Shown here: in pieces, positions 1 to 64,000 of the stretch | Numbering within the stretch: the first letter of the stretch is position 1 | How the letters are laid out: each line of letters begins with the position of its first letter | NCBI GenBank assembly: GCA_009914755.4 | Contig: CP068257.2 | Location: 11,328,001-11,392,000 of the forward strand | Length of the DNA stretch: 64,000 bases | DNA from: the human T2T-CHM13v2.0 reference genome, Homo sapiens | Direction of reading: 5' to 3' | The notes under the pieces: generated by a model | The model's database searches: none | What the model was told of the DNA's origin: nothing | The model's input: the letters and a program-made list of their open reading frames with translations, nothing else | Program-made: the position numbers and the translations under genes

Positions 1-3000
1 ATGAATGCATATATCACAAACAAGTTTCTCATATTTCTTCTGTCTAGATTTTACGTGAAGATATTTACTTTTCTACCATAGACCGCAAATCGCTCCAAAT
101 GTCCACTTGCAGACTCTACAAGAAATAGTGGTACCAAACTGCTCAATTGAAAGAACGGTTCCACTCTGTGAGAAGAACGCACACATCACAAAGAAGTTTG
201 TCAGAATTCTTCTTTCTAGTTTTTATGTGAAGATATTTCCTTTTCCACCATAGGCCTCAAAGCGTTCAAAATGTCCACTTGCAGATTCTACAAAAAGAGA
301 GTTTCAAAACTGCTGAATCAAAAGAAAGTTTAAACTCTGTGAGATGAATGCACCCATCACTAAGAAGTTTCTCCGATTGTTTCTCTCTAGATTTTATGTG
401 AAGGTATTACTTTTTCTACCATAGGTCGCAAAGCGCTTCAAATATCCATTTGCAGATTCTACAAAAAAGAGTGTTTCCAAACTGCTCAATCAAAAGAAAG
501 GTTCAAGTCTGTGAGATGAATGCACACATTCCCAAGAAGTTTGTCAGAATTCTTCTGTCTAGTTTTTATGTGAAGATATTACCTTTTCCACCATAGGCCT
601 CAAAGCGCTCCAAATGTCCACTTGCAGATTCTACGAAAAGAGAGTTTCAAAACTGCTCAATCAAAAGAAAGGTTTAACTCTGTGAGATGAATGCACACAT
701 CACAAAGAAGTTTCTCAGATTGTTTCTGTCTAGATTTTATGTGAAGATATTTCTGTTTCAACAATAGGCCGCAAAGCGTTGCAAATGTCCACTTGCAGAT
801 TCTACAAAAAGAGTGTTTCCAAACTGCTCAATCAAAAGAAAATTTCAGCTTTGTGAGATGAACGCACACATCACAAAGAAGATTATCAGAATTCTTCTGT
901 CTAGTTTTTATGTGAAGCTATTTCCTTTTCCACCATAGGCCTCTAAACGCTCCAAATGTCCACTTCGAGATTCTACAAAAAGAGTGTTTCCAAACTGCTC
1001 AATCAAAAGAAAAGTTTAACTCTGTGAGATGAATGCACACATCACAAATAAGTTTCTCAGATGGGTTCTGTCTAGATTTTATGTGAAGATATTTCCTTTT
1101 CTACCATATGCCACATAGTTCTCCAAATGTCCACTTGCATATTCTACAGAAAGAGTGTTTCCAAACTGTTCAATCAAAAGATAGGTTCAAATCTGTGACA
1201 TGAATGCACACGTCCCAAAGAAGTTTCTCAGAATTCTTCTGTCTAGTTTTTATGTGCAGATATTTCCTTTTCCACTGTTGGCCTCAAAGAACTCCAAATA
1301 TCCACTAGCAGATTCTACAAAAACAGAACTTCAATACTGCTCAATCAGAAGAAAAGTTTAACTCCATGAGATGAATGCACACATCACAAAGAAGTTTCTC
1401 AGATTTCTTCTGTCTAGACTTTATGTGAAGATATTTCCTTTTCTACTACTGGACTCAAAGCGCTCCGAATGTGCACTTGCAGATTCTACAAAAGAGTGTT
1501 TCCAACCTGCTGTATCAAAAGAAAGTTTCAACTATGGGGGATGAAAGCACGCATCACAAAGAAGTTTTTCAGAATTCTTCTGTCTAGTTTTTATGTGAAG
1601 AGGTTTCCTTTTCTACCACAGGCCTAAAAGGGCTCGAAATGTCCACTTGCAGATACTACAAAAAGAGAGTTTCAAAACTGCTCAATAAAAAGAAAGGTTT
1701 AACTCTGTGAGATGAATGCACACATCACAAAGAAGTTTGTCAGATTGCTTCTGTCTAGATTTTATGTGAAGATATTTCCTTTTCTACCAAAGGCCGCAAA
1801 GCGCTAAAATTGTGCACATGTAGATTCTACAAAAAGAGTGTTTCCAAACAGCCCAATGAAAAGAAACTTTCAACTCTGTGTGATGAATGCACGCATCACA
1901 AAGTGATTTCATAGTATTCTTCTGTCTAGTTTTTATGTGAAGATATTTCCTTTTCCACCACAGTTCTCAAAGAGCTTCAAATGTCCACTTGCAGATTGTT
2001 CAAAAAGTGTGTTTCCAAACTGCTCGATCAAAAAAAGCTTAACTCTGTGAGATGAACACACACGTCACATAGATATTTCTCAGATTTCTTCTGTCTAGTT
2101 TTTATGTGAATGTATTTCATTTTCCACGGTAGGCCTCAAGGGGCTTGAAATGTCCACTTGCAGATTCCACAAAAAGAGTAATAAATAACTGGCCCATCAA
2201 AAGAAAGGTTCAAATCTGGGAGATGAATGCACATATCACAAAGTAGTTTCTCATATTGATTCTATCTAATTTTTATGTGAATATATTTCCTTTTCCACCA
2301 TAGGTCTCAAACCGCTCCAAATGTTCACTTGCAGAATCTACAAAAAGAGAGTTTCAAAACTGCTCAATCAAAAGAGAGGTTTAACTCTGTGAGATGAGCG
2401 TGCGCATCACAAAGAAGTTTCCCAGATTGCTTCTGTGTAGATTTTATGTCAAGATATTTCCTTTTCTACCATTGGCTGCAAAGTGCTCCAAATGTCCACT
2501 TGCAGATTCTACAAAAACAGTGTTTTCAAAAGGCTCAATAAAAAGAAAGGTTCAACTCTGTGAGATGAACGCACACATCACAAAGGAGTTTCTCAGAATT
2601 CTTCTGTCTAGTTTTTATGTGAAGATATTTCCTTTTCCACCAAGAGCCTGAAAGAGCTCCAAATGCCCAATTTCAGATTCAACAAAAAGAGAGATTCAGA
2701 ACTACTCAATCAAAGGAAAGTTTTAACTCTGAGAGATAAATGCACACATCAAAAAGAAGTTTCTGAGATTGCTTCTGTCTAGATTTAATGTGAAGATATT
2801 TCCTTTTCTACCATAGGCCACAAAGTGCACCAAATGTCCACTTGCAGATTCTACAAAAAGAGTGTTTCCAAACTGCTCAATCAAAAGAAAGGTTCAACTC
2901 TGTGAGATGAATGCACACATCAGAAAGAAGTTTCTCAGATTGCTTCTGTCTAGATTTTATGTGAAGATATTCCCTGTTCTACAATAGGCTGCAAAGCGCT

Positions 3001-6000
3001 CCTAATTTCCACTTGCCGATTCTATAAATAGAGTGTTTCCAAACTGCTCAATCAATAGAAAGTTTCAACTCTGTGAGATGAACGCACACATCACAAAGAA
3101 GTTTCTCAGATTGCTTCTGTCTAGATTTTATGTGAAGATATTTCTTTTTTCTACCATAGGCCTCAAAGCGCTCCAAATATCCACTTGCACATTCTACAAA
3201 AAGAGTGTTTTCAGACAGCTCAATCCAAACAAAAATTCAACTCTGTGAGATGAACGCACACATCAGAAAGAAGTTTCTCAAAATGCTTCTATCTAGTTTT
3301 TATGTGAAGATATTTCCTTTTCCACCATAGGCCTCAAAGAACTCCAAATGTCCATTTGCAGATTCTACAAAAAGAGAGTTTCAAAACTGCTCCATCAAAA
3401 GAAAGGTTTTACTCTGTGAAATGAATTCACACATCACAAAGAAGTTTCTCAGATTGCTTCTGTCTAGTTCTTAGGTGAAGATATTTCCTTTTCCACCACA
3501 GGCCTTAAAGCGCTCCAAATGTCCACTTGCAGATTCTACAAAAAGAGAGTTTGAAAACTGCTCAATCAAAAGAAAGTTTTAACTCTTTGAGATGAAAGGA
3601 CACACCACAAAGAAGTATCTCAGATTGCTTCTGTCTAGATTTTATGTGAAGACATTTTCTATTCTAACATAGGCTGCAAAGAGCTCTAAATATCCACTTG
3701 CAGATCCTTCAAAAACAGTATTTCCATACTGCTCAATGAAAAGAATGATTCAACACTGCAAGATGAAGGCACGCATCACAAGGAAGGTTCTCAGAATTCT
3801 TCAGTCTGGTTTTTATGTGAAGATAATTGCCTTTTCCAACATAGGCTTCAAAGGCCTCCAAATGTCAACTTGCAGATTCTCCAAAAAGAGACTTTCAAAG
3901 CCGCTCAGTCAAAAAATGTTTAATTCTGTGAGTTAAATTCACACGTCACAAAGAATTTTCTCAAATTTCTTCTTTCTAGATTTTATCTGAAGATATTTCC
4001 TTTTCCAGCATGGGCCTCAAAGTGTTCCAACTGTCCACTTGCAGATTCTGCAAAAAGAGAGTTTCAAAACTGCTCAATCAAAAGAAAGGTTTACCTCTTT
4101 GAGATGAGTACACACATAACAAAGAAGTTTCTCAGATTGCTTCTGTCTAGATTTTATGTGAAGATATTTCCTTTTCTACTATAGGCCACAAAGTGCTGAA
4201 CATGTCCACTTGCAGATTCTACAAAAAAAAATTTTCCAAACTGCTCAATCAAAAGAAAGGTTCAACTCTGTGAGATGAACGCACACATTTCAAAGAAGTT
4301 TCTCAGAATTCTTCTGTCTAGCTTTTATGTGAAGATACTTCATTTTCCACCACAGGCCTCAAGGCGCTTGAAATGTCCACATGCAGATTCCACAAAAAGA
4401 GTATTTCAAAACTGGTCCATCAGAGGAAAGGTACAGACAGCTCTGTTGAATGAATGCACCCTAAAAAGAATTTTCTCAGATTGCTTCTGTCTAGATTTTA
4501 TGTGAATATATTCCCTTTTCTACCATAGGCCGCAAAGCGTTCCAAATGTCCACTTACAGATACTACAAAAAGAGTGTTTTCAAACTGCTCAATCAAAAGA
4601 AAGGTTGAACTCTGTGAGATGAACCCAAACATCACAAAGAAGTTTCTCAGAATTCTTCTGTCTAGTTGTTACTTGAAGATGTTTCCTTTTCCAACATAGA
4701 AGTTTTTCAGATTGCTTCTCTCTAGATTTTATGTGAAGATATTTCTTTTTCCACCGTAGGCCTCAATGCATTCCAAATGTCAACTTGCAGATTCTACAAA
4801 AAGAGAGTTTCAAAACTGCTCAAAAAAAGAAAGATTTAACTCTGTGAGATGAACACTGCTTCTGTCTAGATTTTATCTGAAGACATTTCCTGTTCTACCA
4901 TAGGTCGCAAAGCACTCCAAATTTCCACTTGCCGATTCCACAAAAAGAGGGTCTCCAAACAGCTCAATGAAAAGAAAGTTTCAACTCTGTGAGATGAAAG
5001 GACACATCACAAGGAAGTTTCTCAGATTGCTTCTGTCTAGATTTTATATGAAGATATTTCTTTTTTCTAACATAGGCTGCAAAGCGTTCCAAATGTCCAC
5101 TTGCAGATTTTTACAAAAAGAGTGTTTCCAAACTGCTCAATCAAAAGAAAAGTTCAACTCTGTGAGATGAACGCACACATCACAAATACGTTTCTCAGAA
5201 TTCTTCTGTCTTGTATTTATGTGAAAATATTTCCTTTTCCAGCATAGGCCTCAAAGCCCTCCAAATGTCCACTTTCAGATTCTACAAAAAGAGAGATTCA
5301 AAAGTGCTCAATCAAAAGAAAGGTTTTACTGTGTGAGATGAATGCATACATTGTAAAGAAGTTTCTCAGATTGCTTCTTTCTAGATTTTATCTGAGGATA
5401 TCTCCTTTTCCACCATATGCCTCAAAGTACTCCAAATGTCCACTTTCAGATTCTACAAAAAGAGAGTTTCAAAACTTCTCAATCAAAGGAAAGGTTTAAC
5501 TCTGTGAGATGAATGCACACATTTACCAAGAAGTTTCTCAGATTTCTTCTGTCTAGATTTTATGTGAAGATATTTCCTTTTCTAAAATAGGCCGCAAAGC
5601 GCTCCAAATATCCACTTGCAGATTCTACAAGAAGAGTATTTCCAATGTGCTCAATCAAAAGAAATGTTCAACCCTGTTAGATGAATGCACACATAGCAAA
5701 GCAATTTCTCATATTACTTCTGTCTAGATTTTACGTGAAGATATTCCTTTTTTCTACCATAGGCTGCAAAGAGCTCCAGATGTCCACTTGCAAATTCTAG
5801 AAAAAGAGTGTTTTCAAACTGCTCCATCCAAAAAAAGTTCAACTCTGTGAGATGAATGCACACATCACAAAGAAGTTTCTCAGAATTCTTCCGTCTAGTT
5901 TTTATGTGAAGATATTTCCTTTTCCACCGTAGGCCTCAAAGCGCTCCAAATGTTCACTTCCAGATTTTAAAGACAGAGTGTTTCCAAACTGGTCAATCAA

Positions 6001-9000
6001 AAGAAAGGTTGAACTCTGTGAGATGAACTCACGCATCAAAAAGAAGTTTGTCAGAATTCTTCTGTCTAGTTTTTATGTGAAGATATTTCCTTTTCTACCA
6101 TAGGCCACAAAGCACTACAAATGTCCAATTGCAGATTCTACAAAAAGAGATTTTCAAAACTCCTCAACCAAAGAGAATTTTAACTCTGTGAGACGAATGC
6201 ACACATCACAAAGAAGTTTCTCAGATTACTTCTGCCTAGATTTTATGTGAAGATATTTCCTTTTCTACCACAGGCCGCAAAGCTCTCCAAATGTCCACTT
6301 GAAGATTCAACAAAAAGAATGTTTTCAAACTGCTCAAACAATAGAAATTATCAACTCTGTGAGATGAAAGCATGCATCACCAAGAGGTTTCTCAGAATTC
6401 TTCTATTTTTTATGTGAAGATATTTCCTTTTCCACCATAGGCCTCAAAGTGCTCCAAATGTCCACTTCTAGATTCTACAGAAAGAGTGTTTCCAAAATGC
6501 TCAATCAAAAGAGGTTTAAATCTGTGAGATGAATGCACACATCACAAAGAAGTTTCTAAGAATGCTTCTGTCTAGATTTTATGTGAGGATATTTCCTTTT
6601 CTACCATAGGCTGCAAAACGCTTCAAATGTCCACTTGCAGATACTACAAAAATAGTGTTTCCAAACAGCTCAATCAAATGAAAGTATCAACTCTGTGAGA
6701 TGAACCCACACATCACAAACTGCTTTCTCAGAATTCTTCTGTCTAGTTTTTATGGGAAGATAGTTCCTTTTCCACCATAGGCCTCAAAGCGCTCCAAATA
6801 TCCACTAGCGGATTCTACAAAAAGAGTGTTTCAAAACTGCTCAGTCAAAAGAATGATTAACTCTGTGAGATGAATCCACACATCACAAAGAAATTTCTCA
6901 GATTCCTTCTGTCTAGATTTTATGTGAAGATATTTCCTTTTCTACCATAGGCCACAAAGAGCTCCAAATTTCCACTTGCAGAATCTCCAAATGAGTTGTT
7001 TCCAAACTGCAGAATCAAAAGAAAGTTTCAACTCTGGGAGTTGAACACTCGCATCACAAAGAGGTTTCTAATAATTCTGTCTAGTTTTTATGTGAAGATA
7101 ATTCCTTTTCCACCATAGGTTGCAAAGCGCTCCAAAAGTCCACTTGCAGATTCTACTGAAAGAATGTTTCCAACAGCTCAATCAAAAGAAAAGTTCAACT
7201 CTGTGAGATGAATGCACACATCACAAAGAAGTTTCTCAGGATTCTTCTGTCTAGTTTTTATGTGAAGATATTTCCTTTTCCACCATTGAACTCAAAGCAC
7301 TGCAAATGTCCACTTGCCGATCCTAAAAAATGATTTTCCAAACTGCTCAATCAAAAGAAAATTTTAACTCTGTGAGATGAATGCACACAACACACAGAAG
7401 TTTCTGAGATTGCTTCTGTCTAGATTTTATGTGAAGATATTTGCTGTTCTTCCGTAGGCCACAAAGCCCTCCAAATGTCCACTTGCAGATTCGACAAAAA
7501 GAGTGGTTGCAAAGTGCTTAATCAAAAGAAAGGTTCAACTCTGTGAGATTAATGCACGCATCACAAAGAAGTTTCTCAGATTTCTTCTGTCTGGTTTTTA
7601 TGGGACGATATTTCCTTTTCCACCATTGGACACAAAGGGCTCCAAAAGTCCACTTGCAGATTTTACAAAAACAGAGTTTCAATACACCTCAATCAAAAGA
7701 AAGTTTTAACTCTCTGGGATGAATGCACATATCACAATATCACAAAGATGCTTCTCAGATTGCTTCTGTCAAGATTTTATATGAAGATATTTCCTTTTCT
7801 ACCATAGGGCGCAAAGCACTCCAAATGTCCAGTTGCAGATTCTACAAAAAGAGAGTTTCAAAACTGCTAAATCAAAAGAAACTTTTAATTCTGTGGGATG
7901 AATGCACACATCACAAAGAAGTTTCTCAGATTGCTTCTGTCTAGATTTTATATGAAGATATTTCCTTTTCTACCATTGGCTGCAAAGCTCTCCAAATGTC
8001 CACTTGCAGATTCTACAAAAAGAGTGTTTCCAAACTGCTCAATCTAAGGAAAGTTCCAACTCTGTGAGATGAACGCAGACATCTCAAAGAAGTTTCTCAG
8101 AATTCTTCTGTGTAGTTTTTATATGAAAGTATTAACTTTTCCACCACATGCATCAAATCGCTCCAAATGTCCACTTGCAGATTCTACAAAAAGAGAGTTT
8201 CAAATCTGCTCTATCAAAAGAAAGGTTTACTTCTTTGAGATGAATGCACACATCACAAAGAAGTTTCTCAGTTTGCTTCTGTCTGCAATTTATGTGAAGA
8301 TATTTCCTGTTCTAACATAGACCTCAGAGCACTCCAAATGTCCACTTGCAGATTCTACCAAAAGAGTGTTTCCAAACTGCTCATTCAAAGAAATGTTCAA
8401 CTTTCTAAATGAATGCACACATCATAAAGAACTTTCTCAGAATTCTTCTGTCTAGTTTTTATGTGAAGATAACACCATAGGCCTCAAAGCCTTCAAAATG
8501 TCCAGTTGCAGATTCTACAAAAAGAGGGTTTCCAAAGTGCTCAGTCAAAAGAAAGGTTTACTCTGTGAGATGAATACACACACCACAAAGAAGCTTGTCA
8601 GGTTGCTTTTATCTAGATTTTATGTGAGGATATTTCCTTTTCTACCATAGGCAACAAAGCACTCCAATAGTCCACTTGCAGATTCTACAAAAAGAATGTT
8701 TCTAAACTGCTCAATCAAAAGGAAGATTCAACTTTCTGAGATAAACTCATACATCACAAAGGAGATTCTCAGAATTCTTCTGTCAAGTTTTTATGTGAAG
8801 ATATTTCCTTTTCCACCATAGGACTCAAAACTATCCAAATGTCCACTTGCAAATTCTACAAACACAGAGTTTCAAAACTGCTCAGTCAAAAGAAAGTTTG
8901 AACTCTGTGAGATGAATGCACACATGCCAAAGAAGTTTCTCAGATTCCTTCTGTCTAGATTTTTTGTGAAGATATTACCTTTTCTACCATAGTCCGCATA

Positions 9001-9659
9001 GCGCTGAAAATGTCCACTTGCAGAATCTCCAAAAACAGTGTTTCCAAACTGGTGAATCAAAAGAAAGTTTCAACTATTTGAGTTGAAGGCACACATCACA
9101 AAGAAGATTCTGAGAATACTTCTGTCTAGTTTTTCTGTGAAGATATTTCCTTTTCCACTATAGGCCCAAAAGCGCTACAAATGTCCACTAGCGGATTCTA
9201 CAAAAAGAGTGTTTCAGAACTTCTCAATCAAAAGAAAGGTTTAACTCTGTGAGTTGAATGTACACATCACAAAGAAGTTTCTGAGAATGCTGCTGTCTAG
9301 ATTTTATATGAAGATATTCTCGTTTCCAAGGAGGGCCTCAAAGGGTACCTAATATCCACTTGCAGATTCTACTAAAGGAGTGTTTCAAAATGACTCTATG
9401 ATAAGGTATGTTCCACTCTGTGAGTTGAAGGCAAACATCAAAAAGAAGTTTCTGAGAATGCTTCTCTCTAGTTTAGATGGGAAGATACTTCCTTTTCCAC
9501 TATAGGCCTCAAAGTGTTCCAAGTGTCCACTTGCAGATTCTACAAAAAGAGTGTTTCAAAACTGCTCTATCAAAAGAAAGTTTCAACTCTGTGAAGTGAA
9601 TGCACACATTACAAACAAGTTTCTGAGAATGCTTCTGTCTAGTTTTTATGTGAAGATAT

Positions 9660-9676
9660 TCCCGTTTCCAACGAAG
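9660..9676 (-). promoter_or_regulatory. Intact CENP-B box (17-bp CENP-B binding motif) inside a B-type alpha monomer
   Basis: The sequence tCCCGtTTCCAACGAAg is the reverse complement of the canonical nTTCGTTGGAAnCGGGn. All essential TTCG/A/CGGG positions are present. Confidence 0.7.
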
Positions 9677-11706
9677 GCCTCAAAGCAGTCCAAATATCCA
9701 CTAGCATATTCTACAAAAAGAGTGTTTCAAAACTGCCCCCATGAAAATGAATATTCAACTCTGTGAGTAGAATGCAAACATCACAAAGAAGTTTCTGAGA
9801 ATGCTTCTGCCTAGTTTTTATGTGAAGATATTTCCTTTCCCACCATAAGCCCCAAAGCGCTCCAAATGTCCACTTACAGAATCTACAAAAGAGTGTTTCA
9901 AACCTGCTCTATCAAAAGAAAGGTACAACTCTGTGAATTGAATGCAAATATCACAAAGAAGTTTCTGAGAATGCTTCTGTCTAGATTTTATGTGAAGATA
10001 TATCCTTTTCTAACTTAGGCTGCAAAGCGCTTCAAATGTCTACTTACAGAATCTACAAAAAGAGTTTTTCCATAATTCTCAATCAAAAGAAAGTTTCAAC
10101 TCTGTGAGATAAACGCACACATCACAAAGAAGTTTCTCAGAATTCTTCTCTCTAGTTTTTATGTGAAGATATTTCCTTTTCCACCATAGGCCTCAAAGCA
10201 CTCCAAATGTCCACTTGCAGATTCTACAAAAAAAGAGGTTCAAAACTGCTCAATCAAAAGAAAGGTTTAACTCTGTGAGATGAATACACACATCACAAAG
10301 AGGTTTCTCACATTGGTTCTGTCTAGATTTTATGTGAAGATATTTCCTTTAATAACAGGTCGCAAAGCCCTCCTAATGCCCACTTGCAGATTCTACAAAA
10401 AGAGTGTCTGTAAACTGCTCTATCAAAAGGAAGTTTCAACTCTGTGAGAAGAACTCACATATCACAAAGAAGTTTCTCAGAATTCCTCTGTCTAGTTTTT
10501 ATGTGAAGATATTTCCTTTCCCACCATAGGCCTCAAAGTGCTCCAAATGTCCACTTGCAGATTCTACAAAAAGAATGTCTCAAACCTGCTCTATCAAAAG
10601 AAAGGTTCAACTCAGTGAGTTGAATGCACACAGCACAAAGAAGTTTCTGAGAAATCTTCTGTCTAGTGATTATGTGAAGATATTCCCGTTTCCAATGAAG
10701 GCCTCTAACCGGTCCAATTAAACTCGTGCAGATTCTACTAAAAGAGTGTTTCAAAACTGCTCTATGAAAAGGTTTGTTCAACTCTGTGAGTTGAAGGCAA
10801 ACATCACAAAGAAGTTTCTGAGAATGCTTCTGTGGTTTTCATGGGAAGATATTTTCTTTTCCACTATAGGTATCAAATTGCTCAAATGTCCACTTGCAGA
10901 GTCTACAAAAAGATTGTTTTAAACCTGTTCTATCAAAAGAAAGTTTCAACTCTGTGAGTTGAATGCACACAGCACAAAGAACTTTATGAGAAAGCTTCTG
11001 TCTAGTGTTTATGTGAAGATATTCCCGTTTCCAAGGAATGCCTCAAAGCGGTCCAAATATCCACTTGCAGATTCTACTAAAAGAGTGACTCAAAACTGCT
11101 CTATGGTAAAGTATTTTCAACTCTGTGAGTGGAATGCAAACATCACAAAGACGTTTCTGAGAATGCTTCTTTCTAGTTTTTCAGTGAAGATATTTCCTTT
11201 TCCACTATAGGCCTCAAAGCGTTCCAAATGTCCACTTGCAGATTCTGCAAAAAGAGTGTTTCAAATCTGCTCTATCAAAAGAAAGGTTCAACTCTGTGAG
11301 TTGAATGCACACATCACAAAGAAGTTTCTGAGTATGCTTCTGTCTAGTTTTTCTGCGAAGATATTTCCTTTTACACCATAGGCCTCAAAGTTCTCCAAAT
11401 GTCCCCTTGCAGATTATACAAAAAGAATGTTTCAAAACAGCTCTATCAAAAGAAACGTTCAACGATGTGAGGTGAATGCACATATCACAAAGAAGCTTCA
11501 GAGAATGCTTCTGTCTGGTTCTTATGTGAAGATATTTCTTTTTCCACAATAGGCATCAAAGCTCTCCAAATGTCCAGTTGCAGATTCTACAAAAAGAGTG
11601 TTTCAAAACTGACCTATCAAAAGAAAGGGTCAACTCTGTGAGTTGAATGCACACATCACAAAGAAGTTTCTGAGAATGCATCTGTCTAGTTTTTATGTGA
11701 AGACAT

Positions 11707-11723
11707 TCCCGTTTCCAACGAAG
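11707..11723 (-). promoter_or_regulatory. Intact CENP-B box in a second B-type alpha monomer
   Basis: The sequence tCCCGtTTCCAACGAAg is identical to the box at 9660. Confidence 0.7.
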
Positions 11724-13422
11724 GCCTCAAAGCAGTCCAAATATCCACTAGGAGATTCTACAAAAACAATCTGTCAAAACTGCTCCATGAAAACGTGTGT
11801 TCAACTCTGTGAGTTGAGTGCAAACATCACAAGGAAGTTTCTGAGAATGCTTGTGTCTAGTTTTTATGCGAAGATAATTCCTCTTCCACCATAGACCTCA
11901 AAGCCTTCCAAAGGTCCACTTGCAGATTCTACAAAAAGAGTGTTTCATACTTGGTCTATCAAAAGAAAGGTTCAAATCTGTCAATTGAATGCACACCTCA
12001 GAAAGAAGTTTCTGAGAATGCTTCTGTCTAGTGTTTATGTGAAGATATTCCCTTTTCCTAAGAAGGCTTCAAATCGGTCCAAATATCTACTTGCAGGTTA
12101 TACGAAAAGAGTGTTTCAAAACTGCTCTATGAAAAGGAAGGTTCAACTCTGTGAGTTGAATGCAAACATCACAAAGAAGTTTGTGAGAATGCTTCTATCT
12201 GGTTTTTATGTGAAGATATTTCCGTTTCTACCATAGGCCTCAAAGCTCTCAAAATGTCCACATGCAGATACTGCAAAAAGTGTTTCAAATCTGCTCTATC
12301 AAAAGAAAGTTTCAAGTCTGTGAGTTGAATGCACACATCACAAAGAAGTTTCTGAGAATGCTTCTGTCTAGTTTTTATGTGAAGATATTTCCTTTACCAC
12401 CATAGGCCTCAAAGCTCTCCAAATGTCCACTTGCAGATTCTACAAGAAGAGTGTCTCAAACCTGCTCTATCAAAAGAAAGGTTCAACTCAGTGAGATGAA
12501 TGCACACATCAAAAAGAAGTTTCTGAGAATGCTTCTGTCTAGTTTTAATGTGAAGATATTCCCGTTTCCAATGAAAGCCTCAAATAAGTCCAAATATCCA
12601 CTAGCAGATTCTGCAAAAAGAGTGTTTCAAAACTTCTCAATCAAAAGAAAGGTTCAACTCTTTGAGATGTACGCACAAATCACAAAGAAGTTTCTCAGTA
12701 TTTTTTGTCTAGTTTTTATGTGAAAATATTTACTTTTCCACTGTAGGCCTCAAAGCGCTCCAAATGTCAACTTGCAGATTTTACAAAAAGAGAGTTTCAA
12801 GACAGCTCAATCAAAAGAAAGTTTTAACTCTGTGAGATGAATGCACACATCACAAAGAAGTCTCTCAGATTCATCCTATCTAGATTTTATGGGAATATAT
12901 TTCCTTTTCTAACATAGGCTGCAAAGCGCTCTAAATGTCCACTTGCGGATTCCACAAAAAGAGTGTTTCCAAACTGCTTAATCAAAACAAAGGTTCAACT
13001 CTGTGAGATAAACGCATGCATCACAAAGAAGCTTCTCCGAATTCTTCTGTGTAGTTTTGATGTGAAAATATTTCCTTTTCCTCCTCAGGCCTAAAAGCGC
13101 TCCAAATGTTTTCTTGCAGATTCTACAAAAAGAGAGATTCAAAACTGCTCAATCAAAACAAAGGCTTAACTCTTTGAGATCAGTGCACACTTCACAAAGA
13201 AGTTTCTAAAAATGCTTCTGTCTAGTTTTTATGTGAAGATATTTCATTTTCCACCGTAGGCCTCAAAGCACTCCAAATATCCACTTGCACATTCAACAAA
13301 AAGAGAGTTTCAAAACTGCTCAATCAAAAGTAAGAGTTAACTCTGTGAGATGAATGCACACATCCCAAAGAAGTTTCTCAGATTGCTTCTGTCTAGATTT
13401 TATGTGGAGCTATATCCTTTTC

Positions 13423-15922
<2,500 letters not shown>

Positions 15923-16027
15923 TTAAAGGCTCAAAATCTCAAATGCAGAAAGAATGACTTTTAAATATCCTACATATTTAAACCATTTATTTTATACAAC
16001 AATCCCATAGATGCAAAACTACTACTA

Positions 16028-16261
<234 letters not shown>

Positions 16262-16295
16262 TTACTTCTTTTACACTTGCTCTTCTGTGTTTAGT

Positions 16296-16359
16296 TTCAA
16301 AATTATCATCTTCATGCAAAGTATTTAGCACAGTGCCTGGCAGATAGAAAAGGTTAACT

Positions 16360-16360
<1 letters not shown>
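16296..16360 (+). mobile_element. MIR fragment (3' core)
   Basis: The fragment 'tatttagcacagtgcctggcagatag…ttaactattatt' matches the MIR consensus 'gcgcttagcacagtgcctggcacatagtaagcgctcaataaatgttagctattatt'. Confidence 0.4.
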
Positions 16361-16399
<39 letters not shown>

Positions 16400-16402
16400 T
16401 TT
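16361..16402. repeat. (TTTA)n microsatellite, the A-rich tail side of the adjacent minus-strand Alu
   Basis: The unit tttatttatttatttattt repeats about 10 times. Confidence 0.9.
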
Positions 16403-16687
16403 GAGACGGAGTCTTGCTGTCTCCAGGCTGCAGTGCAGTGGCGCAACCTTGGCTCATTGCAACCTCTGCCTCCCGAGTTCAAGCGATTCTCTTGTCTCAG
16501 CCTCCTGAGTAGCTAGGATTACAGGCATGCACCACAACGCCAAGCTAATTTTTTTAAATTTTATTTTTTAAGTAGAGATGGGGTTTCACCATGTTGACCA
16601 AAATGGTCTATGTCTCTTGACCTTCTCATCTGCCCACCTTGGCCTCCCAAGGTGCTGGGATTACAGGCGTGAGCCACTGCACCCAGC
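16402..16687 (-). mobile_element. Alu (full length)
   Basis: The element runs from 'tttgagacggagtcttgctgtctccaggctgcagtgcagtggcgcaa' to 'ggattacaggcgtgagccactgcacccagc'. Confidence 0.9.
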
Positions 16688-16840
16688 TGCTAGCTATTAT
16701 TTCTAATCCTTTGCCATGCTCAGGTATAATCTTCCCAAATCCAGAAGTAATTTTATAACTTCAGCTAATTGCAGTGATAAATTATTGAAATATTTTCCTA
16801 AAGAAAATACACAAATGAAACCTTAAAAATACAAGGACTG

Positions 16841-17132
16841 GGCCGGCTTGGTGGCTCGCGCCTGTAATTCCAGTACTTTGGGAGGCCGAGCTGGATGGAT
16901 CACCTGAGGTCAGGATTTCGAGACAAGCCTAGCCAACATGGCGAAACGTCGTCTCTACTAAAAATACAAAAATTAGCTGTGCATGGTGGTGGACGCCTGT
17001 AATCCCAGCTACTCCGGAGGCTGAGCCAGGAAAATCGCTTGAACCTGGAGGCGGAGGTTGAAGTGAGGCTAGTTCTCACTGCTGGACTGCAGCCTGGGGC
17101 AACAGAGCAAAAACTGTCTAAAAAAAAAAAAA
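16841..17132 (+). mobile_element. Alu (full length)
   Basis: The element runs from 'ggccggcttggtggctcgcgcctgtaattccagtactttgggaggccgag' to a poly(A) tail. Confidence 0.9.
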
Positions 17133-17413
17133 GTCTGGGCGCGGTGGCTCATGCCTGTGATCCCAGCACTTTGGGAGGCCAAGGCGGGCAGATCACGAGG
17201 TCAGGAGATGGAGACCATCCTGGCTAACACAGTGAAACCCCGTCTCTACTGAAGATGCAAAAAATTAGCAGGGCATGGTGGCGGATGCCTGTAGTCCCAG
17301 CTACTCAGGAAGCTGAGGCAGGAGAATGGTGTGAACCCAGGAGGCAGAGCTTGCAGTGAGCCGAGATCGCGCCACTTCACTCCAGCCTGGGCGACAGAGG
17401 GAGACTCTGTCTC
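17133..17413 (+). mobile_element. Alu (AluY/S-like) inserted directly into the poly(A) tail of the preceding Alu
   Basis: The element begins 'gtctgggcgcggtggctcatgcctgtgatcccagcactttgggaggccaaggcgggcagatcacgaggtcaggag' and ends '…gcgacagagggagactctgtctc'. Confidence 0.9.
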
Positions 17414-17429
17414 AAAAAAGAAAGAAGGA

Positions 17430-17477
<48 letters not shown>

Positions 17478-17489
17478 AAAGAAAGAAAG
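17414..17489. repeat. (GAAA)n microsatellite (expanded Alu tail)
   Basis: The tract reads aaaaagaaagaaggaaagaaagaaagaaag…. Confidence 0.9.
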
Positions 17490-18942
17490 ATGGATGAAGG
17501 TATAGTAAATTATGAAAAAGAGAGAATAAGCATCTTCAACAAGAAAAATGAAAATAATAAAAACTATACAATTGCAAAACAATAACTCTTGTTAAAATAT
17601 TTTACATGTCATATTGTAAATAAGACACCCTCCGTGTATGCAGAAATGATTACATTAGTATAGGAAACAGCTGTGATTGTAGATATATAAACTAGAGAAA
17701 TGTGAATCAGAAATAAGTTTATCAACTAGAAGAGAGAAGAAATTTTTATTTGAGTAAATCTACTGTCTACAATTTAAAAATACACAATGGTATTTCTTTC
17801 ATTAAATAGCTTTATTTAAATATAAAAATAAAAGCTTATACATAGGCCAGAAGAAATATTGCTAGTTTATAATAAGGTTAATAGGAACTAAAACAGGGTA
17901 ATTAGATAAGACGGTGTGTAAATAATTATGTTATTTTAGTAAAAATATTCAACACTGTACCTTTCAAATAAAAATATACTGTTTTAAAGGTCAACAAAAA
18001 GTTATTGTGCTTCAAATTTTAACATTTATCCTCCAAGTGAAATTACTATAAGAAGAAACAACTAACCTATAAATAAATAATTTACTTTTTGGAAAAGTTA
18101 ACAAACCTCTCTACACACAATATAATTAAGAAAGATAATAAGAAACATATATAATTTCAAGATTTTCAATTTTTTTTACTAAGCCAGAGAAGATAAATGA
18201 GTTAATCATTCATGTCAGTAAGTAAATACAGGATCAAAAAACATACCTAATGGAAGGAAATTAATAACAGAAAAGTAAAAATTATAATCTAGAAAATGAA
18301 AGATATAAATCGATTCATAAATGGATAAGACTTTTAAGACTTTTTTTGAAGAAATCATTTCAAACTAGAATAAGCAAGAGGAATAGATCAAAACAAAAAG
18401 GAAAACAGTGAAGGTGATATACACATCCTCTTACTGAAAATTAATTTTAAAGAACTTTAAATTAATTTTAAAGAATTAATTTTAAACACTAAAACTCAGA
18501 GTCATCAATGTGTCTGGATACGGATTCATTTTTATTTCTTCTGCTCAGCACTTGTTTTATACTTTAAATTAGAGTCCTCAAGTCTTTCCTCTGCAATGGA
18601 AATTTTATGGCATCATGTAAAGTATACAAATAGTGAAGGCATTGCCAGTGTTTTCTTCTGTATAAGTATTCTCTACCATTAGAATGGAAACGTCATCAAA
18701 GTGGGCCCTTAGTGAGAGTTTGCTGAGTGGATGAATACTGTCCTTAAATATGGCTTCTCCATTCTCTTTGGACTCCTTTTGAAACTCCTATCATACATGT
18801 GTTGGGGACTTTCTTGACTGGTCTTTCTGACTTTTAAATCCTTTTATCTGGATAAATTCATCATTATCTCCCAATTGACTAATTCTTTGTGTTTATTGCA
18901 TTTACACTTCTTTTTTATATAATTTTCATTTCTAGAGCTTTT

Positions 18943-19260
18943 ATTTTTTTTTCCTTTTTTGAGATGGAGTCGTGCTCTGTCACCCAGGCTGAAGTGCAGT
19001 GGCATGATCTCGGTTCACTGCAACCTCCTACTCCTGGGTTGAAGTGACTCTCCTCCTGCCTCAGCCTCCTCTCCTGCTTCAACCTCCTGAGTGGCTGGAA
19101 TTACAGGCATGCGCCACCACACTCGGCTAATTTTTGAATTTTTAGTAGAGACGGGGTTTCATTATGTTGGTCAGCCTGGTCTAGAACTCCTGATATCATG
19201 ATCCACCCGCCTCAGCCTACCAAAGTGCTGGGATTACAGGTGTGAGCCTCCATGCCTGGC
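18943..19260 (-). mobile_element. Alu
   Basis: The element starts with poly-T plus 'gagatggagtcgtgctctgtcacccaggctgaagtgcagtggcatgatc' and ends 'ggattacaggtgtgagcctccatgcctggc'. Confidence 0.9.
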
Positions 19261-19309
19261 TGCTTTTAATTTTTTATATCAATCTTTACTTTGTTCTTTT
19301 TTGCCTGCT

Positions 19310-19901
<592 letters not shown>

Positions 19902-19950
19902 CGTCTGTTTTTATTTTTAAGTCTTCTATTCTTTTTGATGAATTTTATTC

Positions 19951-20245
19951 TTTTTTTTTTTTTTTGGCAGAGGCTCACTCTGTTGCCCAGGTTGGAATAC
20001 AGTGATGCCATCTTGGCTCACTACAAAGTCCGCCTCCTGGGGTCAAGCAATTCTTCTGCCTCAGCTTCTTGAGTAGCTGGGATTACACGCACCCACCACC
20101 GTGCCCTGCTAATTTTTGAATTTTTAGTCGAGATGGGGTTTCACGGTGTTTGCCAGGCTGGTCTTGAACTCCCGACCTCAGATGATTTACCCATCTCAGC
20201 CTCCCAAGGTGCTGGGATTACAAGCGTGAGCCACCATGCCTGGCC
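19951..20245 (-). mobile_element. Alu
   Basis: The element starts with poly-T plus 'ggcagaggctcactctgttgcccaggttggaatacagtgatgccatc' and ends 'ggattacaagcgtgagccaccatgcctggcc'. Confidence 0.9.
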
Positions 20246-21654
20246 CTGGATGTTTTCTTCTTAAAAAGCCAGTTGAGATTTCTAAGTGTACTCACTTAAA
20301 AGGAAAATTTAGTTTGCTATAATATTTCTCATATTTGCTGTGGTGAATTCATCTCTAGGAGGTTTCTTTGTATAATTATTTCATTATCTGTCTAATAGTT
20401 AATTCTCCACATGTTTTGTAATATTTTTGCACACTCACCTTGAATGAAAAGTTCTCTACATGTCATAGTCATATAACAAACAGAATTCACCCTCCTTCAC
20501 CACAAATCACACTTCTGTATATTCAATAAAATGTGCATTTCTTCATGGATACTCTTTGAATCATCTAAATGGAGACTCTTTATAGAAATATTGAATCATT
20601 AATTCTTCCAACTATTGTACTCCTTTCCAACATACTGTCTTACTGATTTTTCACTTTTTCCTATTTATATCCATTTTGTTCTACTAATCCGTCTGTCATT
20701 GGCCTTCTTCTATAGCCAACCTCAAATTTCAATTCACACTAGCTGTGAACAGCACTCAAATTGCTGCTGTATTCTTAAAATATAAATTTACTTCATAAAG
20801 CAAAAGTGAATTATATGCATGTTACAAAAAATATTCCTAGCAGAGATAAGATGGGGTGGTATTTGCTGGGATGTGCAACATCGTTTTTTCCAAATTAATT
20901 TCTCTCAGAATTCTCTCCTCCCTACTGCCAGGCAGAGCTCACCACTCACATGTCATGAATGACATTTTTAGTCATTTTTCATCTTATCTGATCATATGAC
21001 TTGAATTAATGTTTAGATCTGCTAAGGGCAAACACCACCATGGAATTAAATTTGCAAGAGGGAAGAAGGAGGAAGCAGGAGAAGGTGGATAGAGTCTTCA
21101 GACTAGGGTGCAGATCTTACATCTGTAGAGGGAAAGAGGGAAGGAAGGCTGATTGGGGTAGAAAGAGACTGCAGCATGGTTCCAAGAATGCTTTGGCCTA
21201 GGTCACTGCGGACTCCTTAAATTAAAGTTACTCATTGGAGACTGTCACAACTCACTGGAAACGTCCTCACATACAATCCCCATGTAGCTCTATGACTGTT
21301 GGAAACATGACTGCTGCACAAGTGTAGAAGTGCTTCCAGAGACAGAGGGCTAAAGCCAGGCTGTCGTTGACTTATGCTGTCTGATTCAGGATATCTGCAT
21401 TGCAAACTTCCTTGGTCATTAAAATCCATTACCCCCACCTCCTAACCCCACCACAGCACACACATATTTGTCCAAACAGGTTCTTCATACCAGCTCTTCC
21501 AAAATTCCCATGATCCTCTCTTTTCCAAGGGGAATCTTAGAAAAGGAAGGTTAATGAGACCAACTCTAGCCCATGCTATAGCAGTTGGTCTCAGAACTGC
21601 CTTTGAATGCCCAGTTGTGTGAGGGGGAGAGAAAGAGAGAGAGAGTATGGGAGT

Positions 21655-21712
21655 GGGGAGTGTGTGTGTGTGTGAGTGTGTGTGTGTGTGTGTCTGAGAG
21701 AGAGAAAGAGAG
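21655..21712. repeat. (GT)n / (GA)n compound microsatellite
   Basis: The tract reads gagtgtgtgtgtgtgtgagtgtgtgtgtgtgtgtgtctgagagagagaaagagagaaa. Confidence 0.85.
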
Positions 21713-22149
21713 AAATTATCTCTGCTTCTTTTGTAGAAAAGTAGCCCTACCTCCTCCTGCTAATCAGGGTGTATTCATCCTGCCCCAGTGGTGACGTATT
21801 TCTTGTCTTTTGGTTACTGGACCTAAGGAATCTAAAGCACCCAACAGATAACATTCTTTAGAGAGCAGGACTTGCTTGCCTTCCAGATCCCAGAGCTGCA
21901 GTGATGAGAAGCACAGGAAAACCTGAGAAGATTATTGGGAGCATTTGTAATTAGGGACATTCCTGTTTCTACCTCTGGTTTTCTGAACCTGTAGATTCTT
22001 CCTATGGAAGAAGAACTACTATATAAAGATCTGTGATAGAATATATATAAAAGATGGTGCCCCCTGCATTCAGAATGTCTCCTTTAGCATAGTGTCTCAG
22101 TTGCATCTTTAGAATGTTTCTCCAGGGCTCCATGAGTCTAGCTGCTTCT

Positions 22150-23400
22150 TGAAGAGTGTATGTAATACAAATAGTAGATTACATGGTCATGGACCCACTT
22201 CTGCCCATCCTTTGCTGTGAACAAGGAACCCTGGTCAGATGCTATACCATGTGGGATTTTATGCCTGTGGATCAGGAATTCTGGAAGCCTCAGAAAAGTG
22301 GTCCTGGCTCAGGCTCTGTGAACAGAAGTGCCAAACCCAGCCCTGGAATAAGGATATATCCCTCTGAGGATGAAAAGGTGGTCATTCAAGGTCAAAAGAC
22401 TTGCCATATAAGAGTCTCATTATTGATTTATGCTGTTGAAAAGTAGGACAGTCAGAGGCAGCAGTAGTTAGATAAACCTTGATACATAGAAGTCCAGGCT
22501 GTGGGGCCCATATGTATCGTCCATCTCTGCCAACATGGTCATATGAGTGACTGCATATGTATGACTGTTGTGCTTGTTGTGGGAAAGCCAATCTCCAAGG
22601 CTGGCAGCTTGTCAAGTCATTTTGTCTGATTGGTTATTGAGTGCCTCTTCTGTGGTGAGTGCTTTCTTGTGAGTGTTAACGTGCAATACAAGATTCTTTA
22701 CACTCCGTGCCTGCTCCTGCATGTCCACTCATATGCTTCTAACCCAGCTTCCTTGTCTCAGATATTTCAGTTCTTTTCTATCTAAGCCTCTGATCAGATG
22801 ATTCACCCACTGACTACGGCAAAGAAATCTGTTTATATTCCTGCCTTAGGCCATGTTTCTTCTATGTAAAGTAGATGGCCAGGGCCACTGCTCCCAGTGC
22901 TGCTAATAGGGAATATTTTAATTTCCTTCTGTCCTTCAGAGTCATTCTTGCATTGGGCTGCAATGCAACTACACCTTTAAACAGAGATTGCCCCTTTCTC
23001 CCTCCTTCAGATGGCCACAGGGACACAAATGCAGTCACAGGTGTGAGCTGAAGGAAGGTTGCTGGTGCAAACATGGTGGGTGACATGAGGATCTGGGTTA
23101 CCTGCTATTCAACTTATCCACTTGCTCTCATCTTGCTTGGCCTTTGTCTCATATTTACTCTTTCCACCTCATGATGAACTACTTCTTTTCCCTTCTGGTG
23201 TCATGACTTGGTGGTTCCAATAGAACTCAGCCTGCAAGAGGTAGTGCCAGAAGCATGGTAACTTATCAAGCACAGCATCTCTCCTAGGTCCAACATATAA
23301 TTCTCTGCTATGGAAGGCATGGCTTTGTTTCAGAATCCCAGGAACTGGTGTTGTAATTCTTTCACTGAGAATTGCCATGTGTGCCACACTGTGACCACCA
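22150..23400 (-). mobile_element. Degenerate endogenous-retrovirus pol remnant (RNase H-like then integrase N-terminal HHCC finger and catalytic-core fragment), no LTRs recognised
   Basis: The minus-strand ORF 22382..22615 encodes …HSYDH(x29)CPTFQQHK…, an HxxxH…CxxCQxxK integrase zinc-finger pattern with the second Cys mutated. Downstream in the same direction the sequence reads 'IPHGIASDQGSLFTAKDGQKW', matching the integrase core motif 'I.SDNG..F......W'. The upstream minus ORF 22862..23086 ends '…KYSLLAALGAVALAIYFT', resembling the RNase H motif 'SAQ.AEL.AL..AL…IYTDS'. The order RNase H then IN is correct for pol on the minus strand. Confidence 0.4.
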
Positions 23401-23732
23401 TTGACACCTGCAAGAATACAGGTCCTGCAAGATCATATGACCCAAGCTGCAGGGCTGTTCACAATGGAACCTGGACATGCTGTGGAGCCCTGTCCTGCCC
23501 TGCACTCTTCAAACCCTGTGGTCTTCCTATCTCCCTGACTTGTCTTGTGGCTTACTTGTGTTATGTTGCTTAGGGTTTCTTGAGTTTCATGAGTTTGTAT
23601 TTTTATAACTGTATAGATATAGATGGATATATATAGATATGGTCAAAGAGGAAGAGTAAGAGAGAAGAAAAAGAATTTTACAAAAGACTTTACTGGACAT
23701 GTAGAAAAAAATATCAAACTCCACCTCTATTT

Positions 23733-24007
23733 CCAGCACTTTGGAAGGCCACGGTGGGTGAATCAGAAGGTCAGGAGATCGAGACAATCCTGGCTAACAC
23801 GGTGAAACCCCGTCTCTACTAAAAATATACAAAAAAAATTAGCCAGGCGTGGTGGTGGGAGCCTGTAGTCCCAGCTACTCAGGAGGCTGAGGCAGGAGAA
23901 TGGCGTGAACCCAGGAGTCAGAGCTTGCAGTGAGCCGAGATCTTGCCACTGCACTCCAGCCTGGGTGATAGAGCGAGAATCTATCTCCAAAAAAAAAAAA
24001 AAAAAAT
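23733..24007 (+). mobile_element. Alu (5'-truncated by a few bp) with poly(A)
   Basis: The element runs from 'ccagcactttggaaggccacggtgggtgaatcagaaggtcaggagatcgagac' to 'ccagcctgggtgatagagcgagaatctatctcc' plus poly(A). Confidence 0.9.
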
Positions 24008-26996
24008 CAAACTCCATAGTGAGAAGTCAAACAACACAATAACAAAATGGGCAAGAGATTTGAGTAGACGACAATAACCAAAGATATATTAATGATTGAT
24101 AAACACTGAAAAGTGCATCATTAACCACCTGGGAATGGAATTTAAAAATCAAAATGCAATAATACTGCACAGAAACTATAATGGATCCAAAAAAATGTCA
24201 ATTCTGAATGTTTGAGAGGACATGCAACACCCTGAATTATCATATTTAGGTGGGAGTATAAAGTGGATAATCAGTTTGGATTGCAGTTTGGCAGTTAAAC
24301 ATACACTTACAATTTGACCTAGAATATTCCATTCTTACTTACTGAAGAGAAATGAAAACATGTGCATACAAATGAACATAGCAGCTTTACTTGTAATAAT
24401 CAAGGAATAGAAACATTTGTAAATGGTTCACCAACAGGCTAAAGGATAAACATATTGTAGTATTTCCATACAATAGAAAAAAATAGAAAGAACCACTGAT
24501 TTTGCAACATAGGTGATCCTAAAATATATTGAGAGAATGAACCAACAGTAGGCATATTATAAAAGTTTATTACTACAAAATTCTAGAAACTGAATTTATA
24601 GTGGTAGGTTGCAGATCAATGGCTGCTTGGAGCCAGAGGTTTTGGTAAGGAATACAAAAGAACTTTTGAGGTGATAGACAGCTTCAATATCTTCATCGGT
24701 GGTAGCCACATAACTTTATATGTTTGTACTTAATTTGGATGCATTTTATTGTATTGAAAGTAAACCTCAGTTAAGTTGACTTTTATAATTTATTAGATTC
24801 TAAAACATTAATTTGCTTCCATCCATTATATTTGTTCACAAATCCTACAATAGTATGTTTTGGAAGACCTGTAATAGACACAGTAACTGGCATATTCATA
24901 AAGGAAATTTCCTTATGTAGGATAGTTTTTAGGGGAAATGCCTGAAACAAAAAAATCTGCATCTGCTTATCATAATTCGCTGCATAAAAGATCTAAATGT
25001 GTAACTGGCAATCAGCTTTAGCTTTGATTATCTTTCATAGCAGCATGGATCAATTTTGTTTACCCAGTTGGCTATTTCTCCATGCTAAACTCATATTGCA
25101 TACATGCCTCTGAAATTCCAGTCATGTATAGTCTATAATGTATACCTATATTACACAATTTGTATACTTTTCCACTTTAAAGGGGGGATTTATACCTGCA
25201 AAGGGACTTGACCTACAACTATCATCCAATTCTGTTCCAAATTTTGGATACTATGACTCTATCCTGGAAATGATTCAGTAGTTTTGTTTCATTTGACTCT
25301 TCCTACAGACATAATGTGTTGAAGTAAACCTGTTTTTTATGTTTGGAAAGTAGCCTTTGGATGGGTGTTTTCTAGCTTTTGGAAAACATGTACTTGAAGC
25401 AGAAGTAACTAGTTGTTGAGGGAATAGAACCACAGCATTTCTGACCTAGGCAAATTGAAACCTTGTCATCCTTGATGACAAACATGACATGACACATGAT
25501 TGCCTTTTTCAGGGAGTTCTTATGTAAAATATTTTATCCCCAACTAGTTGGTATCATTCAAATCAAATTTTATAATTTTACTCTGTATTAGGATGCAGTT
25601 TTATAATGTCCAAAGCATCTTTACGCATATTTTTTCTCAAATAAATCCTACAGCAACTGTGTGACATGCTCAAAGGTGAGAATATTATCCCCATTTTACA
25701 ACTGAGCAAGCAGACTTCAAGATTTGTTAACTTTTTAGAGCTGAAGTTTAGTCCACTATTTTATGTTATCAACCTTTGATTTGCTCTGCTATACCCACCA
25801 ATTTAGAAAAGAATTTACCCAAGATTGTAACATGTAATACAATTAATTTATTTTTTTTTCTCTCCACTTGAAAACAGAAACAGTGGTGATTATGGAGTAT
25901 CTACTGATTATTTTGCTGGGACAAGTTGATGTCACTAAATTTATAAATTGAACTGAACTGATAACCTCAGTTACTTTGCCAAAATTCCTTCTTTTAATAT
26001 TACATAAACTGTAGAATGCAGAAGAGGTACTTTTAATTTCTAATTATTTAAGTAGAGAAAGACTCAACACTTCCTTTTAGGCTCACACATAAAATTTCTG
26101 GTTGATACATCACCAGCGATTGTGTTTCAGCATGTATGTAAATGCAGCTTTCTGAATAGGCAAACTTACAGGAATTATGGAATATCATTGTATTTACATA
26201 CAGCAGTATCTCAGACATCACTCCAAAAACTAAAGGGCAATGAGGAAATATTTCCAAAAGCCATATTACAGTGCTTTGGGGGAGGTGAAAGAGAGAATGC
26301 TGCAATATGTTTTCTTGTTTGACTGACTCAAGCTACATTCTAGGAGATATTTTAAAAAGTGAATAAAATCTCTGTGTCATAGTCAAAAGATGTAAGGCAA
26401 ACCACAATTATCCAAGGAAATCTGAAATGAATATTACTAAATACAACCTTCTGGATTTGGTTTTACTTACCATGTTGACTATGTCTGCTTATGGTTTTCT
26501 TACTTATGCCTACCTACACCATCTTTTAATTAAATGTGCCGATAAAATTTCTAAGTGCAGAATTTCCTTTGCTTGACACAAACACTTTGTTCTACTGTGA
26601 ATCAACTGCTGGGGCTTTCTATTGTATGGATTTCTACAAAAGGATGTGCTGTAACTCAAGTATAAGCAGATGGTTCTTTCATTGTTGTAAATCAAATTGG
26701 TATAACCTGTGACTGGGTTCGATGTGGCCCCAGTTTCCTGAGGCCTGTGAAAATTGCTAGGTAGCTCATTTTCATTTTTTCTTATCACCTTAACTGGAGT
26801 TGGAGGCCCTTGCAAGTCCAGGACAATGACGTCTTAGGCAACCTCAGTTGTCTAGTGTGACTTAATAAGCCTGATGTATGTAGTAGAACCAATCTTTTCT
26901 TTTATATATAATGCCATTTTAAGTGATGTGAACCTTATTCTCTAGGTTACAGGTATTGGATTACTTTAGTTCTTTATTATAATAAGCAAGGTGTTA

Positions 26997-27296
26997 ATTT
27001 TTTGTTGTTGTTGTTGTTTGAGACAGAGGCTCGCTCTGTCGCCCAGGCTGGAGTGCAGTGGCGTGATCTTGGCTCACTACAAGCTCCACCACCCGGGTTC
27101 ACGCCATTCTCCTGCCTCAACCTCCTGAGTAGCTGGGATTACAGGCACCTGCCACCATGCCCGGCTAATTTTTTGTATTTTCAGTGGAGACAGGGTTTCA
27201 CCCTGTTACCCAGGATGATCTAGATCTCCTGATCTCATGATCCGCCCGCCTCAGCCTCCCAAAGTGCTGGGATTATAGGCGTGAGCCACCGCGCCC
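26997..27296 (-). mobile_element. Alu
   Basis: The element runs from 'tttgttgttgttgttgtttgagacagaggctcgctctgtcgcccaggctggagtgcagtggcgtgatc' to 'gattataggcgtgagccaccgcgccc'. Confidence 0.9.
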
Positions 27297-27688
27297 TACC
27301 CGCTAATTTGATTTTTTAACTCCTAAATTCTACCACTTTCCTTACTCGCTTTCTAATGAAAATTGATGGAGAAAATAAACTGAAAATATCACAATTCTAA
27401 ACATTCCACTATTTTGAGATTCTAAAATTATTGGCTTTTGATGTTCACTGATTCATGTCGGATTTTTAGTAGCATAATCAAACCTTTTTTTGGCAATGGT
27501 ATAGAGTGCAAAATGCAAAGCCATTTGCCATGGTGTAGATGCTCACAGTATGCCCCTGCATCTAAAGAGATACTATTCTCCAACATAAATCAGACATATA
27601 GAAAATACTTACAGCACAGAAAATATGAACTATGGCATAGAAATACATTAAATTAGCTAAATGACATCCCTAATAAAAATCTGAATCT

Positions 27689-27975
<287 letters not shown>

Positions 27976-28130
27976 GAATCTACTCTAAAACTGGGAATTT
28001 TATGTTTAAGTAGATTCACTTAATTTTTTCCTATAATCTCCTGAGACAAGTAAATGTTTTCAACAGTTGCGCTTAACAAACTGAAGAACTGGAAGGAGAA
28101 ACAACATTATTAATAATTACTTCCAGAGTG

Positions 28131-28552
28131 GGGTGTGGCTCACATCTGTAATCCCAGCACTTTGGGAGGCCGAGGTGGGCTCATCACGAGGTTAAGAGAT
28201 CGAGACCATCCTGGCTAACACGGTGAAAACCTGCCTCTACTAAAAATACAAAAAATTAGCCGGGAATGGTGGCGGGCGCCTGTGGTCCCAGCTACTTGGG
28301 AGCCTGAGGCAAGAGAATCGCTTGAGGAAGGCTGGCCAACATGGCTAAACCCCATCTCTACTAAAACTACAAAAATTAGCTGGGCTTGTTGGCGCATGTC
28401 TGTAATCCTAGCTACTCCCCGAGGCTGAGACAAGAGAATCGCTTGATCCCGGGAGGCGGAAGTTACAGCAAGCCGAGATCACGCCACTCCACTCCAGCCT
28501 GCTCTACAGAACAAAACTCTGTCTCTCAAAAAACAAAAAAAAAAAACAAAAA
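28131..28552 (+). mobile_element. Alu with an internal partial duplication (~420 bp total)
   Basis: The sequence 'gggtgtggctcacatctgtaatcccagcactttgggaggccgagg' is followed by two successive copies of the 'ctactaaaa(a/c)tacaaaaattagc(c/t)ggg…' middle/right region, then 'gagatcacgccactccactccagcc' and an A-rich tail. Confidence 0.85.
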
Positions 28553-29584
28553 CTTCCTACGATGCATGATTAAATTACAAAGTTTTCTATTCTTTTCTTT
28601 TAAAAATAAATATCTTAGCTGCCTGTTTTCATTCTGGCCATCAAAATTGCCTAAATTCTTTGTGGGCAATATCATCAACCCTTGAGGGAAATTCAAGATA
28701 TTCCTAACACAGAAATATTCTTAGCTGAAAAGAGTATGGGATGACAATTTTCAACCTGGCATATATAAAAAGAAGAAAAATGTTGGGTAAATGAACAGCA
28801 AAAGAAAGATGACATTCATATGTCCTATGCAATTCTGAATACTTATTTTATGTAGGTGAATATTTTAATGAAAGACATTTATTGATTCAAAATATTTTTT
28901 AACTTAACGAACTTTGGCAAAACAATGCCCTTCAGTCAGTGACTATATTATCAAGTTTCACCTACCTCTGATCAAGGAAACAAAAATAATAGTAATTCCA
29001 TACTCAGTATGTGTGAGAAAATAAGATGTGTTTAGTTCTAATTATTTTGAGTTATGCCACATAACACATAACAGTATACATTTATTTTGAGTTCATATGT
29101 AGAATTAGACTACTTTTTTAATTTTGGGAACATGGAGAACAATATTATAGGATTATATTAGTAAGGCTGTGGTAAATACTAACATTAAGCTCTCCTTATG
29201 TGACACACACAGTTCCTTCACCAAAATGGGCAAAATTTTAGCTGAAGACTTATAATGAAGCCTAGACATTCATGAAGAAATTAAACAACTTGACCATTAT
29301 TAGAAGATAGTAAATACACGCATGTTCAATACCAGCCTCTTTTTTTCTCACTTTATGTTTTTTGAATGCCATTAGATTTACATATCCTGCTAACATAACA
29401 TAAAAACAAACCTTAAGTTTCAAGAAATTAACAATTCTAGTTACATACTATTTACATGTTTTTCTTATTAACTATTAGTTATTTCAAAACTTACCTTTTA
29501 TGTTTTGAGATAAAAAATATCTAATAGAAAGGTAGTTTTTTGAGAAGAATGCCTTTTTTATTATTTTTATTTTTATTTCTTTAT

Positions 29585-29866
29585 TTTTTTTTTGAGACAA
29601 CATCTTGCTCTGTCACCCAGGCTGGAGTGCATTGGCGTGATGTTGACTCACTGCAAACTCTGCCTCCCAGGTTCAGGTGATTCTCCTGCTTCATCCTCCT
29701 GAGCAGGTGGGATTAGAGTAGCATGCCACCACACCTGGCTAATTTTTGTATTTTTAGTAAACATGGAGTTTTACCATGTTGGCTAGGCTGGTCTTGAACT
29801 CCTGACCTCAAGTGATCCATCCTCCTCAGCCTCCTAAAGTACTGGGATTACAGGCATGAGCTACCT
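29585..29866 (-). mobile_element. Alu
   Basis: The element starts with poly-T plus 'gagacaacatcttgctctgtcacccaggctggagtgcattggcgtgatg' and ends 'gattacaggcatgagctacc'. Confidence 0.9.
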
Positions 29867-30615
29867 CTTTTTAAATTATTTTTAAAGGATACTTTAGTTT
29901 TCCTAGTAATCCATGTGAATGTATTCTCTATGAACTATAGTGTGTGTGTTTACTTTTTATATATAGAATACTACTGAGGAGCAAGCTGTTTCTGTAAATG
30001 AAATGGGACTGAACCTCTACCGTGGTTGTGTTCTACATGTTACAGAGACCTGGACAGAGACAGTATGATTATCTCATGAACATCACATAATCTCCTGTCA
30101 CAGTCCCAAGATAAAACATTTCCTTAAAATCAAGACTTGCTTTAATAAGCACCACATTTATTACAATAATACCTTCCCACTATAATCAATATGGATATAA
30201 ACAGCCTTTGTTCTATTTTTCTCATACTTGGAAGACTTTTGCTTTCATTCCATGAAAATCTTGTATTTCTCCTCAATTATTCTAATTAGAAAAATAGTGC
30301 TGGGGGAGAAAAAATAAAACAGCACAGAAAGGAAAGGGGCTCCTGCAATGCACTGTTTAGACAGATAAGGTAGCCTGGCCAGGAGATGGTCAGGTAGGGA
30401 CTGCCTTCTTCTCTCTGGTGGTGAGAATTGAGAATTGCTGAGAGGTGTGCAAGTGGAGCTGATTGAGCCTGAGCACAGTCCAGCTTTCTTCCATGTTCTC
30501 TACATAAAATAATCAATAATCTTCAGCATTAAGACCTCATGATCTCATGTTTTGAGAAGGAGAGTTGAGAAACACCTACTAGTCTTGTGATAGGTTGAGT
30601 ACTTTAAAGAGTTTT

Positions 30616-30912
30616 GGGCCAGGTGCGGTGACTCACGCCTGTAATCCCAGCACTTTGGGAGGCTGAGGCACGTGGATCACGAGGTCAGGAGATCGAGTCC
30701 ATCCTGGCCAACACGGTGAAACCCCATCTCTACTAAAAATACAAAAAGTTAGCCGAGCATGGTGGCACACACCTGTAATCTCAGCTACTCAGGAGGCTGA
30801 GGCAAGAAAATCCCTTGATCTGGGGAGGTGGAAATTGCATGAGCTGAGATTGCACCACTGCACTCCAGCCTGGGTGACAGAGTTAGACTCCATCTCAAAA
30901 AAAAAAAAAAAG
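30616..30912 (+). mobile_element. Alu
   Basis: The element starts 'gggccaggtgcggtgactcacgcctgtaatcccagcactttgggaggctgaggc' and ends '…gacagagttagactccatctc' plus poly(A). Confidence 0.9.
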
Positions 30913-31480
30913 AATTTTGAAGCTTCTTAATTCCATTTATTTAAGACATTATTCTCATTGGGATTACGGGGGAATCCCTGAATTTTGGTAAAAACAAATC
31001 CAAGTCACAAAATCAGAAAAAAAAAGGGAAGATATAGGATGATGCGTTTCATTCTTCATATGAATATGCATTTTACAAATATATAACTAAGACCAATTTT
31101 GGATTTATTTCCAGGCTTGGAGATAACTTATGGAAACTTTTAACATTAAAGTTAAATTTGCAATTCAGAATTAATCCATACATTATTTCACTGTTTTCTT
31201 GTTAATATTAAATGCTGCTGACTCAGTAAAGTTTATTATTTGAATATAACAAGAATGTGTGAATTGTAAATGCCATGCTAAAGTCTGGAACATTTCTACA
31301 AAATTCAGTTTAGCAAATATTTGTTAAGACTTCAGTCAAAGCCTTTTACAACTGCACTGCTCTAGGTTTTGAGGACTCAAAATAATCTCTGCTCACAAAC
31401 CAGACATGCAGACAAATAAGGTTCTATGTATTAAGGTCAATAATAGAATTTTGCTGAAGACAAAATATTATCGCAGACAC

Positions 31481-31649
31481 AAAAAAATTAGCCAGACATG
31501 GTGGCAGGTGCCTGTAATCCAAGCTACTCAGGAGGCTAAGGAAGGAGAATAGCTTGAACCCAGGAGGCAGAGGTTGCAGTGAGCCAAGATCACATCACTG
31601 CACTCATCTTGGGCAACAGAGTGAGACTTCATCTCAAAAAAAAAAAAAA
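31481..31649 (+). mobile_element. Free right Alu monomer-like element (FRAM-like / truncated Alu right arm) with poly(A)
   Basis: The sequence 'aaaaaaattagccagacatggtggcaggtgcctgtaatccaagctactcaggaggctaagg…gcagtgagccaagatcacatcactgcactc' ends in poly(A), and no left arm is present. Confidence 0.7.
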
Positions 31650-31931
31650 TCTTGATTCCTTTATCCCCTGTGCTTCACAGCATTCAGAGTCTTCCATATT
31701 TTCTGGGAGTTTCTTGGTTAGTTGGGCTTGGCCTCTCCTCACTTACTGTTGGAGCCTGCCCTCTTCTCTGTGCTCCAGAGCAGATCATGTTTTCTCTACT
31801 CAGTTCCCTCTAGTGAGGAGACTCATTCCACTTTCACCCCCACCTTAGCACCAAGCACCATTAATTCAAGACCACTATGTGGAGGAGATAAGGGAGAATT
31901 ACATCCCACGAAGAGCAGCAAAATGCATAAA

Positions 31932-32063
31932 CATGCATATATATACACACATATGCATGTATATGCACATATACACACATATACATATATATGCATATAT
32001 ACATACACACATATATACACGTATACACATATACACACACACACATATATACATGCATATATT
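31932..32063. repeat. Compound (CATA)n/(CA)n/(TA)n simple repeat
   Basis: The tract reads catgcatatatatacacacatatgcatgtatatgcacatatacacacatatacatatatatgcatatatacatacacacatatatacacgtatacacatatacacacacacacatatatacatgcatatat. It is the source of the overlapping His/Tyr/Ile/Cys-rich ORFs on both strands. Confidence 0.9.
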
Positions 32064-32299
32064 GCCACCACTATCCTGAATCTCCTCATTTTTTCCCATC
32101 AGAAGGAATTTCTCCACCCCACCCTACCATTTTCTTGGAACTTCTAGTCTCTCTCACATTATTAATTCTACACCTGGGGCTGCCTTGCCCCCTCTTGCTA
32201 ACTGCCTGGTGGTAACTTGGCACTCCACTTAGTTACTACTTAACGTTACAGCTCACCCTTTTTTACATCATATTTATGAAGCATTAAATATTCTAAAAG

Positions 32300-32600
32300 T
32301 GGCCGGGTGCAGTGATTCATGCCTGTAATCTCAGCACTTTGGGAGGCCAAAGCGGGCGGATCATGAGGTCAGGAGTTCAAAACCTCCTGACCAACATGGT
32401 GAAACCCTGTTTCTACTACAAATACAAAAATTAGCTGGGCATGATGGCGTGTGTCTGTAATCCCAGCTACTCAAGAGGCTGAGGCAAGATAATCACTTGA
32501 ACCTGGGAGGCAGAGGTCACAAAGAGCCGAGATTTGTGCCACTGCACTCCAGCCTGGGTGACAGAACAAGACTCTCAAAAAAAAAAGAAAAAAAAAAAAC
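32300..32600 (+). mobile_element. Alu
   Basis: The element starts 'ggccgggtgcagtgattcatgcctgtaatctcagcactttgggaggccaaagcgggcggatcatgaggtcaggag' and ends with a poly(A) tail. Confidence 0.9.
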
Positions 32601-33154
32601 AAGCTACTTTGTCTAGGGTACCCTATTATACCAAGGAATTTAGTGCCTCATGAAAAAAGACTCTCAAGGATGTTTTTCTAAACAATAGAACCTTCTACCT
32701 TAGAAATCATTTATGGTATTATCCAACATCATTATTTTTTATTTTATATATATTTTTCACTACAATAAAAATCTTTCAAATATATCAAAATACAATTTTA
32801 TTAAAACAGAAAAGTTGTTTATTAGATAATCTTTTAATTTTAACATATTAATTTATCTATCGGGGTTCTATGTCATTCACTCAGGAAGAGAATTCAATGA
32901 ATAAATGTGGTAACTTCACATATCGTAGAACTTTTTCACAAAAATGGGCAATTTTTCATTTTTCAGAGTGAACACTGAGCCACCACCTGAGGAAAAATAA
33001 ATGATCATTTTTAACAATTAAAGTTACTTTTTTTTAATCATCTGGTCTTTTAAGATGTTTTTAGACTTATAGATCAAGATAAGAAGTTAGCATGCACTTA
33101 TCCTTCTTTCAATTTGTATCCATCCCTAATTTATTTCTTCCTATTGTGCAATAG

Positions 33155-33534
<380 letters not shown>

Positions 33535-33623
33535 CTACAAATTTTCTTTGTAACTTACCTTATTATTAAATTGGTCTTCCTAATTCTTATTTTTTTATTT
33601 TTTTGTTTTTTATTTTTTATTTA

Positions 33624-33914
33624 TTTTTTTGAGACGGAGTCTTGCTCTGTTGCCCAGGCTAGAGTGCAGTGGTGCAATCTCAGCTCACAGCAACCTCCTC
33701 CACCTCCCGGGTTAAAGCCACTCTCCTACCTCAGCCTCCAGAGTAGCTGGGATTATAGGCATGCACCACCACGCCCGGCTAATTTTGTATTTTTGGTAGA
33801 GACAGGGTTTCTTCATGTAGGTCAGGCTGGTCTCAAACTCCCAACCTCAGGTGGTCTGCCTGCCTTGGCCTCCCAAAGTGTTGGAATTACAGGTGTGAGC
33901 CACTGCACCCAGCC
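33624..33914 (-). mobile_element. Alu
   Basis: The element runs from 'tttttttgagacggagtcttgctctgttgcccaggctagagtgcagtggtgcaatc' to 'gaattacaggtgtgagccactgcacccagcc'. Confidence 0.9.
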
Positions 33915-34269
33915 TGGTCTTTTAAAATTTGACCTAAACAGTTCATCCTGTCATGTTCTTCATGAGAGATGAAGGTCCACTATTTTTCCCTTGTTATTTT
34001 AATAAAAACAACTATTTACCTTGAATATACTGAATATATACAAAATACATATTCATTTACACACCATGGCTTTTTAAAAGGGTTGTCCTTAGATGTGGCC
34101 TCCAGGGATAGTTAAGCTGTAAATGGAAGGCTTCATATGTAAAGACATTTTCCTTTTGACCTTGTTTCTTATGGTGAGTGTGTGTGTGTGTCTGCTTTTA
34201 GTGGTAGAAGTTAAGGGGAATCTCTATGATTGTTTTTTTTTCTCTCCATTTATCCCTCATTTTCTTTCT

Positions 34270-34552
34270 TTTTTTTTTTTTTTGAAACAGAGTCTTCCTT
34301 TGTCAGTGCAGTGGCATGATCTAGACTCACTACGACCTCTTCCTCCTGGGTTCAAGTGATTCTTATGCTCAGCCTCTCAGGTAGCTGGGATTACAGGCAT
34401 CCACCACCATGCCCAGCTAATTTTTGTATTTTAATGGAGATGTGGTTTCGCCATGTTGCCCAGGCTGGTCTCAAACTCCTGAGCTCAGGCAATCTGCCCA
34501 CGTCGGCCTCCCAAAGTGCTGAGATTACAGGCATCAGCCACCATGCCCGGCC
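34270..34552 (-). mobile_element. Alu flanked by a 17-bp target-site duplication 'catttatccctcatttt'
   Basis: The element starts with poly-T plus 'gaaacagagtcttcctttgtcagtgcagtggcatgatc' and ends 'gagattacaggcatcagccaccatgcccggcc'. The TSD copies lie at ~34,251-34,267 and ~34,554-34,570. Confidence 0.9.
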
Positions 34553-34582
34553 CCATTTATCCCTCATTTTAATATTTTTTAA

Positions 34583-34878
<296 letters not shown>

Positions 34879-35061
34879 GACTATCCCTCACTTTATAACA
34901 TTAATCAAGTTCTTTTATAATTTTATGTTAAAGATTTTTGAATTTTGTTAATCTATTTTATTTTCCTTCATAAAATGATCAAAGCTAGAAATAACATTAC
35001 AAAGTATATCATAATCGTTAACAGAAAGAGCTCTATAATCAGCTTAAATTTCTTTTCTCTC

Positions 35062-35220
35062 TTTTCTAGTTATGTGATCTTAGGCAAGTTACATAAATTA
35101 CCTGTGTTCAGTTTATTTATTTGTGAAATGGGGAAAATAATGGTGCCTGTCTCTGGGTAAGATTGTAGTGAGGGTGAATAACAGATTTATCAAGCATAAA
35201 GCAGTGCCTGGGACACAGGA
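35062..35220 (+). mobile_element. MIR (mammalian-wide interspersed repeat) core
   Basis: The sequence 'gttatgtgatcttaggcaagttacataaattacctgtgttcagtttatttatttgtgaaatggggaaaataatggtgcctgtctctgggtaagattgtagtgagggtgaataacagatttatcaagcataaagcagtgcctgggacacagg' matches the MIR consensus ('…gtgaccttgggcaagttacttaacctctctgagcctcagtttcctcatctgtaaaatgggga…agcgcttagcacagtgcctggcacatag'). Confidence 0.65.
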
Positions 35221-35229
35221 ATTGCCCTC

Positions 35230-35710
35230 TCTGCATGCCCCTGCATATGTGTGCATACAGGCATGAATCACTTGATGATGGAATAAATTTGGAGAAATAT
35301 GTCTTTAGGCAGTTTTGTTATTGTGCAAATATCTCAGAGTGTACTTACACAAACATAGATGGGATAGCCTACTACTCTGCTAGAGTATATGATAGAGTAT
35401 ATGTAGCCTGTTGCTGCTAGGCTACAAATCTGTACAGCATGTTACTGTACTAAATACTGCAGGCAACTGTAACACAGTGGTAGGTATTTTGCATCTTATC
35501 ATAGAAAAGGTGCAGTAAAAAAAAAAAAGGGGTACACTTGTAGAGGGCACTTACCATGAATGGAGCTTGCACAGCTGGAAGTTGCTCTGGGTAAGTGAGT
35601 GAGAGGTGAGTGAATATGAAGGCCTAGGACATTACGGGCACTGTTGTAGACTTTAGCAGTACTGGATGTACACTTAAGCTATGCCAAATTTATTTTTAAA
35701 TTGTTTTCTT
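35230..35710. mobile_element. Old interspersed repeat, probably DNA-transposon-derived (Tigger/MER-like); family not identified
   Basis: The segment 'ctaggctacaaatctgtacagcatgttactgtactaaatactgcaggcaactgtaacacagtggtaggtattt…gtgaatatgaaggcctaggacattac…gtacacttaagctatgccaaatttat' matches a sequence commonly seen as an annotated human repeat. This is a recall-based assignment only. Confidence 0.3.
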
Positions 35711-36110
35711 TTATCAATAATAAATTAGCTTTAGCTTACTGTAATTTTTTTATTTAATATACTTTTTTTAACCTTTTGGCTCCTCTGTCACAACTCTTAG
35801 CTTAAAAGATAAACATATTGTACAACTTTAAAAAATATTATTTTCTTTATATCTAAGTCTATAAGCTTTTTCCAATTTTTAATTTTTGTGTTACTTTTTA
35901 ACTCTTTTATAAAAACAAACACAAACACGCACATTAGTTTAGGCCTATACAGGGTCAGGATCATCAACATCATTGTCTTCCACCTTCATATTCTGTCTCA
36001 ATGGAAGTTCCTTGGGGCAATAACACACATGAAGCTGACATCTCCTATGATAACAATCCCTCCTTCTGGATACCTCCTGAAGGACCTGCCTGAAATTGCT
36101 CTACTGTTCA

Positions 36111-36459
<349 letters not shown>

Positions 36460-36477
36460 ATAAAAAGAATAGAGTAA

Positions 36478-36813
<336 letters not shown>

Positions 36814-38139
36814 TTATTATCATTATCAGGTATTATGTTCTGTAAGTAATTATATGTGCTAGAAGCCTGGCAGCACAATAGGTCTGTTTTCACCAGCATC
36901 AGCACAGACATGTGAGTAATGAATTGTGCAATGATATTACATTGACAATGACATCACTAGGAAACAGGAATTTTTCAGCTCCATTACAATCCTACAGGAC
37001 CAATATGTGGTCCACCATTTACTGAAATGTATTTACATGGTGCATGACTGTAAAATTACTAGTCTTCAAAAATCAGTTGTATCTTCAACATTTCCTACCT
37101 CTGCAAAATGCATCACCATTCTCCCAGTTACCCAGGCTTAAAACCTCAGAATTCTATCAAATTATTTCATTTCCTTACATCTCATGTTTAATTAGTCACT
37201 GATTCCCATCAATTTTCCCCTATCATGTTTAATAGTACCAACACATTATTTCTCTTAGAAAAACATTTTTCTAGTTTAAGATCTTAATTTAGCCTATTTT
37301 AAAAAAATCTCAAAGTTTTCCATACAGTCTTTATTTCTTATTTCTTAAAATATTTTCTACATTTTTATACAACTAACCTTTCTAAAGCATAAATATCTCA
37401 CTTTGTCACTTGTATGCCCCCCCAAAAAACAAAAAAAAATATCTTCTTGGTCTAGAAAGTAAAATTATAATGCTTGGCATAATGTAGACAGAAATTCCCA
37501 TTTATCCTTTTTCTCCTTTGCCCCCACACTTTTCTTCCATGTTCACATCAGTACCTAATCTCCCAGACATATGGAATTCATTGTTTCATGAATAAAGCCA
37601 ACACATTCTAACTACCATGCATTTAGTCAAACCATCTGTCCACCTGGAATTTCCTACCATCCCCCATAAAATTTAAATTAAAAAATTCCACTGTTCTGTC
37701 CTCTCTGAAGATGTCCCTGAACCTTTACTGAAACTCATTGACATATCCTTTGGTTCCCGCAGCCTTTATTGTATATGTCATAATTTAGCACATACATTAC
37801 TCTGCCATACATTTTAGTAAGTTAATGACCTGTCTCTTTTCACTGATAAAACAGTGTCAGGATTTTTTCATTTTTGTATTCCCTACTGGTCCACAGAGTG
37901 CTATGAACATATAATTTGCTAAGTTAATTTTAAATTGACTTAAACTTACTGGTGAATTCACCGATTAACTGTTCTTTTCCAGTATTACTCTTAGAAATGT
38001 CCTTTCCTTGATATATTTTATGTTCTAAAAAATTAATTTCATTTTAAGAATCACATCCTCCAAAACAAAAGAAACAAAAGCTCCCATACAATTCTAATGA
38101 TAGTTATAGGTAACATTAAAAAATGGCATACCAACTGTA

Positions 38140-38200
38140 AAAACCAAAAACAAAAAAACAAACAAAAACAAACAAACAAACAAAACAATTCCCATGAAAG
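38140..38200. repeat. (CAAA)n-type microsatellite
   Basis: The tract reads aaaaccaaaaacaaaaaaacaaacaaaaacaaacaaacaaacaaaacaa. Confidence 0.85.
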
Positions 38201-38608
38201 CCAGAGGCAAACAATGCAAATTTTAATGTCAATATTGTCATTTTTTCCTAGGTTAGGGGACAATATAACCACATTTATAAACTTATTCTTTTTGTCTATC
38301 CTCATGTTGACCTCACACATAGCATATTATGCCATTAAAACAACAAAAAAAGGAGAAAATGCTATATTGAAATCCAGTATTTTCTTACAACAATTCCTTA
38401 CTGTGAATTGTGAATGAAAATTAAATTCTTTAATCACTAGGAAAGACTCTGAGTGTGAGAGTGTTTCTTTCAGCTGATATAAACATTGATAAGATCAAAG
38501 CTTGCTCTAAATTTTCTGTCTTACCAGGTCTTGACTGAATCTCAGAACAAAATCCTGTAGTTTCTCTTTATTTCAGATAAACCTTTGATCTTTTAAAAAT
38601 ATAGGCAC

Positions 38609-38918
<310 letters not shown>

Positions 38919-39261
38919 CTAAGGAAATGGCAAAAAGGCAAAAAGATATGCACAAAAAAAGTTAGCCACTACTTGCATTGAAAATGGGTTCAAGTTTAAG
39001 GTTTTGGCAAGTGTTTGAGAAAAATATGAATTAAGCTCATTTTCTGTGGAGACAAGTCTCTAGGCGTTTAGTTTTGGTTAAGTTAAATACTTAAATCTAT
39101 TTAAAATTTTAAAGACCTTAGTAATGTAAACAAATGGTGTTGAGTTTGGACTTCTCTACAATATCTATGTGGAATCTTAGGAAAGGAAGAATGAAAGGAT
39201 ACAATACATTTTAAATGGTAGTTCAGCCTAAATCCTAAGCATAAGCATAATACACTGCTGC

Positions 39262-39950
<689 letters not shown>

Positions 39951-40018
39951 ATATGTTACTTTAAAAAAATAAGTTATTCATTTTAGTTTTCTTCTGTTGC
40001 TAACGATCATTTCTATTT

Positions 40019-41033
40019 TGTAGGGAAAAGGAAGAGGGATCAGACTGTTACTGTGTCTATGTAGAAAGGGAAGAGATAATAAATTCCATTTTTACCTGTA
40101 CCTTGAACAATTGCTTTGTCCTGAGATTCTGTTAATCTGTAACTTTGCCCCAATCACTGTGCCCCAACCTCTTTGCCCCAACCTTGAGCTCACAAAAACA
40201 TGTGTTGTATGGAATCAAGGTTTAAGGGATCTAGGGCTGTGCCTTGTTAACAAAATGTTTACAAGTAGTATGCTTGGTAAAAGTCATCGCCATTCTCTAG
40301 TCTCGATAAACCAAGGGCACGCTGCACTGCGGAAAATGGCAGGGACCTCTGCCCTGGAAAGCCGGGTATTGTCCAAGGTTTCTCCCCATGTAATAGTCTG
40401 AAATATGCCTCATGGGATGAGAAAGACCTGATCATCCCCCAGCCCAACACCCATAAATGGTCTGTGCTGAGGTGGATTAGTAAAAGGGGAAAGCCCTTGC
40501 AGTTGAGATAGAGGAAGGCCACTGTCTCCTGCCTGCTCCTGGGAATGGACTGTCTCGGTATAAAACCCGATTTTACATTTGTTCAATTCTGAGATAGGAG
40601 AAAAACCACCCTATGGTGGGAGGCAAGACATGTTGGCAGCAATGCTGCTTTATTGTTCTTTACTCCACTGAGATGTTTGGGCAGAGAGAAACATAAATCT
40701 GGCCTACGTGCACATTCAGGCATAGTACCTCCCCTTGAACTTAATTATGACACAGATTCTTCTGCTCACATGTTTTTTTGCTGACCTTCTCCCTATTATC
40801 ACCCTGCTCTCCTACCACATTCCTCTTGCTGAGATAATGAAAATAATAATCAAGAAAAACTGAGGGAACTCAGAGGCCGGTGCTGGTGCAGGTGCTTGGT
40901 ATGCTGAGCGCTGGTCCCCTGGACTCACTTTTCTTTCTCTATACTTTGACTCTGTGTCTTATTTCTTTTCTCAGTCTCTCATCCCACCTGACTAGAAGTA
41001 CCCACAGGTGTGGAGGGGCTGGCCACCCCTTCA
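40019..41033 (+). mobile_element. Solo LTR of the HERV-K(HML-2) group (LTR5-like, moderately diverged, LTR5A/B-like), flanked by 5-bp TSD TATTT
   Basis: The element starts 'tgtagggaaaaggaagagggatcagactgttactgtgtctatgtagaaaggg' (the LTR5 consensus starts TGTGGGGAAAAGCAAGAGAGATCAGATTGTTACTGTGTCTGTGTAGAAAG). It contains '…gccctggaaagccgggtattgtccaaggtttctccccatgtaatagtctgaaatatg…cagcccaacacccataaatggtctgtgctgagg…ctcggtataaaacccgatt…'. It ends '…cacaggtgtggaggggctggccaccccttca', where the consensus ends …CACAGGTGTGGAGGGGCAACCCACCCCTACA. The motif 'tattt' lies immediately before and after the element. Confidence 0.75.
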
Positions 41034-41247
41034 TATTTTCACTTAATTTACTCTGAATCTATGCCACTTTTGCATTTGAGGCTAATGTTTGTATTGAAGG
41101 AAAGGATAGCAAGTCAATTTACAATTGGATTTTTTCAATGTATAGAGTTACATGTTTACTAAAAGGAGTAGCCCTTAATTCTTTTTAAAAAGCCCATAGT
41201 AAGCAAGATGATTAACAATTTTTATATGAACAAATGTCTTACAATAT

Positions 41248-41393
41248 TTTAAACATCTAGAGAACACTGATACCGTCTTCACTTACTGACAATGGCATAT
41301 TATCAATTCACTTTTCCAAAGAGAAAGAAGTTACTTCTTTTGACTTAGATCTGACTTCTTAAACTGTCAAATGAAGTAGCTGAGTATAACTCA
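41248..41393 (+). repeat. Left arm of a ~145-bp near-perfect inverted repeat
   Basis: The arm 'tttaaacatctagagaacactgataccgtcttcacttactgacaatggcatattatcaattcacttttccaaagagaaagaagttacttcttttgacttagatctgacttcttaaactgtcaaatgaagtagctgagtataactca' is the reverse complement (~96-98% identity) of 41,884-42,029. Confidence 0.9.
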
Positions 41394-41883
41394 CCACCTA
41401 CAACTTTGATATTTAGCCTCCTCTCTTCATTTGCTTTGTATTATATGTACTGTAGCCCTTACTTTAATATTTCTATATCTTACACATCTTTCTCTCTTAA
41501 AAATGTGCTTTCATTTAGATGAGAAATACAATTTTAAGGGAGAAGTTGACTCATGCCTAGTTCTGTATTTTTTTTTAATTGCTGATCTGTCCTGAGGAAA
41601 TTAATGTCGCCCTACTGGGTATGATGCTGTCCCTCTGGAGAGATTCCTGCAAGTTATGACCACTGGGGATTTTATAGGTGTCCACATTAAGCCTTTCACT
41701 GAGAGAAGAGATTAACTTGCAGTTGCCTCTCTGACAAATATATCTAAGAAATCAACATAATCTTTCAAAACCCTCTGGCTAATACTAGTTTGTAGCCACT
41801 ATTAATATAGTGGTTCTAAGTTTGTTCCAGGGTCTCAAAGCCTTAAATCATTTCATGATTATACTCAGTTATAACTCAGTAGC

Positions 41884-42029
41884 TGAGTTATACTCAGCTA
41901 CTTCATTTAACAGTTTAAGAAGTCAGATCTAAGTCAAAAGAAGTAACTTCTATCTCTTTGGAAAAGTGAATTGATAATATGCCATTGTCAATAAGTGAAG
42001 ATGGTATCAGTGTTCTCTAGATGTTTAAA
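41884..42029 (-). repeat. Right arm of the inverted repeat
   Basis: The arm 'tgagttatactcagctacttcatttaacagtttaagaagtcagatctaagtcaaaagaagtaacttctatctctttggaaaagtgaattgataatatgccattgtcaataagtgaagatggtatcagtgttctctagatgtttaaa' is preceded by short extra partial copies of 'tatactcagttataactcag'. Confidence 0.9.
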
Positions 42030-42652
42030 TGTCTAGATGCAAATGTCAACATATAATGCTTACAAGGACATAACTGGGTGTTTCACACTATTATTTTAGT
42101 TTTAACCCACTTGATCCATCAAGTTATCTGTCATAGAGCAAATGAAAGGCCCCTTTAGAGAAGTCTCAGAATAAAAAATAGGCCTAGTTATGTTCGTTGG
42201 GAGAGAAGTAATTAAAGCATGGGTTTACATTTTCTGTCTATAAGAAATTGTCATTGTAGCTGTTGTTTGTTTCAAAATCTATGTACAGTTCTGACCCACC
42301 AACTGACAATGGCTGCCTGACTCTAACACTCTGGTGTGTTATTGTAAATTCCCTGAGTCTTCTTTATAGCAAGAGAAAAAATCAGGACATTCTGAAAGTA
42401 ATACACTGTGGATATTTACATGGCCAGAGTATAATTTTCTCTGCTTAATAATAAAACTTAATAATGAGCTTAATAATAAAACTCACATACAAATACAAAA
42501 TAAACCTGTGTCAAAATTTATTTCACTTATTCCTGAGGAAATCAGTAGGTGGGAAAGCTGGTTCCAGAACAAGTAAAAAAAAAAAATTACAGATTTTCTT
42601 TCCCCAAAAACAAGAAATGTTAGAATAAGACAACTATGTTAGAAGCAAAACT

Positions 42653-42945
42653 GGGCTGGGAGCGCTGGCCCACACCTGTAATCCCAGCACTTTGGGAGGC
42701 CAAGGCGGGCAGATCAGGAGGTCAGAAAATCGAGACCATCCTGACTAACATGGTGAAATCCGGTCTCTACTATAAATACAAAACCAAAATTAGCCGGGCG
42801 TGGTGGCCTGTAGTCCCAGCTACTCAGGTTGCTGAGGTAGGAGAATGGCGTGAACCCAGGAGGTGGAGCTTGCAGTGATCCCAGATTGTGCCACTGCACT
42901 CCAGCCTGGGCGACAGAGTGAAACTCCGCCCTGAAAAAAAAAAAA
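42653..42945 (+). mobile_element. Alu with TSD 'agaagcaaaa(c/t)tg'
   Basis: The element starts 'ggctgggagcgctggcccacacctgtaatcccagcactttgggaggccaaggcgggcagatcaggaggtcag' and ends with a poly(A) tail. Direct repeats flank it at 42,640-42,652 and 42,946-42,958. Confidence 0.9.
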
Positions 42946-42949
42946 AGAA

Positions 42950-44560
<1,611 letters not shown>

Positions 44561-45070
44561 AATTGCACTGTATTTTTTGTTATTAAGCATAAAATTTAAA
44601 CTTTATTAAACTTATTAGAAAAAGGGAATTGGAAATGTGATATAATGAAGTAATTCACAAAAATGTGTACAGTAAATGCACTCAAGAGCAGTTTTTCTGA
44701 CGTTTGATGAACTCCTATCAGTTGTGAATTAAAACTGATTAATATCCTTCATGGAAACAGATCCATAAGGTCTGGCATTGTCTTTTTCTACTAGAGAGAA
44801 ACCTAGAAATTATCACATAATCGCATAGCATCTAGGATCAAATCAACTAATACATGGCCAAGTCAAAAGAAAATGAAGTAATCTTTGGGTTAACCTTTTA
44901 GAGGATAGCTTTTAATAATGTAATATTACACTAAAAATACATGTTTTATGTCAGAGTTTTAGATACTTTTCCTTAGCAGTCCGCTATCACAAATATGTCC
45001 TCTGTTAGTGCTAATCCATAACTAACTCAGTTCCTTATTTTCATGTCAATAATCTCCAAGTGTTATTCTT

Positions 45071-45368
45071 TTTTTTTTTTTTTTTTTTTGAGACAGAGTC
45101 TGGCTCTGTCTCCCAGGCTGGAGTACAGTGGTATGATCTCGGCTCACTGCAGGCTCTGCCTCCGGGTTCATGCCATTCTCCTGCCTCAGCCTCCCGAGTA
45201 GCTGGGACTACAGGCGCCCGCCACCACGCCCAGCTAATTTTTTGTACTTTTAGTAGAGACGGGGTTTCACCGTGTTAGCCAGGATGGTCTCGATCTCCTC
45301 ACCACGTGATCCGCCCGCCTCAGCCTCCCAAAGTGCTGGGATTACAGGCGTGAGCCACTGGCTCGGCC
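45071..45368 (-). mobile_element. Alu with 16-bp TSD 'tccaagtgttattctt'
   Basis: The element starts with a 20-nt poly-T plus 'gagacagagtctggctctgtctcccaggctggagtacagtggtatgatc' and ends 'gattacaggcgtgagccactggctcggcc'. TSD copies lie at 45,055-45,070 and 45,369-45,384. Confidence 0.92.
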
Positions 45369-46552
45369 TCCAAGTGTTATTCTTAATCAAAAAAAGAAAA
45401 AGTTTATCTGACTATATTCGACCCTGATTATTTATGTAGCTTCAGAAAGAGGAGTTAAACACATAGGTGAAGTCTTCCCTCCACCAGGTTCTAAAATGTA
45501 AGATTCATGGCCTTCTGAAAACACTCCCTTACCAATGTGAGGCTGGAACCATAGAACAGGTGGAGGACTTAGTAGGTATTGGCTCAACATTTAAAGTACA
45601 ATCTTTTTCCTTAATAGGTATTTTCATACCTTATAAACACATGTATGACCTTGGATGTCCAATTAAATCCCAGGAAAAAAGGACAGATTCTTGATGAAAC
45701 TAGGCAAATAATGAGACAGCAAGTAAAAAGGGCTCCCCAGCAGAACCTCCGACCAGCTTGCACACTGACAGGAGTGCACACTGAGGTGGAGCCTCAGGAA
45801 GTTTGCAGCGGGGAGGAGCCTGGCCTCTTCTGTTCCAGGACGGAGGCTGGGATTCAATCTATGAGGCAGGAAGCTGGGTAGCAGGAGTCTCTGTTTCTCC
45901 TTTTTTCCCTTTTGCCCAATAAATTCCATTTTTCTTACCCTTCAAAGCGTCGGTGAGCCTAATATATCATGGCTGTGTGACAAGAACGCAGCTTTTAGCT
46001 GAACTAAGGAGAAAGTCTTACAATAATAATATGTTGTCTTACAAGCATGGAGAGTCAGTACAAATATATTTTTCTGAATTCTCAGAGAAAAATAGAAATT
46101 AGACAGCGTTTGAAGGATGTATTTCACTTACAAGCTGTAGTATATAAAATTGAGGATCAGAGCTAGAAAAAGAAACTGTGTAATTATACTCCTTCTACTG
46201 GATGTTGAGTCAGTTTTTTGCTTTGATAAAATTATCTACCAATGAGGCAAAAAATAAATCCTTAAAACAATGAGATTTAAAAGTAAGTTGTTATGCTCAG
46301 TACTTTATAGGAGAACATTCAAGTAAGTGTCAGAGGAAAACAAAAACCACCTAGAGAAGCAACTAAATGGCTGTTTAATTTATATAGTAAACAATAATAT
46401 AAAAATGGAGAAGAATAAAATTCTGCATTAGGTTCAATACTATCTCATAAAGACTTGACCAATGTTTCACCTGGGGGCATATACCTCTCCAATTTCCTAT
46501 TACAGTCTCTAATCTGTGAGTTAAATGTCTACAGTTCCTAAACAATTCACCT

Positions 46553-46553
<1 letters not shown>

Positions 46554-46592
<39 letters not shown>

Positions 46593-46865
46593 GACAGAGT
46601 ATCCCTGTGTCACCAGGCTGGAGTGCAGTGGTGCGATCTTGGCTCACTGAAACCTCTGCCTCCTGGGTTCAAGTGATTCTCCTGCCTCAGCCTCCCGAAT
46701 AGAGGAGACTACAGGCATGCACCACAACGCCCAGCTAGTTTTTGTATTTTTAGTAGAGATGGGGTTTCACCATGGTGGCCACGATGGTCTCAATCTCTTG
46801 ACCTCCTGATGTGCCCACCTCAGCCTCCCAAAGTGCTGGGATTACAGGCGTGGGCCACCGCACCC
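46554..46865 (-). mobile_element. Alu with a 38-nt pure poly-T tail
   Basis: The 38-nt poly-T tail (46,554-46,591) precedes 'ggacagagtatccctgtgtcaccaggctggagtgcagtggtgcgatc', and the element ends 'gattacaggcgtgggccaccgcacc'. Confidence 0.9.
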
Positions 46866-47344
46866 CACCACCATTCATCTTAATATGTAAGATTATGTAA
46901 AATGAACTGAGAAGGCTGAGTCTTTTAGAATTGACCTCATGCAACTCACACAGATGTGTGGAACTAATGAAGAAATATGGGGCATACCAAAGAAGCCCAA
47001 TTTATTTTAGCCTCATCCATTTTATAAGGCAAAAATTGTCACAGTTTTTCTAGAGGTCACCTAGGAAATCTAAAAAATTCTTATTTTTCCCTAAAAATCA
47101 GAAAATATTTACTTTTTGGAATTTAAGATATAATTTCAGATGGGCAAAAATTAAGTGTTATCAGAGGAGATTTGGTCACTGTGATAAAGATAGGAATACA
47201 GGTACAGAGAAGAAAATGGTGGCAATAATCCCAATGACAATACAATATTCTAAAATAAGCATAGAAAAATATATCATAATTGTTAGAAAATGTATCCGTT
47301 TCATAATTAATTATGCTGTACAAATGTTTTTTTCTTATTTTTCT

Positions 47345-47880
47345 TTCTAGCTTCATTGAAGTATGATTGATAAATAAAAATTGTACATATTTAAGTTATA
47401 TAATATGATGTGATGTATGTATACATTGTGAAGTAATAGCCGCAGTCAATTAACATTTTCATCAACTTACAAAGTTACACTTTCTCTGTGTGTGTCTATG
47501 TGTGCTTGTATGGAAATACATAAGACCTACCCTGTTAGCAAAATTCAAGTATACAATACATTCTTATCAGCTGTAGCTACTATGCTATATATGTTAGGTA
47601 TCCAGAATTTATTCATCTTTTAACTAAAAGCATCTCCCCATTTTTCCTACCTTCTAATCCCTAGCATCTAATGAGTTTAAATTTTTTAGATTTCACAGAT
47701 AAATGAGATTATGCAGTATATTTGTCTTTCTGTGTCTGGCTTATTTTACTTAGCATTTTGTTCTCTCAGTCCATCAATGCTATCACAAATTTTAGGATTT
47801 CTTTCTTTTGTAAGGATGAATAATATTCCATTGTATGTATATGCCACATTTTCTTTATCCACTAATCTGTAATAAAGGCT
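47345..47880 (-). mobile_element. Old L1 fragment (3' region) in antisense orientation
   Basis: The motif '…aataatattccattgtatgtatatgccacattttctttatccactaatctgt' and upstream antisense 3'UTR-like sequence match the antisense L1 motif seen at 13,760-13,800 ('gtattccatggtgtatatgtgccacattttcttaat'). Confidence 0.5.
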
Positions 47881-47934
47881 ATTATTCAAAATACACAAGA
47901 AACCCTTCAAATTTCACAAGAAAGCAAACAATTC

Positions 47935-48620
47935 AGTTAAAAATGGGGAAACAGTATAAATGGATAAGTCACCAAAGGAAATATAAAAATGGCAAGTAAG
48001 TATTTGAAAATATATTCAACAACATATGACTTTAGGGGGATAAAGCAATTCTATATATTGAAATTTCCTTTAACAAAGAAAGCAAATAGAAAACTTTCTC
48101 AGAAAAACAAAACTTTAGTGATACATCATCAGCTGACCTGTCTTGCAAGAAATACTAAAGGAAGTTCTTCAAGTGGAGAGAAAATGATGCAAGTGAGAAA
48201 TTCAGATACACAATAAAGAAGTAATAAATGAAAAAGAATAAATTAAAGTTAAAAACTTTTTTTATTCTTAGTGATCCATAAGATAACTGTTTAGTCACAA
48301 GAAATGGGTAATTATAGAATGTGGACAGATGAAATTAACAATAGCAATGTCATAAGGTACAGGAGGTACAATCTGGTAGTATTTTTATGGGATACCTACA
48401 CTACGTGTGAAGTAACAATTTTATTTGAAGATAGACATAAAATGTATATAATCAATTCTAATTAATTTAAAGATAGACTTAAAATGCATATAATCAATCC
48501 TAAGAAAACCACCGCAAATTTTTAAAAGAAGTGATGAGATCACATCTCATGAGGTGATGAGATACACCAAGAGCTGAGACAAAAATGCAATCATAGAAGA
48601 TGCTCAATTAAAATAAGAGA
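47935..48620 (+). mobile_element. Old L1 ORF2 (5' half) fragment, sense orientation
   Basis: Plus-strand translation gives '…KANRKLSQKNKTLVIHHQLTCLARNTKGSSSSGEKMMQVRNSDTQ…', which resembles the L1 ORF2 N-terminal region (…[30 protein letters not shown]…). The fragment contains a ~40-bp local tandem duplication ('aagatagac(a/t)taaaatg(t/c)atataatcaat') at 48,425-48,505. Confidence 0.5.
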
Positions 48621-48624
48621 AGGC

Positions 48625-48893
48625 AGGCCAGGCACAGTGGCTCCTGCCAGTAATTCCAGCACTTTGGGATGCCAAGGTGGTTGGACCACCTGAGGCTAGC
48701 CCGACCAACATGATGAAACACCGTCTCTATTAAAAATACAAAAGTTAGCCTGGTGTTTTGGCACACATCTGTAATCCCAGCTACTCTGGGCTGAGGTGGG
48801 AGGATCACTTTAACCTGAGATGTGGAGGTTGCAGTGTGCCAAGACTACCACTGCACTCCAGCCTGGGTGACAGAGTGAGGCTCTATCTCAAAA
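48625..48893 (+). mobile_element. Alu inserted in the L1
   Basis: The element starts 'ggccaggcacagtggctcctgccagtaattccagcactttgggatgccaaggtggttggaccacctgaggc' and ends '…cactccagcctgggtgacagagtgaggctctatctc'. Confidence 0.85.
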
Positions 48894-48950
48894 TAAAATA
48901 AAATAAAATAAAATTAAAATAAAATAAAATAAAATAAAATAAAAATAAAT
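48894..48950. repeat. (AAAAT)n microsatellite (Alu tail expansion)
   Basis: The tract reads aaaataaaataaaataaaataaaattaaaataaaataaaataaaataaaataaaaataaat. Confidence 0.9.
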
Positions 48951-48954
48951 GAAT

Positions 48955-50440
48955 ATAATTAATGATTATATTCTACTTCAACAAAAGTAGAATACACATT
49001 CTTCTCTAGTTTGTACAAGACACACTGCATTATGGGCCATAAATGTCTTAAAATTTTTCAAAGAATAAAGTTCATACAAAGTACACACTCAGACCACAAT
49101 AAAAATTAAAGTAGAAATAAATAGCAGGAAGAATTGAAAAATTTTTCAAATATTTGAAGACTTAACAAAACATCTAAATGCATCCCAAAAGAAGACTAAA
49201 CAGTAATTAAAATATTTGGAATTAAATGAAAATGAAATCACAACTTATTAAAATATATGAGATACAGTAGAACTAGTACCTAAATTTATAGCATTAAATG
49301 CGTATTATTATGAAAAAAGAGATAAAATCAATAACCTAAGCTTCTGCCTTAAGAAACTAGAAAAAGAAAATCCAAAGTAAATAACAAGGGAAAAAATATA
49401 TAAAGTTTAGCAGATATCAGTAAAATATAAAACAGGAAAACAATAGAGAAAATCAATGAAACAGAAAGCTGTTTCTTTGAAACGATCTATAAGCTTGCTA
49501 ACATTTAGACAAACTAATAAAGAAAAAAAGAGAGAATGCACAACTAACAAATATTGGAAGTGAAACAGGGGTATGGGTTATGACTACTGATTTTGTGGAC
49601 ATTAAAAGGATGATATATTTACTATATTAAAAACTCTATACTCACAAGTTCAATAACCTATATAAAATGGACAAATACCTTGAAAGACACAATATGCCAA
49701 TACTCACAAAAGAAAAAATAGATAACATGAGTACTCTTATATCTATAAAAGGAATTGAATAAATAGTTAATAACCCACCCACCCCTCCAATGGTTCCAGG
49801 CCCAAATGGCTTTAGTGGTGAATTCTATCAAGCATTTAATGGCAAAATTATACCAATTTTCCACAGACTTTTCAAGAAAATGGAATTAGAGAGAACACTT
49901 CCTAATTCATTCTATGAGGTAAATATTACCCTCTTACCAAATCCAATAGACATAAAATTAAATAAAATCAATATATCAATATCTCTCATGAAAAAAGATT
50001 CAATAATCCTTCACAAAATACTAGACAATTGAATCTAACTATGTATTTATTTTAGGTAAGACAGTATGCAAGACTGATTCAATATTAGAAAATTATCTGC
50101 AGAATTTCCTAAATCAACAGGTTAAGGAAGAAAAATCATGTGACTGTATCAATTGATGTAGAAAAAGCTTATGGCAAAATCTATCACCCATCTATAATTT
50201 GAGAAACTCTCAGAAAACTAGGAATTGAGGTGAATTTTCATAACTTGACAAAGAACATCTACAAAACCCCTAAAACTATCATACTTAATGATGAGAATTG
50301 GGATACTTTTTCCCAAAAACCAGGAGCAAGAAGAATTTTGTTTTTTGTTTTTTTTCTTTCACCACTTGCAAAATGAAACCACCACTTTGGAAGACAGATG
50401 GGCAATTTCTTAGGCCCATAGTTGCTATACTATATGTAAA
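48955..50440 (+). mobile_element. Old L1 (L1M/L1P) ORF2 fragment, RT-domain region
   Basis: ORF 49790..50032 'MVPGPNGFSGEFYQAFNGKIIPIFHRLFKKMELERTLPNSFYEVNITLLPNP' aligns to L1 ORF2 '[51 protein letters not shown]'. Downstream '…KLGIEVNFHNLTKNIYKTPKTIILNDENWDTF' aligns to '…[33 protein letters not shown]'. Confidence 0.7.
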
Positions 50441-50477
50441 AAAAAAAAAAAAGTCTTACATATAATATAGCAATTGT

Positions 50478-50642
50478 GTTTTTTTTTGTTTGTTTTGAGA
50501 TAGAGTCTTGCTCTGTCAGCCAGGCTGGAGTGCAGTGGTGCAATAGAAGGATACTGCAACTTCCACCTCCTGGGTTCAAACAATTCTCCTGCCTCGCCTC
50601 CAGAGTAGCTGGGACTACAGGCACCTACCACCATGCCCGGCT

Positions 50643-50677
<35 letters not shown>

Positions 50678-50822
50678 TATTTTACTAGAGACAGTATAAC
50701 CTTTTGATTTGGGAAATTTTACCATGTGGCCCAGGCTGTTGTCCAACTCCTGAGCTCAGGCAATGCGACCGCCTCGGCCTCCCAAAGTGCTAGGATTACA
50801 GGTGTGAGCCACCGTGCCTGGC
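50478..50822 (-). mobile_element. Alu with an internally expanded ~38-nt poly-T tract and a small insertion in the middle linker
   Basis: The sequence 'tttgagatagagtcttgctctgtcagccaggctggagtgcagtggtgcaat…ccatgcccggctaa' is followed by a T(38) run (50,641-50,678) and 'gtattttactagagacag…gcccaggctgttgtccaactcctgagctcaggcaatgcgaccgcctcggcctcccaaagtgctaggattacaggtgtgagccaccgtgcctggc'. Confidence 0.85.
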
Positions 50823-51061
50823 TGCAAATGTGTTTTTAGGTGTTTATCCACCTTATTTGAAAACCATGTCCACACCAAAACTGACGCATGAATATATATA
50901 TAGCAGCTTTGTTTATAATTCCCGAAACTGGAAGAAACCTCGAGGTCTCATAATTGATGAATGGAAAAAAAAAAAACTGTGATACGTCATATAAGGGAAT
51001 ATTACTTCCTAAAAAAGTAAATGATCTGGCAAAAGATTCAGTGAGGAGGTTTAATAGGTGA

Positions 51062-51446
<385 letters not shown>

Positions 51447-51661
51447 TGCGTTTGTTAAAAAACAAAGAATCTCACAGCACAAAGAGTGTCACTTAATATA
51501 TGCAAATTTTAAAACAACAACAACAACAAAGTAGGTGTTCTGGGGATCCTGGGATGGAATGCAGAATGTGATAGAAAATCTAAAGTACTACAAATGTATA
51601 AAGCCACTTCACTCTAGGGAGTGGGAAAAACGTGCTGACATAAGCATCTTAGAAAATGGAT

Positions 51662-51955
<294 letters not shown>

Positions 51956-52429
51956 AAGAAAAAGAAAAAGAAAAAGAAACAAAGAAAATGCATGAAGACT
52001 GAAAGGAAGAGAAACTGCAAACAACTCATGTGATCTGGGTGGTGTAGCTGTTTCCTACAGGAAATGGGATAGCGATTCTGATATTGATAGAGAATAAATG
52101 TATATTGGAACTAGACAGTTAAGCAAATGGATGACAAATGACAGGAGCCTGGTTTCTCACTATTAAAGTGGGAGGTTACATGTAAGCAAGGGGAGAAGGC
52201 CAGAATGATCATGTGATAAAAGAATTGAGTCGTAGACATCAGTATGAACTAACACTTATACACATTACATTTAGAAATATTTATAGTTATGTGTATACAC
52301 AGCTTTGTATACACACATTTATTTCTTTGCTCTGTAAACTAAGACGGTCTAGAACCAATGATATCACAGCAGAAATGAGCATATCTAACACTCAAGTCTT
52401 CAATTCGTGGGTTTTTGTTCATGATCCGG

Positions 52430-52546
52430 GATCCAGGAGTTGGGCCCTGGGGCTGGGCATTGTGTAGCCTCCGGGATGGTGCTGAGCATCCATTCCCACC
52501 CTCCTGCAGCTGGGGACCCATCCCTTGACTTGGGACCCCTGGAGGC
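52430..52546 (-). repeat. Inverted, CpG-decayed partial copy of a segment of the downstream CpG island (53,955-54,072)
   Basis: The segment 52,430-52,546 'gatccaggagttgggccctggggctgggcattgtgtagcctccgggatggtgctgagcatccattcccaccctcctgcagctggggacccatcccttgacttgggacccctggaggc' aligns to the reverse complement of 53,955-54,072 'gatccaggagctgggccctggcgctgggcatcgtgcagcctccagggtggcgctgagcgtcggttcccggcctcctgcagccagggacccaacccctgacttaggctccctggaggc'. Most differences are CG to TG/CA. Similar peptides also appear in ORFs 52339..52560(-) and 53945..54385(+). Confidence 0.8.
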
Positions 52547-52679
52547 AAGAACATGGTCACCCACTTTAATCACATGGTCCCTATCACATAATCAGAGGGC
52601 GCTGTGGGTTTTAACTCTTCAAGCTAGATGTGTAAACAATTCGACATAGATAAGATATAGTGACTAGAAGTCTTTTATT

Positions 52680-53062
52680 TATTTTGAGAGAGAGTCTCTG
52701 TTGCCCAGGCTTGGAGTGCAGTGGCACAAACAATCAAACAATAACCAAAATCCAGAAGAATGAAAAGGTCAAATGCTGTCAAGGATGGGGAGCAACAGGA
52801 CCTCTCATTCCTTGTTTGTGGCACAATCAGTTTACTGTACCCACGAACTCCCAGGCCCAAGTGATCATGCCACAATCAATCTCCCAAGTAGCTGGGGCCA
52901 CAGGCATGCACCACCATGCCTGGCTGATTGGTTTTATTTTTATAGAGATAAAGTTTCCCTGTGTTGTCTAAGCTGGTCTCAAACTCCTGGGATCAAGTGA
53001 TCCTCCTATCTCGGTCTCCCAAAGTGCTGTAAGTACAGGCATGAGGTCCTGCACCCAGCCTG
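52680..53062 (-). mobile_element. Mosaic of Alu pieces (minus) interrupted by a ~105-bp L1 ORF2-3'-like fragment (52,731-52,845)
   Basis: The sequence 'tttattttgagagagagtctctgttgcccaggcttggagtgcagtggcacaa' then an insert containing 'ggatggggagcaacaggacctctcattccttgtttgtggcacaatcagtttactgtac' (compare L1 'ggatgtggagcaacaggaactctcattcattgctggtgggaatgcaaaatggtacag'), then 'cccaggcccaagtgatcatgcc…cccaagtagctggggccacaggcatgcaccaccatgcctggctgatt…ctcccaaagtgctgtaagtacaggcatgaggtcctgcacccagcctgg'. Confidence 0.55.
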
Positions 53063-53454
53063 GAAGTCTTTATAGATAAGTTCAATTTAACTGTTTCTCC
53101 ATCTGATCCACTCAGCCGAGTTTCCCTCTCAGTCCAAGGGTGAGAACTGCAGCTCAGCCCCATCCAGGATGGCTGCAGATGACCCAGCGCCACTGCCATA
53201 CTCCAGATGCTGGTCAACGAGGAAGGGATCCTGAGGCCTGGCAGCGGGCGCTCTCAGGAACCTTGAAGCCCTCTAAACGGGACCCGCCATCCGTGCCTGT
53301 CAGAACTGGTGCCGCTACCTGCACTTGGCACACAGGCAAATATGGCCAAGCAACCCCAAACTCCCCTCTTCCCCTCTGGGCCCAGGCGGCGCTGAACCTG
53401 CTGCTCAGCCGCATCCTGGCGACTGCACAGTGCCCAGAGCCTGCAAACCAGCGC

Positions 53455-54065
53455 TCAGGGCGCGAGCCAAGGAAGAGCAGGGCCTAGAGTGGGAGGGCGT
53501 GTGCCACACGGCTACCCTAAGGCCGTCGGGCCCAGCCCTGCAGCCTCTACCGTGGGCTCAGCTGCAGCTGGCATTTGAAGGTGGCAGCAGCGGTGGCAAC
53601 CCCAGAACCTGTCCGCGCCACCAGCAGGCGAACCCCAGGGTCGGACACCGCCACTGCGCCTAAGTCAGGCAGTGGGACCTCAGTTGCAGGATCGTGGGAA
53701 CCTGCTGCAAAGCCTCGTCGCCGCAGCTGTACAGGGCCCAGTGGTCGCAAGCCTGCGCTGCCAGCGCGAGCCGAGGAAGAGCAGAGCCCCGGGTGGAAGG
53801 GCGATGTACTCGGCGATGCTCAGCGGTCTGGGCCCAGCCCTGTAGCCTCTACCATGGGCTCAGCTGCAGCTGCCACCTGAACATGGCACGTGGCAGAAGA
53901 GGCTGCAACCCTGACCCTGCCAGCGCCACCAGCCGCGCGGATACTTGGGCCAGAAGCCTCCAGGGAGCCTAAGTCAGGGGTTGGGTCCCTGGCTGCAGGA
54001 GGCCGGGAACCGACGCTCAGCGCCACCCTGGAGGCTGCACGATGCCCAGCGCCAGGGCCCAGCTC
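53455..54065. repeat. Two tandem copies of a ~305-bp GC-rich unit inside the CpG island (a third, more diverged partial copy lies upstream at ~53,150-53,455)
   Basis: Unit 1 reads 'cagggcgcgagccaaggaagagcagggcctagagtgggagggcg…cccagccctgcagcctctaccgtgggctcagctgcagctggcatttgaaggtggcagc…ccgcgccaccagc…gcctaagtcaggcagtgggacc…' and unit 2 reads 'cagcgcgagccgaggaagagcagagccccgggtggaagggcg…cccagccctgtagcctctaccatgggctcagctgcagctgccacctgaacatggcacg…cagcgccaccagc…gcctaagtcaggggttgggtcc…'. Parallel peptides appear in ORFs 53325..53663 and 53575..53880. Confidence 0.8.
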
Positions 54066-54275
54066 CTGGATCTCAGGTTGAGGAGGGGCCAGGAGCGGCT
54101 CTGTCAAGCAGGCCATGTGGCAGGGAGCCCCCCACGTTCCGCTGTAAGGAGCCCTGCCAGCCCGATAGCGCCTCAGTAGCAGGTGCCACCTGCACGCCGT
54201 GCTGGGCGAAGCGCAGCCAGGGCGGTTTCCTGCCTCGCGTGCCTCCCAGGTCTGCTGAGTTGCGCATGCGCTGTT

Positions 54276-54338
54276 GCCTAACGGTTCTGCTCAGCTGCCT
54301 AACGGTTCTGCTCAGCTGCCTAACGGTTTTGCGCAGCC
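54276..54338. repeat. 21-bp motif 'gcctaacggttctgctcagct' in three perfect/near-perfect tandem copies ~170-230 bp upstream of the ATG
   Basis: The sequence 'ctgttgcctaacggttctgctcagctgcctaacggttctgctcagctgcctaacggttttgcgcagcc' also yields 'RQLSRTV RQLSRTV RQ' in the minus ORF 54073..54369. Confidence 0.9.
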
Positions 54339-54502
54339 ATTTTCTCCCTGGAGAGGCTGGAGTGTCCAAAAGCTTGGCCGACTGAGATTGCTAGTCGTGT
54401 CAGGGCGGGTGCGGGACTGAAGAAGGGCGAGGGCGAGCGGCGGGGACTGGGGAAGGGCGAGCAGCGGGAGGCACGGGCTCTCTCTAGCAGGTGGCTGCAG
54501 CC

Positions 54503-54719
54503 ATGGAGAGGCTCTGTGCCGCCGCTGTCAAGGGCCAGACGGGCCCAGAGCGCCCAAGCCCCTTCAGTCAGCTGGTCTACACCAACAACGACTCTTACGT
54601 GATTCACCATGGGGATCTCAGGAAGATCCACAAAGCTGCCTCCCGGGCCAAGCCTGGAAGCTGGAGAGGATGATGAAGAAGACGACAATGGACCTGAACA
54701 TAAGAGATGCGAAGAAGAG
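54503..54719 (+). CDS. Exon 1 coding part (start codon to donor aag ag|gtaccag); frameshifted at ~54,647
   Basis: The ATG lies at 54,503 in a Kozak context. Frame 2 reads MERLCAAAVKGQTGPERPSPFSQLVYTNNDSYVIHHGDLRKIHKAASRAKPGSWRG*. The homologous continuation LERMMKKTTMDLNIRDAKKR is in frame 1. Confidence 0.6.
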
Positions 54720-55484
54720 GTACCAGGCCCTGCCTGAGCCGGGGCTGCAGGAGGAGGAGGAGGCTGTGGGAGGATCGCCCCTTCAGAGTGGGGGCTGGGG
54801 GTCCTGGGGACGAGGGGAGCAGGTGGAGGAGTGGTGGGCAGCGGGGCGGCCGTCCTGGCCCCGAGGTCTTGATTTTCTTCCCGGGAAGGCCCCCCAGGCC
54901 TTGGATGGGGGAGCCCTGCAGGGCAGAGGGCCCAGGCCACCTTAAAATCAACCCCAAACTTTAGTTAGCTGCTTTCTCCTTCACTCCCACTTCCTCTCAC
55001 AGAGCACTGTGTAGAGAATTTTAAAGTGATTTAACTTACAAAATTAAGTACATACAGGGTTTTACTTTTAATGTACAGGTTTTAAAAGATAATGTTAGAT
55101 ACATTATGAAATGGTGCATAATGAAATAATTCCCATAATATATTAACTTCTTGGCTAAAAATTTTTTGGATAAAGTCCAGTAACCATTTCAATATCAATG
55201 AATGTCTATGTAAATATATTCTTTGCTGAGGGACCTTAGAAGGTAACTTTGAGGTGGGAAGATGGTTTATGTTTTCGAATTTAAGAAGACTCATTTTTCT
55301 GAAGATGCAAGTTCTTTATCAGTTTTACATAAACCAAATAAAGTTATCAACGTTTTAACATTTTTAAAATTACACACGCTGTCTTTTACTATTGTGATGA
55401 CATTTAACAAATTTTGTAACGGAGTAGAAAAGTCTTGCCCTTCTAGATTTCAAAATGTGCTATTAATTTGCACAAAATGGGCCA

Positions 55485-55760
55485 TGGCCAGGCGCGGTGG
55501 ATCATGCCTGTAATCCCAGCACTTTGGGAGGCCGAGGTGGGTGGATCACGAGGTCAGGAGATTGAGACCATCCTGGCTAACACGGTCTCTACTAAAAATA
55601 CAAAAAATTAGCCGGGTGTGGTGGTGGGCGCCTGTAGTCCCAGCTAATTGGGAGGCTGAGTCAGGAGAAATGGTGTGAACCTGGAAGGCAGAGCTTGGAG
55701 TGAGCCGAGATCGCACCACTGCACTCCAGCCTGGGTGACAGAGCGAGACTCCGTCTCAAA
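55485..55760 (+). mobile_element. Alu (intron 1) followed by (AAAT)n to 55,796
   Basis: The element starts 'tggccaggcgcggtggatcatgcctgtaatcccagcactttgggaggccgaggtgggtggatcacgaggtcaggag' and ends '…gacagagcgagactccgtctcaaaataataataaataaataaataaataaataaataaaatttg'. Confidence 0.9.
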
Positions 55761-55819
55761 ATAATAATAAATAAATAAATAAATAAATAAATAAAATTTG
55801 AAAAAGAAAAAAAAAAAAA

Positions 55820-56118
<299 letters not shown>

Positions 56119-58775
56119 ACAAATTATTTGATAACAGCTGAAAAGACAGGTAAATGAATACAACACAGTAGAAAACCAGAAACACCCAAATATCTAAGAA
56201 TTCAGAATTTGATAATGCTCACACTTTATACTAGTAGGGAAAGAATTAGTTTCATAAGTGAAATGCCTGCTTTTTGGAGAAAACTAGATTTTTATGCCAC
56301 AAAGTAAATTTCTGATGGAATATAGATTAAATTTTTTTAATATACAAAATGATAAAAGCACCAGAAGAAAACATAAATGCCTATTTACACAGGTACATTT
56401 TTATGTTGACAACACCTTTCTAAGAAGCTCAGAAGCAAGCAGTCTGAAGGATAATTAAGCAAAACAAAATTAAATTAAACTGTAAGGAGAAAAAATAAAA
56501 GGCAGCATACTTGTAAAATATTTACTACACATGTATGTGCGTGTGTGTATACATATTAGATTTTTAAATCATCATTTTATAGATAATTCACTTAAATCAA
56601 CAAAAAAACCCTCTAATTTAAAATTGAGCAATTTAAATTAGAGATCTAAATTGCAGATCTAAAAATAGTACTTTGCTTCTAATTTAAAATTTGGAAAATA
56701 TTTTCTTAAGATCTGTAAGTGACCTATGCACACAGAAAACAATATTTAGTGTTCCTGGTTACAGAAGGCATTTAAGTTAAAAGAGGAATCAAATACTGCT
56801 TTCTACCTACAAAGTTTGTGAGGATAAAGAGCAGTGATATTTATACTACTGTTTAAAGTTTAAGTTGCAGATAACTTTTCAAATAGACAATTTGGTGGTA
56901 AGTACCATATTATTAAGAAGAATCCATATAATGACTTTTATAAATACATTTCAGTGAATTTACAGCATGGGATAATATGTGACCACTGAAGGTAGAAATA
57001 TGTAGAGAAGTAGGTGACATTTGAAAATGTATTTTGGTGTATCAAGTGAGGGTAAAGTTCAGTTTCATTATACATACACACAGACTTGCGTTATCTGAAG
57101 TTGTGTATGAAATATGATAAAATTTGTTATTTGAGGGCATTTGTTTTAATATAAAATGTTTTTCCTTTTTTTTATCTTTGATTTCCACATTGAGCATGTA
57201 CAATGCTGTTAGAAAAAGTTTATTATTAATGAAATAATTTTTGGGAAGAGCAGGAATATAATTTTGCACCAATAAAAATAATTTCTCACTTTCCATATTT
57301 TAATTATTATTTTTTGTGGATTAGTATATTCTGTGAACTTTTAGCATCTTCAAAAGACAATCTTTTTACCTGTGCTTGTTGATTTACATATACATCTTAT
57401 TAGGCACATATTTTTATTGTATATAGATTTCTTACACATATGTCAATAATTATAGATTAGTGTAGTTTTATTATTAAGAAAATAAAATAGAAAATATAAG
57501 TGCTTTATTTATAGCAGTTTTTTTAAGGTATTGAACTTCTCAACTGTATTTATCCTTTTAATCAATTTATCACATGTAAGCTGAATGCCTATTATGTAGA
57601 AGATACATTAACTCTCAAGATCCTTTCATCCTTAAAAATTTCACATTTACCTGCTCAGCCTTAGCAAAGTGAGAGATTTAAAGTTGGAGTACTAGGAATG
57701 AATCTCAATTGAAGCTTTTCCTCTCATCTTTAAAACAAAAACACTTCTGAAGTAAGAAACTAGTAAAAGATAACTACCAACCACGATTTTGGAAATTTAT
57801 AACAGCTTTAAATAGTAATATTAATCATTGGAAATACCTAATTTACATGCATTCTATAAATTTAAATATGAATTTATATACATTCTGTAAATCTAAACAT
57901 GGAATAAAATGAGCCATACCTACTTGAATCCCAAGTTTTCTTTGGCTTGAAGTTTTAAAAATATTAAAGAAGTACTTTGTTTTAACAGTTTGTTTTTATT
58001 TCAACTCTCCTTTTGTATAGCACTCTTAAAAGCTAAAATTTCTTTAAGTGTTAATCCTATGACTAGGACTGCCATCGTCCTGTTGTATATACCATATTCC
58101 ACTTCGTGGAAGGCACGGTGAATGGTGTGATGCCTCCTTATTTATGTACCAATAAAAGATCGTTTAAATTTCTGCAAAATATACTTGTAACAAATAATGA
58201 CTTATAAGTGGCATTTCAATGTCAGAGATGTTAAAATATGAGAAATAGAGTATCTTAGAATTATTAAAATAGTTTTATCTCTAACCTTTAAAACATACCA
58301 CAAAGTAGGCATAATTTTACCATTTTACTTAAAATGTTTTCTTTGTTAAGTAGTAGAAATAATTACAATATCTATCAATCACTGAGCTGTTACATGTGCT
58401 AGGAATTCTTCGAAATACATTGCACAGATTCTCATGAGGCATCACAGTGATGTCCTGTGAGATAACTGCTGTATTCATCTTCACTTTATTGATGAGAAAA
58501 TTGAGGCACAGAAAGGTTAAGTGATAGCTAGAAGGTGAAAGACTTTAAAGTAATATTCAAGCCCAAGTTGAACTGAATCCAAAGGCCAAGCTCTTTCTAT
58601 TCAAATAGGCCACTCTTTCATTAATATAGTGAGTAATAACAGTGAATGAATGTTGTAGTTTCTTCAGGAGAATATTAAATATTTGTTTTGAAGGCAGAGA
58701 AAGAGCATGGTATTTAATGTTGACAATTACATAAATCATTCTATGTTTTGAGACAGTGGACTAAACTTTCCTTAA

Positions 58776-58952
<177 letters not shown>

Positions 58953-59072
58953 TAAATACATAGAATAAAAATGAATTTATCTCATTGAAATATAACTAGT
59001 TTGTGAAACCTGTGGAATATTTATTTATATTTCCTATAATTTATAATTTACTTCTTGCTTTAATACTGACAG

Positions 59073-59246
59073 GCTCTGCAATGCCAGAGGGAGGCTTGTG
59101 CAAATATTCTCATAGATTCTGGTGCTGATCCAAATATTGTAGATGTGTATGGCAACACAGCTGTCCATTATGCTGTTAACAGTGAGAATTTGTCAGTGGT
59201 GGCAAAATTGCTGTCCTGTGGTACAGACATTAAAGTGAAGAACAAG
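59073..59246 (+). CDS. Exon 3 (ankyrin repeats: ALQCQREACANILIDSGADPNIVDVYGNTAVHYAVNSENLSVVAKLLSCGTDIKVKNK)
   Basis: The acceptor is 'taatactgacag|gctctg' and the donor is 'aacaag|gtagac'. The exon is 174 nt (58 codons) in phase 0. Confidence 0.8.
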
Positions 59247-60273
59247 GTAGACATTAACCAATGTTATTTTCAAAATATTTGAAATCCATTTGTTTTAACA
59301 TTAACATATGTAAATTGTTTTATATTTGGAAGCTCAAACATTCCTATTTTTCTATGAAAATAGTTTGACAAAACTTAATTGTCTAGGATTTTGCTTTAAA
59401 TATTAATATTTTTACAAGAACTATTAGTATGGCTTTTCTGTGCATTATGATAAATATTTAAATTTGTTAAAGGTAAAACATTTTCAAATATTCTTTCCCA
59501 CCCAAGTTTTTTTTTTTCTTTCCAGTTAGTGTAAAACTACAAGAAAGTAAAATTTGCCTGCATAAATTGAGTCAACATGTAAAATTTAGGAGACATGCAG
59601 AAATCTGGATTTCCTCTTAAAGGATTGAATCTTGTGTCTCTTGAGCCCGTATGACTGTTTGGTATGCTATGAAGACATTCTAGTTTTACATAAAGCATAT
59701 GTTTCCAGTTTGCTACTGTGCCCACCTAGTTACATCACTTATTCAACTTACCTATTTTGCCTCTGTAAATATTTCAGTTATCAATTCCTCTCTCATAGTA
59801 CATTTTGGTAAAGATTTCAAGTTATTGAAGGCAGTTTATAGGTGTTTATAATATATAGTTTATATTTTACATTAATTCATTAATAATGGGGTTGTCTTCT
59901 AGAATTTAGAATATTTTATAAATGATGATTTTTCTCATATAAACCATAAATAATCATCTTCTATTAGAAGGCCTTTAAGCCTTTTTAGATTAATCATGGT
60001 TATATTTGAATAGGTTATGCATATTGCAGAAAAAATATTATATCTTTCTCCACAGAATTGTCCCTTAAAATTCAAGTGATTTAGTGGCTTCTATTTTGCT
60101 AAGCCACATACATGAGTTAGAACTTTCATTAATAAGCCATTTTATTCATACTTCTGATATTTTGCCAAAAAATAGTATCAATTACAATAGAAACCAGAAT
60201 AAAAATGGATTATTGCATTTTAAGAAGTAGATATGCATTAGGATCCTAGGAGTATCATTCTAATAGAGAATAA

Positions 60274-60607
<334 letters not shown>

Positions 60608-61456
60608 TTTTATACTGAATTTCTAATAGCTGAGATAAAATCCTATTGTCTGGTAATAGGATAAACCCCATGGACCATTTAAGAATATGCAATCAAAGTT
60701 TATTTGAAGCCAATCTCTTTTAATTTACAGCCACTTCCTTAGTGACCCATTTAGAGCAGGAGTGCCTGACATTGGCATTTGGAATCTTGGGATCATTGAT
60801 AGAAGAGAATCAAGTGAGTTTGTATCACCCAGAGGAAACCTCCATTTTTGGGGGGAAGCTTTCAAAACTGCATCCCTGAAATTCTAATTTGTCAAATGTT
60901 AATGTTTGCCACAAAAATATACTGTCAAATAAGGATTAGGTAAAGTTCAATTCATTTCTTGAATAATGAACATTTAATTCACAGTTTTATAACATTTCTT
61001 GAACATAGATAATGGTGGAATCTGTTGGGGTACAGTGCTTCTGGTAAGGTAATTATTCTTTGGAATAAAGTTGAAGAAACACTGTTCTAGAAGTAATAAT
61101 TTAGATTACTAATTTAGTAAAAAATAAAGTATTTACTACTATGTCTTAGGGTTTAAGGATATAGAGGTAAAAGATACAGCCCCTGCCCTCAAGAAGCTCT
61201 TGGTTTACATGGGAAACAATAAAATCATTACAATGTAATGATTTTTGGAGATAACCAGAGTTAATGTGGTGATGCAGAGGCTGAATGTTTACAAGAGAAG
61301 GTGCAGTGCATGGGAAAGCACAGAAAAGTGAGAAAGAAGGGATTGCTATTGATTTACTTTCCATTGTTTAAGTTCATAGGATATTATATAAGGTATTCAA
61401 TTCAGCTGAGAAATATGTAATTTCATGAATTATAAATTGTTTTTGCTGTTTTACAG

Positions 61457-61564
61457 GCTGGCCACACACCACTTTTATTGGCCATAAGGAAAAGAAGTGA
61501 GCAAATTGTGGAATTTTTACTGACAAAAAAATGCAAATGCAAATGGAGTTGATAAGTTTAAATG
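61457..61564 (+). CDS. Exon 4 (AGHTPLLLAIRKRSEQIVEFLLTK…) carrying a +1 frameshift in an A7 run
   Basis: The acceptor is 'tgctgttttacag|gctggc' and the donor is 'aaatg|gtatag'. As written the exon reads …LTKKCKCKWS*. Removing one A restores …LTKNANANGVDKFKC, matching ANKRD30A …LIKNANANAVNKYKC. Confidence 0.75.
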
Positions 61565-61959
61565 GTATAGTAGTTTTTTTATTAAAAAACACTTGAGTAG
61601 TGTGCTAGAGTAATAACACTCAAGTCAGAAATATTAAATTAATAACATTTACTTAAAATTATTAGATTATACAGAAAAATATCAAGACAAATTATCAGTT
61701 AGGAAGAAAAGCAATTATTTGGACTGGTCAACACAAAGAACAGTATACAGTAGGATTTTCTTCTTTTATTATACTGACTGATTCTTATTTGTAATCTGAT
61801 GTTTTTGGTTGCATTATCTTCTATTAGCTAAAGTGGTTCTGTATTAGTTTTAAGAAGTATGAATTTTTAGTTTACTTTATAATTCAATATTGAATGATTA
61901 ACACCTTTATAGTATTTTTCTAACTTCTGTTTTTCATACACTTTTAAAAAATGCAATAT

Positions 61960-62138
61960 TTGCTGGGCATGGTAGCTGTTGTCTGTTATCCCAGCAACTT
62001 TGGGAGGCCAAGTGGGTAGATCACCTGAGGCCAGGAGTTTGAGACCAGCCTAGCCAACATGGTAAAACCTCATCTCAATGAAAAATATAAAAATTAGCCA
62101 ACCATGGTGGCACAAGCCTGTAGTCCCAGGTACTCAGG
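61960..62138 (+). mobile_element. Alu, 3'-truncated (left arm and part of right arm, no tail)
   Basis: The sequence 'gctgggcatggtagctgttgtctgttatcccagcaactttgggaggccaagtgggtagatcacctgaggccaggag…attagccaaccatggtggcacaagcctgtagtcccaggtactcagga' stops abruptly. Confidence 0.8.
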
Positions 62139-62529
62139 ACAATATTATTCCTAATATTGTTTTAAGTCTTCAGATTGCTCTCACTTGTCCGACTTCTAGC
62201 TAATTTTGAAGTACAAAATATTATATCAGACTAAGGAGGAAATAGATAATTCTTCACTTAAAACTTTGCCTCTTTTAGATTAGTGAACAGAACATATTTT
62301 CTTGCCCCTCAGTGGACTTTATGTTAGCCAATTCTACTATGCCATATCCCAGTGAGACATGAGTCTTTTCACCCCTTCCTTTTAGCCTTGGTCGTGATTT
62401 ACAAGGATAAACACTTGAGCACTCAAGATACTTAACATTTGTTAATACATGTAAATGGTTAATTCTATACTGACAGGCACATATTAAATTGGTTCATTCC
62501 TAATAATGAAGTTATGTCTGTTATTTTAG

Positions 62530-62671
62530 CACAGCCCTCATGCTTGCCATATGTCATGGATCATCAGAGATAGTTGGCACGGTTCTTCAGCAAAATGTTG
62601 ACATCTGTGCTGAAGCTACATGTGGAATGATTGCAGAACGTTATGCTGTTGCTTGTGGATTTAATCTCTAA
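62530..62671 (+). CDS. Exon 5 (…[46 protein letters not shown]), ending in an in-frame TAA immediately before the only nearby GT
   Basis: The acceptor is 'tgtctgttattttag|cacagcc'. The exon is homologous to ANKRD30A …[45 protein letters not shown]…. The 3' boundary is uncertain (ctctaa|gtgttt). Confidence 0.55.
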
Positions 62672-64000
62672 GTGTTTACATTTAAAGGCTAGGTGAGATT
62701 TTATAGTTTGTTTCAGGTAGTTTTTGAATGACAGTGAGTTAGTTCACTTCATCAGCCAGAAACTAGGCAAAAAGCTAGACTAGTTAGAAAGATTAATGGC
62801 TCCAGGATTCTTTATTTTAGGGCTTTAGGGACGCTAATGTTGTCTACTTGATTTGAAGTATAACCCCTATGCATGGGATAAATATAATGTCACAATTTTG
62901 GTTTTTCTAATTAGTTATTTGGGTCTCAAAATGTCCACTTTAAGCAGAAAACCTGATAGTGTCCCCAGGGGGCTGTCTTCCATACCTTCATTCTTGAATT
63001 TTTTAAAAGAATCTGAACCTAAGTCCAAGGAAGACATTCCTTTTGTACAAGTCAGAAGGATTGGGGGGTGGGAAATGGCCATTCTCTTCATTTTGCTGTT
63101 TCCATTGATTCTGTTGCTGCATCGTTGCCATTGAAACTGCTCCTGCAGTCTGGTAATGATTGACCTTTGTGACCAGGATGCCCTTACTAACACAGATTCC
63201 TCAGTCTTCATGGTATAGACTTCCAAGTTATGACATGTTTTTAAAGTTCACGTACATATTCTCAGCCATTGTTTCCAAAGTACCAGCACCCCACTCTGGC
63301 AGCTAGAACTTTTAGCTTTAGCCACACACATAGTGAGCAAATTGACCCTTCTCCTCACACTCAAAACCTGATGTGAAACCCACATCTTAGCCTGGACATG
63401 GCCTAGACCTTCATGGTAAATTATCCTTTGAGTGGCTTTTTTCTATTTTCTCTAGCCAATATTAGTTGTGGTAGTTTGAAACTGTAAGTCAGGTTGAAAT
63501 AATGTTACAGGAAGAAATTAGAGATCCATTTTGTCTTTGTTACCAGATCTATATCCCTGGCCCTTTATATCCTGTGTAGCACCATTTTGTAGGTAGTGGA
63601 AGGTCTCATCTTATTCTATAAAATCCCATGTCATCTTTCCCAAGTTGTAGTGGGTTCCAACTTGTGGTTGTCCCCTCAAGTGATTCTTTTTTCCTAAAAG
63701 TAAAAATCTCCCATGCTACTTACATCTCCACCTCGAGTTTCTAAAATATTTTCAAATGCTGCATCACCATGAAGCCATTCAATAGACTTCACTAAATCTC
63801 AAGTAAGTTGGTTAGATTTAACAGAGCTAAGCCTCATCCATCCCTCATCAGTCTTCACGTATAAAAGTAAGGATTTGTGCTGGCTTCAGTGGTACATATA
63901 GTAAAATTAAGACAACGTTGAGAAGATCAGCATGGTCCCCGCACAAGGATGACATAGAAATCTGTAAGGTGTTGCATATTTCTTGCAGTCCCCAAAAGGA

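What the first reader, a model, noticed from the sequence alone, without database searches (positions are those of the whole stretch)
9100..12720. Alpha-satellite array changes character near its edge: CENP-B-box (B-type) monomers appear only in the last ~3.6 kb
Monomers from nt 1 to ~9,100 all carry the A-type '…ttccttttccaccataggcctcaaag…' segment and none has a CENP-B box. From ~9,300 onward, monomers with '…attcccgtttccaa(c/t/g)gaaggcctcaaagc(a/g)gtccaaatatcc…ctatgaaaagg…gttcaactctgtgagttgaaggcaaacatca' appear at ~9310, 9655, 10680, 11020, 11700, 12045 and 12555. They sit at irregular spacings of 2, 6, 2, 4, 2 and 3 monomers and form a distinct monomer class interleaved with A-type monomers. 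Two of them keep intact CENP-B boxes (9660-9676, 11707-11723). The other five have CpG-to-TpG or other point changes in the box (caaTGaagg, caaGGaatg, caaGGaggg, ctaaGaagg, caaTGaaag). This pattern fits a degenerating, formerly B-box-containing layer adjoining an older A-type monomeric layer, as expected in pericentromeric 'layered' alpha satellite or at a relic centromere. It does not fit an active HOR.
Basis: seen in the sequence. Interest (0 to 1): 0.6.

Follow-up and report, generated by a model that had tools for sequence, protein, structure and literature searches.

The report
Old centromere-repeat layers meeting (SF5/SF4)
The edge of this degenerate primate centromere-repeat (alpha satellite) array holds two short patches of a younger, well-known repeat family (SF5), mostly with decayed CENP-B protein-binding sites, inside an older family (SF4-type); this is an ordinary, already described feature of pericentromeres.

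Summary
Window 1-13422 is one alpha-satellite array of 80 monomers, all in one orientation, with the conventional monomer on the minus strand. It has no higher-order repeat. Only the boxes at 9660-9676 and 11707-11723 keep the CENP-B core motif.

I scored the monomers with the published PERCON matrices for classes R1, R2 and M1. Monomers in 116-9026, 10053-10563 and 12611-13422 are M1-type (SF4/"SF4+"). Monomers in 9027-10052 and 10564-12610 are R2 (A-type) and R1 (B-type), which is suprachromosomal family 5 (SF5). Irregular R1/R2 alternation defines SF5. SF5 is described as the "dead" layer in which B boxes first appear, lying next to SF4.

The region is therefore two SF5 patches of about 1 kb and 2 kb. 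They are joined in monomer register inside an SF4-type monomeric layer, 0.8 kb from the array end, which abuts an antisense L1.

The kind is already known and interest is low. One side observation: each B box is linked to a variant tail in the upstream monomer.

The parts
1..9026 (-). M1-type (SF4 / 'SF4+') A-only monomeric alpha satellite, monomers c1-c54. Two A subtypes (a/b) alternate loosely.
   Evidence: With the PERCON R1/R2/M1 matrices, 45 of 51 full monomers are M1 at posterior >=0.9, 6 are unclassed and none is confidently R2. They carry G86/T115/T143. Subtypes a and b switch at 39 of 50 steps, p = 8e-5.
9027..10052 (-). SF5 patch 1, monomers c55-c60. Order on the + strand: R2, R1, R2, R1, R2, R2. 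The left junction lies inside c55, between 9055 and 9083.
   Evidence: All six monomers have posterior >=0.978 for R1 or R2. Monomer lengths of 170-172 bp show the junctions are in register.
9318..9334 (-). Decayed B box of c56 (CCTCCTTGGAAACGAGA in the conventional orientation)
   Evidence: Three mismatches to the CENP-B box. PERCON box log-odds B/A is +11.6.
9660..9676 (-). Intact CENP-B box of c58 (CTTCGTTGGAAACGGGA)
   Evidence: Exact match to the full box and to the core motif.
10053..10563 (-). M1-type stretch of three monomers (c61-c63) separating the two SF5 patches
   Evidence: Posterior for M1 is 0.998, 1.0 and 0.884. The states are G86/T115/T143, except A143 in c63.
10564..12610 (-). 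SF5 patch 2, monomers c64-c75. Order on the + strand: R1 R2 R1 R2 R2 R2 R1 R2 R1 R2 R2 R1. The right junction lies between 12576 and 12638.
   Evidence: All twelve monomers have posterior >=0.939 for R1 or R2.
10684..10700 (-). Decayed B box of c64 (first CpG changed to CA)
   Evidence: One mismatch. Box log-odds is +14.1.
11023..11039 (-). Decayed B box of c66
   Evidence: Two mismatches. Box log-odds is +15.9.
11707..11723 (-). Intact CENP-B box of c70
   Evidence: Exact match to the full box and to the core motif.
12049..12065 (-). Decayed B box of c72
   Evidence: Three mismatches. Box log-odds is +4.9.
12560..12576 (-). Decayed B box of c75 (first CpG changed to CA). This is the last SF5 element before the junction.
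   Evidence: One mismatch. Box log-odds is +16.2.
12611..13422 (-). Terminal M1-type monomers c76-c80. The last one is cut at conventional position 43.
   Evidence: Posterior for M1 is >=0.98. nhmmer finds no alpha satellite beyond 13422.
13423..15910 (-). 5'-truncated L1 in antisense orientation. Its poly(A), read as poly(T) at 13423-13434, abuts the array end.
   Evidence: ORF2 fragments on the minus strand match Pfam RVT_1 at E = 7.7e-24 and 1.7e-10. The sequence was read. No target-site duplication was found.

Best explanation
This is the end of a non-HOR ('monomeric', relic) pericentromeric alpha-satellite array of a hominid.

Most of the array is the older, purely A-type, M1-like family (SF4 proper or SF4+). 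Two short patches belong to the next younger family, SF5. SF5 consists of A-type R2 monomers irregularly interspersed with B-type R1 monomers, which carry the CENP-B box. The patches are 9027-10052 and 10564-12610, 18 monomers in all, of which 7 are R1.

Shown:
- the class of every monomer;
- the coincident switch of the A-type monomers at the patch borders;
- the absence of any HOR;
- that all four junctions keep the monomer register;
- that 5 of 7 boxes have lost the CENP-B core motif.

Inferred:
- The patches are remnants of a formerly homogenised SF5 centromeric array.
- They became interleaved with SF4 by homologous, in-register exchange (unequal crossover or gene conversion) at or near an SF5/SF4 layer border.
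- Since then everything has decayed neutrally. CpG observed/expected is 0.12-0.31. The first CpG of the box is lost in 5 of 7 monomers, close to the 37% G at that position in the published R1 matrix.
- The two intact boxes could still bind CENP-B if unmethylated, but no centromere function is expected here.
For: - PERCON-matrix Bayesian typing gives the pattern M...M | rBrBrr | MMu | BrBrrrBrBrrB | MMMMM.
- A reference-free column test picks positions 115, 86 and 143 as the strongest differences between A-box monomers inside and outside the patches (p = 3e-10, 1e-8, 2e-6). These are three of the five positions at which the published M1 and R2 consensus sequences differ.
- The B monomers are closest to the R1 consensus (0.89-0.94) and less close to J2, D1 and W1-3.
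- B spacing is irregular: 2, 6, 2, 4, 2, 3.
- There is no HOR. The lag profile is flat and the best pair is 94.7% identical.
- Monomer lengths are 170-172 bp across all junctions.
- CpG depletion is.
- Literature. SF5 is irregular R1/R2 alternation, lies next to SF4 (M1, 171 bp), and its R1 density ranges from 0 to 60% (PMC4496801 text and supplement). The layer model, and clones containing both 'blue' (SF5) and 'yellow' (SF4) layers, are in PMC2729386. B boxes first appear in SF5 (PMC9549924).
Against: - Only three of the twelve PERCON matrices (R1, R2, M1) were used for the Bayesian step. The other nine classes were excluded by consensus identity only.
- M1 is an umbrella class in PERCON. 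SF4 proper cannot be separated here from SF6, SF7 or older families.
- The M1-like monomers are R2-like at two of the five positions where the consensus sequences differ (C15, G72). They also alternate as two subtypes, which is not the textbook 'monomeric' SF4.
- SF5 flanked by M1 on both sides, close to the array edge, is not the simple centromere > SF5 > SF4 order.
- The species, the chromosome and the direction of the centromere are unknown.
Confidence: 0.9

Rival explanations
1. The block is a decayed fragment of a 'new family' dimeric or pentameric repeat (SF1 J1J2, SF2 D1D2, SF3 W1-5), or of the archaic intermediates SF01/SF02. On this reading it is a dead HOR rather than SF5.
For: - The + strand order B A' B A' A recurs three times (c56-60, c64-68, c70-74).
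- The A-box monomers upstream of each B monomer carry T106/A131/C134/C140. These states also occur in W4, W5, D1 and J1 consensus tails, and W4 is the second-best consensus for them.
- Even lags are slightly more similar than odd lags.
Against: - Every monomer in the block is at least as close to R1 or R2 as to any J, D or W consensus. None carries the J1, J2 or D2 signature positions.
- Monomers six apart across the repeated motifs are only 80-95% identical. That is no better than same-class monomers at any other lag.
- The same four minor alleles are present at 18-40% in the published R2 matrix, so they fall within known R2 variation.
- SF01 and SF02 models were not available, so this rival is not strictly excluded.
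Confidence: 0.05
2. The B boxes arose or were copied locally into the same A-type family. Point mutation or short gene conversion affected the box only, so there is no family change.
For: The B monomers differ from R2 essentially only at positions 15-50.
Against: - The A-box monomers between the B monomers differ from those outside at positions 86, 115 and 143 (0/11, 0/11 and 1/11 against 49/55, 52/55 and 47/55).
- They type as R2, not M1. Whole stretches belong to another family.
- A linked variant tail also lies outside the box region.
Confidence: 0.02
3. The mosaic is an assembly artefact: collapsed or chimeric joining of reads from separate SF5 and SF4 arrays.
For: There are four class switches within 3.6 kb. 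Satellite DNA is prone to misassembly.
Against: - Identity between monomers is only about 82%, which is easy for modern assemblers.
- The junctions are in register and include hybrid monomers (c55, c63), as expected from real homologous exchange.
- No read data are available, so this was not tested.
Confidence: 0.03

Closest known systems
Alpha satellite suprachromosomal family 5 (SF5; R1/R2, 'blue' dead layer)
   Same: - 171-bp monomers typed as R1 (B box) and R2 (A box).
- Irregular alternation: 7 R1 among 18 monomers (39%), inside the published 0-60% range.
- Divergent, with no HOR.
- Most boxes are not functional sites.
- Lies next to M1-type satellite.
   Different: - Only about 3 kb, split into two patches and bounded by M1 on both sides, rather than forming a continuous layer.
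- Position relative to the live centromere is unknown.
Alpha satellite SF4 proper / SF4+ (M1, 'yellow' layer)
   Same: - The flanks are purely A-type, 171 bp and divergent.
- They are typed M1 by the PERCON matrix.
- Exact pJalpha-type motifs are present.
   Different: - Two subtypes alternate (a loose dimer) instead of a uniform monomeric arrangement.
- C15 and G72 are R2-like.
- Could not be separated from SF6, SF7 or older classes.
Mixed-family domains at layer borders described by Shepelev et al. 2015 (SF1/SF5 and SF2/SF5 mixes)
   Same: Two families are interleaved in one array, plausibly by recombination across a border.
   Different: The families mixed here are SF5 and SF4-type. I did not find that pair described explicitly in the papers I read.
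Active HOR arrays with regular CENP-B boxes (SF1-3)
   Same: Same 17-bp CENP-B box, and A/B monomer types.
   Different: - No higher-order periodicity.
- About 82% identity instead of more than 95%.
- Irregular box spacing, with 5 of 7 boxes dead.

Membership tests
SF5 (R1/R2) | Monomers belong to classes R1 (B) and R2 (A) | tested here: met
   With the PERCON R1/R2/M1 matrices, all 18 monomers of the two patches have posterior >=0.939 for R1 or R2. Consensus identity is highest to R1 or R2 among the 12 classes. The other 9 matrices were not used.
SF5 (R1/R2) | Irregular alternation of A and B monomers, no HOR | tested here: met
   Spacings are 2, 6, 2, 4, 2, 3. The lag profile is flat and the best pair is 94.7% identical.
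SF5 (R1/R2) | 171-bp monomer length | tested here: met
   Lengths are 168-172 bp, with a mode of 171.
SF5 (R1/R2) | Position between the HOR core and SF4 | not testable with these tools
   It is adjacent to M1-type monomers. The direction of the centromere and the chromosome are unknown, and no primate genome collection is available.
SF4 proper (M1) | Monomers of class M1, pure A type, 171 bp | tested here: met
   45 of 51 full monomers in 116-9026, and c61, c62 and c76-80, are M1 at >=0.9. All boxes are A. Lengths are mostly 171 bp.
SF4 proper (M1) | Monomeric (single-class) arrangement, distinct from SF6, SF7 and older layers | tested here: inconclusive
   Two linked subtypes alternate at 39 of 50 steps, p = 8e-5. 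No models for the Ha, Ka and older classes were available.
Active or dead HOR (SF1-3, SF01/02) | Multi-monomer repeat unit with high (>95%) identity between units; J, D or W monomer classes | tested here: not met
   SF01/02 class models were not available.
Functional CENP-B binding site | Core motif NTTCGNNNNANNCGGGN | tested here: met
   Met in 2 of 7 B boxes (9660-9676, 11707-11723) and not met in the other 5.
Functional CENP-B binding site | CENP-B occupancy and unmethylated CpGs | not testable with these tools
   Needs CUT&RUN or ChIP data and methylation data.

The most novel reading that the evidence does not exclude
The CENP-B box may not have spread through R2 arrays as a conventional R1 monomer. 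It may have spread as a module of about 118-171 bp that straddles the conventional monomer border.

In this window the box, T15 and C23 of one monomer are perfectly linked to T106/A131/C134/C140 in the tail of the monomer immediately upstream. This holds for 6 of 7 B monomers and for 0 of 69 other monomers (p = 3e-8). The seventh module is cut by the SF5/SF4 junction.

The published genome-wide R2 matrix has the same four minor alleles at 25%, 34%, 40% and 18%. That would fit a genome-wide rule. If general, it would define the tract of the proposed 'R1 invasion' of R2 centromeres and give a handle on its mechanism.
Probability: 0.1. Interest if true: 0.4.

Novelty: already known. Interest (0 to 1): 0.15.

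Why it matters
It matters little. Layered relic alpha satellite is well described: SF5 with decaying CENP-B boxes lies next to SF4. In complete human assemblies it is annotated monomer by monomer. The window is a clean small example of two layers interleaved in register. The layer model predicts that the centromere lies to the right of the window. The only point of possible specialist interest is the tight linkage of each B box to a variant tail in the upstream monomer. That could bear on how B-type units spread in ancestral ape centromeres.

Tried and rejected
- HOR search: lag profiles to 40 monomers, the full pairwise matrix and TRF. Nothing exceeded 95% identity.
- A 5- or 6-monomer ancient HOR suggested by the recurring B A' B A' A motif. 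Rejected because identity at lag 6 is no better than same-class identity at other lags.
- Classification as J, D or W classes. Rejected by consensus identity.
- Text search of the paper library for the consensus strings of the a and b subtypes, to name the M1-like subtypes. No hits.
- Search for an L1 target-site duplication, to decide whether the L1 inserted into the array. None found.
- Pfam scan of an ORF in the GC-rich region near 54 kb, to identify the locus. No hit.
- Mapping to a primate genome was not possible. The available DNA collections are viral, bacterial/archaeal, metagenomic, plasmid and E. coli, so those scans were not spent.
Full report
**What is there.** Tandem Repeats Finder reports a single 171-bp array over 1-13422 with 79% matches. 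nhmmer finds 80 monomers, all in one orientation, and no alpha satellite anywhere else in the 64-kb window. The conventional alpha-satellite monomer lies on the minus strand. The array stops inside a monomer, at conventional position 43, against the poly(T) at 13423-13434. That poly(T) belongs to a 5'-truncated antisense L1 whose ORF2 fragments match Pfam RVT_1. The rest of the window is Alu-rich non-satellite DNA.

**Checking the observation.**
- The full CENP-B box occurs exactly twice, at 9660-9676 and 11707-11723. The core motif also has 2 matches, against 0.01 expected.
- Allowing three mismatches gives exactly seven sites: 9318, 9660, 10684, 11023, 11707, 12049 and 12560. Shuffles give 0.29 expected.
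- The published PERCON A/B-box matrices (PMC4496801 supplement) class these seven monomers as B and all others as A, with a wide margin.
- Their confinement to 20 of 78 monomers is unlikely by chance (p = 5e-4).
- No higher-order repeat exists. Mean identity is 0.81-0.83 at every lag from 1 to 40, and the best pair is 94.7% identical.
Two small corrections apply: about half of the left-hand monomers carry a variant A box, and the last five monomers of the array are again A-only.

**What it is.** I took the twelve human monomer-class consensus sequences, and the R1, R2 and M1 frequency matrices, from the PERCON paper's supplement. I re-cut the array in the conventional frame.
- A reference-free column test compared A-box monomers inside and outside the B-containing region. 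It singles out positions 115, 86 and 143. The M1 state occurs in 0/11, 0/11 and 1/11 monomers inside, against 52/55, 49/55 and 47/55 outside (p = 3e-10 to 2e-6). These are three of the five positions at which the M1 and R2 consensus sequences differ.
- Bayesian typing with the three matrices gives this pattern:
  - c2-c54: M1 (45 at posterior >=0.9, 6 unclassed, none confidently R2);
  - c55-c60: r B r B r r;
  - c61-c63: M M u;
  - c64-c75: B r B r r r B r B r r B;
  - c76-c80: M M M M M.
- By consensus identity the B monomers are closest to R1 (0.89-0.94) and the interleaved A monomers to R2. J, D and W classes score lower.
- Irregular R1/R2 alternation without HOR, in 171-bp monomers next to M1, is the published definition of SF5, the 'blue' layer. 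It is the youngest dead layer and the one in which B boxes first appear (PMC4496801; PMC2729386; PMC9549924).
- The R1 share here is 7 of 18 monomers (39%), within the published 0-60% range.

**Structure of the mosaic.** The SF5 material is two patches, 9027-10052 and 10564-12610. M1-type sequence lies on both sides and between them. Diagnostic positions place the junctions at:
- 9055-9083, inside the hybrid monomer c55;
- 9967-10081;
- 10478-10592;
- 12576-12638.

Monomer lengths stay at 170-172 bp across all four junctions. In-register junctions with hybrid monomers are what homologous exchange between two related arrays produces. I therefore infer unequal crossover or gene conversion at or near an SF5/SF4 border. 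A non-homologous insertion or an inversion is less likely, and all monomers keep one orientation.

The window does not show which side faces the centromere. The layer model (centromere > SF5 > SF4) would be satisfied if the centromere lay to the right, beyond the non-satellite DNA. If it lies to the left, the order is locally reversed.

**State of the boxes.**
- Five of the seven boxes have lost the core motif. All five have lost the first CpG: two by CG>CA, the others by transversions. c56 and c72 have also lost the second half-site (CGGG).
- The second CpG survives in 6 of 7 boxes.
- In the published R1 matrix only 37% of monomers have G at that first-CpG position. Two intact boxes out of seven is therefore typical of the class.
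- CpG observed/expected is 0.12-0.31 across the whole array, as expected for old, methylated, unconstrained DNA.
- Whether the two intact boxes bind CENP-B cannot be tested here.

**Rivals.**
- A decayed new-family or archaic (SF01/02) repeat is suggested by the thrice-recurring B A' B A' A order and by W4/D1-like states in the A' tails. However, no J, D or W signature positions are present. Units six monomers apart are no more alike than same-class monomers elsewhere. The four tail alleles are also ordinary minor alleles of the R2 class.
- Local origin of the boxes within one family is contradicted by the class switch of the A monomers.
- Misassembly cannot be tested without reads. It is not suggested by anything in the sequence.

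**Side observations.**
1. Within the SF5 patches, T106/A131/C134/C140 occur in exactly the six A-box monomers that lie immediately 5' (conventional orientation) of a B-box monomer, and in none of 69 others (p = 3e-8). The B monomers themselves have R2-like tails. The physical B-type unit is therefore a module of about 118 bp, for example 9660-9777, that straddles the conventional monomer border. The seventh module is cut by the right-hand junction.
2. The M1-like part is not uniform. Two subtypes, defined by eight linked columns, alternate at 39 of 50 steps (p = 8e-5). All ten exact pJalpha-type motifs lie in subtype a, and none lies in the SF5 patches.

**Verdict.** The feature is a known kind: SF5 relic patches with decaying CENP-B boxes inside an SF4-type monomeric layer. 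In complete primate assemblies such regions are already annotated monomer by monomer. Interest is low.

**Limits.**
- Only three PERCON matrices were used.
- The older SF4+ classes and SF01/02 could not be modelled.
- The window could not be mapped to a genome with the available collections.

Noticed in passing
window 1-9026 (also 10053-10563 and 12611-13293): The 'A-only' part has two linked A-type subtypes. Conventional positions 31, 42, 68, 80, 82, 127, 153 and 159 read AGAATGGA in one and CATCAATT in the other. They alternate at 39 of 50 steps (p = 8e-5), which is a loose dimeric organisation rather than a uniform monomeric one. Which named SF4+ class(es) they represent could not be determined.
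   Followed up: partly
window 237, 922, 2287, 3314, 5916, 6424, 6764, 7102, 8805, 10173: The motif TTCCTTTTYCACCRTAG, taken from memory as the pJalpha site, has ten exact matches. All are in subtype-a M1-like monomers. None is in subtype b or in the R2 monomers of the SF5 patches.
   Followed up: partly
window 9318-12165, e.g. module 9660-9777: Each B box (with T15 and C23) is linked to T106/A131/C134/C140 in the tail of the upstream A-box monomer (6/7 against 0/69, p = 3e-8). The same minor alleles occur at 18-40% in the published R2 matrix. The B-type unit is therefore offset from the conventional monomer frame.
   Followed up: partly
window 4734-4937, 7663-7841, 8355-8514: Scars in the array: adjacent truncated monomers of 60 and 144 bp, a 179-bp monomer, and a 160-bp monomer that lacks most of its A box.
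   Followed up: no
window 13423-15910: A 5'-truncated antisense L1 (RVT_1 hits) abuts the array end with its poly(A) tail. No target-site duplication was found and no alpha satellite lies on its far side, so the original array edge may have been removed or replaced.
   Followed up: partly
window 54001-54500: A CpG-rich, GC-rich island (GC 0.66, CpG observed/expected 0.64) sits in otherwise AT-rich, repeat-rich DNA. The overlapping 206-aa ORF (54320-54940, minus strand) has no Pfam match.
   Followed up: partly
window 36173-36784: TRF reports a 312-bp unit repeated twice (81% matches) whose consensus looks Alu-like, i.e. two Alu elements in tandem.
   Followed up: no

What the first reader, a model, noticed from the sequence alone, without database searches (positions are those of the whole stretch)
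52430..54072. Inverted, CpG-depleted duplicate of part of the CpG island 1.5 kb upstream
Segment 52,430-52,546 is the reverse complement of island segment 53,955-54,072. Almost every difference falls at a CpG of the island copy, which reads TG/CA in the upstream copy (catCGtgCag becomes cattgtgtag; gtggCGctgagCGtCGgttccCGg becomes atggtgctgagcatccattcccac). The distal inverted copy has therefore decayed as methylated DNA while the island copy stayed unmethylated, a textbook footprint. The inverted pair could also mediate local inversion or hairpin formation. The ORF track independently shows mirrored peptides (52339..52560(-) vs 53945..54385(+); 52440..52649(+) vs 53820..54116(-)).
Basis: seen in the sequence. 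Interest (0 to 1): 0.55.

Follow-up and report, generated by a model that had tools for sequence, protein, structure and literature searches.

The report
Old inverted promoter fragment, CpG-decayed
A 117-base piece of the GC-rich repeat array upstream of an ANKRD30-like gene lies upside-down 1.4 kb further upstream and has lost nearly all its CpGs; it is a real but ordinary old duplication relic shared by all sister copies of the locus, and the "island" copy is itself slowly losing CpGs.

Summary
Window 52430-52546 is the reverse complement of 53956-54072: 117 nt, ungapped, 98/117 identical, far above chance.

- Only 6 of the 19 differences lie on CpGs of the island copy, not "almost every" one. 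Four are TG/CA changes and two are transversions.
- Paralogs and ANKRD30A imply at least 9 CpGs in the ancestral arm. The distal copy keeps 1. The island copy keeps 6 and has lost 3.
- The "island" is weak (CpG o/e 0.57). Among paralogs its CpGs mutate to TG/CA 6-7 times faster than other C/G bases, as fast per site as the few CpGs outside it. It has not simply "stayed unmethylated".

The island is a degenerate array of about four ~300-bp tandem units. The distal copy is an isolated inverted piece of the promoter-proximal unit, set in AT-rich DNA. An Alu was later inserted between the arms.

Both arms, in the same arrangement, occur in all 13 distinct human-derived paralog contigs that span them. 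The copy therefore predates the paralog radiation and is not locus-specific. Non-CpG divergence is 0.13, similar to the ANKRD30A/B-like split.

I found no sign of inversion, constraint or membership of a dispersed repeat family. This is an ordinary neutral relic of low interest.

The parts
52430..52546 (-). Distal inverted copy (arm 1). It is a GC-rich 117-nt block (65% GC, 1 CpG, o/e 0.08) embedded in AT-rich unique DNA. It may extend 6-7 nt further, to 52423.
   Evidence: the extension to 52423 appears in alignments with L021 and L026
53956..54072 (+). Source or 'island' copy (arm 2). It is part of the promoter-proximal unit of the tandem array, about 430-550 bp upstream of the exon-1 ATG. 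It has 6 CpG and o/e 0.41.
53121..54072 (+). Degenerate GC-rich tandem array of about four units of roughly 250-305 bp. 53394-53741 matches 53698-54049 at 70-72%, and weaker unit matches lie at 53121-53204 and 53376-53441. The distal copy matches unit 3 best (84%), then 53137-53204 (73.5%) and 53648-53741 (66%).
   Evidence: (D6, D11, D13, D15)
52670..53062 (-). Antisense Alu with a candidate target-site duplication GAAGTCTTTAT and an internal ~100-bp insertion. It lies between the arms, so the original spacing was about 1.0 kb. It is present in all paralog contigs.
   Evidence: sequence read; Alu matches (I1, I4, D5, D7); collinearity
53200..54600 (.). CpG-rich region ('island'): 1401 bp, 65.7% GC, 86 CpG, o/e 0.57. 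In 200-bp windows o/e ranges from 0.41 to 0.72.
54275..54337 (+). 21-bp minisatellite TGCCTAACGGTTCTGCTCAGC x3, between the island arm and exon 1.
54503..54720 (+). ANKRD30-like exon 1 (MERLCAAAVKGQTGPERPSPFSQLVYTNNDSYVIHHGDLRKIHKAASR...). It carries a 1-bp deletion in a G run near 54645 that shifts the frame. A splice-donor-like gt lies at 54721.

Best explanation
The distal segment is a neutral relic of one old, small (about 117-124 bp) inverted duplication. A piece of the promoter-proximal unit of the ~300-bp GC-rich tandem array upstream of an ancestral ANKRD30B-like gene was copied in reverse orientation into AT-rich DNA about 1 kb upstream. An Alu later inserted between the two copies. 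The whole block was then spread by segmental duplication to all ANKRD30B-like (pericentromeric) paralogs.

Outside the CpG-rich promoter the copy behaved as ordinary methylated DNA and lost 8 of at least 9 ancestral CpGs. The source copy, inside a CpG-rich but only partly protected promoter, lost 3 of 9. Since the paralog radiation the CpGs of the 'island' have themselves been decaying at a methylated-DNA-like rate.

Shown: the repeat, its orientation, its presence in every paralog contig that spans it, the CpG asymmetry, and CpG decay inside the island. Inferred: the direction of copying (array to distal site), the mode of origin (a replication or repair template switch, i.e. a templated insertion, rather than transposition), the age in years, and the absence of function.
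For: The repeat is real and far beyond chance.

The distal block is the only GC-rich piece in AT-rich flanks, and its homology stops sharply at both ends. It matches the local tandem units and nothing else in the 64-kb window.

A 21-mer probe shared by both arms recovered 18 human-derived contigs from the metagenome collection. All are collinear with this locus, and none comes from any other human locus.

Both arms lie in the same inverted arrangement about 1400-1418 bp apart in all 13 distinct spanning contigs, which are 94-98.8% identical to the window. In L041 the spacing is 1112 bp because a tandem unit is missing.

Distal arms carry 0-2 CpG and island arms 5-7 CpG in every paralog, so the depletion predates the paralog radiation.

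Column-by-column comparison with paralogs and ANKRD30A shows at least 9 ancestral CpGs, with 8 lost in the distal copy and 3 lost in the window's island copy.

Non-CpG K2P distance between the arms is 0.129. This is close to the window-versus-ANKRD30A upstream distance of 0.145 and well below the tandem-unit distance of 0.28.

Variation among paralogs in the distal arm (4.4% of non-CpG columns) equals that of the flanks (4.3%) and the island (4.0%), so there is no sign of constraint.
Against: No empty (pre-insertion) site was recovered, so the direction and mechanism of the copying event are inferred.

Differences fixed between all distal and all island arms cannot be rigorously polarised. ANKRD30A carries only an island arm, and the older tandem units are too diverged. 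At three island CpGs those units read TG/CA like the distal copy. That could mean parallel decay or CpG gain in unit 3.

The loss asymmetry of 8/9 versus 3/9 is only borderline significant by my own Fisher estimate (about 0.05).

The paralog sequences are short-read contigs from human-contaminated metagenomes. Collapsed or chimeric paralogs are therefore possible, and majority-rule polarisation favours the window-like group.

The window's own lineage shows too few changes (1/82 CpG sites) to establish its present methylation state.
Confidence: 0.8

Rival explanations
1. The two copies differ almost only by methylation-driven CpG to TpG decay of the distal copy, while the island copy was kept intact by being unmethylated in the germline.
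For: All 6 island-arm CpGs are gone from the distal arm, 4 of them as TG/CA. CpG bases are enriched among the mismatches (p=0.004). Distal arms have 0-2 CpG against 5-7 in island arms in every paralog.
Against: 13 of 19 differences are not at island CpGs, and 2 of the 6 CpG losses are transversions. The island arm lost 3 ancestral CpGs, one of which the distal arm still keeps. Island CpGs show TG/CA variants at 43/108 sites among paralogs, and per-lineage CpG transition rates are 6-7.5 times background, equal per site to non-island DNA. Island o/e is only 0.57 and the island arm's is 0.41.
Confidence: 0.12
2. Both arms are independent insertions, or the terminal inverted repeats, of a dispersed transposable-element family rather than a local duplication.
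For: The inverted arms flank a ~1.4-kb segment. A weak 9-10-nt similarity flanks the distal arm (TTCATGAYC versus AACATGGTC, 6-7 matches).
Against: The arms match only the local tandem units in the 64-kb window. The shared 21-mer recovered only ANKRD30-like loci among human-derived contigs. The segment between the arms consists of AT-rich unique DNA, an Alu and tandem units, and I saw no transposase-like ORF. There is no target-site duplication outside the pair of arms. No Dfam/RepeatMasker run was possible.
Confidence: 0.04
3. The inverted pair is functional. It might act as an inversion switch by recombination between the arms, form a cruciform or RNA hairpin, or serve as a duplicated regulatory module of the ANKRD30 promoter.
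For: The arrangement is retained in every paralog contig. The source arm lies about 430-550 bp upstream of the exon-1 ATG.
Against: The retention is explained by common descent, since the paralogs are 94-99% identical throughout. The arms vary among paralogs as much as the flanks do. The arms are only 84% identical with a longest perfect run of 11 bp. From general knowledge, that is far below what mammalian homologous recombination or cruciform extrusion needs. All 13 distinct spanning contigs are collinear with the window. There is no Rfam match in the region.
Confidence: 0.03

Closest known systems
Differential CpG decay between duplicated sequences inside and outside CpG islands (deamination of 5-methylcytosine; classic for pseudogenes and old repeats). 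Established knowledge, not tested against a database.
   Same: The copy lying outside the CpG-rich promoter has o/e 0.08 and lost 8 of at least 9 ancestral CpGs, mostly as TG/CA. The copy inside retains 6.
   Different: The 'protected' copy is not well protected. It lost 3 CpGs, the island's o/e is 0.57, and island CpGs decay 6-7 times faster than background among paralogs. About half of all differences are unrelated to CpGs.
Small inverted duplications or templated insertions produced by replication or repair template switching (FoSTeS/MMBIR, polymerase-theta-type templated insertions). Recalled from general knowledge.
   Same: A short (~120 bp) fragment is copied in inverted orientation about 1 kb from its source. 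Its boundaries are sharp and there are no transposon hallmarks.
   Different: The event is tens of millions of years old. No empty site was recovered and junction microhomology could not be assessed, so the mechanism is inferred and not shown.
ANKRD30B-like pericentromeric paralog family (ANKRD30BL and ANKRD30BP pseudogenes), with ANKRD30A as the more distant member.
   Same: The exon-1 peptide is 96-99% identical to peptides on human-derived contigs and 73% identical to the ANKRD30A-type peptide P0005. One hit is named ANKRD30A-like. A 13.4-kb alpha-satellite array lies 41 kb upstream. This fits the known association of ANKRD30BL with relic-centromere alpha satellite (PMC7719264).
   Different: No recovered contig is identical to the window (best 98.8%). 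The window copy has a frameshift in exon 1. The exact locus could not be assigned. ANKRD30A shares homology only from window 53843 onward.

Membership tests
CpG island (Gardiner-Garden and Frommer criteria) | Length >200 bp and G+C >50% | tested here: met
   53200-54600 is 1401 bp with 65.7% GC
CpG island (Gardiner-Garden and Frommer criteria) | CpG observed/expected >0.6 | tested here: not met
   o/e is 0.57 overall. In 200-bp windows it ranges 0.41-0.72 and exceeds 0.6 only at 53600-53799 and 54200-54599. The island arm itself is 0.41.
Methylation-driven CpG-decay footprint between two copies | Differences are concentrated at CpG positions | tested here: met
   6/12 CpG bases differ against 13/105 other bases, Fisher p=0.004. 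This is still only 6 of 19 differences.
Methylation-driven CpG-decay footprint between two copies | Changes are C>T / G>A transitions (CG to TG/CA) | tested here: inconclusive
   4 of 6 are TG/CA and 2 are transversions (GG, CC). With inferred ancestral CpGs, the distal copy has 5 transitions and 3 transversions.
Methylation-driven CpG-decay footprint between two copies | The island-resident copy is protected (CpG substitution rate near background) | tested here: not met
   The island arm lost 3 of at least 9 ancestral CpGs. 43/108 island CpG sites carry TG/CA variants among paralogs. CpG-base transitions run 6-7.5 times the non-CpG rate. Per-site loss is 7.4% in the island against 7.0% upstream.
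Methylation-driven CpG-decay footprint between two copies | Direct evidence of germline methylation state | not testable with these tools
   No bisulfite or methylome data are available here.
Inverted low-copy repeat able to mediate inversion (NAHR) or cruciform formation | Long, near-identical arms (hundreds of bp at >95% for NAHR; short spacer and near-perfect arms for a cruciform) | tested here: not met
   The arms are 117 nt, 84% identical, with a longest perfect run of 11 nt and a 1409-nt spacer. The thresholds come from general knowledge.
Inverted low-copy repeat able to mediate inversion (NAHR) or cruciform formation | Both orientations of the spacer are observed among copies or haplotypes | tested here: not met
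   All 13 distinct spanning contigs are collinear with the window.
DNA transposon with terminal inverted repeats, or a dispersed repeat family | Many dispersed copies elsewhere in the genome | tested here: not met
   In the window the arms match only the local tandem units. The 21-mer scan found only ANKRD30-like loci among human-derived contigs. This was a narrow probe, and no Dfam search was possible.
DNA transposon with terminal inverted repeats, or a dispersed repeat family | Target-site duplication flanking the element | tested here: inconclusive
   There is none outside the pair of arms. A weak 6-7/9-10 match flanks the distal arm alone.
ANKRD30 gene family 5' region | The exon-1 peptide is homologous to ANKRD30 N-termini | tested here: met
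   13 hits with E values from 2e-41 to 2e-16, including one named ANKRD30A-like (Hylobates) and the ANKRD30A-type peptide P0005.
ANKRD30 gene family 5' region | Intact reading frame and downstream ankyrin-repeat exons | tested here: not met
   A 1-bp deletion in exon 1 shifts the frame. Downstream exons were not examined.

The most novel reading that the evidence does not exclude
The distal inverted copy might be more than a relic. It could be a retained cis-element of ANKRD30B-like promoters: a duplicated regulatory module, or a partner that pairs with the island arm in a read-through transcript to give a ~117-bp imperfect dsRNA. Its presence at the same spot in every paralog would then reflect function rather than descent alone.
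Probability: 0.03. Interest if true: 0.35.

Novelty: new member of a known kind. Interest (0 to 1): 0.1.

Why it matters
It matters little beyond annotation. It is a clean small example of two copies of one sequence diverging in CpG content according to their genomic neighbourhood. It also shows that the ANKRD30B-like 'CpG island' is a decaying, repeat-built, intermediate-CpG promoter rather than a protected island. The fragment, the Alu between the arms, the variable ~300-bp units and the 21-bp minisatellite are useful markers for telling apart and dating the pericentromeric ANKRD30B-like paralogs. No new biology is implied.

Tried and rejected
- Exact look-up of two window ORFs (54320-54940 minus strand, 53945-54385 plus strand) in the assembly index found nothing on record. 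The same was true for the Hylobates protein P0009.
- I tried to extend the repeat beyond 117 nt with gapped and sensitive alignments. At most 6-7 further bases align, so this is not the remnant of a larger head-to-head duplication.
- The older tandem units were too diverged (60% mean column identity) to serve as outgroups. They gave mixed signals at CpG sites.
- The ANKRD30A contigs reach only 1.3 kb upstream and run into an Alu plus unrelated AT-rich DNA. Whether the distal copy exists at ANKRD30A therefore stays open.
- The non-human contigs (about 80% identity) nearly all begin at the outer edge of the island arm. They gave only 22 nt of outgroup sequence.
- The Rfam scan found nothing in the region; the only hit in the window is a U6-like sequence at 63877-63983.
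- By eye, the island arm's GCGCCACCCTGGAGGC is a poor match to the CTCF consensus as I recall it. No tool was used, so I did not pursue this.
- Literature searches on ANKRD30BL methylation and segmental duplication gave context only, namely relic-centromere alpha satellite (PMC7719264, PMC3491418). Nothing concerned this repeat.

Full report

Yes. The repeat finder lists an inverted pair, 52430-52546 and 53956-54072: 117 nt, 84% complementary, 1409 nt between the arms. A gapped local alignment of 52300-52700 against the reverse complement of 53800-54250 returns exactly this ungapped block, with 98 of 117 bases identical.

The match is far beyond chance. BLAST within the window gives E of about 1e-28 to 1e-30. 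The Smith-Waterman score is 139, against 20.9 +/- 2.3 (maximum 31) for 200 dinucleotide-preserving shuffles.

The mirrored ORF peptides exist but are only the repeat read in protein space.

**2. Are the differences at CpGs?**

Only in part. The arms differ at 19 positions.
- Six fall on the 12 bases that form the six CpGs of the island arm. Thirteen fall on the other 105 bases. The enrichment is significant (odds ratio 7, Fisher p=0.004).
- All six island CpGs are absent from the distal arm. Four read TG/CA there and two read GG/CC, which are transversions.
- The distal arm has one CpG of its own (52472-73), where the island arm reads CA on that strand.

So "almost every difference falls at a CpG" is an overstatement, although the enrichment is real.

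**3. What surrounds the repeat?**

- **Host and gene.** The window is primate DNA rich in Alus. An ORF at 54491-54673 contains MERLCAAAVKGQTGPERPSPFSQLVYTNNDSYVIHHGDLRKIHKAASR. After a 1-bp frameshift the next frame continues GQAWKLERMMKKTTMDLNIRDAKKR, up to a gt at 54721.
- **Family assignment.** This peptide finds 13 proteins. They include 96-99% identical peptides on human-derived metagenome contigs, an ANKRD30A-type peptide (P0005, MEEISAAAVKVVPGPERPSPF...) and a protein named ANKRD30A-like from Hylobates. The locus is therefore the 5' end of an ANKRD30B-like gene copy.
- **The "island".** The region 53200-54600 is 65.7% GC with CpG o/e 0.57, ranging 0.41-0.72 in 200-bp windows. This is an intermediate island, not a strong one.
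- **Tandem array.** The island is built from a degenerate tandem array. 53394-53741 aligns with 53698-54049 at 70-72%, and weaker unit matches lie at 53121-53204 and 53376-53441.
- **Which unit was copied.** The distal copy matches the promoter-proximal unit best (84%). It matches 53137-53204 at 73.5% and 53648-53741 at 66%. It is therefore a copy of unit 3, made after the units had diverged.
- **Setting of the distal copy.** It is an isolated GC-rich block in AT-rich unique DNA. Homology stops sharply at both ends, with at most 6-7 further bases aligning.
- **Alu between the arms.** An antisense Alu (about 52670-53062, apparent target-site duplication GAAGTCTTTAT) lies between the arms. The original spacing was therefore about 1 kb.

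**4. Is the copy locus-specific?**

No. I recovered contigs in two ways: through the exon-1 peptide, and through one scan of metagenome contigs with a 21-mer shared by both arms.
- Most are human contamination in gut, bile or oral metagenomes. They are 94-98.8% identical to the window and collinear with it.
- None is identical to the window, so they represent paralogs or other haplotypes.
- All 13 distinct contigs that span both positions carry both arms, inverted relative to each other and 1400-1418 nt apart. L003 and L042 are the same contig. In L041 the spacing is 1112 nt because one ~300-bp unit is missing.
- Distal arms carry 0-2 CpGs and island arms 5-7 in every contig.
- The duplication, the Alu insertion and the CpG depletion therefore all predate the spread of the paralogs.
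- Of the 21 stretches hit by the 21-mer, 18 are ANKRD30-like. The other three are unrelated environmental contigs. This argues against a dispersed repeat family.

**5. Which copy changed?**

I compared distal arms, island arms of the B-like paralogs, L021 and the ANKRD30A arm (L012) column by column. The ancestral arm had at least nine CpGs.
- The distal lineage lost eight. Five went by transition (cols 36, 49, 59, 67, 86) and three by transversion (cols 11, 56, 96).
- The window's island arm lost three.
  - Cols 11-12: a window-specific C>A.
  - Cols 35-36: TG in the island arm where the distal arm has CA.
  - Cols 74-75: TG in the window group, CA in the L001 group, and still CG in all distal arms.
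- Several island CpGs have decayed independently in other paralogs or in ANKRD30A (cols 59-60, 66-67, 95-96).
- About eight differences have nothing to do with CpGs.
- A caveat applies. Differences fixed between all distal and all island arms cannot be polarised rigorously, because ANKRD30A supplies only an island arm. The older tandem units are too diverged to help and give mixed signals.

**6. Has the island "stayed unmethylated"?**

The paralog comparison says no, at least for the family as a whole.
- In 53063-54600, 43 of 108 CpG sites carry a TG/CA variant among seven sequences. Only 2.1% of non-CpG columns show a transition.
- Per lineage, CpG bases changed by transition 6-7.5 times as often as other C/G bases in L008, L010, L001, L002 and L005.
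- Summed, the per-site loss is 40/542 (7.4%) in the island and 4/57 (7.0%) in the non-island DNA upstream.
- Against ANKRD30A, only 18 of 43 CpGs in the shared 650 bp are still CpG in the window, and 10 read TG/CA.
- The window's own lineage has too few changes (1 of 82) to judge.

The picture is of a formerly CpG-rich promoter that is itself decaying. The distal copy has simply decayed further (8/9 losses against 3/9, borderline significant by my own estimate).

**7. Age**

K2P distance between the arms is 0.188 overall and 0.129 when CpG-related columns are excluded. The window versus ANKRD30A upstream region gives 0.200 and 0.145. The tandem units give 0.33 and 0.28.

The inverted copy is thus about as old as the split between ANKRD30A and the B-like genes. 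That is tens of millions of years at commonly quoted primate neutral rates, which is my inference.

ANKRD30A shares homology only from window 53843 onward. Upstream of that point it has an Alu and unrelated AT-rich DNA. Whether it ever had the distal copy remains open.

**8. Function, inversion and hairpin**

- Paralogs vary in the distal arm as much as in the flanks: 4.4% of non-CpG columns, against 4.3% upstream and 4.0% in the island.
- The longest perfect run between the arms is 11 nt.
- All spanning contigs are collinear with the window.
- Rfam finds nothing in the region.
- From general knowledge, recombination between 84%-identical 117-nt arms, or cruciform extrusion across a 1.4-kb spacer, is not expected.

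**9. Verdict**

The feature is a real, old, small inverted duplicate of a promoter repeat unit. It most likely arose by a template-switch or templated-insertion event, though this mechanism is inferred. All ANKRD30B-like paralogs inherited it.

The CpG contrast is genuine and fits the known behaviour of sequences moved out of a CpG-rich promoter. It is not the clean "textbook footprint" described, and the island copy is not protected.

The finding is ordinary and of low interest. As a specific instance it is probably undescribed, but it belongs to a well-known kind.

Noticed in passing
window 1-13422: Monomeric alpha-satellite array with a 171-bp period, 78 copies and 79% matches, cut by the window start. 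It places this ANKRD30B-like copy next to (peri)centromeric or relic-centromere DNA (compare PMC7719264 on ANKRD30BL).
   Followed up: partly
window 63877-63983 (+): Full-length U6 snRNA match (RF00026, 69 bits, E 2e-15), about 9 kb downstream of exon 1. It could be a gene or a pseudogene copy; this was not assessed.
   Followed up: no
window ~54645 (exon 1, 54503-54720): A 1-bp deletion in a G run (CCCGGGGCC to CCCGGGCC) shifts the ANKRD30-like exon-1 frame. It is shared with L008, L003, L002 and L005, while L010 and L001 are intact. The window copy is probably a pseudogene.
   Followed up: partly
window 54275-54337: 21-bp minisatellite TGCCTAACGGTTCTGCTCAGC x3. There is a single copy in ANKRD30A and in the ~80%-identical non-human contigs. 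The ANKRD30B-like paralog contigs carry a variable 2 to about 4 copies.
   Followed up: partly
L041 (about 1604-1890) versus window 53394-54011: One paralog contig lacks one ~300-bp unit of the GC-rich tandem array (arm spacing 1112 instead of about 1410 nt). The array therefore varies in copy number among paralogs, unless this is an assembly collapse.
   Followed up: no
window 52670-53062: The antisense Alu between the arms has an apparent target-site duplication GAAGTCTTTAT. It also carries a ~100-bp non-Alu insertion (about 52735-52845) flanked by GTGGCACAA-like repeats (read).
   Followed up: no
L043-L054 (non-human Logan contigs), window-equivalent 54077: Nine of twelve contigs from a species about 80% identical to the window start 4-5 bases past the outer edge of the island arm (window-equivalent 54077; the arm ends at 54072). 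Only L050 reaches 22 nt into the arm. Assembly graphs often break at repeat edges, so the arm may be repeated in that species too.
   Followed up: no
L012 1-684 versus window 53843: Homology between ANKRD30A and the window ends at window 53843, inside the tandem array. Upstream, ANKRD30A has Alu sequence and then unrelated AT-rich DNA. This could be a duplication breakpoint or an Alu-associated rearrangement.
   Followed up: partly

What the first reader, a model, noticed from the sequence alone, without database searches (positions are those of the whole stretch)
53150..54100. CpG island built from ~305-bp tandem units (a promoter-associated macro/minisatellite)
At least two well-aligned tandem units (53,455-53,760 and 53,760-54,065, ~80% identical) and a more diverged upstream partial copy make up most of the island 5' of the ANKRD30B-like ATG. 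GC-rich tandem arrays at promoters of pericentromeric or cancer-testis genes are often copy-number variable and methylation-regulated. ANKRD30-family genes are testis/breast cancer-testis-type genes.
Basis: seen in the sequence. Interest (0 to 1): 0.5.

Follow-up and report, generated by a model that had tools for sequence, protein, structure and literature searches.

The report
Old fixed two-copy promoter-flank duplication
Upstream of a frameshifted human ANKRD30B-family gene copy lies an ancient, frozen tandem duplication of a ~305-bp GC-rich segment (two units, not a variable satellite); the repeat in this promoter that does vary in copy number is a separate 21-bp unit closer to the gene.

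Summary
The ~305-bp repeat is real but modest. There are two full head-to-tail units (53394-53697, 53698-54010), the first ~60 bp of a third, and an inverted 117-bp partial copy 1.4 kb upstream. The units are 73-78% identical (alignment z=58 against dinucleotide shuffles), and TRF never reports the period.

It is a fossil, not a satellite. In 28 of 29 independent human-derived contigs spanning it the count is two, and none has three or more. The one single-unit contig is a clean unit1/unit2 hybrid from a 2x-coverage mosaic assembly, so it is ambiguous. Same-position units are 96-99% identical between paralogues while unit 1 and unit 2 stay at 77-79%, so there is no concerted evolution. The duplication predates the ANKRD30A-like/30B-like split.

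CpG o/e over the units is only ~0.5. The stringent CpG island is 54100-54694, downstream of the units. CpGs in the units decay about 10 times faster than other sites, as in germline-methylated DNA.

The variable element is a 21-bp repeat at 54275-54337. It has 1 copy in distant family members and 2-5 in 30B-like copies. Each unit carries a MYB-type TAACGG, and the array abuts a conserved NRF1-type GCGCATGCGC. Exon 1 carries a 1-base frameshift. Overall the finding is ordinary and of low interest.

The parts
53394..53697 (+). Unit 1 of the ~305-bp tandem duplication
   Evidence: nhmmer profile hit over the full unit length, E=1e-96; blastn self-match E=2e-41; 98.7-99.3% identical to unit 1 of paralogues L001/L002.
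53698..54010 (+). Unit 2 of the tandem duplication; its 3' two-thirds is ancestral promoter-flanking sequence shared with ANKRD30A-like loci
   Evidence: nhmmer E=4e-99; 96.5-97.8% identical to unit 2 of L001/L002 but 77-79% to any unit 1; the siamang 30A-like unit is 89.3% identical to unit 2 and 77.4% to unit 1.
54011..54072 (+). Start of a truncated third unit (about 60 nt)
   Evidence: Families D6/D7; weak nhmmer hit at 54015-54194, E=0.25; the inverted copy aligns contiguously across 53956-54072, i.e. unit end followed by unit start; 0/300 and 2/300 shuffles reach the observed score.
53137..53204 (+).
   Evidence: 73.5% identical to the inverted copy, E=1e-4; D6 22-nt family; nhmmer E=0.85. 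Weak support.
52430..52546 (-). Inverted partial copy of the unit-2 end / unit-3 start junction, separated from the array by Alu sequence
   Evidence: 84% identical to 53956-54072 over 117 nt, E=1e-30; nhmmer E=4e-8; present in L001, L002 and most contigs that reach that far.
52818..53065 (-). Alu element between the inverted copy and the GC-rich tract
   Evidence: Dozens of 68-79% matches scattered through the siamang and capuchin loci; read directly in the sequence.
54100..54694 (+). Stringent CpG island: proximal promoter plus exon 1
   Evidence: The only stretch meeting GC>=0.55 and o/e>=0.65 in 500-bp windows; 200-bp o/e is 0.64-0.76 here against 0.41-0.69 in the units.
54264..54273 (.). 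GCGCATGCGC palindrome (NRF1-type motif)
   Evidence: Conserved in the window, siamang, capuchin, macaque-like and human 30A-like loci, and CpG-to-TpG mutated in several paralogues; motif assignment from PMC3575792. Binding was not tested.
54275..54337 (+). 21-bp minisatellite TGCCTAACGGTTCTGCTCAGC x3, each unit with a MYB-type TAACGG
   Evidence: TRF gives 3.0 copies at 95%. Across 35 family loci: 1 copy in 5 distant loci, 2-5 copies in 30 30B-like copies. YAACGG is the strong MYB element (PMC6022509).
54402..54472 (+). G-rich ~30-bp repeat (2.4 copies) that varies in length between family members
   Evidence: TRF with relaxed parameters; 24-bp insertion in L001 and extra copies in siamang and capuchin.
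54503..54720 (+). Exon 1 of an ANKRD30B-family gene copy, with a 1-base deletion in the G-run at 54645-54647 that shifts the frame (stop after ...AASRAKPGSWRG)
   Evidence: Translation; GGG in the window against GGGG in intact copies; exon-1 homologues in the protein search; the exact truncated product is found on 20 human-associated contigs.
58796..58910 (+). Exon 2 (first ankyrin repeat, [16 protein letters not shown]...), intact; coordinates approximate
   Evidence: Open frame found; matches annotated primate ANKRD30A/B-like proteins.

Best explanation
The feature is a fossil tandem duplication. A ~305-bp piece of the GC-rich sequence flanking the promoter of an ANKRD30 ancestor was duplicated once, before the ANKRD30A-like and ANKRD30B-like lineages separated. 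The two copies have since diverged independently to 73-78% identity. They were then carried along unchanged in number when the whole locus was spread by segmental duplication to several pericentromeric sites.

The pair now acts only as part of the methylation-prone, CpG-decaying flank ('shore') of the promoter. It is too diverged (longest shared exact stretch 18-29 nt) to recombine or slip often, so it does not behave as a VNTR.

The regulatory core lies downstream of it: a conserved NRF1-type palindrome, a 21-bp MYB-site minisatellite that does change copy number, and the true CpG island over exon 1.

Shown here: the structure, the fixed copy number, the absence of homogenisation, the relative age, the CpG decay pattern, the frameshift and the variability of the 21-bp repeat. 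Inferred: the actual methylation state, transcription-factor binding, and the position of the transcription start.
For: - Two units plus a ~60-nt stub; alignment z=58.
- Copy number is two in 28 of 29 independent contigs spanning the array, from about 29 different human-associated assemblies; none has three or more. This includes L034, which is 99.45% identical to the window without gaps, i.e. the same locus in another sample.
- Zero indel columns in 679 array columns among the window, L001 and L002, against 68 indel columns in the 430-bp proximal promoter.
- Same-position units are 95.8-99.3% identical between loci, whereas unit 1 vs unit 2 is 77-79% in every locus, so there is no concerted evolution.
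- The siamang ANKRD30A-like unit is 89.3% identical to unit 2 and 77.4% to unit 1, so the duplication predates that split.
- CpG-context columns vary 16.3% against 1.7% for non-CpG columns in the array, the same ratio as in the non-island flank (20.8% vs 2.4%). CpG o/e is 0.53-0.56 in the units, and only 6 CpGs are shared in register between units carrying 18 and 19.
- All 20 public-contig matches to a unit-specific pattern lie in this same promoter context, so it is a local duplication and not a dispersed element.
Against: - One contig (L027) has a single hybrid unit with a clean unit1-to-unit2 switch inside the shared core. That is what unequal recombination would produce, so rare deletion alleles cannot be excluded.
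- The contigs are low-coverage (1.6-4x) short-read assemblies and are mosaics of paralogues. They are imperfect haplotypes, and longer arrays might be under-represented.
- No true population long-read data, methylation data or expression data could be examined.
- A 43-nt core is better conserved between the units (41/43) than the rest, which could reflect constraint.
Confidence: 0.8

Rival explanations
1. One reading: a promoter-associated macro- or minisatellite whose unit number varies between individuals and whose methylation regulates a cancer-testis-type gene.
For: Head-to-tail units next to a promoter. One contig has a single recombinant unit (L027). The homologous ANKRD30B promoter is a known variably methylated region spanning ~1.4 kb upstream of and across the TSS (PMC7419304; 10.1101/430603).
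Against: 28 of 29 contigs have exactly two units and none has three or more. There are no indels in the array among paralogues and no concerted evolution. Units are only 73-78% identical with at most 18-29 nt of shared exact sequence. TRF does not report the period. L027 comes from a 2x-coverage assembly, and its segments best match different contigs, so assembly collapse through the 29-nt shared word is at least as likely as a real allele.
Confidence: 0.07
2. The units are copies of a dispersed repeat or transposable-element fragment that happen to lie side by side, not a local duplication.
For: An inverted partial copy lies 1.4 kb upstream, and a short diverged motif copy lies at 53137-53204.
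Against: No other copy exists in the 64-kb window or in about 78 kb of siamang, capuchin and bonobo sequence outside the homologous promoter position. All 20 metagenome-collection matches to a unit-specific 25-base pattern sit in the same promoter context. The units are in register and directly abutting. No repeat library (Dfam/RepeatMasker) was available, so this was not tested directly.
Confidence: 0.04
3. The duplication is a retained functional doubling of a regulatory module (for example the double E-box CAGCTGCAGCTG in the conserved core, or the CCACCAGCAGGCG-type motif) kept by selection.
For: The 43-nt core GGGCCCAGCCCTGYAGCCTCTACCRTGGGCTCAGCTGCAGCTG is 41/43 identical between units against 73-78% overall. 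Both units are retained in all 30B-like copies.
Against: The core contains a single CpG, and that CpG is one of its two differences, so low mutability explains its conservation. By my own binomial estimate, a 41/43 window is not clearly significant after scanning about 260 windows at 78% identity. In siamang the core is altered (CAGCTG to CAGGTG) and unit 1 is absent. Most copies are pseudogene-like paralogues under little selection (frameshift).
Confidence: 0.09

Closest known systems
Ancient (fossil) tandem duplications inside segmentally duplicated pericentromeric gene families
   Same: Two diverged head-to-tail copies, with the copy number inherited unchanged by every later paralogue. The setting is pericentromeric: alpha satellite occupies window 1-13422. 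ANKRD30BL/BP copies are documented at relic or active centromere flanks (PMC7719264; 10.64898/2026.09.07.749820).
   Different: Nothing essential; this is the category it belongs to.
Promoter VNTRs such as the MAOA-uVNTR (30 bp) or the INS VNTR (my knowledge of these loci)
   Same: A tandem repeat just upstream of a gene. The 21-bp repeat at 54275-54337 resembles these: short unit, 90-95% unit identity, 1-5 copies across family members.
   Different: The 305-bp pair has only two copies at 73-78% identity and no copy-number change in 28 of 29 contigs. For the 21-bp repeat, variation is shown between paralogous copies and mosaic contigs, not yet between alleles of one locus.
GC-rich macrosatellites at cancer-testis or pericentromeric genes (D4Z4, DXZ4, CT47 arrays; my knowledge)
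   Same: GC-rich, promoter-containing or promoter-adjacent, and methylation-sensitive loci.
   Different: Those have kilobase units, tens of nearly identical copies, strong homogenisation and large polymorphism. None of these holds here.
CpG-island shore or intermediate-CpG promoter of a germline-expressed gene
   Same: GC 66% with CpG o/e of about 0.5 next to a stronger island. The homologous ANKRD30B region shows intermediate, disease- and age-associated methylation inversely related to expression. Expression is in spermatocytes.
   Different: Methylation of this particular copy was not measured. It is a frameshifted paralogue, not necessarily the chr18 gene studied in those papers.

Membership tests
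Variable tandem array (minisatellite / macrosatellite / VNTR) | Head-to-tail copies of one unit | tested here: met
   Units at 53394-53697 and 53698-54010 abut in register, with a 60-nt stub after them.
Variable tandem array (minisatellite / macrosatellite / VNTR) | Array of several to many copies | tested here: not met
   2.2 copies in the window; at most two full units in all 29 contigs.
Variable tandem array (minisatellite / macrosatellite / VNTR) | High identity between units, maintained by concerted evolution | tested here: not met
   Unit 1 vs unit 2 is 77-79% in every locus, while same-position units are 96-99% identical between loci. TRF does not detect the period.
Variable tandem array (minisatellite / macrosatellite / VNTR) | Copy number differs between alleles or copies | tested here: not met
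   28 of 29 contigs have two units, and there are 0 indel columns among three paralogues. The single exception, L027, cannot be told apart from an assembly collapse. True allelic data are not available with these tools.
CpG island | GC >= 50% and CpG o/e >= 0.6 over >= 200 bp (Gardiner-Garden and Frommer) | tested here: inconclusive
   The whole claimed span 53150-54100 has GC 0.66 and o/e 0.51, so it fails. The sub-span 53524-53955 passes.
CpG island | GC >= 55% and o/e >= 0.65 over >= 500 bp (Takai and Jones) | tested here: not met
   Met only at 54100-54694, downstream of the units.
CpG island | Protected from germline methylation (CpGs not hypermutable) | tested here: not met
   By proxy: CpG columns vary 16.3% against 1.7% for non-CpG columns in the array, the same ratio as outside the island. 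Direct methylation data are not testable here.
ANKRD30B-family gene 5' end | Exon 1 and exon 2 homologous to ANKRD30A/30B proteins | tested here: met
   Hits to primate ANKRD30A-like and 30B-like proteins, E down to 1e-48. Exon 1 is 100% identical to P0004 once the frame is repaired.
ANKRD30B-family gene 5' end | Intact reading frame (functional gene rather than pseudogene copy) | tested here: not met
   A 1-base deletion at 54645-54647 leads to a stop 9 codons later. The truncated product is found on 20 contigs.
Promoter minisatellite (applied to the 21-bp repeat at 54275-54337) | Short unit, high unit identity, copy number differing among copies | tested here: met
   3.0 copies at 95%. The count ranges from 1 to 5 across 35 loci. 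L016, 0.9% diverged from the window in the array, has 4 copies against the window's 3.
Promoter minisatellite (applied to the 21-bp repeat at 54275-54337) | Allelic polymorphism at a single locus | not testable with these tools
   The contigs are paralogue mosaics. The one same-locus contig (L034, 99.45%) has 3 copies, like the window.

The most novel reading that the evidence does not exclude
The interesting element may be the 21-bp repeat rather than the 305-bp pair. It has a single copy from capuchin to human ANKRD30A-like loci but 2-5 copies in hominid ANKRD30B-like copies. Each unit adds a CpG-containing strong MYB element (TAACGG) directly beside a conserved NRF1 palindrome. It could therefore act as a copy-number-dependent, methylation-sensitive A-MYB/NRF1 response module that sets spermatocyte and neuronal expression, and it could contribute to the well-replicated inter-individual methylation differences at the ANKRD30B promoter. 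A lesser novel reading is that the two 305-bp units occasionally recombine to give one-unit deletion alleles (L027).
Probability: 0.15. Interest if true: 0.45.

Novelty: new member of a known kind. Interest (0 to 1): 0.17.

Why it matters
It matters little for the 305-bp pair. Showing that it is an old, fixed two-copy duplication removes it as a candidate variable satellite. It also warns that GC-rich 'islands' in pericentromeric paralogue families can be decaying, germline-methylated sequence.

There is practical value in two places. Array and short-read methylation studies of the ANKRD30B promoter (Williams syndrome, Alzheimer's disease) are probing a region that has many ~95%-identical paralogous copies and a length-variable 21-bp repeat. 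Both could confound probe mapping and methylation calls.

The 21-bp MYB-site repeat beside an NRF1 site is a small, testable hypothesis for how this family acquired spermatocyte expression.

Tried and rejected
- TRF at the tool default and at four further parameter sets never reports a ~305 period. I do not treat this as a refutation, because direct alignment is overwhelming.
- Rfam on the whole window finds only a U6 copy at 63877-63983 and nothing in the island.
- The bonobo locus L007 matches the window at 98.5% only from 57666 onward and lacks the promoter.
- The macaque-like L008 and the human 30A-like L004 start downstream of the array.
- P0014 (gibbon) was not on record.
- Capuchin L006 has an Alu immediately upstream of the conserved proximal promoter and no detectable unit in 10 kb. 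So presence in New World monkeys is unresolved.
- A dispersed-repeat origin was rejected on context.
- The conserved 43-nt core as a selected binding site was set aside because it is nearly CpG-free.
- Dating in years was abandoned. The non-CpG JC distance of 0.28 would imply an implausibly old age at genome-average rates, so only the relative order is claimed: before the 30A-like/30B-like split and before the paralogue spread.
- Clustering the contigs into clean paralogue classes failed because the contigs are mosaics.
- I could not establish which human locus the window is. An ANKRD30BP-type pseudogene next to a centromere is only a guess from the frameshift, the alpha satellite, and the bonobo match at 9.7 Mb of a 48-Mb chromosome.

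Full report
**What is at the coordinates**

The stretch 53100-54900 is a GC-rich tract (60-70% GC) flanked by AT-rich, Alu-bearing sequence. Inside it, a self-comparison aligns 53394-53702 with 53698-54011 (72% over 319 columns, E=2e-41). MAFFT gives 73%.

The local alignment score is 194 against 22 +/- 3 for 500 dinucleotide-preserving shuffles (z=58). Lag 302 is the strongest autocorrelation peak in 53100-54200. So the repeat is real and far beyond chance.

TRF does not report it with the tool's settings or with four other parameter sets, because the units are too diverged.

**Anatomy**

A profile built from the two units finds only those two full copies in the 64-kb window. Three smaller pieces accompany them:
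- After unit 2 there is a ~60-nt stub (54011-54072) homologous to the unit start.
- At 53137-53204 there is a weak, short copy of the same start motif.
- At 52430-52546, on the other strand and beyond an Alu, there is a 117-nt inverted copy of the unit-2-end/unit-3-start junction (84% identity, E=1e-30).

**The gene**

The ATG is at 54503. Exon 1 runs to a GT donor at 54721, and exon 2 lies at about 58796-58910. The repaired exon-1+2 peptide hits primate proteins named ANKRD30A-like or ANKRD30B-like.

The window's exon 1 has a 1-base deletion in the G-run at 54645-54647, giving a stop nine codons later. The exact truncated product is encoded on 20 contigs from human-associated samples. One of them, L034, is 99.45% identical to the window over 1628 nt without gaps. 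So this is a genuine human pseudogene-type paralogue.

The window begins with 13.4 kb of 171-bp alpha satellite. That fits the pericentromeric homes of this family (PMC7719264; bioRxiv 10.64898/2026.09.07.749820).

**Is it a variable satellite?**

I collected promoter-bearing contigs in three ways:
- through proteins found in the search (L001-L008);
- through an exact-pattern scan of public metagenome contigs with a unit-specific degenerate pattern (L009-L028);
- through the window's own truncated product (L029-L038).

Every one of the 20 pattern hits lies in this same promoter context, which argues against a dispersed repeat.

Of 29 contigs that span the array, 28 have two units, with spacing 309 nt, or 296 nt in three contigs that carry a 13-nt deletion. 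None has three or more. In a three-way alignment of the window with L001 and L002 (~96% identical), the 679 array columns contain no indel, while the 430-bp proximal promoter contains 68 indel columns.

Same-position units are 95.8-99.3% identical between loci, whereas unit 1 and unit 2 are 77-79% identical within every locus. There has therefore been no homogenisation since the paralogues separated.

**The one exception**

L027 has a single unit with 36 unit-1-diagnostic positions followed by 42 unit-2-diagnostic positions. The switch lies inside the longest shared exact stretch (18-29 nt depending on the copy). That is the signature of unequal recombination.

It is equally what a de Bruijn assembler would produce at 2x coverage. 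L027's segments also best match different contigs: 100% to L017 in one part, 99.3% to L010/L002 in the next, and 95-97% elsewhere. This shows that these contigs are mosaics of paralogues. I treat L027 as unresolved.

**Age**

In the siamang ANKRD30A-like locus (L005), only the 3' two-thirds of a unit adjoins the promoter. It is cut by an Alu, and a lineage-specific 192-bp Alu-flanked secondary duplicate lies upstream. That unit is 89.3% identical to the window's unit 2 but 77.4% to unit 1. So unit 1 and unit 2 had already diverged when the 30A-like and 30B-like lineages split.

Capuchin (L006) keeps the proximal promoter but has an Alu where the units would begin, and no detectable unit in 10 kb.

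**CpG island status**

CpG o/e is 0.51 over 53150-54100 and 0.53-0.56 in the units. The lenient 200-bp criterion is met at 53524-53955 and at 54071-54627. The stringent 500-bp criterion is met only at 54100-54694, the proximal promoter and exon 1.

Among the three paralogues, CpG-context columns in the array vary 16.3% against 1.7% for other columns. That ratio matches the non-island flank (20.8% vs 2.4%). Only 6 CpGs are shared in register between units carrying 18 and 19.

This is the pattern of germline-methylated, decaying CpGs, not of a protected island. It is inference; methylation itself was not measured.

**What varies instead**

Directly downstream, at 54264-54273, is GCGCATGCGC, an NRF1-type motif (PMC3575792). 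It is conserved from capuchin to human and lost by CpG-to-TpG change in some paralogues. It is followed by a 21-bp repeat, TGCCTAACGGTTCTGCTCAGC, present three times at 95% identity (54275-54337). Each unit contains TAACGG, the strong MYB recognition element YAACGG (PMC6022509).

| 21-bp copies | Loci |
|---|---|
| 1 | 5 distant family members: capuchin, macaque-like, siamang 30A-like, human 30A-like, and the 85%-class paralogue L003 |
| 2-5 | 30 ~95%-identical 30B-like copies, the window included (L018's contig ends inside its fourth unit) |

Close relatives of the window differ: L016 has 4 and L028 has 3. A ~30-bp G-rich repeat at 54402-54472 also changes length. So the promoter does contain minisatellite-type variation, but in these short repeats and not in the 305-bp units.

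**Relation to published work**

The ANKRD30B promoter is a replicated differentially methylated region:
- 1.4 kb with 14 probes and intermediate beta values in blood in Williams syndrome (PMC7419304);
- 511 bp over the TSS in Alzheimer's brain, with methylation inversely related to expression (bioRxiv 10.1101/430603).

ANKRD30B RNA is detected in neurons and spermatocytes (PMC11260171). By homology, the 305-bp units would fall in the upstream part of that region. This mapping is an inference, because the window is a paralogue and I could not map probes. No paper linking this promoter to a tandem repeat was found; the two hits were incidental.

**Verdict**

The 'satellite' interpretation is not supported, while the promoter association and methylation-prone character are plausible. 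The best explanation is a fossil two-copy duplication of promoter-flanking sequence (confidence about 0.8). It is ordinary and of low interest.

Noticed in passing
window 54275-54337 (with 54264-54273): A 21-bp tandem repeat (x3, 95% identity) carries a MYB-type TAACGG in each unit and abuts a conserved NRF1-type GCGCATGCGC. The copy number is 1 in capuchin, macaque-like, siamang and human 30A-like loci, and 2-5 among ~95%-identical human 30B-like copies. Some units have decayed to TAATGG or TAAAGG.
   Followed up: partly
window 54402-54472: A G-rich ~30-bp repeat (GGGACTGxxGAAGGGCGAGxGCGAGCGGC, 2.4 copies) just upstream of the ATG also varies in length: a 24-bp insertion in L001 and extra copies in siamang and capuchin.
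   Followed up: partly
window 54645-54647: A 1-base deletion in a G-run shifts the frame of exon 1 (stop after ...AASRAKPGSWRG). Many human-derived contigs share the same deletion, and the truncated product is encoded on 20 contigs, so this is a real pseudogene-type paralogue and not a sequencing error.
   Followed up: yes
window 1-13422: A 13.4-kb array of 171-bp alpha satellite (78 monomers, 79% matches, i.e. monomeric-type) runs off the left end of the window, about 40 kb upstream of the gene.
   Followed up: no
window 63877-63983 (+): A full-length U6 snRNA match (69 bits, E=2e-15) lies in the intron downstream of exon 2. It is probably one of the many U6 copies or pseudogenes.
   Followed up: no
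window 57666; L007 11340: The bonobo T2T locus (CM054482.2, ~9.7 Mb) matches the window at 98.5% from 57666 to the window's end but has no homology to exon 1 or the promoter upstream of that point. This is either a duplication or rearrangement breakpoint, or a copy that lacks the promoter.
   Followed up: no
L027 1575-1893: A single hybrid 305-bp unit (unit-1-type 5' half, unit-2-type 3' half) with its crossover inside the 29-nt shared core. It is either a rare unequal-recombination deletion allele or an assembly collapse at 2x coverage.
   Followed up: partly
L005 8856-9047 and 9416-9607: The siamang ANKRD30A-like promoter has its own 192-bp duplicate (93% identity) of the unit-2-end/proximal region, bounded by Alu sequence on both sides. 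This is an independent, Alu-associated secondary duplication in the same region.
   Followed up: partly
window 54480-54502: The sequence CTCTCTAGCAGGTGGCTGCAGCC immediately before the ATG is conserved in all family loci and resembles the CTCF-type core CCASYAGRKGGC. This is a resemblance judged by eye only, with no matrix scan.
   Followed up: no
window 36173-36784: TRF reports a 312-bp 'tandem repeat' (2 copies, 81%) that is simply two adjacent Alu elements. This is the only ~300-bp period TRF finds in the window.
   Followed up: no
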